Shown here: positions 1 to 64,000 of the stretch, one piece after another
Layout of the letters: every line of letters starts with the position of its first letter
Numbering within the stretch: position 1 is the stretch's first letter
DNA from: Octopus vulgaris
Lineage: Eukaryota
Reading direction: 5' to 3'
Length of the DNA: 64,000 nt
Assembly (NCBI GenBank): GCA_951406725.2
Contig: OX597818.1
Coordinates: forward strand, 126,604,001 to 126,668,000
Made by a program: the position numbers and the translations under genes
The notes under the pieces: generated by a model
What the model saw: the letters and a program-made list of their open reading frames with translations, nothing else
Told to the model about the DNA's origin: nothing
The model's database searches: none

Positions 1-1100
1 GCGGGTCGAGAGCTCACGTAGAGATACCGTTGTTAGACGTTATAATTGCTATAGGTTTTAGGATCATTGTTTCTCTTTGTAGTTGTGTTTGCTTTATGAT
101 AACATGCAATTTGGTGTCTCTGTTGTGGTTAGTGTTGAGTTTCTTGATGTCGTTGAAATTGGTGTTGTTGATGTTGTTGTTGTTGTTGCTGTTTATATCA
201 GGGATAAAACTATGGGAAATATTTAGCTTGTATCTCATAAAAAGGCTTTCTTTGTTTAACTCGGAAACCTTTCTCACATATATGTACGCGCTCCATATAA
301 AACTCTCAGACAAATGTATACACACGCACACACACATACACACACACATACACACACATACACACCCACACATACATACACACACATACACACCCAAACA
401 TACACACACACATCTATGCTTGTGTGTATAGGTATATATGTGTGCGTATAGGCAAGTGTACAGGTATGTGTGTATAGGCATGTATGTGTGTGTATATATA
501 TATAAGTATGTATATGTATGTATATACATATGTGTGCATGTATATGTGTGTGTATGTGTGTATGTTTGCGCACGCGCGTACGTGCGCGTGTTCATACACG
601 TATACATACGTAAATACTTAAAACAAATCTTGTAATGATTCAAACATTACGCAGAAATGCGATAATACTCTTGTATGCAGAAATGCAAAGTTACTCTCTC
701 ACTCTCTCTCTCTCTCTCCCTCTCTCTCTTTTCCCTCTCCCTCTCTCTTTCACTTTTTCTCGCTCTCTCTTACGCACGCACACATACATATATACACACG
801 CTGACGCACGAATGTTTTTTCTGGTCTTACAGTCAGACAAACGTTTACTGGCTCTTTACACACTCACACACTAACCCAATCACGCACACACACACACACA
901 CACACGCACACACACACACATACACACGTGTATGTAATATATACGTGTGTATGTATATACACACACAGACATAAACATGCATGTATACCATCAAAATTTG
1001 CTTTTCCCTGTTATTTCGGATGACTTTTATTTAAATCTGCAAGTAATTATACGTGATAGGTCTAGACTCAAAGCGTTTTTGTTTTTATGCATACACACAC

Positions 1101-1177
<77 letters not shown>

Positions 1178-2242
1178 ATACAAGCAAACATACACACGGG
1201 TGCATGCACGAATATGATACACGCGTAGACAAATACAAATTACATAGCCTTTTGGAAATGAGCTGTGTCTGTCACAAATTGTCTTTGCATTTCCACAATT
1301 AGCCTTAACAATTACCAGCTGTTTGGGTAGAAGTTAGCGACAATCGTTAATTGTTAAATAACAATGAAATTGATCAGGTTGACACGTATCCTATGCTGCT
1401 GTATACACACCTAAGCCAAGTCAGTCTGATTTGCATCACAGTACTGGCGCTCACAATGTAGAGTTTTAATTAAGAGAAATTACACAAGGTCTTTTAAATA
1501 ATTCATAACCTTTCGTTACGCATATAATTTAGCGTATCATGAAAAGGAAACAAACCGGTTGCAGCACAGCTTTTTTAATTTCGAAGGAAGAAAATGACAT
1601 TAGTTTTATCAGTTTCGTATTGTATTATATCAACATCAAAGAGCGACCGGTCCACTGTTCACAGAGAGAATATTAGCTTATTACTATTTGCAGTACATCT
1701 TTTGGTCCAGGCATAGTTGCGTGGTTAAGAAACTCACTTTGTAACCACCAGGTTTCGGGTTCAGTGTGCTACTGCGCTGTACGTTGGGCAATTATCTTCT
1801 ACTATAACCCCGAGCCGACTAATGCCTTGAGTAAATTTCGTAGATGTAAACTGTGTGGAAGCCCGGTGTAGAAGTGTGTGTGTGCGCGCGTGTTTCTTGT
1901 ATGTATGTGTACGCGTGTTTTTGTGCTTGCATTTGTCTCCCGCCACGGCTTGACAACTTGTGCTGGTGTGTTTGCATTAGCAGTTCGACAAAAGCGACCC
2001 ATGAAATAAGTATCAGGCTTAAAAATTAACCACTGAGGTAGATTTGTTCATTTAAAACCCTTCAAAAGGTTACCCCAGCATGGCCGCAGTCCAATGACTG
2101 AAATAAATAAAAGAGGAAAAGAATTAGCTTATGACTATCTATAGTATATTTTTAAATGTGTAAGACAATATATAGTATATTTATATTAATCTATAGCTAT
2201 TTACAGTATCTTATATTGGCTTATAGCTATTTATAGAAAGTT

Positions 2243-3060
2243 TAGAGGGTATTTGCGCTCAGTTTGACAGCTGAATAAAAGGAAACGAAAACACAATATC
2301 CCATCCAAAGATAAAATTATTTAAAAATAAAAACAATCAACAAGACTATGGCTGAGAGATAACAGTTTACCAAAAGTAGCCATCCTCGGCTTTTATCATG
2401 ACCTCAATATGGTTCCGGAACCAGGAGCGTATATTCCTCTCTGTAATCCTGAGAAAATATTCGAACACCTCCTTGATCTTGACCATCAGCTCGGACTCGG
2501 TGTTGCAAGCCGAGTGGTCGGTGTCTTTCTCAGTTGCGCCCCATACATTGTAAAACATGGGATTACAATTGGGGGTATTGGAGGGTCAGAAATTGGGGCT
2601 AGTGAAGCAGAATTTCTGCAACAAACACTTCTGACTCTTTCCGGAAGTGTGGCAATGAACCGAATCCTGTTGCCACATTTATGGTCTTCTAGCAACAATC
2701 CTCTTCAACCAGAGTTGGCCTGAGTCTCTATATGATTCTCATAGCCGTCTATATTGATTGAACCTAAGGCACGCCGTCACCCTCACTGGGAATACACCAA
2801 AAGGCCATAACAGTTTGGAGGAAATCAGTTTTCATGATGCCCATGTCACATCTTACACCCTTTACAATGTTCACAAAGCATTGAACAGCAGTCACGATAT
2901 CGGCATTTTGATACCTGAGGTGAGTCATCATGATACAGGTATCTTTTCCAACATTCAGATGGCTTTCAGTTCTCCATATCTGCTAACATTTTCTCAACAA
3001 CAGCTTTACTCTTTGTACTCTCTAACTCTGCTGACTGTTCACCAATGCATCGAGCCGTTC
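2243..3060 (-). mobile_element. Decayed Tc1/mariner transposase fragment
   Basis: PNCNPMFYNVWGATEK...CSWF/RNHIEVMIKAEDGYF-type C-terminus of DD-D/E transposases; multiple disruptions. Confidence 0.7.
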
Positions 3061-3159
3061 ATGGAAAAAGGAAACATAAAAGTTGCCACATGTAACCCGA
3101 ACACCTTTTCTATTAGTTTGTACCCATTTATAGTATATAATGGGTTGGAAACTAAGTTC

Positions 3160-3395
3160 CCGCCGTTTGTTTCAAATTTAAATTTTTTAAAAGGTTTAAT
3201 AAAAAAATAACAGCTAATTAATCAATAATGTATTCACTCTTGTTGTTTACAACTTCTTCCCAACGTTCAACAAGATTTTCAATACCTCGTTGGTAGGAAT
3301 CACCCGATTTCGACTCGAAAAACTGATCCAACCAAGCTCTCAATTCCGCATCAGTATTGAACGAAAATCCGCGCATAGCATTTGAAAGAGATCTG
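3160..3395 (-). mobile_element. mariner 3' fragment
   Basis: Translates RSLSNAMRGFSFNTDAELRAWLDQFFESKSGDSYQRGIENLVERWEEVVNNKSEYIID*, a typical mariner C-terminus. Confidence 0.8.
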
Positions 3396-3409
3396 GCTTC
3401 CTTGGTCGT

Positions 3410-3595
3410 ATTGGCGATAAGAGGGGACTAGTCGATTACATTGACACCAGTGTTTCACTGGTACTTAATTTATCGATCTCGAAAGGATGAAAGGCAAAGT
3501 CGACCTGGGCGGAATTTGAACTCAGAACGTAAGAAACGAAATGCCGCTAATCACTTTGTCCAACGTGCTAACTATTCTGCCAGCCCACCGCCTTA
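3410..3595 (-). mobile_element. SINE family A copy abutting (AAT)n
   Basis: GGTACTTAATTTATCGA...GGCGGAATTTGAACTCAG; further minus-strand copies at ~7373-7579, ~18395-18605 and ~61897-62110, and a plus-strand copy at ~30316-30525. Confidence 0.85.
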
Positions 3596-3610
3596 ATAAT
3601 AATAATAGTC

Positions 3611-3646
<36 letters not shown>

Positions 3647-5203
3647 GTCATAATAATAATAATAATAATGATAATAATAATAATAACAACGATGATAATT
3701 TTTTTTTTTTTTAAGTCAGAGAGTTTTAAAAAATCAGATGAACATTTCGCTCTTTCATGATTCCTCGGCGCATTTTTTAGATTTAAACAAAAATCACGAA
3801 TTGTATTATGATTTCTCTCCGCAAGAAACAGAAATCAAATATAATATCTGAACTTATACATACATACATATAAACATACATACATAAAAAGGAATACTGA
3901 TGGAATGTACAAGTGAAGACCTCAGTAAAATATAAGCAAAATTGACCTGATATAATGATTTGGGATAGAGAAGAGAAAGTATGCACAGTTGTGGAAATTA
4001 CCTGTCCAGTGGATGTTAGCCTAAGGCTGAAGATCAGTGAAAAAGAGAACACCTATGCCGAACTATTGAGAAATCTGCAGTTACTCTATCTTGATTAAAA
4101 GTTCAGGTTTACACATATTACAAGTTTATACAGGTTACAAGTTCAGGTCTACACATATCCCAGGACCCCAATAATTGGGAACCTGGGATATGTAACACAC
4201 TGCCTAAATACCGATCTTGAGAAATTAGGCTTCTCAAAATGAGAAAAGAGAAAGCTAATTCGAAGACTACAGATCCAAGCCATCACTGGAACTATAAAAA
4301 TCTCTCAAACTTTCCAGTAGTTTATCATTTAAACATACATACATACATACATACACACATACATGCAAAAATACACTGTTGACGCTGAAATTCGAATGAA
4401 GGAGCTTTGGATCGAGGTTAGAAACCGACCCTTTCTCTGTTGACAAGAAATCTTGAAATAAAACCGAATAATTATATACATACATACAAACAACCATGCA
4501 TACATACATACATATATACATGCATACATACGTACATACATACACACATACACAACACACGCATTTATGAATATTAATGTACCATATATCTGTATTTGTA
4601 TACGTGTATACACACACACACACACGTGTATATAAACACTCACACATACACAATCACAAATATACACACGCTTGCTCACACAAATTTGGTAGTGATAAGT
4701 CTTGGGATAGAAACGGCAATGGCGTTGATGGTGGTGCCAACGGTAGTGGAAATGCTGGAGAGATTTGCGGCGATAAGGGTGGTGGTGATAAGGGCGGTTT
4801 TGTCTGATGTTGATGGCACCAGTAGTCGTTGTTTATCTCTTCCGGCTTTCAGTTTCATGCTTGTTATATGTAATTAATATATTTTACAAGGATTCATTCT
4901 AAAATTGTACCTCGAATACGTGTATTCACACGCGCGCACACACTTACGCACCCACATATACATGTATATAATCTATTTATTTTCAATTAAATGTGAACGT
5001 CGTCGATAAGCAAATTATAAGAACATGGGAACAAACGTGGGATAGAAAGTCGTTGAAGAGATCACAGGATGTGTGACGAAAAAGCTTTGGCAAAGATCTA
5101 AAATAATAATAATAATGATAATGCTGAAGTGAAGACCACATATATATAGAGCGTGTGTTTCATTGACGAAATGTGATCATTTCCGAGTGTAACAATACAG
5201 ATT

Positions 5204-5613
5204 TGAGCTGGCAGAAGCGTTAGCACGCCGGGCGAAATGCTTAGCGGTATTTCGTCTGCCGTTACGTTATGAGTTCAAATTCCGCCGAGGTCGACTTTGC
5301 CTTTCATCCTTTCGGGGTCGATAAATTAAGTACCAGTTACGCACTGGGGTCGATGTAATCGACGTAATTCGTTTGTCTGTCCTTGTTTGTCCCCTCTATG
5401 TTTAGCCCCTTGTGCGTAGTAAAGAAATAGGTATTTCGTCTGCCGTGACGCTCTGAGTTCAAATTCCGCCGCGGTCGACTTTGCCTTTCATCCTTTCGGG
5501 GTCGATTAAATAAGTACCAGTTACGCACTGGAGTCGTTGTAATTGACTTAATCCCTTTGTCTGTCCTTGTTTGTCCCATCTATGTTTAGCACCTTGTGGG
5601 CAATAAAGAAATA
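5204..5613 (+). mobile_element. tRNA-derived SINE family A, dimer, Tx1-like tail
   Basis: GAGCTGGCAGAA head, GAGTTCAAATTCC B box, MetaSINE-like core GCCTTTCATCCTTTCGGGGTCGATAAATTAAGTACCAG. The second unit restarts at GTATTTCGTCTG. Confidence 0.9.
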
Positions 5614-6717
5614 AGATTATAGGTATTAAGAAACAATATAGGGATTAACAATATTTGAGCCTAATTTCTCGACAACTATCTAGCTATGTCATCTACTGTC
5701 ACATCACGGGTCGCTCGATCTGCTAGATCTTTAAAGACGGTATCGTCTTTAAAAGAGAACACTTCAGATCATATAGACTTAGTTAACTCCCAAAAATTAT
5801 AGGGATTGCAGTTAAAAGGAGTCTTATTATAAGATAGGCTCGGTTAGCGTTAACCTCGCCTAAATAATAACAACTATTACAAAAACAGTTACGATTAAAA
5901 CGAGGGAGCTCATACGTGGTCACTCGGCATGTAGTGACGAAGGTGAACTTGTTAGTTTGTAGGGCCCGAGCAGAAACGCCAGGGGACAGAATCCTTGAGG
6001 ACCAAACCTCTTAGATAAAATTTGCACGCAGTGAAAATGAAGAAAGTCGTTTTAGTTACAGCTTTTCAAAAATGATTTTTGAACAAAGTGATGAAAGAAT
6101 TTCGGTTTTGTATTTGGTTTCAAAGATTCTTTATGCGAATTCGAGTGTTGAAACAACTTTTGTTGTGTCTAGGGAGAATCATTACGCCAATATTAATAAC
6201 ACACGCACCGGTTCAATTCCATTCCTTTATTATTAGTCAACTGGTTAAATATCTCTCCAACTAGCTAATCGATCGTTTGCTTGATTTGTTGGCTAAACAG
6301 TCAATCATTTTTTGCTGTTGTTTTTGCTGTTTCTGTTCGTCAAAGTTCTTACGTCGACATTCGCAGCCTTTTCAGTGGCTATCTCTTCCACTTCGCTACA
6401 TAGGTCGTGTTTGCCAGTCTGTGAAAGCATTGTGTATTAAATAGTAAATGCTAATTACAATACTATTTTCTTTTCTGTTGAGAAAATAATATGATTAGCG
6501 AAAATTAGTACTTAATAATTAAATAATATAGGCACAGGCATAACTAATGTGGTTAAGAAACTCGCTTTACAGCTACGTGGTGTCTGATTCAGGCTTACTG
6601 CAAGGTACCTTGGACAAACGTCTTCTAATCAAGGTACCGTGAAGTGTCTTGTGAGTGAGCTTGATTAGCAAAAGCTGTGTGGAACTTCGTCATACACACA
6701 CATACACACACACACAC

Positions 6718-6763
<46 letters not shown>

Positions 6764-6884
6764 ATCGATGATCGATTAGACTGCTTAGCTAAGAGAGAGT
6801 CGTTTAATACTTTAAAAGACCATAAGCCCAATTGTCATGATAATCCTACTTGCAGATTTTTAAACTCAACAAGATTTTGTCCAC

Positions 6885-7372
6885 GAGTTTTTGTCCACTT
6901 CATCTATGGCTAGTAGTATATCTTCTTCGGTAATGTCGATGTATTCCATCGTAACTGCCTTGCTGGTTATAGGTGAGGCGGCAAAGAAGTCCACTGGTTC
7001 GTTCACTTGTCTGTGTTCCAACGGGGTGGTAAAGACACTTTTGAACTGGTTGAACTGATTCTAGTTGGACTGTCTGCGAGGGAGCCATCCTTTTGGAAGA
7101 GAGCTATCTTGCAGCGTACTAAGGCTGTTTCTTTCGCGTAATGAAAGAAGGCCTTTGGGTTTGATTTAATGTTTTTTATAACCCAGGCTTCTTTGTCTGC
7201 TCTCTCCCTCACATAGGATTGTTGCAGCCTTTTTGCAATCTCCATCAGTGTTGTTTTTAGGCGGGACCTTTCGCTACTTTTGGGATGTTCGTTGAGTCGA
7301 TTTGCAACCTTCGTCCGTCGTCTCGTGAGGATCTTTCTCTCTCTTGGATGGTTAGATGTGTTATATATAATC
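6885..7372 (-). mobile_element. CR1-group LINE fragment (EN-RT linker)
   Basis: EAWVIKNIKSNPKAFFHYAK motif typical of the CR1/Jockey-group linker. Confidence 0.65.
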
Positions 7373-8210
7373 TTTTCTAGTACACGCACACGGTCTAAAA
7401 TTTTGCGTGGGGGTGGCGGTGAAATAGACAACTACATCGAGCCCCACTGGTACTTATCTTATCGACCCCGAAAGGATGAAAAGTTAAGTCGGCCTCTGCG
7501 GAATTTATACTCATAACATAAAAATGGACGAAAATCCACTACGCGCGGCGTGCTAACGATACTGTCAGCTCGCCGCCTTGAGTGTATGAGATATAATAGT
7601 ATGGATTATGGTATAGGCTGTAGTGAAGGGGTATGGAATGAATGCGGTTAAATGTGGTGACAATCAGTGGATGTTATTATATATCATGATACAGATTCGA
7701 GAACAGCATTGAAGTGACATCAATTGTGCAGTGATATCTTCTCTGTAACGTTCCAATTTTAGTATATGTGCAGCCGATCGACTGCGTGTCTTCGAATACA
7801 GTGACATAGAATGTGTAAGTTGGAGTGTAGTGACAGGGGCGGATATATTAGATGTAGCACAGTGGGTTGCGTGTGCTGGAGACGTTATATGCTGCTGTCA
7901 AACATTATTGTTGTTGACGTGTCGACACGTTGACACGTTCTCTATCTTTCGTTTTTCAGCTAATTATCACACATAATAACTCACCTCATAGCAGACGGCC
8001 ACTAAGCATATCCAGCGCTTGTTATTTACCTTATCGCATCTGGCTCTCAGCTAAACTAATTTCGTCAGTAGGGAAGAAATCTTATAGATGTTGCAGCAGT
8101 TATTATGATACTGGCCGACTTTGTAAATAGAGGGTTTGATTAGTTTACAAAGGAGGCCCTAATGTGGGGGAGTGAAAGTGTGGTAGCGTGGGTGGTGGGA
8201 CGACGAGGTA

Positions 8211-8400
<190 letters not shown>

Positions 8401-8849
8401 GAATGGGTGTAGTAGAGGCGTTGACAACTACACTAATCGTATATTGACAGGTGAAGCTGGTGCATGAGGACTGGGCTGTTGGCAGGGTTGAATTCTGACA
8501 ACGTTGGTGGCAGTAAGGCAGTGGGGGTGGGGGGTATAGTACCGGTGTTTTAAGACGTAGTGTTGATCGTCCTGGGTACAGGAAGCGATACAGATGGTAG
8601 TGGTAGTACTGCAGTAGTTAGCCGTAGTGGTAACTATGACACCGCGCCGAACAGCTTGTGGTGGTGGTGGTGGTGGTGTATGGGTGCTTGTTGTGGTATG
8701 GTAACTATGTTTTTGTTGGTGGTGCAGGTAGTAGTGTTGTTGATATAGCTTGTGATGGCATTGTTGGTGGTGTTATGGTGGGTGTATATGGGTGATGGAC
8801 CCTTTTTACATTTTTTTCAGTCACCAGAACTTTTTCAAATGATCGACAG

Positions 8850-9174
8850 CAGTGACTCGCAACCGGTATTCATATGGCCCCTGGGGTCAACACAAGCAAA
8901 ATAGTATATTGGAAACCCACAGATGTATATTAAGGGGCCATGAAAAATTTTGCTTTTGATGTATTTATTACAAGAAACGGCTAGCTTTCCTTCCCTAACG
9001 TTTTACATGGTTCAGCTTACACAAGTGTTAATGCGTGAAAAACAAAATAGGAATTTTAAAAGAAGTTCCTATAAAACTTGTTTTTAATTATCGAACGGTT
9101 ATGGGATGGGGGCACAGGAATAAAATAATAACCGAAGGGCTCATAGATAAAAGAAAAACGGTCGAGACCCACTG
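8850..9174. mobile_element. hAT-like MITE, diverged
   Basis: CAGTGACTCGCAACCG ... CGGTCGAGACCCACTG degenerate TIRs; no TSD recognisable. Confidence 0.55.
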
Positions 9175-9429
9175 TTCTATACTGATATAGTTTGGCATGC
9201 TGATGACGAAAATCGCATTCATTTTCTCCTGAAATTAGTATTTAAAAAAAGTCGCAAACCTTTAAAGTTATGTAATTCTAGCTAATCAGGAGCGTCCAGT
9301 TTGACAACAACGCAAAACTACATACATTTTCATTTCATTTCATTTGAGTTTGAGTCCATGCTCAGGCCAAGTCGAAGACTCCACCCTCAGAGTCTGGTGT
9401 GGTTGCCAGGTTGTATTCTCTGTTTAATT

Positions 9430-9620
9430 TTTACATGTGTAGGAGCGAGTTTGAGTCAGTTTGTGCTCGTTGTGTATATCCTGGGAGATGGGGTTCATCT
9501 CTAATGGTGCTTAAGTATCTATCCAGCTGCAATTTGAATGATACATGTAGAAAATTTGGATCAAATCTGGTGAGACTGAAAATATTCTGGTGGTTAGAAA
9601 TAATTTAAAACGACCCAGGT
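9430..9620 (-). mobile_element. CR1-group LINE 3' end fragment
   Basis: FKLQLDRYLSTIRDEP-type C-terminal motif. Confidence 0.5.
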
Positions 9621-11823
9621 AGTGTGGTAATCGCGTAGGCCTAATGATAATAGTGTATGTGGTCGAGGGTGGTTGTGGAGATGGTTAGGGTCAGGTGTAG
9701 GGTTGATAGTAAAGATGGTGTGGAAATGTGAGAGTGTTTGTTATCGTTGATTAACCCTTGGTTAATTTTGATTGATTGAGCTTATGATTAAACGTCTTCC
9801 AGCTATCACTGCCCCGTATTTTCCCTGAATGCTTTGGTGGAGGCGAGCGGCTGAGTGGTTAAGATATTGGCTCACGGTTGAAAGATCATGAGTTCAATAC
9901 CAGGCGGCACGTTGTGTCCTTGAGCAAGACACTTTATTTCACATTGCATCAGTCGACTCTGCAAACAAAAAATTGAGTAGTAATTGTAATTCAAAAGGAC
10001 AGCCTTGTCACATACTGTGCCACGCTGAATCTCCATCAGAATTACGTAAAGTGCTTCCGTAAAGTGTCGAACCATTTGTACGTTAATTTCACGAGCATTC
10101 TGTCTCGTTGATCGGATGTATTGGAATTTTCGTCGTCGTGACTGACGGAGTACCAGTATGAATGCTTTGACAGTAGTGCGGTTTGTAGTTAAAGAGAGTA
10201 CGAATGAGAGTGAATATAAGACGATATCGTGAATGGTGGTGGTGCTGGTGGTAGTGGTGTTGATCGTGGTGGTGATGGCGGTGGTGGTGGCTGTGGTGGT
10301 TGTGTTGGTGGTGGCTGTAGTGGTAATGGTGGTGGTAGTGGTTGTGTTGGTGGTGATAATGGTGATGGTAGTTGTAGTGACGGTGGTGGTGGCGGTGGGG
10401 TAGTTGGATGATGGGGTAGTTGGGGTGGAGTTGTTGGGTGGTGAGTTAGTTGAGTGGTGGGGTGGTGCCTTTGGGTTGATGAGGTGGTGGCTTTGAGTTC
10501 ATGAGGTATTGGGGGTGGTGTAATGGTGACTGTGAGGTGGTGGTCGCGTGTGTGGAGATGGAGTAGTTGTGAGGGTGGTTGCTGTGGGTGGTGGCTGTGA
10601 GGGTGACTGTGGAGAGAGGTGGTTGTTTGTGTGTGGGGGGGGGTTAGTGTGAAAAATATATCGATATGATTGTTGTGGTGGGGGTATGCTTTGGTGGTGA
10701 AACGGAAGAATGGGAATCGAAAATTTTCAGGCAATGGTGTTGGTGCTGTCGCAAGCAGGAGGCGAACTCATACCGGTGGTTGTAGGGTTGTAATGATTGT
10801 GAAGGGTGTAATGGTGAATGGGATTGCAACAAATGAATTGATGATACCTAGTATATAAGACAAATGTCTAATTTATATAATGTTAATGTCGCTGACCAGT
10901 GATATTAGACATTTTGACTCAACATCAGACATTTTGACTCTTTTTGGTCCCTAAACTTTAAGATGTTCCTTTGATAACTAAACTAAATGGCATTTAGGTT
11001 TACCATTACCATTATTCTGAATGTAGATTCTCGTAGGTTTGCTCAGAATCCAGATTGTAATACATGTAATAAAGGTCTGTCATAATTCGTTTTCAAATTT
11101 TCCACAAACTAGCAGGATCGGTAAAACATCGATGGTTACGCTTTATTTGGTATTTAGTCCCAAATTTGGTGAGGTGTATATTTGAGGTTGAATCGGTACT
11201 TGGGTGTTAATTATTTCATCGTTCTTCTTCAAGGGGAAAAGCAGAGATAAACTTGTTATATATTTGAATTAAAAACGTAAAGATACGCAACTAAATACCA
11301 GGCAAACATAATGACCGGCGCTCTACCGAATCTACCAAACTGCGTGCAATTTAGAAATGACTGATGCTATGAAGAAATTATGACTTACTACTATTTCAAC
11401 CATTAGAGTTGCTGACATTCTACCAGTCTTAAGTGGGGTTATTGCCTACACACCTAGACCAATGCTACTGTCACATATCCAGAGAAAGTCGCATGTCTAA
11501 TTGGCATTAAATCATTAACAGACACATTCATGCTGCGAGTACACGTATGTGCTGTCTCCTTTCTCTCTCGCTTCTATTGCTACTATTCTTGTCGCTTCGC
11601 CTGGGAGTTGGCTGTTTTCATACTTCCTTCACTCAAGTAACCCAATCCACTCGTCTCCACCCTCCGTCCACTCATCACCCTTATTGCTTCAACCCACACC
11701 CGACCCTTAATCCCTGCTCTAAACCTTAATCCCAGTCATTTCTCCCCAGTTCATCGAGCCTCTGGAATCTTCATCCTGCTCATGTTTTTCCTGCAGCAGG
11801 AGTTGTTATGCAACACTCTAAAC

Positions 11824-12030
11824 TGGTGGTTCTCAAACTTTTACCTCTTTGATTACAATTCTATTCTAAACCAAGCTGTTTCTTGCAACAAAATACATCT
11901 AATTCAAAACTTTTTCATGGACCCTTACTATACTTCTGTGGGTCCCCGACTCACTATTTTGCTTGTGTGAACCCTGCGAAATCTTTTATGGATCCCCTTT
12001 GGTCATATGGACTCCGGTTGAGAACCACTG
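11824..12030. mobile_element. hAT (Charlie-like) MITE
   Basis: Ends (TG)GTGGTTCTCAA / TTGAGAACCACTG. Flanks CTCTAAAC and TTCTAATC (6/8, degenerate TSD). Confidence 0.7.
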
Positions 12031-12649
12031 TTCTAATCGGAAGGTTAACGACATGAAACGAAACAATCACCCTGGTGATCTTGATGGGACAAAGAACATC
12101 GACACTGCCCCTTTAGAGGCTCAGCAAGTGAAAAAAAAAAAGAAAAAATTACAACCTCGAAAACTCGAGATAACTTAGAAAAGTCTCCTATAAGAAGTGT
12201 TCGTGTAAGTGCATGTGTATGGGTGAATGTGTGTACGTGTGTGTGTGAATGAACATGTGCATGTGTGTGTCCCTTTTTTGTATCACCTAACTGTCTGGAT
12301 ATTTTGCGTTCTTGTCCCATTTTATATTATATATATATATGTGTGTATATATATATATATATAATTAATTAATTAATAAGGGTGAGAGAATTAGATACTA
12401 ATTTAATAGTATACCTATTCAACACCAAGTGGCCCAGTGCCCCGAGAAACCTGGATTATTATAATATTTTATAACATATTATAATATTTCATACAAAAAT
12501 AAATATAAGAGAATGGTCACTATGTGGCTCACTCTAGCACTAGTAAATCCAAAAGGTTTCAACCACAAAAATACATGTTTCCCATGAAAGTCAGTACGAT
12601 TGTTAGCTCACACGAACAGGGCAAATAAAAAATAACAAAATACAGATTA

Positions 12650-12730
12650 TTTTGGGACAATTGTTTCGCTATTAATGAATTAAATGTAATTTTACTCACA
12701 AAAAACTCACTCGTAGCTCCTCAGCCAAAA
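12650..12730 (-). ncRNA. Type I hammerhead ribozyme, canonical core (mirror copy)
   Basis: Reverse complement reads TTTTGG-CTGAGGA-GCTA...TAGC-GAA-ACAATTGT-C-CCAAAA. Confidence 0.88.
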
Positions 12731-12805
12731 TTATATGGATGAAATCCACTCAATCACACGCCAGATTTTATCATAACGATAATTGAGTGGATTTCATCCA
12801 GATAG

Positions 12806-12883
12806 TTTTGGCTGAGGAGCTACAAGTGAGTTTATTGTGAGTAAAATTACATTTAATTCATTAGCGAAACAATTGTCCCAAAA
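12806..12883 (+). ncRNA. Type I hammerhead ribozyme, canonical core
   Basis: TTTTGG-CTGAGGA-GCTA...TAGC-GAA-ACAATTGT-C-CCAAAA: 6 bp stem I, stem II GCTA/TAGC, palindromic minimal stem III, GUC cleavage triplet ending at 12877. Confidence 0.88.
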
Positions 12884-13264
12884 TAATCTGTATTTTGTTA
12901 TTTTTTATTTGCCCTGTTCGTGTGAGCTAACAATCGTACTGACTTTCATGGGAAACATGTATTTTTGTGGTTGAAACCTTTTGGATTTACTAGTGCTAGA
13001 GTGAGCCACATAGTGACCATTCTCTTATATTTATTTTTGTATGAAATATTATAATATGTTATAAAATATTATAATAATCCAGGTTTCTCGGGGCACTGGG
13101 CCACTTGGTGTTGAATAGGTATACTATTAAATTAGTATCTAATTCTCTCACCCTTATTAATTAATTATAATTATGCTACATTTATTTCTAAATGTAGTAT
13201 TTGTTTCCGTGAAAGTTTGGCGCGCTGTTGGTAGGGGCATTTGAATTATAACGTCGGATATATT

Positions 13265-13343
<79 letters not shown>

Positions 13344-13967
13344 GCGTGCGCACGTGTGTGTAGGTGAATGTGTGTGTATGTATGTACATATATATATGTA
13401 TATATGTTTTTGTGTCTGTGTGTATGTGTATTTCTCGTTATTTACCTACATATCTATCTATCTATCTATCTATCTATTCAATTTTCACCGCACCTACATT
13501 GTTTCAGCTTTTTCCTCTATTTCCCTTCTATTTATCTCCCAACATTATTTTTCCTTAACTCGACCCCACTCCACAGATACAAGAAGTACAAATTGCCATA
13601 GCTTTTGTTTTTGTCACCTCAGATTTTACTGAAGTGGAGCAGTTAACAACAGCTGGGTGTCATCTTCTTTTCGTTCTTCCTCGCTTCCTTATACATCCAT
13701 CCCATTGTGATCAGCGTTGTCCTCGATGTCATCATGGCAGCTGCCGTCGCTGTCGTTGCTCATCACCAACGTAAACAAGAACTGAAATGTTTAGAAAGTC
13801 AGGAAATGTTTAAAAAGTCAGGAGAAAGAAAGCAGTATGTATTATTAATACAACCGCCTATGGCGATAGAGAATGTTAGAAATTATTCTTGGTTAAGAGT
13901 CTATCCCTTGTCGACTTGGTTTTTCCTTGCTTCGTCGGTTAATGTTGCTCCTAATAATATTTATCAG

Positions 13968-14250
13968 TGAAGACGCGCGGTGTAGAGGTAAAGGTATTCG
14001 GCTCAAGATCGTAAGGTTGTGAGTTCGATTCCCGGTGGCGCGCTGTGTCCTTCGGCAAGGCACTTTATTTCACGTTGCTCCGCTCCACTCAGTAAGCAAA
14101 AATGATTAGTACCTGTATTTCAAAAGGCCAGTCTTTTCACATTCCGAGTTATGCTGAATCTCCCTGAGAGCTACGTTAAAGGTACACATGTCTGTAGAGT
14201 GCTCAGCCACTTACTTACACGTTAATTTCACGAGCAGGCTGTTCCGTTCT
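13968..14250 (+). mobile_element. tRNA-derived SINE family C
   Basis: GAGTTCGATTCC B box then TGTGTCCTT.GGCAAGGCACTTTATTTCAC. Related copies at ~9839-10157 and (variant) ~54030-54365. Confidence 0.8.
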
Positions 14251-14389
14251 GTTCCGTTAAAAATATACTCTTGCTAAGTAAAACGTATGATCTCACAAGA
14301 AAACCAGAAATCATTACTTGTAACAACTCAGAAAAATGTTCAAACCAAAAATCATAATGAATTTGCTGTGCGTAATGGTCGTGCTATTA

Positions 14390-15130
14390 TTATTCTTGTT
14401 TAACACAGTACCTTTGCTGGGAGATGTAACAAGTTGGAAGCTGTCCACAACCAGTGGACCAAGATATCACTGTTCAGATTTCGAGAACTGTGCAGAATAT
14501 TTGAGCGGTTTCCTGTAGAGGCCCTAAGTTCACATTTACTTCTATCATTTCAGTCCAATTTGTGATCTTGGAACTTATAGTTCCCAAGGCTTGTTCAACA
14601 TGTGCGATGCTCAGCTTCTTCAATGACCCAGTCTTTCTTATCTCCCACTTCACATAATCATATCTGACCTGCTTACTCTTTCTTTCCGATATAATTAAAC
14701 ATTTTTTTTTATCTCATTATTCACAACCACTATATCTGGCTTTCAATTTTCAACTTCATGATCACATCGGAGCATTATATCTCACTGTATCTTTACCTTA
14801 TCAATCTTGATTACTCCTGAGATTTGTCCATTTCACATCTTTGCTCTATCCACTCCATACTTACCACACAACACTCAATGAATCGTTCTTGCTACAATAT
14901 CGTGTGTCTCCCTTAGAATTCTTTTTTTGATTTGTTTTGTTTTGTTTCAGTTTCTTGCATTCATTCACAAAATGCCTTTCAATCTCACCTTTATCACAGC
15001 GAAAACTGCTCTTGTTTCTTTCCTCTGTGACGTTCATCCTGTATTTGATATAATTTGTCCTGAGTGCGTCTTCTTGCGTAGCCCACATAAACACTTCTAT
15101 CTTTAGCTTCAAGTCACCCCCCAGACAGTG
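14390..15130 (-). mobile_element. Dong/R4-like (RLE-type) LINE 3' fragment
   Basis: LKIEVFMWATQEDALRTNYIKY, HFVNECKKL, and terminal LQETA...QIFCTVLEI* followed by a short UTR and an AAT-like tail. Confidence 0.7.
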
Positions 15131-15267
15131 CCTCTATCCATCAGCATCTGTATTTATGTTCACCTGTCTTGCAAACTGTCCGTAACATCTTTATTCTATT
15201 TCCGTTTGTCTTTCTTTCTTCTTTTTTTTACTTCGTACTCTTTTGTCTCCATGCAAGTATCTATCCT

Positions 15268-15935
<668 letters not shown>

Positions 15936-15944
15936 AATGAATAA

Positions 15945-16980
15945 ACTTTTGGACAAATCAATTGACACAGACAGCGAGATTAAAGCAAAAAAAAAATTGT
16001 CTAGCATGACCAAAACTTCTAAAAAAATTAGTGGTGAATTTAATCTCATGTAGTGCTTGTGTAGTAATCGCCTTCTGACGGATGAAAGGGGTAAAATATA
16101 ACACAAAAGAATTTGTAACAATGATAGTGTTAGCAAGTATCAAAGATGATGTGATGCTTGTAACAGCAAGTGGGACTCATACGAAAAATAAATAAATAAA
16201 ACTCTATACTTGAGGAAAATGACTCCAGATGATACTCATCTCAAAGGGTAATATAAAGAAAGTTAACCTAAGTGGCTAAGTAAAATGTCGATGTAGTTTA
16301 TTGCAGGTGGTTAACAGGATCAACATATTGTAGTATTTACGAAAATAATGTTGAAAGATACATAAAGTTTCGTATGTGTGTTGTGAAAATTCAAGCAAAT
16401 AAGCATTTTCTTCTGACAACAATTCCAAAAAGTAGAGTAAACATGTGGTAACAAAATGAAAGGCGGCAAAGCAAGCCATCTATTATATATGGATGAATAG
16501 AAGGTGTTTGCTAGATTAAGCAACCATATGGAATCACTATTCTATGCAGTTCAAATGTTCACAAAGACATAAGAACGGAATTTAGGAGAGAAAAGAAATG
16601 TGCGTTTATACAAAAAGTCAATAGTAGACAAAAATATCAAAGCAACAGAAGAATATATGTAGTATTAAGGATATTTGAAACCCATGGAATATACGAGTAC
16701 CTGGGAGTTGTAATTAGAGAAAATCCCACATATACAAGAGTGTATGTACATCTAGAATTTAACAGCTGGATATTTTCATGGAGGCATATCACTATATATA
16801 TTCACTGAGGAATTCTGAGACGCTATGAAGTGGATACAATAGAAAAATCATGTAACTTAAAAAAGAGAAAACTTAACAGAGGAAGTTACATAGAACAATG
16901 GGAATTTACATAGATGGTACTATAAGAAAGTGTTTCTCATAACTTGGGAACTCTGATTACTCAAAAGAGGCGAAGGAGTT
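15945..16980 (+). mobile_element. Highly decayed non-LTR RT fragment (R4/Dong-like)
   Basis: HLLYMDE*KVFA at ~16477-16512 (cf. HLLYMDDxKLFA) and YEYLGV at ~16692. Confidence 0.5.
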
Positions 16981-17851
16981 GTCACGCACTATAATCGAAA
17001 TCATTCTAGTCACGACCATTCGTTTTTGTTTTTTAAATGTCAAGTACTACATTATCTAGCGTAACATTTATTTAAAAGTAGTAGGTTTGGATTTGAGGAA
17101 GATATAATTGCTACTTCTAACAGGACCGTAAGTAGAGCAATCACTTAAAGACTCTCTCTTTACTAGAAGAAGTATCAAATATATGGTGTAGTTCTTTAAA
17201 CGTTAATCACGGAATAAAAGGATAGTCGATGATCTTTGCGGGCCTTCTAAAGTGTCTGAAAGGAGTTATGTGAGCGAAAATAGCACCGAATACCTGGCCT
17301 TTGTGTTTAAAGCAAATTGATACTCGAGTGCAGGAGTGGCTGTGTGGTAAGTAGCTTGCTTACCAACCACATTGTTCCGAGTTCTCTCACTGTGTGGCAC
17401 CTTCTACTATAGCCTCAGGCCGACCAAAGCCTTGTGAGTGGATTTGGTGGACGAAAGCTGGAAGAAGCCCATCGTATATATGTATATGTATATATGTGTG
17501 TGTGTTTGTGTGTCTGTGTTTGTCCCGGCAACGTCGCTTGACAACCGATGCTGGTGTGTTTATGTCCCCCGTAACTTAGCGGTTCGGCAAAAGAGACCGA
17601 TAGACTAGTCTTACAAAGAATAAGTCCTGGGGTCTATTTGCTTGACTAAATGCGGTGCTCTAGCATGGCCACAGTCAAAAGACTGAAACAAGTAAAAGAG
17701 TATCTTTCTACATCATTTTCGTATGCACTACAATATGTTGATCATGTTAACCACCTGCGATAAACTACTCTGACATTTTACTTCGCTACTTAGGTTAACT
17801 TTCTTCACATTTCCCTTTGAGACGAGTATCATCTGGAGTAATTTTCCTCAA
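16210..17851. repeat. Pair of diverged ~150 bp inverted copies (16210-16361 and 17700-17851)
   Basis: TTGAGGAAAATGACTCCAGATGATACTC... vs ...GAGTATCATCTGGAGTAATTTTCCTCAA; colinear across the arm. Confidence 0.8.
17330..17700 (+). mobile_element. tRNA-derived SINE family B with internal TA/TG microsatellite
   Basis: GGAGTGGCTGTGTGGTAAG head; GACCAAAGCCTTGTGAGTGGATTTGGT body; (TA/TG) tract; 3' part ending GTAAAAGAG. A similar full copy lies at ~1708-2120. Confidence 0.85.
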
Positions 17852-19287
17852 AATGACGGCACTCAAGGGTCAGGTGGTGGTGCTAAACGGAGTGGTAAGT
17901 CGAGCCAACCACACATACGTACAACATAAGCACCCATGTTAGCATGGGAGGGAGCTTTTGCTTGCTAAAAACGCAGCAACTAACCTCCCTTAACTCACAC
18001 CCTCCTCTTTTAAAAAAAGACCCGTTGGATAATGTGGTCCTGTGCGCTCTTCGTATAGAGTAAAGGGCAAATGATTGCAGCTGCAATGACTTTGATAATA
18101 AGTTCGAACGATCAAGGATTACCTATGGCCGAACAAATATAAAAATAACAGTACTGATCGCACGATCCAACTAGAAATATCAGTCACATCTCTCAATTAT
18201 CAACATCTTTTTTTGTATTTTAAAAGAATGTTTTAGATAATGTGAACCTTTGGCAGATTGAGTGAAAAGAAATGTGGAATGGTCACGAATAAAAGGTCTT
18301 CGAACATACATTTACTTGACCAAACGTGAGTGCTGCCTGAGTAAGACCAACACTAATTAGTATCCAAGGATCTGTTGTAATAATTGTTTAAGGTTTAAGC
18401 ATAAAGGAAACAATTTTGAGATTAGCGGGTTAGATGTAACATCAAACCCAGTACTTACAGATACTTTTCTTTTATTGGTCTTCCGAAAGGATAAAAAACA
18501 AAGTTGACCTCGATGGGATTTCAAATATCGAAATTAAAGGGAGAGACGAATTGCTGCTTAGCATTTCGTCCAACGTTTTGACGCTTTTGCCAGCTCACCG
18601 ACTCAAGAGGCATTATAATGGTAATACTAACAGAAATAAAATAGATAACATTGGCAAAAATAACTATGACAAAAGTTAACGAGTGTGCCTTCTAAACCAA
18701 GAACTACATAAAATAAATATCCCATCACACACACACTCACACACGCATAAAACACACACACTGCTCGGATAGGTCCTTCTACAAGAGGCAGAAAAAATCT
18801 CTAAGGGAACCCGCAGATAAAATAGAATAAATAGATAGGCTTTCAAAATTTAACCTAACTACCTTTATTTCAATGCAATGAAATTACATATACTCAGAGG
18901 TTCATATGCACATACACCTGAATACAAGTACAAATAAATAAATACGTTCGTGAAGATACACACAGAGACATGAATACAAACACATATATGTGGGAATAAT
19001 TGGTGGAAATGCTTTTTTTTGTGCATATTTCAATATATCTAGTTACAAGGTAGTTTTCAGCGAGAGTACCAAATATGAAATTGAAAAATACTAAAATAAT
19101 TTAGAACTCTGAAAATTACGTTCAGATGAAAAAGAAAATTGATGGAATGGAAAAATTTCAACTAAATCATACAAAATGGATATGTTTATATTACCTTTAG
19201 TCCGGGTCAAATCGTAGGCAGACAACTCGTTCGTTGAAAAAAGAATGACAGAATCTTATAGTTACGTTTATCCACATGCAATACATC

Positions 19288-19349
<62 letters not shown>

Positions 19350-19513
19350 TTTGATTATATTATCGAACTACAAGTATCACCTAATCAGAAAGGAAGATTT
19401 CCATCATAATCGGCATTAATCCTGCTTTAATACCATATGAATTATATAGGTACACATAAAATACAAACACATACTTAAACGCATACAAACATATATACAT
19501 ATATATACATACA

Positions 19514-19556
<43 letters not shown>

Positions 19557-19959
19557 ACATGCTGCAGGGGCTCTGAGTATATTTTGGGTAATAACAGTTC
19601 TCATCAAAAACGTTTTCCGACATTCTTCCAGTAACCTAAGATCTGCAGAAATGGCTACACTATGCTTCGCTGAAGAACCCTAAGAAAACCGGAACATGCA
19701 GAGAACATGTAGGGAATTCTCACCGGAGTGCATGCAATCAGGCTCACTTTCCTTTGCTTTTCACATTTAATTAATTTTTTGACCAGAATTATTCAGTAAG
19801 TTAAAACAATTTTTTCTAACATTCAAATAAAATGTAACTTAATACTTTTCACGTCTTTTTAGCTTACATCAAATACGTTAACATCCATTTTTCTATTACT
19901 TTCTTCGTATTAATCAATTAATTCCGCCTTTCTTTCAATGCTTTATTTGTTCTTTTCGT

Positions 19960-20141
19960 TGGTGAGCTAGCAGAATTGTTAGCATGCCGAGAAACATGCT
20001 TCGCGACATTTCGTATGTCTTTACATTTTGAGTTCAAATTTCGCCGCGGTCTACTTTTCTTCCACTCGGAGTCGGTAAAATAACCACTAGTTGAATGCTT
20101 GGGTCCCCAAAATTCCTGGCATTGTACCTCGAGTAGAATGG

Positions 20142-20199
<58 letters not shown>

Positions 20200-20206
20200 T
20201 TTTATT

Positions 20207-20247
<41 letters not shown>

Positions 20248-20475
20248 TATTAAGGCGGTGAGCTGGCAGAATCGTTAGCGCGTCGGGCGACATGCTTATC
20301 GACGTTTCGACCGTCTTTTCATTCTGAGTTCAAATTCCGCCGCTGTCCACCTTTACCTTTCATCCTTTCGGGGGTTCTGTAAAATAACTACCATTTGAAT
20401 TCTGAGGTCGATATCACTGGCTTACTCACTCACCCAAAATTGCCGGCCCTGTGTCAAAATTTGAAACCATTATTT
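19960..20475 (+). mobile_element. Two SINE family A copies separated by (TAT)n(CAT)n
   Basis: Heads at ~19960 and ~20252; B boxes GAGTTCAAATT. Confidence 0.8.
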
Positions 20476-20796
20476 CTTATCGTTTTTATATTTTACTCAG
20501 CTCTTGCTTTACATACGCAGCTGTGACTATTTGACATAAAACGCATTTGGCTGATTTTTACCCTTTCTAAAGCAGAGTGTACATATTTATAAATATATAA
20601 ATCAAACGAAGTAATGCCCTCCTCTTGCTGCTTTATCTCCAAAAGTCAAAGATAAAGAAAAGAGAAAGTTTAGAAATGTAGAGAAGAAATATGAAAATAA
20701 CTACATCGTTCCAACCTGATTCTTATTACATTAAGCTGTTTCTTTGGCCGGAACGAGTACAGACTCTTCTCGAAAGTATACACACCACACATAAAA

Positions 20797-20851
<55 letters not shown>

Positions 20852-20881
20852 TAGTTATTCATATACATATACGTATGCGTG

Positions 20882-20957
<76 letters not shown>

Positions 20958-21509
20958 CGTATGTATGTATGTACCTACGTATATCTGTATGTATGAATAT
21001 ACACATAGAACCTCACGTACACACATATTGTATTAGTTTCTCTCAATTTCCTTAATGCGTTCTACATATAAGAGGTCACATGGTTACATGTTCCACGCAA
21101 TAACAATAACAGTCGGCACCCTACAAGCCACACCAATTCAACTTCCTCGTTTCTAACAGGTTACTGTTTTTTGTAGATGGCCCGATGGACCCCTACAAAC
21201 TCTTTTGATCGTTTCTACACCTTGTTTTTTAACTAAAGTTTCCGCACATTTACTTATGACTTATGATATAAGTATGTATGCGTAGACTCCTCTGTATTCG
21301 AGAGTGCGTTTGTAAGGGGAGGAGTAAAAGAGGGAGAAAGAAATAAAGATATAATTTTGTTCTAAATTTAGCATAAGTAAATTGTCTATGACCGGATATC
21401 TACATTTTCCGTATCTGCTGACTGTTTTCGAAATGCTGTTTTTTAACATATGCTGTTTTTTAACCATACAAACACACAAAAATTAACACGGAAACGAATG
21501 GAATTTTTA

Positions 21510-22636
21510 TGCGAGAAAAGATTGCGACAGCTCGTTTAAGCATAAGACAAAACAGTTCTTGGTATTTCTTCTGGATCTTTAAGTTCTGAGTTCAAATCCC
21601 ATCAAATGAATTTTTCTTTTCAGTTTCGTGGTCGATAAAATAAAGTGTCAGTCAAATACTAGGCCAATGGTATCGACTGGCTCCTCTCCTTAAATTGCTA
21701 GTTTGTGGCAGTTATTGTTGTTGTTAAGAAGGTGAGCTGGCAGAACCGTTAGCACGCAGGACAAAATGATTAGTGGTGTTGCGCCTGTCTTTATGTTCTG
21801 AGTTCTAATTCCGCCGAGGGAGATTTTGCCTTCCATCCTTTCGAGGTCGATAAAACAAGAACTAGGGTCGATGTAATCGACTACCCACTCCCCTCAAAAT
21901 TTCAAACCTCGTGCCTATAGTAGAAAGAGATTATTGGCGAGCTGGCAGAAACGTTAGCACTCCGGGTAAAATGCTTAGCAGTATTTCATCTGTCTTAGAA
22001 TTTATATTAAAATAAAATATATTTTCCTATGGTCAATGGGGAAAGAGAAAGTATGAGTTCCTGTGTCATAGAATTTATATTAAAATAAAAATCTGTCTTT
22101 ACGTCTGAGTTCAAATTCCGCTGAGGTCGACTTTGCCTTTCATCTTTTCAGGATCGATAAATTAAGTACTAGTGCGTACTGGGGTCGATCTGATTGACTG
22201 GCCCCCATTCCCTCCAAATTTCGGGCCTTGTGCCGAGAGTAATAAAGAAAAGATTATTATTTTTGTTAAGGCGGCGAGCTGACATGCCCCTGGACAAAAT
22301 ACTTAGTGACATTTCGTCTCTGTCTTTGTGTTCTGCGCTCACATTCCGCCGAGGTCGACTTTGCCGTTCGTCCTTCAAGGTTGATGAATTAAGTAGCCGT
22401 GAAGTACTGAGGCCGATATAATATGCTAACCCCTCCGCCTCAAAATTTTTGGCCCTGTGCCAAAACTGGAAGCCATAATATTGTTGTTAAAGCGGCGAGC
22501 TGACAGAATCGTTAGCACACCGATTGAAATGCTTCGCAGTCTCTCTTTCGGGTCTGAGTTCAAATTTTGCAGATGTCGACTTAGTTTTTCATCGTTTCAT
22601 GATGGATAAGATAAGTACCAGTTTAGCAGTGGGGTC
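21510..22636 (+). mobile_element. Tandem cluster of about five SINE family A copies
   Basis: GG(C/T)GAGCTG heads at ~21731, 21936, 22273 and 22494, plus a degenerate copy from ~21510; separated by TAT/TGT runs. Confidence 0.85.
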
Positions 22637-22651
22637 TTCATCCTCTTAAAC

Positions 22652-23932
22652 TTGCTCGCCTTGTGGCAGAGAGAAAGACGGGCAACTGAATCAGATGAAA
22701 CAAGGGCAAAGCAACTGAAACACATGTCTGAATATGCACGGAGATGTAGATATGATTCTGTTTCCGCTATACAGGACCGATTGGTTATGGTATCTCTAGA
22801 GGAGAATATTCTACTTCAAAATAATCGTTTCGGATCACAAATTGTTGATGCAACACTAAAGAGATCTTGTCTTTACGATCATGTAGAAGTAGTGAAGTGG
22901 ACAGCCAATCTAAGACTTCTTACGAAAGGTGATTCTGATGAAAGAGAGTTTGCTGAGTACCTTCTTGATGTAGGAAATGGTAACATTTCTGTTGAACAAA
23001 GCCTAGGTGAATTCAAAATCAAACTACCCAGTGATCTTTGCCTTGAAAGTGGTACTCTTTCAGATCTTTGTGATTTTGCATATGCTGACTTGAAAAATAA
23101 CTTCACAAACCCTGTGTGGTTTGCAAGTAGAACCATTGTTACTCCAACAAATGAAACAGCACAATTTGTGAATGATTTTCTGTTCACCGGGAACCCTGGT
23201 AAGCTAAAGAAAAATATACAGAAGCTCAGATACAGTTGATAATAAAACTCTGTACCCATCAGGGTTTCCACGACATATTCTCAAACTGAAGAAAAAATAA
23301 TGCATAATACTTCTGAGAAATTTAGATGTTTCTAATGGACATTGTAACAGCACACGCTACATCATTGTTAGTTTACATGATCATGTAATTGAGGCTGAGG
23401 TTGCTTCTGGTCCTTATGCAGGATCAACTCTGCTAGTCCCAAGAATATCACATGTGTCTTAAGAAATGAAATTTCCATTCACGTTTATACGCAAACAATT
23501 TCCTGTCAAGTGAGCTTCTACCTCAACGTGCAACAAGGCGCAAGGACAGACTTTGGACCAAATTGGAATATATCTTCCGACACAATTCTTCTCACATGGT
23601 CAGCTGTATGTTGCATTATCTAGAGTTCGAAAGAAGCCTAATGTAAAAAATATTGGCTGAGAGAAAAGGAAACAGTATGATTACCGAAAATTGTGTCTAC
23701 AAAGAGATACCACATTACAGCAAAATATGCTTTTTTTAGCAAGTTTCAGTAAATAGAATTAACACATAAATTGTATGTAAAGTAACATATATTTGTGTGG
23801 AATGAAATTGTTTTGACATATCTCAACACATGCTGAATGAATGATATCGTTATATTAGATCATTTTAAATTTGGGTATGTTTGAAAAAGTAAGGAAACGC
23901 CATTCAGATGTGTCCTCACAGCACCAGACTTG
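22652..23932 (+). mobile_element. Decayed Helitron, PIF1-family helicase C-terminal region
   Basis: QIVDATLKRS..., EFAEYLLDVGNG, LLRNLDVSNGHCNSTR, RKQFPV...[22 protein letters not shown], with stops and frameshifts. Possible 3' hairpin TGTG-tcct-CACA then CTTG|T. Confidence 0.85.
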
Positions 23933-24010
23933 TGTGTGTGTGTGTGTGTGTGCGTGTGCGCGCGTGTGTGTGTGCGTTTTTGTGTGTGTGTGTGTGTGTC
24001 CATCCATCCA

Positions 24011-24258
24011 TCTATGCACACCTATGTAAGTTCTACCAATTATTAATGATAAATATATATAACAGATTGACTCTAAAAAAGAGAGATTATGGCTGTGATA
24101 AAATAACGAAAGCAGTATTTACTAAGCAATTGAGCACTATCATACAAAGAAATAATTAGACGTAAAATATCATAAAAATTATTAGACTTGGGGATCAAAT
24201 GTGGCAATATTATGGAGTGGTTAGCAGAAAACCGCCCGGAGGGCGGTCTTTCTACTAG
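24011..24258 (+). mobile_element. Short non-autonomous Helitron
   Basis: A|TCTAT 5' end. 3' hairpin ACCGCCC-GGA-GGGCGGT (24231-24247), 7 nt, then CTAG|T. The 5' boundary is less certain. Confidence 0.7.
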
Positions 24259-24970
24259 TGTATGTATATATACGTTAAGTAAAGCGCGCGCGTATATACT
24301 TTCTCACATAGGTCCTCCCTTCTCCTCACACACACATACACACACAGTGATAACTCAATACATTCCAATACAAATAAAAATAGAAAATCAAATCACTGGC
24401 TTCCACACTTAAAACTCACCCTCACCTCTGCTCTCAGAACGCTACGCATATGCACGCGCACGAAAATTATTCCCTATTGCATGTGTACGATAAACAAGAT
24501 TATCAGTACACTACACGTATATGCACGACTAAAGGCGCACATAAAGATATACGTATACATATACACGTGTATAGACATACAGGCATATAGTTAAAATCTG
24601 TACAGGCATGCGCACAAATAACAATGCGTACATTTGTATGTCTGTCTAGACTGGTTTTTCGCGGGGAAATGTCTTTGTTCGTGTAACGTATTCCTAGACA
24701 TGTTGTGTTGATGGAAACAATAGCTTTACAACGTCATATCATGCCTGTGTGTAATATTTCCCATAGACTGGGCAATGAATGAAGAATGATTAGATAAACA
24801 ATGAAACGGTGACAGACATGCAGATAGACAGAGTGACAGAGTGACACGGAGGAATGGAAGAAGAGGGGGTAAAAACTAGTGATAACCAAATCAATACTAA
24901 TTGCAGTACCTGGCCTTGCCTGCATTTTTCTTTTGTTTATTCTGACGTAGAGGTCAGACCTAATGTTCAG

Positions 24971-25145
24971 ACGTGGCTGTGTGATAAGAAGCTTCCTTCT
25001 CAACCACATGGTTCCGGGTTCGGTCCTACTGCGTGGCACCTTCAGCAATAATGTCTTCTACAATAGCCTCCGGCCGACCAAAGCCTTGTGTGTGGATTTG
25101 GTAGGCGGAGACTGAAAAAAGCCCTTCGTATATATAGATATACAT
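24971..25145 (+). mobile_element. SINE family B 5' half
   Basis: GGTTCCGGGTTCGGTCC B-box region; ends in a TA tract. Other halves at ~6532-6720, ~39378-39470 (+) and ~26440-26530, ~29060-29215, ~32555-32710, ~44935-45065 (-). Confidence 0.85.
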
Positions 25146-25911
25146 ATGGGTTAGGGTTAGGGTTAGGATTTGGTTTAGGATTTTCATCCGCCCACTTTTC
25201 AACGGGGCGAAGTAAAAGAGGAAGAAAGAAAGAAAGACACAATTTTGTTCTAAATTTAGCAGAAGTAAAGTGTCTATGACCGGCTCAATTCAGACGGCTA
25301 TGTGACGCTGCTGAAGACTGGTCAAGCCCTAGCTGGAGTGAGCTGCTACTGCACAGCCATATGTGTGGCAGCAAAATTCGAGTCTTTGCCATATCTCCGG
25401 AAAGAGTCAGAAGTGGTTGTCAGACTTCACCAGCCCCGATTTCTGACCTTCTAATTTCCACTCTTGTTATCCCGTGGATTGCTGTGTGGGGCACGCGATT
25501 GAAAAAACAATCGCTCAGCTTGCAACTCTAAGGCGGGGCTAATGGCCAAGATCAATAGTTGTTCGCAGATCTTCCCAAGGACACAGTCAAGAATGCATAC
25601 AGCGGGTTCTGGTGCTGTACTGAGGTTGCAGTGGTAGTTGAGGTCGGCTATATTGAGAAAACTTAACTGAGCCATAATTTAGTAGATAGTTTTTGATTTT
25701 TAAAAATTCTTTTATTTTTTGTTGGGTTATTGTATTTCTTTTTCCTTTCATGGAAATAGTCAAATTTAGCCTGCACATCGTGTATACATACATCATGTGT
25801 ATGTTTGTTTGTTTGTTTGTTTGTGTGCGTGTGTGTGAGTGTGTGTATGTGTGTGTGTGTATGTATGTGTGTGTGTGTGTGTGTGTGTGTACAGCTTCTG
25901 TATACCAAATT

Positions 25912-26407
25912 GGATCTTTTCACTTTGACCGGCAGATTTAAAAAATAATTTCTTTGTAACTAAACACTTTTAAACCTCGTCTACTGGTAGAATGTGTTAC
26001 ATAAAACATCTCTTTCTCTTGGCTTTCTTGAGAAAATTCTGTAGTTTGTAAGCTATTTGTTGTTAAATATCTTGCATTTCGGCAATTTCAACCACGTCTA
26101 TTGAGGTGAATATACGTGGGTTTATAAGTGTCAGCTACACCGCCGGAAGTTCTTGTTGAACTTGTTGACAAACAACAGCAGAAATTGTATTCACCTCAAC
26201 AGACGTCATTGATTGGTTGAAATTACCGAAATGCAAGAAATTTAACAACAAATAGCTTAAAACTACAGAATTTTCTCAAGAAAGCCAAGAGAAAAAGATG
26301 TTTTATGTAACACATTCTACCAGTATACGAAGTTTAAGTGTTTAGTTACAAAGAAATTATTTTTTAAATCTGCCGGTCAAAGTGAAAAGATCAAAGTGAA
26401 AAGATCA
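25912..26407. mobile_element. Foldback MITE with ~200 bp TIRs and 8 bp TSD
   Basis: Starts GGATCTTTTCACTTTGACCGGCAG and ends CTGCCGGTCAAAGTGAAAAGATC (terminal 14-mer duplicated). ACCAAATT at 25904-25911 and 26408-26415. Confidence 0.88.
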
Positions 26408-26527
26408 ACCAAATTTAATCACAATATATTGGTTAGCTCGGGACTACTGTAGAGAAAACTTGCCTAAGTTGTCGCGCAGTGGGACTGAACTCGAAATCAC
26501 ATGGTCGTAAAGTGAGCTTCTTAACTG

Positions 26528-26925
26528 CACATACACACACGCACGCACACATATACACACACACGCGCACACACACACATACGCACACACACATATACGC
26601 ACACACACGTGCACGCACACGCGCGCACACTCACACATGCACACGCACACGCAATCGCACACACGCGCACACCACGCACGCGCACACACACATACACACA
26701 CACGCGCACGCTCACACTTGCACATGCATACGCATACACACACACGCACACATACAGACATACACATACGCGCACACGCACACGCACGTACACGCGCATA
26801 CACGCGCGTACGTGCACACACATACACACATGCACACACACACACACATACACACACACTTACATGCACACACACGCAAACACTTACACGCACGCACACA
26901 TACACACCAATACGCGCACGCAGAC
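26528..26925 (+). repeat. Degenerate (CA/CG/TA) dinucleotide low-complexity tract
   Basis: Direct read; similar tracts at 317-610, 1093-1175, 32427-32555 and 39108-39315. Confidence 0.95.
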
Positions 26926-28186
26926 ATAAAAACTATGAAAAACATTTTTAAAATCTTTTTCGTTCATTCGTAAATGGAAAAGAAATTAGAATAATTAAGA
27001 AAATAAAAAGTGGGCCACTTATATATATACATACATGTCTCTATAGATACTATACACACATACACACACACACACACACAAGAGAGAATGAAAAAGAATT
27101 TGCGAAATATTGGAATTAAGAACGTGAAAAAGGGACGGTTTGTAGTGAAGGAAAAGCGGAAGAAAGAGAGATTATTTGAGAAAAGAAAGGAGGAGAATGG
27201 ATTGCTAACGAAATGATGTCATCACCTCAGTTGATGTCATTTGTCACGGTGGATATATTCTATAGCTGCAGGGCATCTGAAAGGAATTTTATCAGTGGTG
27301 GCAGAAAGGATCCTTCTCGTGTCCCCCTCCTGGTATATGAACATTAGTCTTTAATATCGGCATGAGACCTCAGAAAATTCTGAGGACTTAGGTATTATAT
27401 ATCCCCCTGCACAATCGATCAAATAAGCCCATGTATAGCTGCACTGTAACTGATTTAATAGCACACAAGGATACATATGATGATGGTGGCGGTGGTGGTG
27501 GTGGTAGAAGAAAAGGTGTTGCTGTTGTTATTGTTGGTGGTGGTGTTGATGCTGGTGCTTGTGGTGATGGTATAAAACTTCATGTCATGGATGATCTACA
27601 ATTCATATCATTAAATGTAATCCACTCGTCTTATTAGTGACATGTAGAACTGCATTATCTACATGATTCCCTTTGCATCATTAGAGAGGGATTTAAGGAA
27701 GATCGAGTTACCATTACTAGCAGATCAAACAACCATATAAAATAGTGCTTCTCAAAACTATCACCTACTTTCTTTTACTAACACCATTTCAATGCTTCCG
27801 TGTTACGATTCAACAGAATTTAATACGCCACAAAAATAAAAGTACTACCGATAGGTTGATCATCATTGAAAGACTACCTGCATAGACTATTTCTTGCAGC
27901 CAGAATTATGGTGATATAAATGATTAAAAACACTAACAACAAGTTGCTGCAACAGTTATCATTTGCAATTCCTCACTCAGCATTCGTTGGCAGGAGCTTA
28001 GATAATGTAGAATATTTTCATAGCAAATATGAGGTCTTTAGTTAGCCGAATAGAATTTATAGCAATGTTAATAGCTGTTTGAATTTAGTATATTTTCCAT
28101 CCTTCAAATTTTTGAACCAGTCAGTAACTTCGACTGTATCTGACCACAAAATCTAACTTTAGATTTTAGTGTAGATAATACAGTAT

Positions 28187-28383
28187 TATTCTGTTGTGTC
28201 TGGGGAGAGTCATTTTCTTTTTGTGCCTTATAATGTAACACACTCAAGACTATTGAAAAGGTTGCAAGACTCAACGAAAATTTTAGGAAAATAAAAATAA
28301 GAAATAAGTGAAAATTTTACCGGTGAGTGTGTTACATTATAAGGCACAAAAATAAAATGACTCTCCCCAGACACAACAGAATA
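28187..28383. repeat. Inverted repeat, 60 bp arms, enclosing the hammerhead-like motif
   Basis: 28187-28246 vs 28324-28383 differ at one position. AATACAGTATTATT occurs at 28177-28190 and 28438-28451 (possible TSD). Confidence 0.88.
28250..28286 (+). ncRNA. Minimal hammerhead-like motif with U3-A8 core
   Basis: CTA-TTGAAAA-G-GTTGC aagac TCAAC-GAA-AATT-T-TAG. Same architecture as the 49902-49952 motif, but stem I is short. Confidence 0.5.
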
Positions 28384-30850
28384 TGCTTCAACACACGAAC
28401 TCATATAAAGAATCTTGCAAACCAAATCCAAAAACGAAATACAGTATTATTTCCTTTGCTAATCCTGCCTATGCCTGATTTGGGCAGGCATATTAATCCA
28501 TCAGTGGGTTTACATTTGAAAGTATTTCTGAAGATTAAAGCAATTATAACATCTATCATCCACTAATGCCCTGTTTGTCTGCAGTACCCATATAAAAAGC
28601 TCCGGCATCCCGCTCCTCGTAGAGAGTGGCAAAGCCAACATGGAGAATGGTTTACATAGTCTCTCTCTAGATGTTTCGCTTGTGGTGGTGTTGCTAATAG
28701 TGGCATTATTAAAAGATGATGCGTGGGTGACTCGAAGGTGTACCAATATCGTTGCTATTGTTTTTATTGCTGTTGTTAATTAGACCCAGAACGTTTCTCA
28801 TAGAATTCCAACTAGAAACATTGTTGTTTTTTTTACATAAATTACTCCACTTACGATGGCATTTTGTGTTCTCTCTCGTTAGTTTTGATGTAAAATTTGG
28901 ATATGTATATACACGTGCAGACACAGACACAGACACACACACAGGCACACACACACACACACACACATACACACACAAACTCACACACACTCACATACAC
29001 ACACATACACATACTTACACACACACACACACATATATGTATATATATATATATATATATACGACGGGCTTCTTTCAGTTTCCGTCTACCAAATTCACTC
29101 CCATGGCTTCGGTCAACCAGAGGCTATAGTAGAAGACACTTGCCCAAAGTACCGCGAAGTGGGACTGAACCCAGAATTATGTGATTGGAAAGCAAACTTC
29201 TTGCCACAAAGCCACGTACTATGTATTTTTGTGCATGTATGTGTACTGGGGTCGCTGTAGTCGACTTGCTCGCTCACCCGAATTTGATGGCCTTGTGCCA
29301 CAATTTGAAATCAATATTTCTATAAATTCCTGTATTCATTTTCAAACTGTCTTCTCGAATAATAAAGTAGTGTTGAAGAGGTATTTTCGTTTCTCTTCTT
29401 TTCCTTGTATATATTTATTTATGTATTTATTTATTCATATAGTCAAATGTGTCATTCCACTTCAACGCTGTATATTTCCATCTATTTCGTTTTATACGCT
29501 AGCCGTATCATTTATACAAGTGTGAACAGATCATTTTGCTAAAAAATATAATAGATCACCATTGTTTAACCTTTGTCCCATAACCAATAAAACTCTCTGT
29601 GTCTGAGTGTTGTCGTCACACTGCTCTCGCTCACTCTTTCCTCTTCCTTCTCTTCTCTCTCCTTCCCTCTCTCCCTTTCTATCAATGTTTATTCCATCTA
29701 CATATCCTATACAGATGTTCCGATTTCGTTTGACTCTTAATGTGTATGATTGTATGTGAGTCTAAGAGTATGCGCATGTGTGTGCGCGTGGTGTCTCTAT
29801 TTGGTGTTTCTGTGTGGTATGAGCAGCTGTTAGCAATTAACTAATTATATTCATATTAAAAACAAAAGTGAATTACTGACTTCTTCACTGCTTCAGTGAT
29901 CATTTTCAGTTCCTTCACTCCCAGAGTAAAATATCCAGATATTGATCAGTCTATCGATCTGTCCGTCTGCCTGTCTATCTTTCTGTTTTCCCCCCTCTCT
30001 CTGTGCGTGTGTGTGTGTTAATAAGTGTGTGCGTTTATATATTATGGATTAACAAAGCAACCAATGGTTTCATGTGAAGTGATCTTCACAATTGGTCAAA
30101 CGTTCCATATGAAAGTGTTGATACTCATCTCCATTTTGGATGAGAATAAGCGAGGTTACAAAACTCTGAACGAAGTTTCAAAATAAATATACACACCACG
30201 GGAGGTTACTTATATGAATATGCTAAATGGGTTTCTCTTTGAAAACGACGTATGAGCGTGCAGTAATGAGAACAGAAGCAACTCCCACGAACTTGAACTA
30301 ATGATATAATATAGTAAGGCATCTAGCTGGCAGAATCGTTAGCACGACGAGCAAAATGATTAGCAGTATTTCGTCCGTCTTTATGTTGTGAGTTCAGATT
30401 CCACCGAGGTCGACTTTCAACCTTTCGGAGTCGATAAAATAAGTACCAGTTGAGAACTAGGGTTGACATAATCATCTTACTCCCTGCTCCGAAATTGCTG
30501 GTCTTATGCCAACATTTGAAACTAATAGTATAATATAGTGTAATATATTATATGAGAAACAAATATGACTAATAACATTCCATATGAAACATATATTTAT
30601 GACCCTTAAACTACACCATTGATTTGAGTATCTAACGTTTGCTTTCTATGATTAAAAATACTAACTTTCATTGAGTTTCAGCAAGAAAAAAATTGTGGAT
30701 ACATATGTAGTGTGAAGTGAGCGTATTGGCATATTTGTGATATGAAATATTTATGATAAAAAGTGTTCGCGTCTGTTTAAAGTACCAAAGCAAAAGGCAG
30801 GCCTTAGCAAGAATAAGCTTTAAGTAGTTTAAATCCATTTTAGGTTTATA

Positions 30851-31657
30851 TACGAAAGGGTACGGGTACCAAAAGAAACCGTAATTTTGAAATGTTATTT
30901 TATTCTCTTAGATTTACATGTTTACTCTTTTATCGTTTTCAAAGTAGTCTTCATTTAAAGCAATGCATCTATCCAGACGCGTATTGCAGTGTTCGCAGCT
31001 GTGTTGGAACTCTTGCGAAATCATGCGTTTCAACACCGCCATCATTTTTTTTTCTTTACCTCTTCCGCATCTGCAAATTTCGTAACACCAGTGATGACCA
31101 TCGAAATAGGGTCCGGATTAACTTCCAACCTTTCTTTCAGTTCACGGCACGCATTCAGTTGTGACTACTTTTGATCTTCGGTGAGCTAGCGAAGCACAAA
31201 TTTTGCAGTAACTTTTTTCATTCGCAATTCTTCGCTCAACATTCCTTGGCTGGAGCTCCAGGACACACCAATCATATCAACAAAATTGTCAATTGTTCAG
31301 TGACGGTCTCCCATGAATTTTCGTGTTCGGGAGGTCGATGGTCGCCCTGAACAAGGTTGGGCCTCAAGCGACAAGTGACCATTCCAAAATGTGAAAGCCA
31401 GTCGCAGATTTCTGTTTTGCTCTTAGCAGCGTTCTTGTCAGGTATCTGAAGCATGGCGACTGCTTCGGTCGCTGTTTTCCCTAGGAGAAAACAGAATTTC
31501 ACGGAAGCATCACCAAAATCGACGCCCCATGTGGCAGTACGACTCGACTTAATGACGCCGGTCGGTAGACTGATGCGCAAGGGTTGAATCAAATGGCCTC
31601 TGTACAACGGGCTTGTCCCACAGACAACATTTCCGGTTACTTTTAGGTACCATCTCG

Positions 31658-31658
<1 letters not shown>
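30851..31658 (-). mobile_element. Internally deleted mariner element with degenerate TIRs
   Basis: VKFCFLLGKTATEAVAMLQ (N-terminal HTH) and LSEELRMKKVTAKFVLR*LTEDQK...VITG. Both ends TACGA..GGTACC.AAAG..ACCG-like. Confidence 0.75.
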
Positions 31659-31703
<45 letters not shown>

Positions 31704-31709
31704 CAAAAT

Positions 31710-31792
31710 AAGCAATAAGAATATCTTCGGTAATTTCGTACGATGTAGCGTGAAACGATCGTTCCAAATTACCGAAAATATTCTTGTTGCTT
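31710..31792. repeat. Short imperfect hairpin (~35 bp arms) between (TA)n tracts
   Basis: AAGCAATAAGAATATCTTCGGTAATTT ... AAATTACCGAAAATATTCTTGTTGCTT. Confidence 0.75.
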
Positions 31793-31886
31793 TTTTTATT
31801 ATAATCACCCCATGGATTTATATGGATAACACCGTACAAAATTCTGCTGCATGTAACTTAAGTTATATATTCATATATGTATGTAC

Positions 31887-31940
<54 letters not shown>

Positions 31941-32166
31941 TGTATGCATGCGTTTCATCAATTACTTGTTTCTGTCATTGGCTGTGGTCATCCGGAGGCA
32001 TTTTAGTCGGACGAATCGACCTCAGAACGTATTTTGATTTCAGCCTGGTGCTTATTCGATCGGTGTCATTTTGACGAACACCCAAGTTACAGAGATGTAA
32101 AAAAAATATATTGCACCGTTTGTCAAGAAGTGATGGGGAACACAAAGCCGGAAATATACATACACG

Positions 32167-32278
<112 letters not shown>

Positions 32279-32411
32279 GATATATATATATATATATATA
32301 TATATACGATATATATTTATACACATAAGGAATCCAATTTAACGTGAATTCAACACATTAGAAACAATAGCTAGGTTCTGTAAACCACAAAAATATATAT
32401 ATAAAATAAAG

Positions 32412-32491
<80 letters not shown>

Positions 32492-32495
32492 GTGC

Positions 32496-32542
<47 letters not shown>

Positions 32543-33045
32543 TGTGTGTGTGTGTACGACGGGCATATTCAGTTTCGGCCTAACGTATCCAAACACAAGG
32601 ATTTCATCAGTTTGAAGCTATAGCTAAGACACTTGCCGAAGGTGCTGTATAGTGGAATTGAATTTCGGAAGTAAGTGGTTGGGAAGCAAACTTGTTGCCA
32701 CACAGCCAGATATACGTTGATAGAGAGGGGTAATGATTTACTGGGATAGTGAGAAGTTTGCCATGAAAAATTGATACGTGTTTATACCAAACTATAATCC
32801 GCCTCTACTTAACTTAGATTCACCACTTAACATTCATTAATTTACATGTCTAAACAAGATTTTTTACTCTTGTTATCTCGAATTCCGAAAAGAAAAATGT
32901 GAGAAAAAAATCCTAGTAATCCCAAATATTAGTAGATTTTTGTTTGAAATACATAGTGAGATCTTTGTTTTGAGCTTTAATTAGTTCCAGATTGTCATTT
33001 ATTATAGTTTGTTCTGATCTCTGATAACGTTCCCGGCTCCTCCTC

Positions 33046-33129
<84 letters not shown>

Positions 33130-33438
33130 ATATATATATATATATATATTACATTCATAGACTTACTGTTTCCCCCTTCCCTCTCTCTTTCTCTCTTCAA
33201 TCGTAGGATAAATTCCTCGAATATTTAGTCTTGTGCAATGAAATCCTAAACAGCGTTATTGTAGTTGATTTTTGTTGTTTTGAATGTTGTTGTTGATCAG
33301 CCCTGTAAGTCCTTGGTAAGATAGATAGATAAATATATATATAGATAACTTATAAATAGATATATAGATAGGTTAAATAGATATATAGATATATAGATAT
33401 ATAGATATATAGATAGCTTGATGGATTACTAGACAGAC

Positions 33439-33520
<82 letters not shown>

Positions 33521-33978
33521 GTTTCTTTATTGGCCACACAGGGCTGCACACAGATGGGACAAGTTACAATGTAGAGCTTTTCTTTTGGGGGATGAAAAAA
33601 AAGGGGGTGGCGTAGGTTTTCGATCAAGAGGGATCGTAAAAGGGAAGAAAAGAACAAAAAAAATTTAAAAAAAGAAGAAAAAATAAAAAGAATAAAAAGA
33701 AAAAAGAAAAAAGAAAAAAAGAAAGGGAAAGGAACAAAAGAAAAGAGAAATGAAAAAAGAAGAAAAAGGGGGAAAAAAAGGAAGAGGAAAAAAAAAGGAA
33801 CGATCAATAGGGATCGTGTATCACAGTGTTATGATATATGGTGTAAAGGGGAAAGCAAGTAAGGTTTTTCCGTGGGAAGAAAAGCCTACGAAAAAGACCA
33901 CGGTAACCTTGGTCAATATTGTTATATGTTACCACATTTGTTTGCAAGTGGGTAACCCTCTGTTTTCAATTTCTGGGT

Positions 33979-36900
33979 TCATAGGATTATGCTCAAGGTG
34001 GCTTCGTCATTCATACGTGCCATCCTTGCTACATTCACCCATCTTTTTTAAAACATTCGCTAGACAAAACTTGCCTCTCTACTCTCACTTTCCTTTTCAA
34101 GTGGTACTTGAAGAAGTTGATGAGAGATTGACTAGAGAGGAAAGTGTTTGTCTCCAATCCTTTCAGACGCGTCCACCAGATACATTCTTTCGCCATAGCC
34201 ACAAGGATGATGAAAATAGCTCTTCCTTCCCGTTTGAAGGAAGGAGGCGTGACAATATTGACGATAGACTCAGCTGATAAACCGACTCGTCCCACACGTG
34301 ACAGCAGTTGTTTGACACAAGCCCACAGGTCGGAAATTGTTGGACACTGCACGAGTGCGTGCAGAACGGTTTCGTCGCTCTGACCGCATCTCGGGCAGGT
34401 CGGCCCCGTGTTTCTCGAGCCGTGTCTGTAGAGCTTATCCCGAACGGGTAGCGCTTCTCGGTAACACTGCCAGGCCAGGGATCTCTGGAAGTTGTCCATG
34501 GGCCCTGGCTCGAAAGTCGTCCTGAACAGGCGGGTCAGGTACTCCTCGTCGACGTCCAGGTTCGCCCCGAGCTCGTCGTCGTACCTCCTCCACTAATCCC
34601 CTATAGAATGCTTTGGTTGTGTTGAAGTCACTCAAGGTCGACTCAGGACGGCAGAGTTGCTTGAGAGCAACGCGACACTCGCGGTGCCAATCGCCCTTCC
34701 TCGGCCTCTTTTTGATCCACGACTGCAGTTCGGTCATGGAGACGAGCTGCGGGAAAGCGTGCCTCACAAACGGCGACCACACCTGTTCACCGTCGTCTAC
34801 ATAGAGCCAGAGATGTCGCAGTCTCAGCGCGTGTCTGCGCATCATCAACCACGGCATGCCCAGCCCTCCTTTTAACGGGTGTTGACAGCAAATGGATCGC
34901 CTGACCATCGGGACGCATCCTTTCCACAAGAAGCGAAAGAGAATGCGTTGTAGTTTGGTGATGGTAGGGTCGGGACAAGGTACGACGGTCAGGCGGTAGT
35001 AGATGACGGACGCGATGTACGTGTTCGCCACCTCCGCCCGACCTTTTAGGGACAGTTTCCTCTCGGCCCATTGCCGGGCGAGAGTGACCACCCTACTCGT
35101 TATCTCGTTCCAGTTCTTCTCCACTTGGAGGTCCGGACCAAACCAGACCCCGAGCAACTCAACCGCGCCGTCGGTCCAGCGTCCCACGACGGAGGCGCTG
35201 GTGGACGGCATGGGCTTGCTTCTCCAGGTGCCTAGTCGCAAGCCCACTGACTTTTCCCGGTTGATTTTCGCTCCTGTCACCGCTTCGTAGTTTTTCAGTG
35301 TCTCGCCGACCTGCTCGATGTGCTCGTGGCTAGACACTATGACGGTGACGTCGTCCGCGTATGCAGACACGCTCGTCCCGCATCCCAGTTCTCGCGGGAT
35401 GCCCCTCAAAGTTGCCAGCTTCCGCAATAATGGCTCGAGAGTCAATACGTATAGAAGCGACGAGAGGGGGCATCCCTGACGGACCGAACGTGCGATGTCG
35501 AAGGGTCTCGACAGATGACCATTCACGCGAATTACCGAACGGATGCCTCTGTACAAAGCGGCTATCCAGCCGCGAAAGACGGGACCGAAGCCTGCCGCTC
35601 TGAGGACCGCCTCCAAGTATCGATGGTCCACCCTATCGAAAGCTTTCGATTGATCCAAATTGATCAGCGCCCCACCCATGCCAGGTTCGTTAACTACCCT
35701 GTCTATGATGTAGCGCATCAGGTGGAGGTTGTCATGGATGGTCCGGCCTGGCACGGCGCATGTTTGCGCCTTGTCGACCAGTTTCTCGATGACAAGCGCC
35801 AACCTCTTGGCTAGCACCTTGGCCAAAATTTTCAAGTCTGCATTAAGTAGAGTGATGGGCCTAAAGTTATCTATTACATTTCCCTTGTTTAGATCTTTCT
35901 TCAGCAGTGTTACGGCTCCTCGGCTCACAAAACCAGGAATGCTCCCGTTTTGCTGCCAGTTGCAGTACACCGCCGCCAAGAAATCTCCAAACAAGTCTGG
36001 CATACAATTGTAAAGCTCGTAGGGTAGACCATCCAAACCCGGTGATTTGTCCCTCGAGCATTCTGCCATCGTGTCCTGCACTTCAGCCGCCGTGTTGGCA
36101 CCTTCGCAGCTCCCTGCCTTTCTTGTCGAGAGTCGTGGTAGGCTATGTAGGTAGGCACTGAAGTCCACCCTACGTTCTTGCCCTCCACTCGTCCCGAACA
36201 GTCGGGCAAAATGCTGCTGAAAGGCCTCACACATTTTACTTGGCTCGAGCAATTCGCGCCCCTGTTCATCTACCAGGGACCGAATGGTGGCTTTGTTGCC
36301 CTGTTGCGCCTCTGCCACCCGGGCCTCTCTCGCGGCTCCAACACCTTCGTTCCTTAGAGCATGCATCCTAGCTCTGACAGCACATCCTTCGTGTTTGGCG
36401 TTGAAGTGTTGGTCGAGGGCCAACCTCGCCGCCAAAACGTCGGATGCGATGCCGCTTCTAATTGCCTCTTCTAGCTTCTTAACTAGCTCACCCTCTACTC
36501 TATTTCTATCTATGGCTAGTGCTTTGCTGTACCTAATCGCTTCTGCTTTTACTGCTCTCTTGAGGGCAAACCACCATTTGTTGTTGATGATGGCTCCCGT
36601 CAAAGCCCTCTTTACTAGTGTGCTAATCCGGTCTCTGAAAACCTGTCTCGATGGGAAAGACGCGTTTAGTTTCCAGTATCTGGGACCCTGCCTAAGTGTC
36701 TTACCTAAGTCTAGCGTACATGTCACAAGTTTGTGATCCGTGTAGCTGACTATGTGGAATTGTGGACAACCTATGCTATCTCTGTCTACTGTCCTACACA
36801 GTATCCTATCTAGATACGATCTCGACGACCCGATGCGGTTGCTCCATGTCCACGTTGGTGCATTCGGGTGGTCTAGTCGGAACCTGTCAGACAGTTGAAA

Positions 36901-37413
36901 GCGTCTGAGCAGGTCTCTGAGGCATTTGCATCCCCGTCTATTCCTATCTCTACCCACGTAGTCTACATGCGTGTCCAAGGTAGCATTCCAATCCCCCACT
37001 AAGAGTTAAGGACGAGACGTTCCCAAGAATACTTCTAGACGTTGAAAGAAATCCGCCCGACCTGTTAAGGGCGGTGCGTAGACTGATACGAGTCGAAAAG
37101 CGCACCCATTGCTGCCGTCGACATCCAGGACGACCAGTCTACCCTCCGGGTCTACGAATATTGTCCTTACTTTGAGATCCAGACTCTTGCGAAAAAGTAC
37201 CGCGGTGCCACTACCGCCCATTCTCGGGAGACAGGGGGAAAAATAAATGTTGAACTGTCCGCCAAACATAGTCTTTAGGGCCCGCGGATTGTAGAGTCTG
37301 GTCTCACTTATGGCTATGATTTCTAACTTATGTGACTTTATGTCATTTAAGAGGTACCCTTGTTTCCAAAGGGACCCCAAGCCACGCGCATTTACACAAC
37401 CAATCTTGATCCT
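33979..37413 (-). pseudogene. ORF2 (AP endonuclease + reverse transcriptase + C-terminal Zn finger) of the Tx1-like LINE, broken by three frameshifts
   Basis: APE motifs IGCVNARGL, ISET, VYAP, GDWN, LDRI, TDH. RT motifs FRPITLLNADLKIL, DQSKAFD, VRQGCPLS, AYADD. Zn finger CPRCGQSDETVLHALVQC. Frame changes near 37005, 34530 and 34045; the last frame ends RWVNVARMARMNDEATLSIIL*. Confidence 0.92.
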
Positions 37414-37457
37414 TGTCCTAATGAATTAGAATACAAGTGAAAGGAACAGAGGGTTAC

Positions 37458-38783
37458 TTACTGCTCGAAAGTTTTTGCTTTCTCCTCCTTTGGTTTGTCC
37501 TCGAGGAGATCCCAGTACAGTTTCTTTGTGAGATATTTTTGGCATTTACCAACCGCACTGGGGAAAATGCCTTTGAGTGTGTGGTGCAGACTTTTGGAGA
37601 TGTATAATATTTTGATGTAGTCTGGTGGTGTTGTGTATGGGTGATTGTTTGTTTTTATGTCATCTTCTGTTATGTTTGTTTTTGATTGGATGTATTCCAT
37701 CAAATTTGTGTTTTTGGTGTCTATAGCTGTGAGCATGTTTGCTGTAAATATTTTTGTGGTGTTGGTGTGGCTGTTGTTTGTGTTGGGTTTTGAAATGTCT
37801 TCGGGAGATGTATTTCCCTCTGCTTTGTTCGTGTTTGCATTTGGTTTGGTTGTGTTTCTGCTCTTTATTTTCCTTCTTTTTGTAGCTATTTGCCATTCTT
37901 CACTGGTTTCGTCTTCCGACGAAATTTCTGAGGAATCAGTAGGGGGTAGGGGTATGTTGTAGGCTTCTATGTATGTCTGTGTAAGTGGTTGTGTTGTTGT
38001 TTTCGTTGTTGTTGGTTGTTGAGTGTTTGTGTGTGTTGAGTGCGGTGTAAGGGATGGGGGATCAGTTTGTGTGTGTTTTCTTTGTTTTTCTGTTCCTATG
38101 GTTCTTGCTGTTGTTGGTGGTGTTGGTATTTTTTCAGGTGTTGAGTGGTTTTTGGTTGATGACGGATTAGCTTGGTGTGCTTCTCTTGTCGTCTTCTGTG
38201 TTGATGGTGGTGTGGGTAGTAGAGCTTTTTTTCCGGAGTGCTTTGGTTGTGGTAGTGGTTGTTGTTGTTGCTCTTGGTGTGCAGTGGTTGGGCACGTCTT
38301 TTTCAGGTGTGTTTCGCTTCCACACAAATAGCAGCGTGGTCGCCTGCCCTCTACCACTACATAGAGTTTGTAGCCTCCTGGCAGTTCTATAGTGGTGGGT
38401 ATCTTCTCTCTTGCTGCTTCATCCAATTGAAGCAGGAATTCGATTGATTTGCCCACATAGTCTTTCTCTCCTAGAACAGCGATTTCAAGGATGTTTGTCT
38501 CTGACATTGTCTCTGTCATTTCAAAGCAGATGGCAGAGACTAACCATTGTGTTTCGACTTCAAGTGGTATATTTTTTATTTGGACTTTCGTGACCCTTTT
38601 GTTTAAATAGACTAGAATCATTACCAAGTCGTCCGAATGCAGCTCCAATGTGGAAAAACGTTTTGCTAAATTTTCGTTGAGGAAACTTACTTGGACTGTA
38701 CCAAATTTGTTTCCCCAACTGATATATTCCTTGAAGTCCCATGCAGGACGAAGGCATTTTTCGATTTTTTTCCTGCGGTGCAT
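37458..38783 (-). CDS. ORF1 (gag-like nucleic-acid-binding protein) of the Tx1-like LINE, 441 aa
   Basis: Uninterrupted ATG-started ORF. CX2CX4HX4C knuckle CYLCGSETHLKKTC preceded by VVVEGRRPRC. T/P/Q-rich linker and EEWQIATKRRK motif, typical of L1/Tx1 ORF1. Confidence 0.88.
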   Translation of the reverse strand: MHRRKKIEKCLRPAWDFKEYISWGNKFGTVQVSFLNENLAKRFSTLELHSDDLVMILVYLNKRVTKVQIKNIPLEVETQWLVSAICFEMTETMSETNILEIAVLGEKDYVGKSIEFLLQLDEAAREKIPTTIELPGGYKLYVVVEGRRPRCYLCGSETHLKKTCPTTAHQEQQQQPLPQPKHSGKKALLPTPPSTQKTTREAHQANPSSTKNHSTPEKIPTPPTTARTIGTEKQRKHTQTDPPSLTPHSTHTNTQQPTTTKTTTQPLTQTYIEAYNIPLPPTDSSEISSEDETSEEWQIATKRRKIKSRNTTKPNANTNKAEGNTSPEDISKPNTNNSHTNTTKIFTANMLTAIDTKNTNLMEYIQSKTNITEDDIKTNNHPYTTPPDYIKILYISKSLHHTLKGIFPSAVGKCQKYLTKKLYWDLLEDKPKEEKAKTFEQ

Positions 38784-39222
38784 TTTCTGTTCGTCTTGTT
38801 TTCTTGTTTATTACTTTATAAATTATTGTTTTTTAGATAGATAGATAGATAGATAGATAGATATATAGTAGTAGTAGTAGTAGTATGTGGACATGTGCTG
38901 TAACAGTTCGGGACTGCTTCCTCCATTTGTTGGTGATTCTCCTCTCCTAGCGGATGACACCTTTGCACCGCTCAGGCGACAACCCTCCAATTGCTTGGGT
39001 AGTCTTTGCTGGTGAGGGTTTTACGACGTTGGAGCGCAAATACTACCACGTCCTCTCTTAGTCACCTTTTACGATGCGCACAAGAAACATTGGGTTAATA
39101 TATACAGGTGTGCGTGTGTGTGAGTGTGTGTGTGCGTGTGTATGTGTGTATGTGCGTGTGTGCGCGCGCGTGTGTGTGTGTGTGCGTGTGTATGTGTGTG
39201 TGTGTGCGTGTGTATGTGTGCG

Positions 39223-39283
<61 letters not shown>

Positions 39284-41926
39284 GTGTGTGTGTGTGTGTA
39301 TGCGTGCGTGTGTGTATTATATGCATGCTTTCTGCTTGCTTCAGTAGATAAAAACAAGCAATATATTTAAAATGAGCGCAGGCGTGACTGTGTGGTAAGA
39401 AGCTCGCTTCCCAATGACACGGTTCCGGGTTCAGTCCCACTGCGTGGCAACTTGGGCAAGTGATTTCTACAAGGTATCCCAAAAGACACTGACGGGTTTC
39501 AATTCTTAATAACTTCCTTAACATTACAAATGAATGCAGGAAATTTTGATACAATATAAAGGACATAAAGGAAATTAATATACACAGGTCAAATTTTGTA
39601 ACACCTTAAAAGTCAGTCATTTTCAGCTTCGCACGCCCGTGCTCTTTCTAAAATTTGCACCATAACACCCTTAAGAGTTTCTGACCTCACTTTTCTGATT
39701 TCTCTATTGTTGTTCTCCTTGAGTCAGACCAGAGTCTACGGTTTGTTGACGTAAACACTATTTTGATTTAGAAACAAAACAATGTTGAGTTTACTAAAAG
39801 ATTCTTCTGCTGATGTTCCCGTAGCTGGAATTTTCGGCAATATCTTTTAGCTAACATAAATATTTGGAAATATTTCACTAAGTTTGTAGTCAGTTAATAA
39901 ATTTGGCAATTCTAAAACTTTTAGCTCCAGTTTTCCAAAATATTCCGTATCTACTGATGATAAATGTTGCTTTTCTATCATAAAACCCTCCTAATTAAGA
40001 TCACTAGGATATTACATGCTCTTTCGCTTTATATTCTGGTTTACTTTCACTCATAGAATGATATTTCTACAAGAAATTTCAAAAAGTCAGCTACAATATA
40101 GTATAATCGATCAAATTATAAAACAGATTTTCTTAAGCAGGCCTCATCTGGCCGTGAATCATCTATGCTCGTCATTACCCACCAGGCCGGCATCCAGTAT
40201 TCTATCGCAATTCAGTCTTTCTAATTATCCAGCGCCCATGACAGAGTTCAAATTCAATCTCAAGATTATTATCCTTCTGTATACGCTACTTGAACTTATT
40301 TTTTCCAATCTTTGTTATATACTGTCTAGCATCATTAATCGTCCACTTTCTAATGCTAATATATTGTTAATAAGATTAGGTAAAAGCTTACATGGGTACG
40401 ATCCGATTATGGAGCTATATGAACCTGAATGAAAGGAACGCCGTTATTGCTATAGCTATAATAAATTTGTAGCCCAAAGCACAGAATTCACTAGGCTTTG
40501 GGTGTCTTTAAAAAATTCAAGTAAATATAATAAATCATACAAAGTCATTTTCATCTTTATCATAACTCGAATAGACTGAATATTAAAGATAGCTGTATAC
40601 CAATCAACTCCATGTCAAAGAATAAGAAAATACGAAACATTTCAGTGAATTTTGCGCTTTCATTAGATATTTTTTTCTCACAATTTATAGAAATGCTGCT
40701 ACAGTATCAGTAAAGTGACGTTCCTTCGCTAATTTTGCATCCTAGACCAAGATTGTTAACGTCCAGTCTGATTCTTCGGTCACAATCGGAAATCTGAGTT
40801 CGTAAACATTACTCTTTCTTTAAAAGGGTGTTTTTTTGTGTGTGTTTTTAAGGATATATCATTTAGATATATCCTTTAATGGTAAACTATTACAGAAATC
40901 GAATGTATCAATCACATTTCTTTTCAGTTAATCATATTCTTAAAAAGTTTTACCAATATGATGTTAATTACACTTTAATTGAGAAGTTCATACATTATAC
41001 TTGAGAGAAAAGCTAATAGCTAAATAAGATTAATGAACCTAAGTAATAATGAATACACATAAACTGTGGTTTTCTGAAAGATGGTTTGTATAGACTTCTT
41101 TTGGTTTTGGAAATACCAATCTGAATTCATATGAAACTTGAATATAATTTAGATGATTTCGCATGTCCAGTTGATAACATTTTTAAACAGAGACATCTGT
41201 CTAAAAAGCGACACAATGTGCGAAACTAGGCATATGCGACAATCCTGTGAATAGTTATCATTTATTTCTTCACAGGATGAACTTATCTGTCCACTTCGTA
41301 AAAGAAACGGCAGGTTCCGGTAGAAGCCTTAAAATGCCCGAAGAATTTTATGATTGCTAACTTTTGTGAAATGATATAATGGAAAGGAACTGTGGGTTCT
41401 TTTAGGGAGCAGGTTTGCAGATATCCACAGGTTCATTTTGTTTTATTCTTTGTTTTATTTTTTCTTTCTCTTCAGACTCCAGATCAACGTACCAATGGAA
41501 CAAGCTCTTATAGGCCATGAGTACCACCACATACACACACACACTTTAATACCCGTACACATCCTATCATTCACTAACACATACACAGGTTGTGTTTAAA
41601 AAGTGGACAACATTAAAAGGGAGAACGATAAAGAAAAGGAGTACATTTTAATCTAGCAGGTATTAGCAATTTGCTGACCGTCTACAAAACACATAAATGC
41701 AACCGAAAAGAGAGTATTACTGCTGCATGCATACAAACGCTCAAAGCCATCTGACTGATTAGCAAAACTTCACTTTACACTTCGCTACAACCAGTAATCC
41801 AATAGTGTTTTGTTTAACATTGGTTCTTTACCATTGCTATGAAGGTTCTGCATTATGTTAGCTAAAAAAACGGTTTACCACAACCTCTCCATTCCACCCA
41901 GTTCACCACACCGTTCTTCTGTCTGG

Positions 41927-42099
41927 CAGGATCGTCTTAAAGCATGTACACATTGCGCAGTTGTCCGGGAGCTTCACATGTATAGGGCTCAATTCTGAGC
42001 TAAGCATGTTATGGTTTGCTGTCAATAAATAAATAAATACTGCAAGGTCCAGTTCATTGATTTGCCTGGGAGGACTATAATGCTGCTAAGGCGACCTTG
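41927..42099. mobile_element. Small hAT-like MITE, diverged
   Basis: CAGGATCGTCTTA ... TAAGGCGACCTTG terminal inverted repeats. Confidence 0.5.
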
Positions 42100-43197
42100 C
42101 TTTCAGATTCCCGATTTCGATTCACTGGTAGCTTTACATATTCCTTTCTTTTTCTGTTAGGAATTCTCCATTCACCAGCTCAATTCTGATGTCTGTCATA
42201 GATACAAGTGGCTTCATTTCTATGAATGGCAAAAGGAGTTTGTGATCGCTTCATGTTTACCGCTGGCTGCAACCGGAAATTACATCTAGTTAGCTTGAAA
42301 CTTCCTTTTGCCTGGTATCATCCAGAAAATATAAATCAATTGCCACATCTGGTCAACTCATCAATCTTCATAAATTCCTTCAGCGTTTTTGTTCATTGTC
42401 GCACTAATTCAAGCTAATCTATCTGTCTGATTTTCAATTGTAGCCCTCAGTAAATATTATTCTTTATTCCCTGAATCATTTCATAAGTGAGAGAGAGAAA
42501 AAAAGGACAAGAAAGCCTCTTTTTTTTTGTCAAGATTACTAACACACGTTAAAGATAACGCTCGTTTTAATCATTTAAAGAGCAATAAATATAATCTGAG
42601 GAAGTTGTAAATTTTCCAGGTTCCGGCAGAAGGAAACTAAAGACCTCATCTCACAGCGGTAGCTGTAAATAGGCGCGGTAAAGATGTAGTGGTGGTTAGA
42701 GGTGGTGGTGGTGGGATTACTTTATAATTGACAACTGTTTCTTTCGCTACTAGAGCTGGGGTGAATTCTCATCTGAGGGTATTGATAAAGGCAACTTGAA
42801 ACTACTCCAGTTTTCTCTCTTCAACCTCTACACGCATCATTGCCTTACGGGTTACGTCGTATTACTTACATTTATAAGGTATGGAAGATACTATATATAG
42901 CGAAAACAATAATCTCTTTTATTCATAAACTTAATCTTTCTCGTTATGTCTGTCTTTCTTCCTTTCCTTCTTCCCTTTTCTGGCTTTTTCTTTCTTCCTC
43001 TTTTTCTTTCTTTCTTTCTTTCTTTCTTTTCTTTCTTTCTTTCTTTCTTTCTCCTCCTTTTCTTCTCTTGCTTTGTTCGTCGTTTTCGAACCACATGAAA
43101 ATTTATGATCGGTATTTATTCCAAGTTTCTGTGACACTGAGTTCGCGATACGTCGTCGTCATCGTTGTCATCATGATCGTGATCATCATCATCATCG

Positions 43198-43248
<51 letters not shown>

Positions 43249-44802
43249 CCATGCAGTCGTCATTTTGACTCTCGAATACACACAATTAATTTTTAAGCTG
43301 AGTGGACTGATGCAACGTGAAGTTAAGTGCCTCGCTCAAGGAAATCGAACCCATGACCTTTCTAACACGAATCCCTCAGTTATGTACCTTCGCAAAGGAT
43401 TCATTCAAGAGATAAGATTCCTTTCCGTGGGATAAGACACAGGTATATCATAGGTTGCTTTTACAAGTGGAGAATAAGTTACAGCACTGCAACAACTGAC
43501 TCGTCAAAGCCTCAATGCTACCACTGCCTACAATAGTGAGTCATATTATCCTGCAGCAACTCCTTAGGTTTGATGAAGTCTTTCAAAGTCAGATGATAAA
43601 TACAAACTACAGACATCTCAGCTGATTGTCCGGTACAATTTCCAGGTTCTTCCTACCTCTCAGCAATGAATCGGTAGTCATAATATTATTTTTTATAGAA
43701 TTTATTTGAAATACAAGATCGAATTTGGACGTTAAAACTATCAGTTCCTGTTTGATATTTGTTTCCTTGAATTGAAAAAGAGCTTCGTATTGTGTGTGTG
43801 TACGTTTGTGTGTGTGCGCACGCGTGTGTTTTACCGATATTTGTATTAATTCCTTTTTACTTTTTCTTTATTTTTTCTGCCGTATAACAGCAAATATTTT
43901 ACAGTCATAGTCTACTAGAATGAAATCACCCTACCTCTCTACATTCGTTATGTATAAATATAGCCTTTGATTTTTATAATTTTCCTTTTACTAGATGTAT
44001 GTGTTGTAGAATTGACACCCGAGGTTCAAAGTAACTTGTGGCATTTAAATGTTATTTATCTTATGTTTTGCACATATCTGAAATTGAGAAAATAACGTAC
44101 TGTCAAGAACTAAAGTTAATTTTATCGACTAATCTCTCCCCTAAATTGTTGTCTCGGTACGTAAATTATTAGTATTATAAAGGCTAAAAATCGGCATAAT
44201 TGTTGAGCGTCAAAGAAAATGCATTGCAGTTTTTATTCAGTTCTTTAGTTTCTATGTTCAAACCCCGCCGATACCTTTCATCATTCCCTGGTCGATAAAA
44301 GAAAGTACCAGTCAAGTACCGGAGTTTATTTATTGGACCAAACTTTCCTCCAGATCTGAGGTCTTGTGAAATTTTTCTCGACTCTTTATATTCCGAGTTT
44401 AAGTAATGCTTAACATCGCTTTCCTACAAATTGATGGCATTAAGCCAAAATTAGAAAATATTGGTTTCAAATTTTGGTACAATGGTAGCATGTTCTGGGG
44501 AGGGGATAAGTCAATTACATCGATCCCAGTACTTGATCCCATTTACTTTATCGACAGTGAAAGGCAAACTCGACGGAATTTGATCTCCGAATGGAAAGAC
44601 GGATAAAATGCCATATGCATTTTATCCGGCGTGTTAATGATTCTGCTAGTTCGCCAAGAATTTATAGATGGATAGTTTGTGGTCGAGCCACCTAATGTGA
44701 CTCACTCAGAAGGCTGTAATCTCATGTGGTAGGAACCCGGTAAAGAATATATAAAACACAAGACTGTGACTTTAAATGTCTTTAATGTCGGCCTCACACA
44801 CA

Positions 44803-44897
<95 letters not shown>

Positions 44898-45065
44898 TAG
44901 AAGGTTTGGAGATGATATACAGGTATTATATATTCGACGGACTTCTTTCAGTTTCCGTCTACCAAATCCACTCACAAGACTTTGGTCGGCCCAAGGCTAT
45001 AGTAGAAGACACTTGCCCGAGGTGCCACGCAGCGGGACTGAACCCGGAACCATGTGGTTGAGGCA

Positions 45066-45295
45066 GGCAGCGGACTCGCGGTTGTAGGATCGCGGCTTCG
45101 CTTCCCAGGCCGGGCGTTGTGAGTGTTTATTGAGCGAAAACACCTAAAATTTCCACGAGGCCCCGGCAGGGGGTGGTGATCCCTGCTGTACTCTTTCACC
45201 ACTCTTTCTTCTGTTGGCCTGCTCGCTTAGCCAGCGGGGTGGCGTCATTTGAAGGCTAAAACAATACAAACGCATTGTGACCAGCGATGTGTACA
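45066..45295 (+). mobile_element. SINE family D
   Basis: tRNA-like head. Its 3' part GCTTAGCCAGCGGGGTGGCGTCATTTGAAGGCTAAAACAAT recurs reverse-complemented at ~54400-54503. Confidence 0.7.
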
Positions 45296-45364
45296 CACAT
45301 ACACATATATATATATATAATATATATATGTGTGTGTGTGTATGTATGTATGTATGTATGTATT

Positions 45365-45890
45365 AAATACAAAAATGCGGCAACAAAACAGCCAGACAAT
45401 CGATACAAAGAAAACAAGACTGGTCATTCGGAGTTTTCTTTCTTCAGTCGATTTCCAGATTATCTTTGCAATTTCAGCTGTTTATACTCGAGATTGCTCC
45501 CCACTCTCTCACATTTCCTGACCTTCTCTTCGTGCTCACCTTTCCTCTTTCACTTCACTCTCTACCTTTTATTTTTCTTCTCGCCCCTCCTTAATTCTTC
45601 TATCCCTCTGCTTTTACTTCTCTCTCTTCTCTCCCCACGTTGTTAATGTCCTGTTATTTGTATTTGTGTACCATTTCTCTGTTTTTCCGGTCTTGCTTTC
45701 TTGCAAGGAATCTAGTGCTATTAGCTTATTTTTTCCTTGGGGCTGGCCAGACTGGAGCAATCTTGAGTGTAAACAGCCGAAGTTACAAAGATAATCTGGA
45801 ACTCAACTGAGGAAAGAAAACTCCGAATGACACGTCCTTGTTTTCTTTGTATCGTCTGCCTGGTTGTTTTGTTGTCCTATTTTTGTATTT
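45365..45890. repeat. Imperfect inverted repeat (~135 bp arms) between TA/TATG microsatellites, possibly PLE-derived
   Basis: 45365-45499 is reverse complementary to 45754-45890 (e.g. CATTCGGAGTTTTCTTTC / GAAAGAAAACTCCGAATG). Each arm has a CTGA(A/G)GA...CGAA motif with a non-canonical continuation. Confidence 0.8.
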
Positions 45891-45930
45891 TTATATATAA
45901 AAATATAGCGGCGTACGTACACTTTGGTCT

Positions 45931-45967
<37 letters not shown>

Positions 45968-46066
45968 CATACATATATATATATGTATGTATATATGTAT
46001 ATATACATATATAAGCACTATCTTGATGAGAAGACAAGGGAGACAAGAACCCTATGTCGGAGATAC

Positions 46067-46128
46067 AGCCAGAGCATCGATGATTTCGCCATCTCATGCC
46101 TAATGCATCTTAACGCTCATCAGTGGCT
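46067..46128 (-). ncRNA. Type I hammerhead ribozyme motif, canonical core
   Basis: Reverse complement: AGCCA-CTGATGA-GC...GC-GAA-ATCATCGATGCT-C-TGGCT. 5 bp stem I, palindromic CATCGATG in stem III (one mismatch), CUC triplet. Confidence 0.72.
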
Positions 46129-46261
46129 TGGCTTTTACCGTACCTAATGCTTTTGTTGGCTATTGTGTTGTTTTGACTCTTATATCTAGCAATACTGGTG
46201 TTGATTAGTGTTCCTGTTCACTTTAGTGATGAGCACGCATACACACACTGACACACACACT

Positions 46262-46297
<36 letters not shown>

Positions 46298-47089
46298 CGC
46301 ATATATATATATATTCCATCTTTCCTGAGCGTCCAATAATAATATATTTGTTCCATGTCCTCGCGTTGTTGTGTTTTTTTTTGTGCTTTCTTGTTTGGAT
46401 TAACTATATATATATATATATATATATCTTCTGCTTTATTATAGGCAAGTACTGACATCTGTCAGGTAAAGTATATATTTTAAAATAAACACAAAACTAC
46501 ACGAAGTCACACATACAGTTCCATATACAGACCACGCATGAAGACGAAACCCATGCGCACTATATGCACATGCATATGCACATGCATATACACATGTAGA
46601 AGCATACATAGAGAAGCATGAATATATCAAGATAAAGTGGGGGAAATTTTAAACTAGCGAACCGTATGAAATATAATGACGTTATTACGCAATGGATAAT
46701 CTTGTTATAAATAAACTTACGAGAATAAACGAAAGAAAAACAAGTATCTACCCGTTACATGAATGACCAACATCCCTATTCTGTGTTAATTTGTAAATTT
46801 GTAAAATAATTATAATCACATGACCCAACTAGGGTTAGAGTGTCTAGATAATTAAACAGACATGGCAATGTCTTATATATGTTATATTAATCACGAAAGA
46901 GCGACTAAGTATTAAGTGGAACATATTGTTTTAATTGGTATGTAACTAGCTTTCAGGATAAGAAAATTAAACAAAAGTGATATGTGGCTTTTTGTAACAG
47001 AACAGTATTAGTAGAGATGTCTGTATGTCTATATGAATATGCTCATATTTATGTATTTATGATTACATGTACATATGTACATCCATATC

Positions 47090-47208
47090 TATAGATAGAT
47101 AAATAGATAGATAGACAGAGAAGCAGACAGACAGACAGACAGACAGACAGATAGTTAGATAGATAGATAGAGAGATAGACAGACAGACAGACAGACAGAT
47201 AGACAGAC

Positions 47209-47254
<46 letters not shown>

Positions 47255-47403
47255 TTAGATAGATAGATAAATAGATAAATAAATATATAGATACATAGAT
47301 AGATAGACAGAGAAGCAGACAGACAACCAGACAGACAGACAGACAGACGTATGTATGTATGCATGTATGTATATATATATATATATATACATACATACAT
47401 ACA

Positions 47404-47435
<32 letters not shown>

Positions 47436-47450
47436 CATATATATATATAT

Positions 47451-47505
<55 letters not shown>

Positions 47506-47514
47506 CATACATAC

Positions 47515-47556
<42 letters not shown>

Positions 47557-47754
47557 TCTTTGGATACTTCCATGTTAGAAAGGGTTTTAATCAAAGAAAT
47601 TTTAAATCTATTATTCTGTAAAATAATATTTCATTAGTTTAATGTACGGAAATACATAAAAAGAATTTTAATTCCATTAGACATTCTAAAATACTATTAA
47701 ACTTCATTCAATTTTAAAACAGGTAAAATCGGACAGAACTTATGGTATGACCTG

Positions 47755-47789
<35 letters not shown>

Positions 47790-47837
47790 TGTATGTATGT
47801 ATGTATGTATGCATGTATATTTGTATATATATATATA

Positions 47838-47891
<54 letters not shown>

Positions 47892-48018
47892 TGTAAGTAT
47901 ATTATACATATATATATATATGCATTATGCACGTATGTACGTAGGTATGTATTTATGAATGTATGTTTGTCTCTCTCTTTTCTCTCTCTCTCTCTATCTA
48001 TCTGTCTATCTATTTCTT

Positions 48019-48051
<33 letters not shown>

Positions 48052-48075
48052 CTGTGTGTATGTGTGTGTGTGTAT
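47090..48075 (+). repeat. Compound GATA/GACA/TATG/TA microsatellite block (contains a small mariner TIR remnant ~47697-47757)
   Basis: Direct read. Confidence 0.9.
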
Positions 48076-48208
48076 AAATAAAACAGAAAGCAGTGAAATA
48101 TTGTTGAACACCAATTATCTTACATCAATTATTATTTATTAATTCAATACAAATAGACTGCATATGTATGCCCATGGTTAAACATAGGTTATATACCGGT
48201 AGTATAAT

Positions 48209-48252
<44 letters not shown>

Positions 48253-48346
48253 GGGAAAGTTTACGAAAATAAACAAAAGACGAAGGCAGGAGGAGTACAA
48301 ACAAATAAATGTATTAATATAGCGCTCAGGAATAGAAATAGAAAGA

Positions 48347-48386
48347 ATCTTTTACGTTTCGAGCCTACGCTCTTCGACAGAAAGAT
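48347..48386 (-). ncRNA. Minimal hammerhead-like motif (A6U, extra nucleotide after A9) in a (TA)n-adjacent element
   Basis: Reverse complement: ATCTTT-CTGTCGA-A-GAGC gtag GCTC-GAA-ACGT-A-AAAGAT. Perfect 6 bp stem I and 4 bp stem II, palindromic ACGT stem III, GUA triplet. Confidence 0.7.
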
Positions 48387-48593
48387 ACACAGAAAAAAAA
48401 AAAAACAAGGAGAGGAACAAGGAGAGGAAAAGATGCGTGTAGGAACTAACGATCTATCATGGCGTCCTAGGGAGAGAGAAAAAGAGAGAAGATATAGATA
48501 GAGAGAGCGAGAAGGAGAGAGAGAGATGCTTATAAATATATTCAACATAAATACGTATATGTATATCTCTCTCTCAATCTGTTTCCCTCACTC

Positions 48594-48642
<49 letters not shown>

Positions 48643-49397
48643 GTATGCATATACATTGATAGAGTTAGCGTGAGTGAGAGAGTGAGAAAGAAAATTAGAT
48701 TGTTACATATAAAGGTCTTCACTTACTCACACACACATACACACGCAAAAGCACTTACAGGGTTATGTGCAAGCACACATTACACACAAAGATGTGCATA
48801 CACTTACAAACTTACATGCGCATACATTCACTTACGCATACATTTGAAAAACCAAGGAGAGCGTGTGTGTGTTTTGTGTAAATGTATTTGTTTTATGCAT
48901 GTTTATGTGTAAGTATGTGCGCATGTATGTATGTGTGCTTGCATCTATATATGTATTTATCTATTGTATGTACACACTCATAGACACATACACACCTAAA
49001 GACGTACGTAGAGACACACAGCTTTTCAAGCTACCAGGAAGTCATTTTCGTTCAGTGAACCATGTCAAGCGTAATTACATTACGCTAATTATAAAATAAT
49101 AGTTAATAATCTTGTCATAAATAAACATCCGAAAAGGATAGTAGGATAGGCATACGAAGCATCAAGCCATTACATCTGTGGGCTGATAATAGAGCCATAA
49201 TACAGACTTGTTGATTAATTATAATCGTATGATCCAACTAGATGAGATGGTGAAGAAAATTAGCTGACCTAGCTATTAAGAATAGCGACTGAGAATGTCT
49301 GGGATGCACAAATTTCAGTGATGGTATGTATGTGTACAAGAGTATGGATATGTGTAAGGTCATCAATTTAAACACACACAAACACTCATACGCACAC

Positions 49398-49428
<31 letters not shown>

Positions 49429-49686
49429 TGCATGCATGCATGTCTGTATGTATGTATTTGGGAACTTTAGGGTACTTCCAAAACAAAATATGTTCATGGC
49501 GTATTTCAACATCTAAAATCAAATTCACTGCAGTTACCACGGAGAAAAATTCTCTCTTATAATAAAAGTGAGAATTTTTCTCTACGAGTACAGCATTGAA
49601 TTTGACGTTTGAAGATGAAATATGTCAAAAACACATTTTGACTATTCTAAAGTTCACTTCTGTCTGAACATTGCTTAGCACTAATG

Positions 49687-49763
<77 letters not shown>

Positions 49764-49901
49764 CGGAGATGTACTTGCATAGCAAGTGGCCTGATCTGAG
49801 ATCGTGTGCTGGAACGAAAACAATTGCAGCGTGAAAGGTGTTTATAAGCCATTTAAGAAGCAGAAAAGAACCGTTAGATTCACTTCAACATTTAAATTTA
49901 A

Positions 49902-49952
49902 TTTGTTAAAATATTTTCGTCGCTTTGAGACCGCGACCTGTTCACTGACAAA
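49902..49952 (-). ncRNA. Minimal hammerhead-like motif with G3-C8 core
   Basis: Reverse complement: TTTGTCA-GTGAACA-G-GTCGC ggtctcaaa GCGAC-GAA-AATATT-T-TAACAAA. Stem I 6/7, stem II 5/5, palindromic stem III. Confidence 0.62.
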
Positions 49953-50696
49953 ACTTTAGGTGGCAAACACTTCAGGATTCCGTGCTGCTACTGTTTACAT
50001 CCCGGTCAGTAATTTAATGTTACACTGTATTTTCTTTTCCATTTATGCAAACTGTCAAGTTTAGCCTGAATATCCTGTATGATCATTGCTATTCAATAAA
50101 TACGGGTTAATAATGCAAGTACGAAACTAAGTAGAAAAGGTCAGTTTAATTGATCGAAAACCCTTGACAGGTGTGCCCCGAAATGGTCGAGCCTATTCCC
50201 CAAAGTAGTTGAAGAATATTATATATGAAGTGAGATAGAAACTAACTTTTGGTGAACGTAGAAAGGAACGGATCATCATACATTCCTTTAGTAGATCTTT
50301 TTATTTTTGTCGTTTCTCTTTATATCTCGACCAGATTTCTTTAAGCTCTTGAGGTAGATTAAAAATCATATCATAGAGATCATTTCAGAGTTTTTTCTAG
50401 TCTAAATTGCAATATACTTTCAATTATAAGAAAAAGCTTTCCTGTTTCCTCTTTTAGTTCGTTTTATATACACTGATACATAGACATAAATGTACACACA
50501 TCGGAGGGAAAGACTTTCAAAAGAGGTATTTTCCAACGAAACTTCCCAGTCCTGTTCGTTCTTCGCGAGTTGCACAGAAAACTTTTGTTAGTCTTTCCGT
50601 CAGAAATTCAGTCGGGTAATTACGTACTGTTTAGGAACCAGTAATCACAGACGCTATTGCTTGTAAAATGCGGTAAAATGAATATAATTTAAATCT

Positions 50697-51243
50697 ATTT
50701 ATTTCTTTATTGCCCACAGAGGGCTAATCATAGAGGGGACAAACAAGTTCAGACAAAGGGATTGAGTCGATTACACCGATCCCAGAGCGTAACTGGTACT
50801 TATCGACCCCGAAAGGATGAAAGGCAAAGTCTGTTTGAACTCAGAACGTAACGGCAGACGAAATACCTATTTTTTACTACCCACAAGGGGCTAAACACAG
50901 AGAGGACAAACAAGGACAGACAAACGGATTAAGTCGATTATATCGACCCCAGTGCTTAACTGGTACTTATTTAATCGACCCCGAAAGGATGAAAGGCAAA
51001 GTCGACCTCGGCGGAATTTGAACTTAGGACGTAGTGGCAGACGAAATACTACTAAGCATTTGGCCCGGCGTACTAACGATTCTTCCAGCTCACTGCCTTA
51101 TAATTTAGATATATTTTCTACTCTAGGTACAAGGTCCGAAATTTTGGGGGAGGTGGGAGGCAGTCGATTACATCGACCCAGTACGCAACTGGTACTTAAT
51201 TTATCGACCCCGAAAGGGTGAAAGGCAAAGTCGACCTCCGCGG
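50697..51243 (-). mobile_element. SINE family A dimer plus adjacent partial copy
   Basis: TATCGACCCCGAAAGG(A/G)TGAAAGGCAAAGTC occurs three times; internal junction at ~50860. Confidence 0.88.
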
Positions 51244-52251
51244 ATAATTTAAATATATTGGAGAACACAGCAAAGCTTGGGATAAGACTGACATTTGCCA
51301 AAAGAGACGCATTGTGGGATCGAATCTAATAACATACGATGACAAAACGAACTTTTTAATCGTTTACATTAAAGTTGTGAGATTATAAGTTTATAAAAAA
51401 TATGTTTACGAATTTAGGATGAAAGTTAATTTTTCATTATTCTAGTTATTTCTGAAGCTGATTTTGGTGCTGTCAACGATGTGGTAATTTAATTTTTGTT
51501 GTTGTTTTCTGCAACATATCACAATTCTCGGATGTCGGTCTGTTATAAAAAATGGTCCTGGAAAGTAATAATAATAATATTATCCGATGACATTGGATAT
51601 TGCTTTCTGATGATTTGATGGATGGCGTGAATAGTTCACCCACCCACTCTTATCTTTTCTTTCTTTCATTCTTTTTTTCTTTCCCTCTCTTTCTCTCTAT
51701 CTCTATCTTTCTCACTCTCATTTAATCTTCCGTTCTTTGAGGTCGTTTCGGATTGTTTTGAATTATTATTTTATATTCACTCTTTGCATGGTAAATGGAC
51801 GTTATGAAAAAGAAAAGGAAAAAAAGACGAAACCAACCGACTGAACAACCAGCCAACTAATCTACCAGTCGTACGAATACACAACATTCAACAAATATTC
51901 ACGATCAAAATAAACAACAACTTATCAAATTACACTTCATTAAAAATAAAACAAGAATCCAAATCGTAAAGCAGAAAAAAATTATAAAAAATAACAAAAA
52001 AAGCAAAGCAAAATTTAATTAACTTGTCAATTGCTTCCTTTTCTTTAAACTTCAGAAATAAATAATGAAATTACTTTCCATATGATAAGGGAAATTTTTG
52101 TTTTAAGTTTTTTTTTTCTTTGTTGAGGTCGGTTGGTTATTGTGAACCATATAGTTCTTTAGCATGCAGTATTGGTTTATTTTCCTACTCAAGTAATAGT
52201 TAGTGTGTATCTGTAAATAGAAACACGCTCACACACACACACAAAAGTATC

Positions 52252-52850
52252 TACAGAGTGTCCAAAACAAGTATACACACAATGAATGATTATAAAGTCA
52301 GTGTTTATTAAAATAGATTTAAATTATAAAATTTAATACAACCCACTGACAGAATTTAATTTTTGTTATGAATTCGCGTTTTCAAACTCATGACCATTCT
52401 TGCGCAGGCTCTGCTGATAATTCGACACAGGGGAATTGCAAGCATCAAGAAACATTTCGTTTGGTATTTGAGCACATTCTTGTTCAAATCGTCGACTGTT
52501 GCCGGTTTCGTACCAGAAACCTCCTCTTAAGTATTCTTATATAAAAAAAGTATCAATGATAGTACGGGCTATTCTTAAGTATTCCTATGAAAAAGTGTCA
52601 TAAAGAGCATTGACTATTCTTGGAATGAAAATTTTCAAATGACAACATTTCAAAATGCTTTTAAAGTTTCATTATCACAACACGTCTCAATAATGTGCGC
52701 GTGTGTCTTTATTCGTTCATTCACTCATTCGGTTTGTTTGCATGTTCACGTTGTGCCATCAAATAGGACCCGCATTCTCTTCTTCGTCTTAAAATGTTTA
52801 AATTACTTTACTCTTTCATTTGTATCAGGGTTGCTAATCTCTACGTAATA
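52252..52850 (-). mobile_element. Decayed Tc1-like element fragment
   Basis: TA|CAGAGTGTCC terminus; residual transposase C-terminal-like translation on the minus strand. Confidence 0.45.
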
Positions 52851-52971
52851 TCTATCAAGGACAATCACTTTAAACAAAACTTACCTAATTAAAATAATCA
52901 TCTGAAAAACAAGTAAATCTAGTGAAATCAAAAGGAAAAACATTTAACATATTCTACCAAGGTTTTCATTA

Positions 52972-53587
52972 TTCTTTTCTACGTTAGGCACAAGGTCCGA
53001 AATTTGTGGGGAGGGAGCCAGTCGATTACATCGACCCCAGTACGCAACTGGTACTTAATCTATCGACTTCCAGAAGGATGAAAGGTAAAGTCGACCTCGG
53101 CGGAACTTGAACTCAAAACGTAAAGACAGACGAAATATCTATTTCTTTACTACCTACAATGGGCTAAACACAGAGAGGACAAACAAGGACAGACAAACGG
53201 ATTAAGTTGATTACATCGACCCCAGTGCGTAACTGGTACTTATTTAATCGACCCCGAAAGGATGAAAGGCAAAGTCGACCTCGGCGGAATTTGAACTCAG
53301 AACGTAACGGCATGCTAACGTTTCTGCCAGCTCGCCGCCTAAAGTTTTCATTATTAACAGGTTAGTTAAGGAGGTGAGCTGGCAGAATCGTTAGAACGCC
53401 AGGTAAAATGCTTAACAACATCTCGTTTGTCTTTACCTTCTGAGTTCAAATACAACCGAGGTCGACTTTGCCTTTTATTCTTACGGGGTCGATAAAAATG
53501 AGTACCAGTTGAGCACTGAGTCGATGTAGTCGACTAGACCCCTTCTCCAATACTTCTGGGCTACTGCCTATTGAAGAAATGATTATT
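52972..53587. mobile_element. SINE family A minus-strand dimer (52972-53341) head-to-head with a plus copy (53368-53587)
   Basis: Family A core on both strands. The dimer carries one Tx1-like tail internally and the other tail type at its end. Confidence 0.85.
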
Positions 53588-54502
53588 GGTAGTTTACTAA
53601 TTTTGATTAAATGACCCAGTCTCACCCTATAGCAAAAGTAATGCCAAATTTAAGGACTAACCACATTTGACAATATCAAAAGTCAGAGCAGTGATAAATA
53701 TCGAAACCATAACTGACATTAATAATATAAACGTGAATACACCCCATTTAACGATCGAATATTTGGAACTACTTGAACCATTAAGTCGAAATGGTCCAGT
53801 AGCATATAATAGTGAGAGAGAACAGTTAACTTTACTTTTAGCAAACATGATGGAAATTAGGAAAATGTTTCAGCCTTATTATGCCTCTTCAGTGAAGCAT
53901 AGTAGCTATCATAACAGCCTGATCTGATTCGTGATGAGAAGAAATTACTATATACCTGCACAATAGTGTACAGGAGTAGATATTAAGCGATACGTACATA
54001 TACCTATACACACATATTATTTATATGTGAATGGCTCAGTGGCTAGAGCGTCAGGCTCTCGATCATGAGGTAGTGAGTTTGATTTCCAGACAGGGCTGTG
54101 CGTTGGGTTCTGAACCAAGACACTTATTTCACGTTGCTCCAGTTCACTCAGTTGCAGAAATGAATTGCGACGTCACTGGTGCCACGCTATATCGACATTT
54201 GCCTTTCGCCTGGTTAGAATCGGTGGCGTGGAGATGGGAGGGAGGGATTCATGGGTGACTGTTGGTCTTCCATAAACAACCTTGATCAAACTTGTGCCTC
54301 GGAGCAGAACTTTCTAGGTGCAATCCCATGGTCATTCATGACCGAAGGGCTTGTTTTAACCCTATTTATATATATACATCACCGTCACCGTCACCGTCAC
54401 CGACCAGGCTATCAGATGTTGCTACACATCGCTGGTCACAATGCGCTTCGCATTGTTTTAGCCTTCAAATGACGCCACCCCGCTGGCTAAGCAAGCAGGC
54501 CA

Positions 54503-54581
<79 letters not shown>

Positions 54582-55494
54582 CGTGCGTGCGCGTGAGTAT
54601 GTGTATGTGTGCGTGAGTGTGTGTATGTGTGTGTGTGTGCGCGCGCTTATATACACATACTGACATAAATAATTATATATATATGTATGTACGCATTGCA
54701 TATATGTATGTTCTTGTATTTGTATACATGTGTGTATGTATGCATGTATATTCATGTTGGTGTGCGATATAAGAAACCTATAGAAACAGAAATAAAAACG
54801 AGGGAAAGAATTCAGAGAATGAAAGAAAAGAGAAAAAGAGAACAAGAATAAAAATCATTAAGGAATAAGATATGTATTTGTTTCTGTGTGCGTGTGTGTG
54901 TGTGTGCGTGCGTGTGTGAATGTGTGTGTGTGAGAATGTCAAAAAGACCAAATTACCATTAATTTGACAAGTTTACAAGAGACCCTAATAATCAACCGGT
55001 GGCTGTCAAAAGAAGATTAGTTTTCATAGATCGTCTTTTTTTTCACGGGGTTTGTGATGAAGTGTGTTGGAGGGGGACGTTCCAAATTGCAAACAATTGT
55101 CTCGTAGATTGCTTATTGTAATACTGTCGTTAATCGTGTTATTATTACTGTTGTTGTTACTATTGTTGCTGTTGTTCTTCTTCTTGTTGATGATGATGAA
55201 TGATGATGATGGTGGTGATGACGATGTCAACAATGATGGCGTGGTTTTATACCTTCTTTTTTGTTCTTATCTGATGGTGTATTATTTCTGTATATATTTT
55301 TGCATTATGTCATATTTTTTTTTGGAAATTTTAGTCTTATTTTTGTAACCATTTTTCCACAGACTCCTACTTTTCATCATCATTGTATATCATCGTCACC
55401 ATGATCATCATGATCATCATCATGGTCATAATTATCATCAATGACGTCGTTATAGTCGTATTCATTATCATCATAATCCTCCTCTTCCCCATCA

Positions 55495-55532
<38 letters not shown>

Positions 55533-55672
55533 ATGTATGTGTGTATATATACATATGCATATATATATACACATGTAAATATATACATATGTGTGTGTAT
55601 ATGTTTACTTGTATATGTATATTTGTATACATGTACCCATATATTTACAGACAGACAGACAGGCAGACAGGC

Positions 55673-55736
<64 letters not shown>

Positions 55737-55796
55737 GGATAGATAGATTATATTTAGTTATTATTATTTGCGTTGTTCTTTAGTAGTAGTAGTAGC

Positions 55797-55869
<73 letters not shown>

Positions 55870-58335
55870 GCAGCAGCAGTAGCAGCAGCAGCAGTAGTAG
55901 CAGTAGTAGTAGTAGTAGCATTAGTAGTAGTAGTAGTAGGAGGAGGAGTGGGGGACAAGCTATAGATACAGTGTGTCCAATGTTTTTAAAGAAATTAAGG
56001 GTAATACAAATGGGATAATAGTAATAAAAGCTACGAACTTCTATAGTTTATATAACCTCCAGAGTTACGAACCCTCCAGCGACAGTGATGGCGATGCTGT
56101 TGATCGTTTGGTAGGTAGTTCAGCTGGAAATATAGCCGCAGTTCAGGTTTTCACATTTAATCTATTTATTTAACAATCTGACATTCTCTTTGTTTCCACC
56201 TTTCTCTCATCTCCATTTGCCTTTTCTTTCTTTCTGGTTTTTTTTTTCTCATCTGTATCTCTCCATCTCCGAATTTCATTCCGACTCTCCGTTTACTGCT
56301 ATCTTTCTCACCTTCTATCAGTTCTGCTCACCATTGTTAATGATGTCCTCATGTGACACCAGTAATTACCCACCCACATTTATATAATTTAATACATTAG
56401 ACCTGCCATTCCGTGATCTTTCTTGCAATGAGCTCATGTTTTATTTTATTAAATTCTATCTTTGTCTCACCGTAGTTCTGCACATGTCATTTCCATCTCA
56501 GTGGGTAACTCGGGTAACGAACGACTTGATAATTCCAACCAATTTGCCGAGAGAAATTCTTTCACGACAAATTTATTTGGAATTAACTGCTAATTTTGTA
56601 GTTGAAGATGAAGCTAGTTGGAAGTTCTTTCCGTATGCAACACACAACATATTGGAGCCCTTTTTACTCATGAATCACGCACAGCTAAATCCTTCCCAGT
56701 CCATATAAATGCCTGACCTTACAATCTCTATATAACCTACAGCATTCTTAGCGCTTAACCATGGCGGAAAGTACAGTGCTTATGACCCGTTTGAGGACTA
56801 CTGGAATTTACCTTCAACTGGAAACCTGGTCTTAATGCTTGCAACAGAGTGGACATCCCTAATCTACATAAGGAGCAGGTTGTATTATTAAACAGGATGG
56901 TCGTCATCGAATAAGCCAGAATGAACATTAACTACAAAATGTAACGCGAAACATCTCGTCTAGCGATGTAACAATTCCACCAATTCACTGCCTTGTAATG
57001 GTACTTTATTTTATTCCACCCTTTCCCGAAACGCAAAGATGACACAGCGAAATTTGAACTTGGAGTGCAGAGACTTATAAAAAATACCGCAAATAAATTT
57101 GTACCATGTTCCAACAATTCTACCAGTTCACCACCTACAATTATATGACGTAGACAAGGATCAAATGAAAAAATTCCTCTACGAGACTAGCTAGGAAAAA
57201 GAAACCCACGGTAGCCATATTTTCTTCAACTAATAGCCTACTGATCTGAAGGTTGGGATAGTTACAACTGGAGTACATTTTGATTGTAGGACTGCCTATC
57301 TACGACCGACCTTATGCTAAGTAACAGCTGCTTCATGAGTAAATCTGCATCGAAATGAATAGTTTTCTCTTCAGGGGCATTAACTTCACAGCAGCTACTA
57401 CCGTTACTGATCCTAGGCAAATGTATGAGAAATGCTCGTATATCTAGGGGCTGTGTTAGCGCTGTTTCTCAAGCAAATATTCTAAGCTACACACTCCGCC
57501 CCACAAAAGTTACCCAAATGATTGGTAGACAATCGTGTACGAATACATAACAATTATAGCCCACATACAACCTATATTCTAAAAGATATGGTAAAGAAAT
57601 CGCATTTAAATTTACATAAATGATACAACGGATAGTGTTGTCCTGTTTCTGAAAAACTGTTGGGTTAATGATGACTGAAGTACCCCTGATGAAAGATAAG
57701 CACGATCAGTGTTAATTTGGCACTAAACATTCTGGCTTTTCAATGATATATATACTTCTTTAAGTATGTATATTCTTTGAGTATGATATATAGAGAAACA
57801 TTTTACACAGTTTATCATTGGTGGAACATCGGAAACTATATCTATACGGAGAGACAGAAACATGGTTGAAAATAGCGTTAGTGACTCGAAGCCGGCGAAG
57901 GGGAGCAATTAAATCGCAATCATTTTATCTGCAAGAAATAGTAGCCAAATCTCTTTCTTTCTTTCTTTCTCTCGCCATTTCCTCTCTCTTTCTCTTTCTC
58001 TCAACCAAAACCATGTCCATTTAAAAACAAAAATGACATAAAAAATACATGTAAAGTAGAACCTTCCTACTTTCACAAAACAAATAACAATGGTCACGGT
58101 TAGAATATCTTTAATATGTCCGCTCAGTCGTGGCTGACGTTGGGGATTCCGCAGTAAGATTTTCATCAATGTTGCTGTTTAGGCGAGTGCAATCCAAATC
58201 GCTTCACTTAAGTTGAAATTTGTATCGCCTCGAAAAGCTGCGGCTTGATAAAACAAGAAGAAGAGGAAACAATACAATGTATACACACACACACACACAC
58301 GCACGCGAACACGCTTATATATATATATATATATT

Positions 58336-58560
58336 TGTTTCTTTACTACCCACAAGGGGCTACACACAGAGGGGACAAATAAGGACAGACAAACGGATTA
58401 CGTCGACTCCAGTGCGTAACTGGTACTTAATTTATCGACCCCGAAAGGATGAAAGGCAAAGTCGACCTCGGCGGAATTTGAACTCAGAACGTAACGGCAG
58501 ACGAAATACAGCTACACATTTCGCCCAGCGTGCTAACGTTTCTGCCAGCTCGCCACCTTA
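58336..58560 (-). mobile_element. SINE family A monomer, Tx1-like tail, head-to-head with the trimer
   Basis: Reverse complement of the family A sequence; separated from 58575 by a short (TA)n. Confidence 0.9.
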
Positions 58561-58574
58561 TATATATATATTAC

Positions 58575-59173
58575 AAGGCGGCGAGCTGGCAGAAACGTTA
58601 GCGAGCCGGGCGTAGTGCGTAGCCGTATTTCGTCTGTCGTTACGTTCCGAGTTCAAATTCCGCCGAGGTCGACTTTGCCTTTCATCCTTTCGGGGTCGAT
58701 AAATTAAGTACCAGTTACGAACTGGGGTCGATGTAATCGACTTAATACCTATGTCTGTCCTTGTTTGTTCGCTCTGTGTTTAGCCCTTGTGGGTAATAAA
58801 GAAATAGGTATTTCATCTGTCGTTACGTTCCGAGTTCAAATTCCGCCGAGGTCGACTTTGCCTTTCATCCTTTCGGGGTCGATAAATTAAGTACCAGTTA
58901 CGAACTGGGGTCGATGTAATCGACTTAATACCTATGTCTGTCCTTGTTTGTTCGCTCTGTGTTTAGCCCCTTGTGGGTAATAAAGAAATAGGTATTTCGT
59001 CTGTCGTTACGTTCCGAGTTCAAATTCCGCCGAGGTCGACTTTGCCTTTCATCCTTTCGGGGTCGATAAATTAAGTACCAGTTTCGCACTGGGGTCGATG
59101 TAATCGATTTAATCCCTTTGTCTGTCCTTGTTTGTCCTCTCTGTGTCTGGCCCCTTGTCGGTAGTAAAGAAAT
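58575..59173 (+). mobile_element. SINE family A trimer (183-184 bp units), Tx1-like tail
   Basis: Units start at 58625, 58808 and 58992; near-identical. Confidence 0.92.
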
Positions 59174-59525
59174 ATATATATATATTGCTAGTTTTAGTGA
59201 TTTTAGAACTAGTTATTTTGCTCGTTACGAGATCAGCTGCTATCTGCCGCTTCTCTGTTTATATATTGTGAGTGGGGATGATTGACTGCCATCTCTAGCA
59301 GGCAGGTATGGGCACCGATGAAGAGTAAATACCAAGAAATCATGGTCTACTGGTCTTGCCAAGCTGGAGGGGAGTGATTTGCTCTCTTACTTACTATAAA
59401 TCGGACACAGGCTGTGTGTCGTTAACCAGCTGAAAAAGACGTTTTCCTGACGTTAAAATACAGCAACATAGTTATTTATAGAACACCCATATTATAGCGT
59501 CAAGAAAACGTTATATATGTGTGTG

Positions 59526-59557
<32 letters not shown>

Positions 59558-60039
59558 TGTATGTATGTATGCGTGTGTGAGTGTGTGCGCGTATGTGTGC
59601 TTGTGCGGTGTGTGCGTGTGACCTCACCAAAGAAAGGATGTTTAGAGATAAATCTTTCAAAATCTTTTAAATCTTTTATATCTCCTTAATCCAGGGCTCT
59701 ATTTATTTGAAGGGTTCTAATCCACCAATCACTAATGACACACAAAAAAGAAGGCATTTTCCCATCCCTCACCCCCGTAACAATCAGCAACTGGGATTTA
59801 AAGAAACTAAAATATAAGGGAGTAAAAGAAGAAAAAAACAAGACTTTACAAAACGAGATCAGAAAAGACGGAAAACATATATATATTAGAATAACCCTGG
59901 GCATTCCTGCCATATTTTCCCGCCAATTTTTCTTATGTATATTTCAGTATTTGATTTTCATTTTTGATATATATATATATGAAAAGAAAATTCAATTATT
60001 TACATAAAATTGCGCGTACACAAGCCACAGACACACGCA

Positions 60040-60123
<84 letters not shown>

Positions 60124-60390
60124 CCCTCTCTCTCTCCTTCTCTTTCTCTCAGACACACACTCATATCTATAAATATATATACATACTTTTACATAATACC
60201 TGCATATATGTGTATGTCTCTATGCGTGTGTGTGTACATATATATACATATGTATATATGCATGTATGCATATATGTAAATGCATATATGTATGTGTATG
60301 AACGTACATACGAATATACACATATACATGCATGTATGTATGTATGTATGTATGTATGTATGTATGTTTGTTTGTTTGTTTGTATGCATG

Positions 60391-60424
<34 letters not shown>

Positions 60425-60599
60425 TGTATGTATGTATGTATGCGTAAATCTCTATTGATTCAGCGTCAAATTACAGAACTCAATAAAAATGTAGAGTATT
60501 GTTCTAACACATGATAACGGAAATGTTCCAATTTCCATTATTTAGAGTTGCTCGTTTTCGGTAACCGCCTGGCTAAGTCAATAATATACAGTGCAAAGG

Positions 60600-61490
60600 T
60601 TGAAACAAACAGCTGTGATCAACTTTGAACATGTATTGGGGTACCGGAATTCTCATCCAAATGCCGTTATTACCAATAAATATTCATCGTCGAAGGTTAT
60701 ATGGTTCTTGCGTGAGGCAAGACCTCATGAATTCAAGATTATATGGTCTATTGCAGATAATGCGTAACCTTACAGGAACGGAATTCAAATTAACAATATG
60801 TTGTGATCTTTGCTTGGTTGAAAAACTGAGAATTTTTACTCAAGGTATCGATAGTTTGAACAAAAGAAATGACCTGTTAACGATTTGTATTCATGCGGGT
60901 AAGTATTTTTTTTTTTTTTTTTGTTTTTGCAAATAGATTCCTCCTTGAAATTCGTTGTGGATTTGAAATTAAAAAATGTTTAATTAATAAGCTGAATTGA
61001 TATGTTTCTGAGCGTGTGTGTGTGTGTGTGTAACAGAAGCACGCGCAAAATGAACACCCGCACACACACTCTTATTTAATTAATTAAAAGGATTAATTAA
61101 AGACATTACTTAAAAGTATTATTTTGGAACATTGCTTAAACAGCAACGCAATTTCTTGACTTCGATTGTATGGAGTATATTACGTTTATGATAATATTAC
61201 CACGTGTACTAAAATTGAAATCAAGAGCATGAGCTGGAAGCGGCCGTTTCTCGCAGGTGTTGTTCACAAAGGTTTTTTAACGAAAGAACATAAGGATAAG
61301 CGTTTCCTTCAGATTTTCATTTCACATTTCAAAGAATATTCAGACAGCTCATGCTCAAAAGTAAGCCAGGCTCGGTTTACCAGCTGATGATCGGAAACGA
61401 GCGACACTGAGTTTTCTATACGCTGCCTTCTCAGTTTTATTTTTTCCCCGTTTCTTCTATTATTCAATGTTTTAGTTCGTCATGATATGT
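60600..61490 (+). mobile_element. Penelope-like element 3' fragment (C-terminus of GIY-YIG endonuclease region plus downstream pLTR-like sequence)
   Basis: CDLCLVEKLRI...SLNKRNDLLTICIHAGKY matches the CxLCLxEK...LNKR.E...C.H pattern of PLE ORF ends. Degenerate CAG-CTGATGA...CTG at ~61381-61409. Confidence 0.65.
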
Positions 61491-61514
61491 GGTTTGTGCC
61501 TGAAGAATATGAAG

Positions 61515-61880
61515 AAAAACCACTCAGTGACAAATACCCAAAGTGAGCTAATAATACCGATGTTGACAAAGCCCTTACCCATCAATGGTTAGTGTCTTCT
61601 GGCTTAAAGTCAGAAACAGAAGGGTTTATCATAGCAGCGCAAGATCGATGCCAACCTACAAGGAACTACCAGACCAACATAATAAAGAACGGCAAGTCAA
61701 CAACAAAATGAAACCATTGATCATATTATCTCTATGTGCAGTCTTCTTGCGCTAACAGAGCATCTCAACAGGCATGATAGAGCTGCACAATATATTCACT
61801 GGGTAATTTGCAAAAACCTGGACCTGGCCCATAAAAAAAACTGGTGAGGACAAATTACAAAGCAAAAGTCAAACATACAA
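61515..61880 (+). mobile_element. Dong/R4-like LINE fragment
   Basis: HQWLVSSGLKSETEGFIIAAQD and NETIDHIISMCSLLALTEHLNRHDRAAQYIHWVICK; followed by an AAT-like tail. Confidence 0.8.
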
Positions 61881-62110
61881 TAATAGTAATAGTAATCCTT
61901 TCCACTAAAGACACAAACCCAGACTACTGGCGGGAGGGAACTAGTCGATAACACCGATCCCAGTATTCAACAGGTAATTATTTTATTGACCACGAAAGGA
62001 TGGAAGGCAAAGTCGAACTCGGCGGAATTTGAACTCAGAACGTAGCGACGGGCGAAATACCACTAAGCGTTTCGTCCGTCGCGCTAACGAATCTGCCATC
62101 TCGTCGCCTT

Positions 62111-62147
62111 AACAACAACAACAACAACAACAACAACAATAATAATA

Positions 62148-62180
<33 letters not shown>

Positions 62181-62241
62181 ATAATAATAATAATAATAAC
62201 AATAATATAATAATAATAATAATTATTATTATTATTATTAT

Positions 62242-62288
<47 letters not shown>

Positions 62289-62296
62289 TAATAATG

Positions 62297-62328
<32 letters not shown>

Positions 62329-62452
62329 TGAAAGAAGAAGAAGAAAAAGTTGAAGAAGATATTGAAGAAGAAGAAAGAGGAGGAGGAGGAGGAGAAGAGA
62401 GAAGAAGGAGATGAAGAAGAAGAAGAAGAAGAAGAAGAAGAAGAAGAAGAAG

Positions 62453-62482
<30 letters not shown>
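62111..62482 (+). repeat. Compound (AAC)n/(TAT)n/(AAT)n/(GAA)n trinucleotide block
   Basis: Direct read. Confidence 0.95.
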
Positions 62483-62484
<2 letters not shown>

Positions 62485-62559
62485 GTGGTAGTAGGGGAGG
62501 ATTAAAGTTGAGTAAAATGATGGAAGACCCCGAATGCGTTTTCGCTTTATCTTTAAACA

Positions 62560-63140
62560 CTGCTTGTCAGTTGGATGACCTTTGCTGACTTGACTTATTA
62601 AATACACATCACCACTCACCTTACTCCCTTAGACCCTAACCGCCAACACTTATACCCCTCTCCTCGCTGAACCCTCTAAGCCTACTTTTAATCACCACCT
62701 CCAACACACAACGTACTCATTACACATAGCCCTCTCACTTGACGTCCCAGAATCTTTCTTCGTATCTTCAGCCAAATCCATCCTTTTTTTCTGTCACACA
62801 AATCCACACGCGCGCGCGCACACAAATATATATTAACACCATTATTGAACCCCTTAATAGTCACCTCTTACTCCGTTGCAAACAAAGGTTTACTTTCACT
62901 AACACCAGTCCTCTCACTCAGCGACACTGAATTCCCTTTCACTCAACGAACCAACTCCCACCATTACCCACACACATCTACTACGCTCCCCCACCCAATC
63001 TCTTTTGTCACTCCACCTCTCACATTACTCTTGTTACACACCAAACTTACCAATTGTTCTTCTCCTCATACCCACACCACTCGTTTTGAAAGTAGTATTT
63101 TAATGTGTTATCTAAGACCTAATGAACGTAGCCAAGGGTT
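62560..63140 (-). mobile_element. Decayed LINE (RTE-like) 3' fragment
   Basis: VLEVVIKSRLRGF resembles the RLRW.GHV region of RTE-type ORF ends; heavily degenerate. Confidence 0.35.
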
Positions 63141-64000
63141 GAGAAAGTGTGTGCTTGTGTTTATATAGGTGCACGTGTTTGCGGTTGTGTGTCTGCGTGT
63201 GTATCATGTGAACATTCAGGCATGCCAGTATCTTTTATCTTTGTAGTCATGGAAAAAAAGCACTGTCCATGACCCTTCAAACGACCTCTGGCGAGAGGAA
63301 GTGAAACGGTCTCTTCAAACTGAAAATCTGACCTGAATGATTGCAATAGATTGGACTTCACTAAAAATACCCAAAGTGCCAGGTGGTGATATGAAACCGG
63401 GACATGGATTAAGTCTGCCACTCATACTACAAGTGAGTTTGCGTTTGTATTTGACAATGTGAGCGTATGTCTCTCTCATATATTATAGTCGCTATTTAGC
63501 TCCCGGTGAGTAGGCAAACCTATGGTAAAAAGGCGCTTCAGCATTGATTAATCTGCTCTTTTACCAAAGGATAACACAGCTACGATATCATTACTCAATG
63601 TTTTGCTATTTCTAAGACGGCAAAGTGTGATTTAAAGAAAATTTGTTTGTTATTTCTAGCAGGCCGAACGGCGACGCAGAGATTGTATCCTTGAATATAT
63701 GGATGCGTGCAAGCGTATTTATGACTGAATGGTTAAGAATCTCAATTCCAAAGCATGAAATCCGATGTTCGATTTTTCTACATGCTATCTTTGCCAGGCG
63801 ACTTATACCATAAATTTTGGTTAACCCTTACCTTGTTAATAAAGTTGAGTGGACAGAAATAGTTTGGAAGCCCGTTAGATGGACTAGAAATTTAACGGAT
63901 GACGGAATGTACTTATCACGTCGTGTGACAACATTTTCACCAGTGAATTACAGGAAAAGTATACCTGGTTTTGAAATACTCAACCAAGTATAACATAATT

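What the first reader, a model, noticed from the sequence alone, without database searches (positions are those of the whole stretch)
33521..33562. The Tx1 LINE and a SINE subfamily share their 3'-terminal ~41 nt: a candidate SINE-Tx1 partnership
Seen (plus strand): LINE end TTTCTTTATTGGCCACACAGGGCTGCACACAGATGGGACAA (33522-33562) vs SINE end TTTCTTTATTGCCCACAGAGGGCTAATCATAGAGGGGACAA (50702-50742) is 34/41 identical without gaps. The copy near 58337 is 35/42. The same tail ends SINE units at ~5570-5612, ~53143 and ~58765-59173. Established: SINEs mobilised by stringent LINEs carry the LINE's 3' tail, mostly documented for CR1/L2/RTE. Inference: this young MetaSINE-like subfamily is mobilised by a Tx1-clade RT, a much less commonly reported pairing.
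Basis: partly seen in the sequence, partly recalled or inferred. Interest (0 to 1): 0.8.

Follow-up and report, generated by a model that had tools for sequence, protein, structure and literature searches.

The report
Octopus SINE carries Tx1 LINE tails
A short repeat that is common in this likely octopus DNA ends in the same 41 letters as a neighbouring Tx1-type jumping gene, and its older form ends like related Tx1-type genes from another animal, so it likely borrows their copying machinery through a shared tail, a pairing that our literature searches did not find described for this group.

Summary
A near-complete LINE on the minus strand ends in 41 nt that match the 3' ends of 9 SINE units at 30-34 of 41. 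Shuffles reach at most 27, and the 30 nt upstream match at only 5-7.

New evidence: intact sister LINEs (about 50% protein identity, animal DNA inside a public bacterial assembly) end in a pyrimidine tract, a small hairpin and AATAAA. That end matches the SINE's other, older tail type: 10 of 13 profile hits fall on those tails, against 0 of 28 for control profiles. The SINE has therefore likely taken two tails from one Tx1-like clade. The window LINE's only 3'-UTR AATAAA lies inside the 41 nt.

Corrections: the SINE body is a UCON3-type domain, not the Meta domain. The true partner of the young subfamily may be a sibling family, since the SINE tail is about 64 nt and only 41 match, at about 80%.

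Open: no second copy of this LINE family could be inspected, so a one-off chimera remains possible (about 15%), and mobilisation is inferred.

Verdict: a new variant of a known kind (tail-sharing SINE/LINE pair with a Tx1-like partner).

The parts
33522..33562 (-). 41-nt 3' terminus of the LINE shared with the young (T-type) SINE tail; holds a weak hairpin (33532-33544) and the only AATAAA of the 3' UTR (33526-33531)
33521..34034 (-). LINE 3' UTR (about 510 nt, with a long pyrimidine tract)
34035..34592 (-). ORF2 C-terminal part with zf-RVT, in a shifted frame
34435..37005 (-). ORF2 main frame with RVT_1 (855 aa open)
37006..37425 (-). ORF2 N-terminal AP-endonuclease part, same frame, separated by one stop
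37458..38783 (-). ORF1, 441 aa, open, one CCHC knuckle; homologous to sister-LINE ORF1 (24-29%, E 1e-8 to 1e-10)
   Evidence: the CCHC motif is seen directly
33436..33520 (-). (TATC)n microsatellite directly after the LINE end
38835..38885 (-). (TAC)n(TATC)n microsatellite about 50 nt before the ORF1 start, same orientation as the 3' one; likely the split target
   Evidence: boundary inferred
5204..5612 (+). SINE locus A: two T-type units in tandem
50700..51102 (-). SINE locus B: two T-type units, one 18-nt flanking duplication (2 mismatches)
52972..53341 (-). SINE locus C: T-type unit followed by an old-type unit, one 15-nt flanking duplication (1 mismatch)
58337..58560 (-). SINE locus D: single T-type unit in (TA)n; B-box-like GAGTTCAAAT, UCON3-type body, tail
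58421..58468 (-). UCON3-type central domain (example copy); 38 of 48 to UCON3_CM by eye
58574..59173 (+). SINE locus E: three T-type units in tandem in (TA)n
52984..53015 (-). old-type SINE tail matching sister-LINE 3' ends (26 of 30 aligned nt plus one gap to L092)
22204..22236 (+). old-type SINE tail, best hit of the sister-LINE end profile (E 0.0017)
22430..22470 (+). old-type SINE tail, L137-like variant (26 of 33 aligned nt plus one gap)
21886..21918 (+). old-type SINE tail hit by the sister-LINE end profile
51122..51162 (-). old-type SINE tail hit by the sister-LINE end profile
5421..5437 (+). recurrent multimer junction (tail end joined to position about 50 of the next unit); also at 50860-50876, 53132-53148, 58798-58814 and 58982-58998
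   Evidence: 5 matches, 0.04 expected

Best explanation
The 41 nt are shared by the 3' ends of this Tx1-like LINE and of a young SINE subfamily; they are likely the LINE family's own end, which the SINE likely took over so that its RNA would be recognised and copied into the genome by the Tx1 reverse transcriptase. Shown: co-terminal identity; a second, older tail on the same SINE body that matches the 3' ends of sister LINEs; a hairpin and AATAAA at those ends. Inferred: (1) the SINE is transcribed by Pol III from a tRNA-like head; (2) ORF2p of this Tx1-like clade binds a small 3' stem-loop (4-5 bp stem, loop CUUGU or a variant) in the stringent manner known from L2 elements and primes reverse transcription at a nick in AT-rich or microsatellite DNA; (3) the SINE changed tails at least once, by template switching, from one Tx1-like lineage (old tail) to the lineage of the window's LINE (T tail); (4) the actual donor of the T tail may be a sibling family of this copy.
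For: Identity 30-34/41 to 9 SINE units against a shuffle maximum of 27 and 5-7/30 upstream. A T-tail profile hits 9 SINE units and the LINE end (E 4e-8); the next hit is E 0.31. The only AATAAA in 33501-34040 lies in the 41 nt, and sister LINEs carry AATAAA 18-21 nt after their hairpin in 43 of 43 distinct end contexts and stop 10-25 nt later. The sister-end profile hits old-type SINE tails in 10 of 11 hits and 10 of 13; 8 control profiles from upstream UTR windows give 0 of 28. An old-tail profile ranks the 3' end first in 8 of 8 sister units and finds nothing at E<=1 in 80 more distant loci. Sister LINEs and the window RT form a 17-row clade, support 100. Hairpin: 81.5% of 108 cells paired against 59% shuffled and 31-55% slid. 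(TATC)n lies on both sides of the LINE plus tail, as expected if they inserted as one unit. The LINE end differs from the tail consensus at 8 of 41, more than any of 8 SINE tails (1-6), although the LINE copy looks young (56-84% of its 31-mers are held by 20 runs in 11 studies).
Against: Only one copy of this LINE family was seen; no second 3' end was read. The sister-end profile does not hit the window LINE's end, and pairwise alignment is weak (best: 8 of 300 shuffles as high for L092, not significant for the other 7), so homology of the 41 nt to sister ends is not shown. Only 41 of the roughly 64 nt of T tail match, at 73-83%. The LINE breaks one of the four stem pairs and alters the loop. 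None of the ten 42-43-nt tails folds better than shuffles (z -1.6 to +1.0; LINE 0.23). The 8 sister subfamilies come from one assembly and amount to two lineages, and single-hit E-values are modest (0.0002-0.97). The covariation is largely one change between two lineages in a register chosen by hand. The 15-18 nt duplications also fit RTE (PMC7245038). No named Tx1 or L1 sequence was in the tree.
Confidence: 0.74

Rival explanations
1. One-off chimera: the 41 nt are a 5'-clipped SINE copy. Reverse transcription began on a SINE RNA and switched to the LINE RNA, or the LINE landed beside a SINE remnant. The LINE family itself ends otherwise.
For: T-type SINE units are frequent (9 of 26 core hits in 64 kb). 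Only 3 of 41 columns are private to the LINE; the other differences occur in some SINE copy. The sister-end profile does not recognise the LINE's end.
Against: No SINE head or body lies at the LINE's 5' flank. Without the 41 nt the LINE would have no AATAAA in its 3' UTR, unlike all sister ends. 3 private changes at 2% divergence have p about 0.05, and 7-8 changes far less. The older tail is independently tied to the same LINE clade. A template switch would itself need the LINE's RT to start on this SINE tail.
Confidence: 0.15
2. The tail came from a Tx1-like LINE long ago, but today's SINE copies are made by another LINE (for example RTE), or by any relaxed enzyme, so the tail is a relic and not a recognition signal.
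For: Old-type copies end in (TAT)n-like runs that sister LINEs lack. Duplications of 15-18 nt fit RTE as well. RTE, CR1 and R4 families are also recently active in O. vulgaris (PMC13282606). Folding of the tails alone is not significant.
Against: T-type copies end exactly where the LINE ends, with no added tail. Both tail types keep the same loop on stems that differ on both sides.
Confidence: 0.08
3. Chance or convergence on a short poly(A)-signal-like end.
For: The segment is short, and AATAAAG is a common end motif.
Against: 33/41 to the consensus against a maximum of 27 in 300 shuffles over both strands; E 4e-8; the match sits exactly at both termini.
Confidence: 0.01

Closest known systems
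Stringent SINE/LINE pairs of the L2, CR1, RTE and Nimb clades (eel UnaSINE/UnaL2, zebrafish ZfL2; bivalve HCD SINEs)
   Same: Short shared 3' end with a stem-loop. In bivalves the shared ends span 35-61 bp at 72-95% identity (PMC11481361, passages), which brackets this case. Tail swapping on a conserved body.
   Different: The partner here is Tx1-like. The bivalve survey lists CR1, CR1-Zenon, L2 and Nimb only and has no mention of Tx1.
L1-clade stringent pairs: maize ZmSINE2/3 with LINE1-1_ZM; Chlamydomonas SINEX-3_CR with L1-1_CR (Ohshima 2012, PMC3472496)
   Same: An L1-group LINE with a conserved last 45-50 nt, a hairpin with compensatory changes, and a tRNA-derived SINE that shares it.
   Different: Those are plants and algae. 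The survey found only 3 L1-tailed SINEs among 58 pairs. This is an animal, Tx1-like lineage, and one SINE body carries two of its tails.
SINEU with Tx1-Mar in crocodilians (Kojima 2015, PMC4494074)
   Same: A SINE thought to be mobilised by Tx1-clade elements.
   Different: There the link rests on shared target preference, age and 5' U1/U2 heads, and SINEU ends in poly(A). Here it rests on a shared 3' sequence, and the head is tRNA-like.
UCON3-domain SINEs (Kojima 2020, PMC7245038)
   Same: Central domain after the tRNA head: 38 of 48 to UCON3_CM by eye; a 20-nt motif occurs 13 times.
   Different: The published list covers Chordata, Nematoda, Cnidaria and Xenacoelomorpha, no mollusc. The hagfish tails aligned in Fig. 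S5 are RTE-like, CR1-like or unassigned.
Keno, Kibi and Koshi (target-specific Tx1 clade)
   Same: APE-RT two-ORF build; the RT groups with U2-inserted (Keno-like) elements; this copy sits in a microsatellite, as Kibi and Koshi do (PMC4494074).
   Different: Not in U2 (Rfam finds nothing in the window); belongs to a separate lineage whose named members are Argonauta and Sepia proteins; target preference untested (one copy).

Membership tests
Tx1 clade LINE | ORF2 with AP endonuclease, RT and C-terminal zinc finger; separate ORF1 | tested here: met
   Pfam Exo_endo_phos, RVT_1 and zf-RVT; ORF1 of 441 aa with CCHC
Tx1 clade LINE | RT phylogeny places it with Tx1 members and apart from L1 | tested here: inconclusive
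   Falls in a 32-row clade (SH-aLRT 96) with U2-inserted Keno-like elements (quick tree, midpoint root); phmmer 324 bits to the U2-inserted L001 ORF2 against 160 to human L1 ORF2p and 74 to R2. No named Tx1 or L1 row was in the tree.
Tx1 clade LINE | Target preference (frequent, not universal) | not testable with these tools
   One copy, in (TATC)n; no genome held
Keno | Inserted in a U2 snRNA gene | tested here: not met
   No Rfam match in the window; Keno-like loci form another branch
MetaSINE | 66-bp Meta domain after the tRNA head | tested here: not met
   The Meta consensus in PMC7245038 Fig. S4 is unlike the SINE body; a 20-nt motif from it has 0 matches at 3 mismatches
UCON3-domain SINE | About 50-bp UCON3 domain between head and tail | tested here: met
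   38 of 48 to UCON3_CM by eye; 13 motif matches, 0.01 expected
tRNA-derived SINE (SINE2) | tRNA-like head with A and B boxes | tested here: inconclusive
   B-box-like GAGTTCAAAT seen directly; ARAGORN finds 0 genes and Rfam no tRNA match
tRNA-derived SINE (SINE2) | Dispersed short non-coding copies with target-site duplications | tested here: met
   26 core hits in 64 kb; clear duplications at 2 of 5 T-type loci, 2 in (TA)n, 1 with none
Stringent SINE/LINE pair | Shared 3'-terminal sequence | tested here: met
   for this LINE copy; for the old tail and sister LINEs
Stringent SINE/LINE pair | The shared end belongs to the LINE family consensus | not tested
   No second copy of the window's family was obtained; met for the sister families
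Stringent SINE/LINE pair | Conserved stem-loop in the tail | tested here: inconclusive
   Pairing and covariation above controls but mostly one event; folding z-scores not significant; the LINE breaks one pair
Stringent SINE/LINE pair | Tail-dependent mobilisation by the LINE ORF2p | not testable with these tools
   needs a retrotransposition or binding assay

The most novel reading that the evidence does not exclude
A cephalopod lineage of Tx1-like LINEs reads a 3' stem-loop stringently and drives a major octopus SINE. The UCON3-type SINE has jumped from one Tx1 lineage's tail to another's, keeping the loop while the stem flipped in step with the partner. The young form also inserts at one fixed site inside older copies of itself, building the tandem multimers, in parallel with the head-to-tail arrays of the sister LINEs.
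Probability: 0.3. Interest if true: 0.78.

Novelty: new variant of a known kind. Interest (0 to 1): 0.6.

Why it matters
SINEs make up 11.6% of the O. vulgaris genome, and 893 of 900 recently active SINE families are unclassified, with 13 recently active L1-Tx1 families beside them (PMC13282606). I found no partner LINE named for them. A Tx1-like partner defined by a shared 3' stem-loop would name a likely engine of the octopus SINE expansion. It would also give an animal test of the proposal that L1-group elements were ancestrally stringent and relaxed later (PMC3472496): two tails, two LINE lineages and a stem with compensatory changes make a ready swap experiment. It extends UCON3-domain SINEs to molluscs relative to the published list. 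The mechanism itself is textbook.

Tried and rejected
Other copies of the LINE: no genome is held. Sequencing runs hold the LINE (no RNA holder listed), but no read-level view of its 3' end was obtained, so that test is open. The metagenome scan gave only distant relatives (24-47%), none with the 41 nt (best 25/41). The viral scan gave nothing. A degenerate tail pattern found 0 matches in bacterial genomes. G001 holds no match to the SINE body, and 120 kb of its animal-type contigs gave no T-tail hit and only one weak body hit (E 0.26). Earlier findings by sequence or place: none.

Rejected: the MetaSINE label; Keno membership; the LINE having inserted into a SINE tail (no SINE body at its 5' side); a U2-like target at the SINE junction (eye resemblance only, not pursued); L042's partial match to the tail (E 0.1, unrelated clade); miRNA hits at 58520-58613 (two SINE heads back to back, all below gathering scores).

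The careful tree did not finish, so quick trees were used. Supplements of PMC4824008 and PMC4758252 gave no text match, and one file of each was not searchable; one file of PMC3472496 was not searchable.

Full report
Setting. The DNA is AT-rich and full of microsatellites, with 26 copies of one SINE core in 64 kb. The closest named relatives of the LINE's RT are Argonauta hians proteins (63% and 53%) and a Sepia pharaonis protein (44%), so the host is likely an octopod. This is an inference; no genome is held.

Observation. Confirmed as written, with one extra unit at 50869. The LINE end matches 9 SINE tails at 30-34 of 41 and the consensus of 8 of them at 33 of 41; 300 shuffles reach at most 27; the 30 nt upstream match at 5-7. 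A profile of 8 T-type tails finds the 9 SINE units and the LINE end (E 4e-8, model positions 27-67 only), then nothing better than E 0.31.

The LINE. Minus strand. ORF1 38783-37458 is open and has a CCHC knuckle. ORF2 carries endonuclease, RT and zf-RVT domains and is interrupted by one stop and one frameshift. It scores 160 bits against human L1 ORF2p and 74 against R2, but 324 against a full ORF2 whose element ends in poly(A) inside a U2 snRNA gene (L001). U2 insertion with an AP endonuclease defines Keno of the Tx1 clade (PMC4494074 and PMC4640811, passages). In a quick 39-row tree the window RT lies in a 32-row clade (96) with those elements and in a 17-row clade (100) with the cephalopod-named proteins and the sister LINEs below. 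No named Tx1 or L1 row was available, so 'Tx1' is likely, not proven. The copy lies between two (TATC)n runs in the same orientation. Only about 50 nt separate the upstream run from the ORF1 start, against 280-460 nt between one unit's AATAAA and the next ORF1 start in 4 sister arrays. The copy is therefore slightly 5'-clipped, or that run lies inside the UTR, in which case the both-flanks argument falls. Twenty runs from 11 studies hold 56-84% of its 31-mers, some of them small data sets. I infer a repeated, young family, roughly 2% from other copies (conversion).

The SINE. It has a head with a B-box-like motif, a central domain and one of two tails after a common GAC. The central domain is not the Meta domain: the Meta consensus printed in PMC7245038 Fig. 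S4 (supplement file 1 read whole) is unrelated, and a motif from it has 0 matches. It matches the UCON3 domain of Fig. S2 (38 of 48 by eye; 13 motif matches). T-type bodies are 1.7-8.4% from their consensus; 6 old-type bodies are 8.5-18.6% from it, a figure that mixes age and subfamily. Whether this SINE is one of the three octopus SINEs of Ohshima and Okada 1994 could not be checked: I saw only the citation.

Independent evidence from sister LINEs. A scan of bacterial genomes returned animal-type contigs inside one assembly (G001) with head-to-tail arrays of intact elements at 49-50% identity (57 of 60 loci). Their 3' UTRs end in a pyrimidine tract, GGC-CTYGT-GCC, a second hairpin and AATAAA. 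AATAAA follows the hairpin by 18-21 nt in 43 of 43 distinct contexts, and array ends and truncated neighbours show that the elements stop 10-25 nt further on. A profile of these ends (8 subfamilies, one copy each) gives 11 hits in the window, 10 on old-type SINE tails in sense. A recut profile gives 10 of 13, on 18 listed sites covering 912 nt, while 8 control profiles from upstream UTR windows give 0 of 28. Conversely, a profile of 11 old-type tails that I selected ranks the 3' end first in 8 of 8 units (E 0.0002-0.97) and finds nothing at E<=1 in 80 more distant loci. The best pair is 26 of 30 aligned nt plus one gap. The older tail is thus tied to the true 3' end of LINEs in the same clade. 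Limits: one assembly, in effect two lineages, and a short, partly low-complexity motif.

Is the 41-nt end native to the window's LINE? For: it holds the only AATAAA in 33501-34040; it is more distant from the SINE consensus (8 changes) than any SINE tail (1-6) despite the young copy; no SINE body lies at the 5' flank; the clade demonstrably donates tails. Against: the sister-end profile does not hit it; pairwise alignment is marginal for 1 of 8 and null for 7; only 3 columns are private to the LINE; sister UTRs have a second, upstream AATAAA that this LINE lacks. No second copy was read. I put native at about 80-85%.

Structure. Both tail types and the sister ends align without gaps around a 5-nt loop (27 rows; left out were two near-identical sister rows, the gapped T unit and the old-type tails with no recognisable loop). 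The stem is mostly AGGC/GCCU in sister LINEs and old tails, and GCCC/GGGY in T tails: 81.5% of cells paired against 59% shuffled and 31-55% slid. This is mostly one two-lineage event in a hand-chosen register. The 42-nt tails do not fold better than shuffles, and the LINE breaks one pair. With the 23 unmatched nt of the T tail, this suggests that the donor is a sibling family.

Mechanism. By analogy with ZfL2 and UnaL2, where ORF2p binds the tail stem-loop (PMC4176376, passages), the Tx1-like ORF2p likely recognises this end on SINE RNA and primes reverse transcription at a nick. Flanking duplications of 18 and 15 nt at loci B and C fit an L1-type endonuclease but also RTE. Tail exchange by template switching is the published model for such SINEs (PMC4824008, section 9).

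Multimers. Four of 5 T-type loci are tandem multimers with the same junction, the tail end joined to position about 50 of the next unit (5 matches, 0.04 expected). In locus C the downstream unit is old-type from about 13 nt after the junction, and in A and B the last unit keeps the more LINE-like AATAAA. Insertion at a fixed site in older copies, or a dimeric master with template switching, would both give this. It is unresolved.

Novelty. Ten searches of the open library returned no tail-sharing SINE/Tx1 pair and no partner for octopus SINEs. Seen: PMC3472496 (part 1 of 3, supplement search) and PMC3747384 (passages, section 7), 3 L1-tailed SINEs among 58 pairs; PMC4494074 (passages, section 16), SINEU with Tx1-Mar by target preference; PMC11481361, PMC4758252, PMC5786205, PMC8967140 and PMC5753468 (passages); PMC13282606 (parts 1-2 of 3, supplement search). 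Repbase, Dfam, the Zenodo library, subscription papers and three unsearchable supplement files could hold a prior description.

Verdict. A real feature and a likely stringent SINE/Tx1-like partnership with a tail swap: a new variant of a known kind. Confidence 0.74, interest 0.6.

Noticed in passing
window 5421, 50860, 53132, 58798, 58982: Constant junction in T-type SINE multimers at position about 50 of the next unit; old-type neighbours instead join at the head start (e.g. 21930-21990, 22255-22290).
   Followed up: partly
L081-L137 (G001 contigs C3-C19): A bacterial assembly carries animal-type contigs with homogeneous head-to-tail arrays of intact Tx1-like LINEs (period about 6.4-6.9 kb, at least 8 subfamilies); looks like host contamination and like self-targeted or tandem insertion.
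   Followed up: partly
L001 7073-7110, L005 6390-6430, L014 3663-3700, L028 6953-6990, L138 6961-7000: Keno-like elements end in AATAAA plus a CCYGG-loop-CCRGG hairpin with a compensatory change, then poly(A); L001, L005 and L138 have an Rfam U2 match right after it. This suggests stringent 3' ends elsewhere in the Tx1 clade.
   Followed up: partly
L141 17480-18090: Two tandem GC-rich units of about 286 nt that end in the same hairpin motif plus a second hairpin, outside the LINE arrays; possibly clipped 3' ends of another family or a non-autonomous element.
   Followed up: no
window 58337-59173: SINE loci D and E lie head to head across a (TA)n run, forming a long inverted repeat.
   Followed up: no
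window 37458-38783 against 34035-37425: ORF1 is A-rich while ORF2 reaches 54% G+C in a 37% G+C window.
   Followed up: no
window 22610-23239: Fragment with a PIF1-like helicase hit (E 2e-6), likely a Helitron remnant, directly after a SINE copy.
   Followed up: no
window 38880-39070 and 39370-39440: Unassigned GC-richer stretch upstream of the LINE's 5' microsatellite, and a piece of another short repeat; the first could be part of the 5' UTR.
   Followed up: partly
L005, L019, L138: U2 genes next to 5S rRNA genes (and U1 in L138) around Keno-like elements.
   Followed up: no
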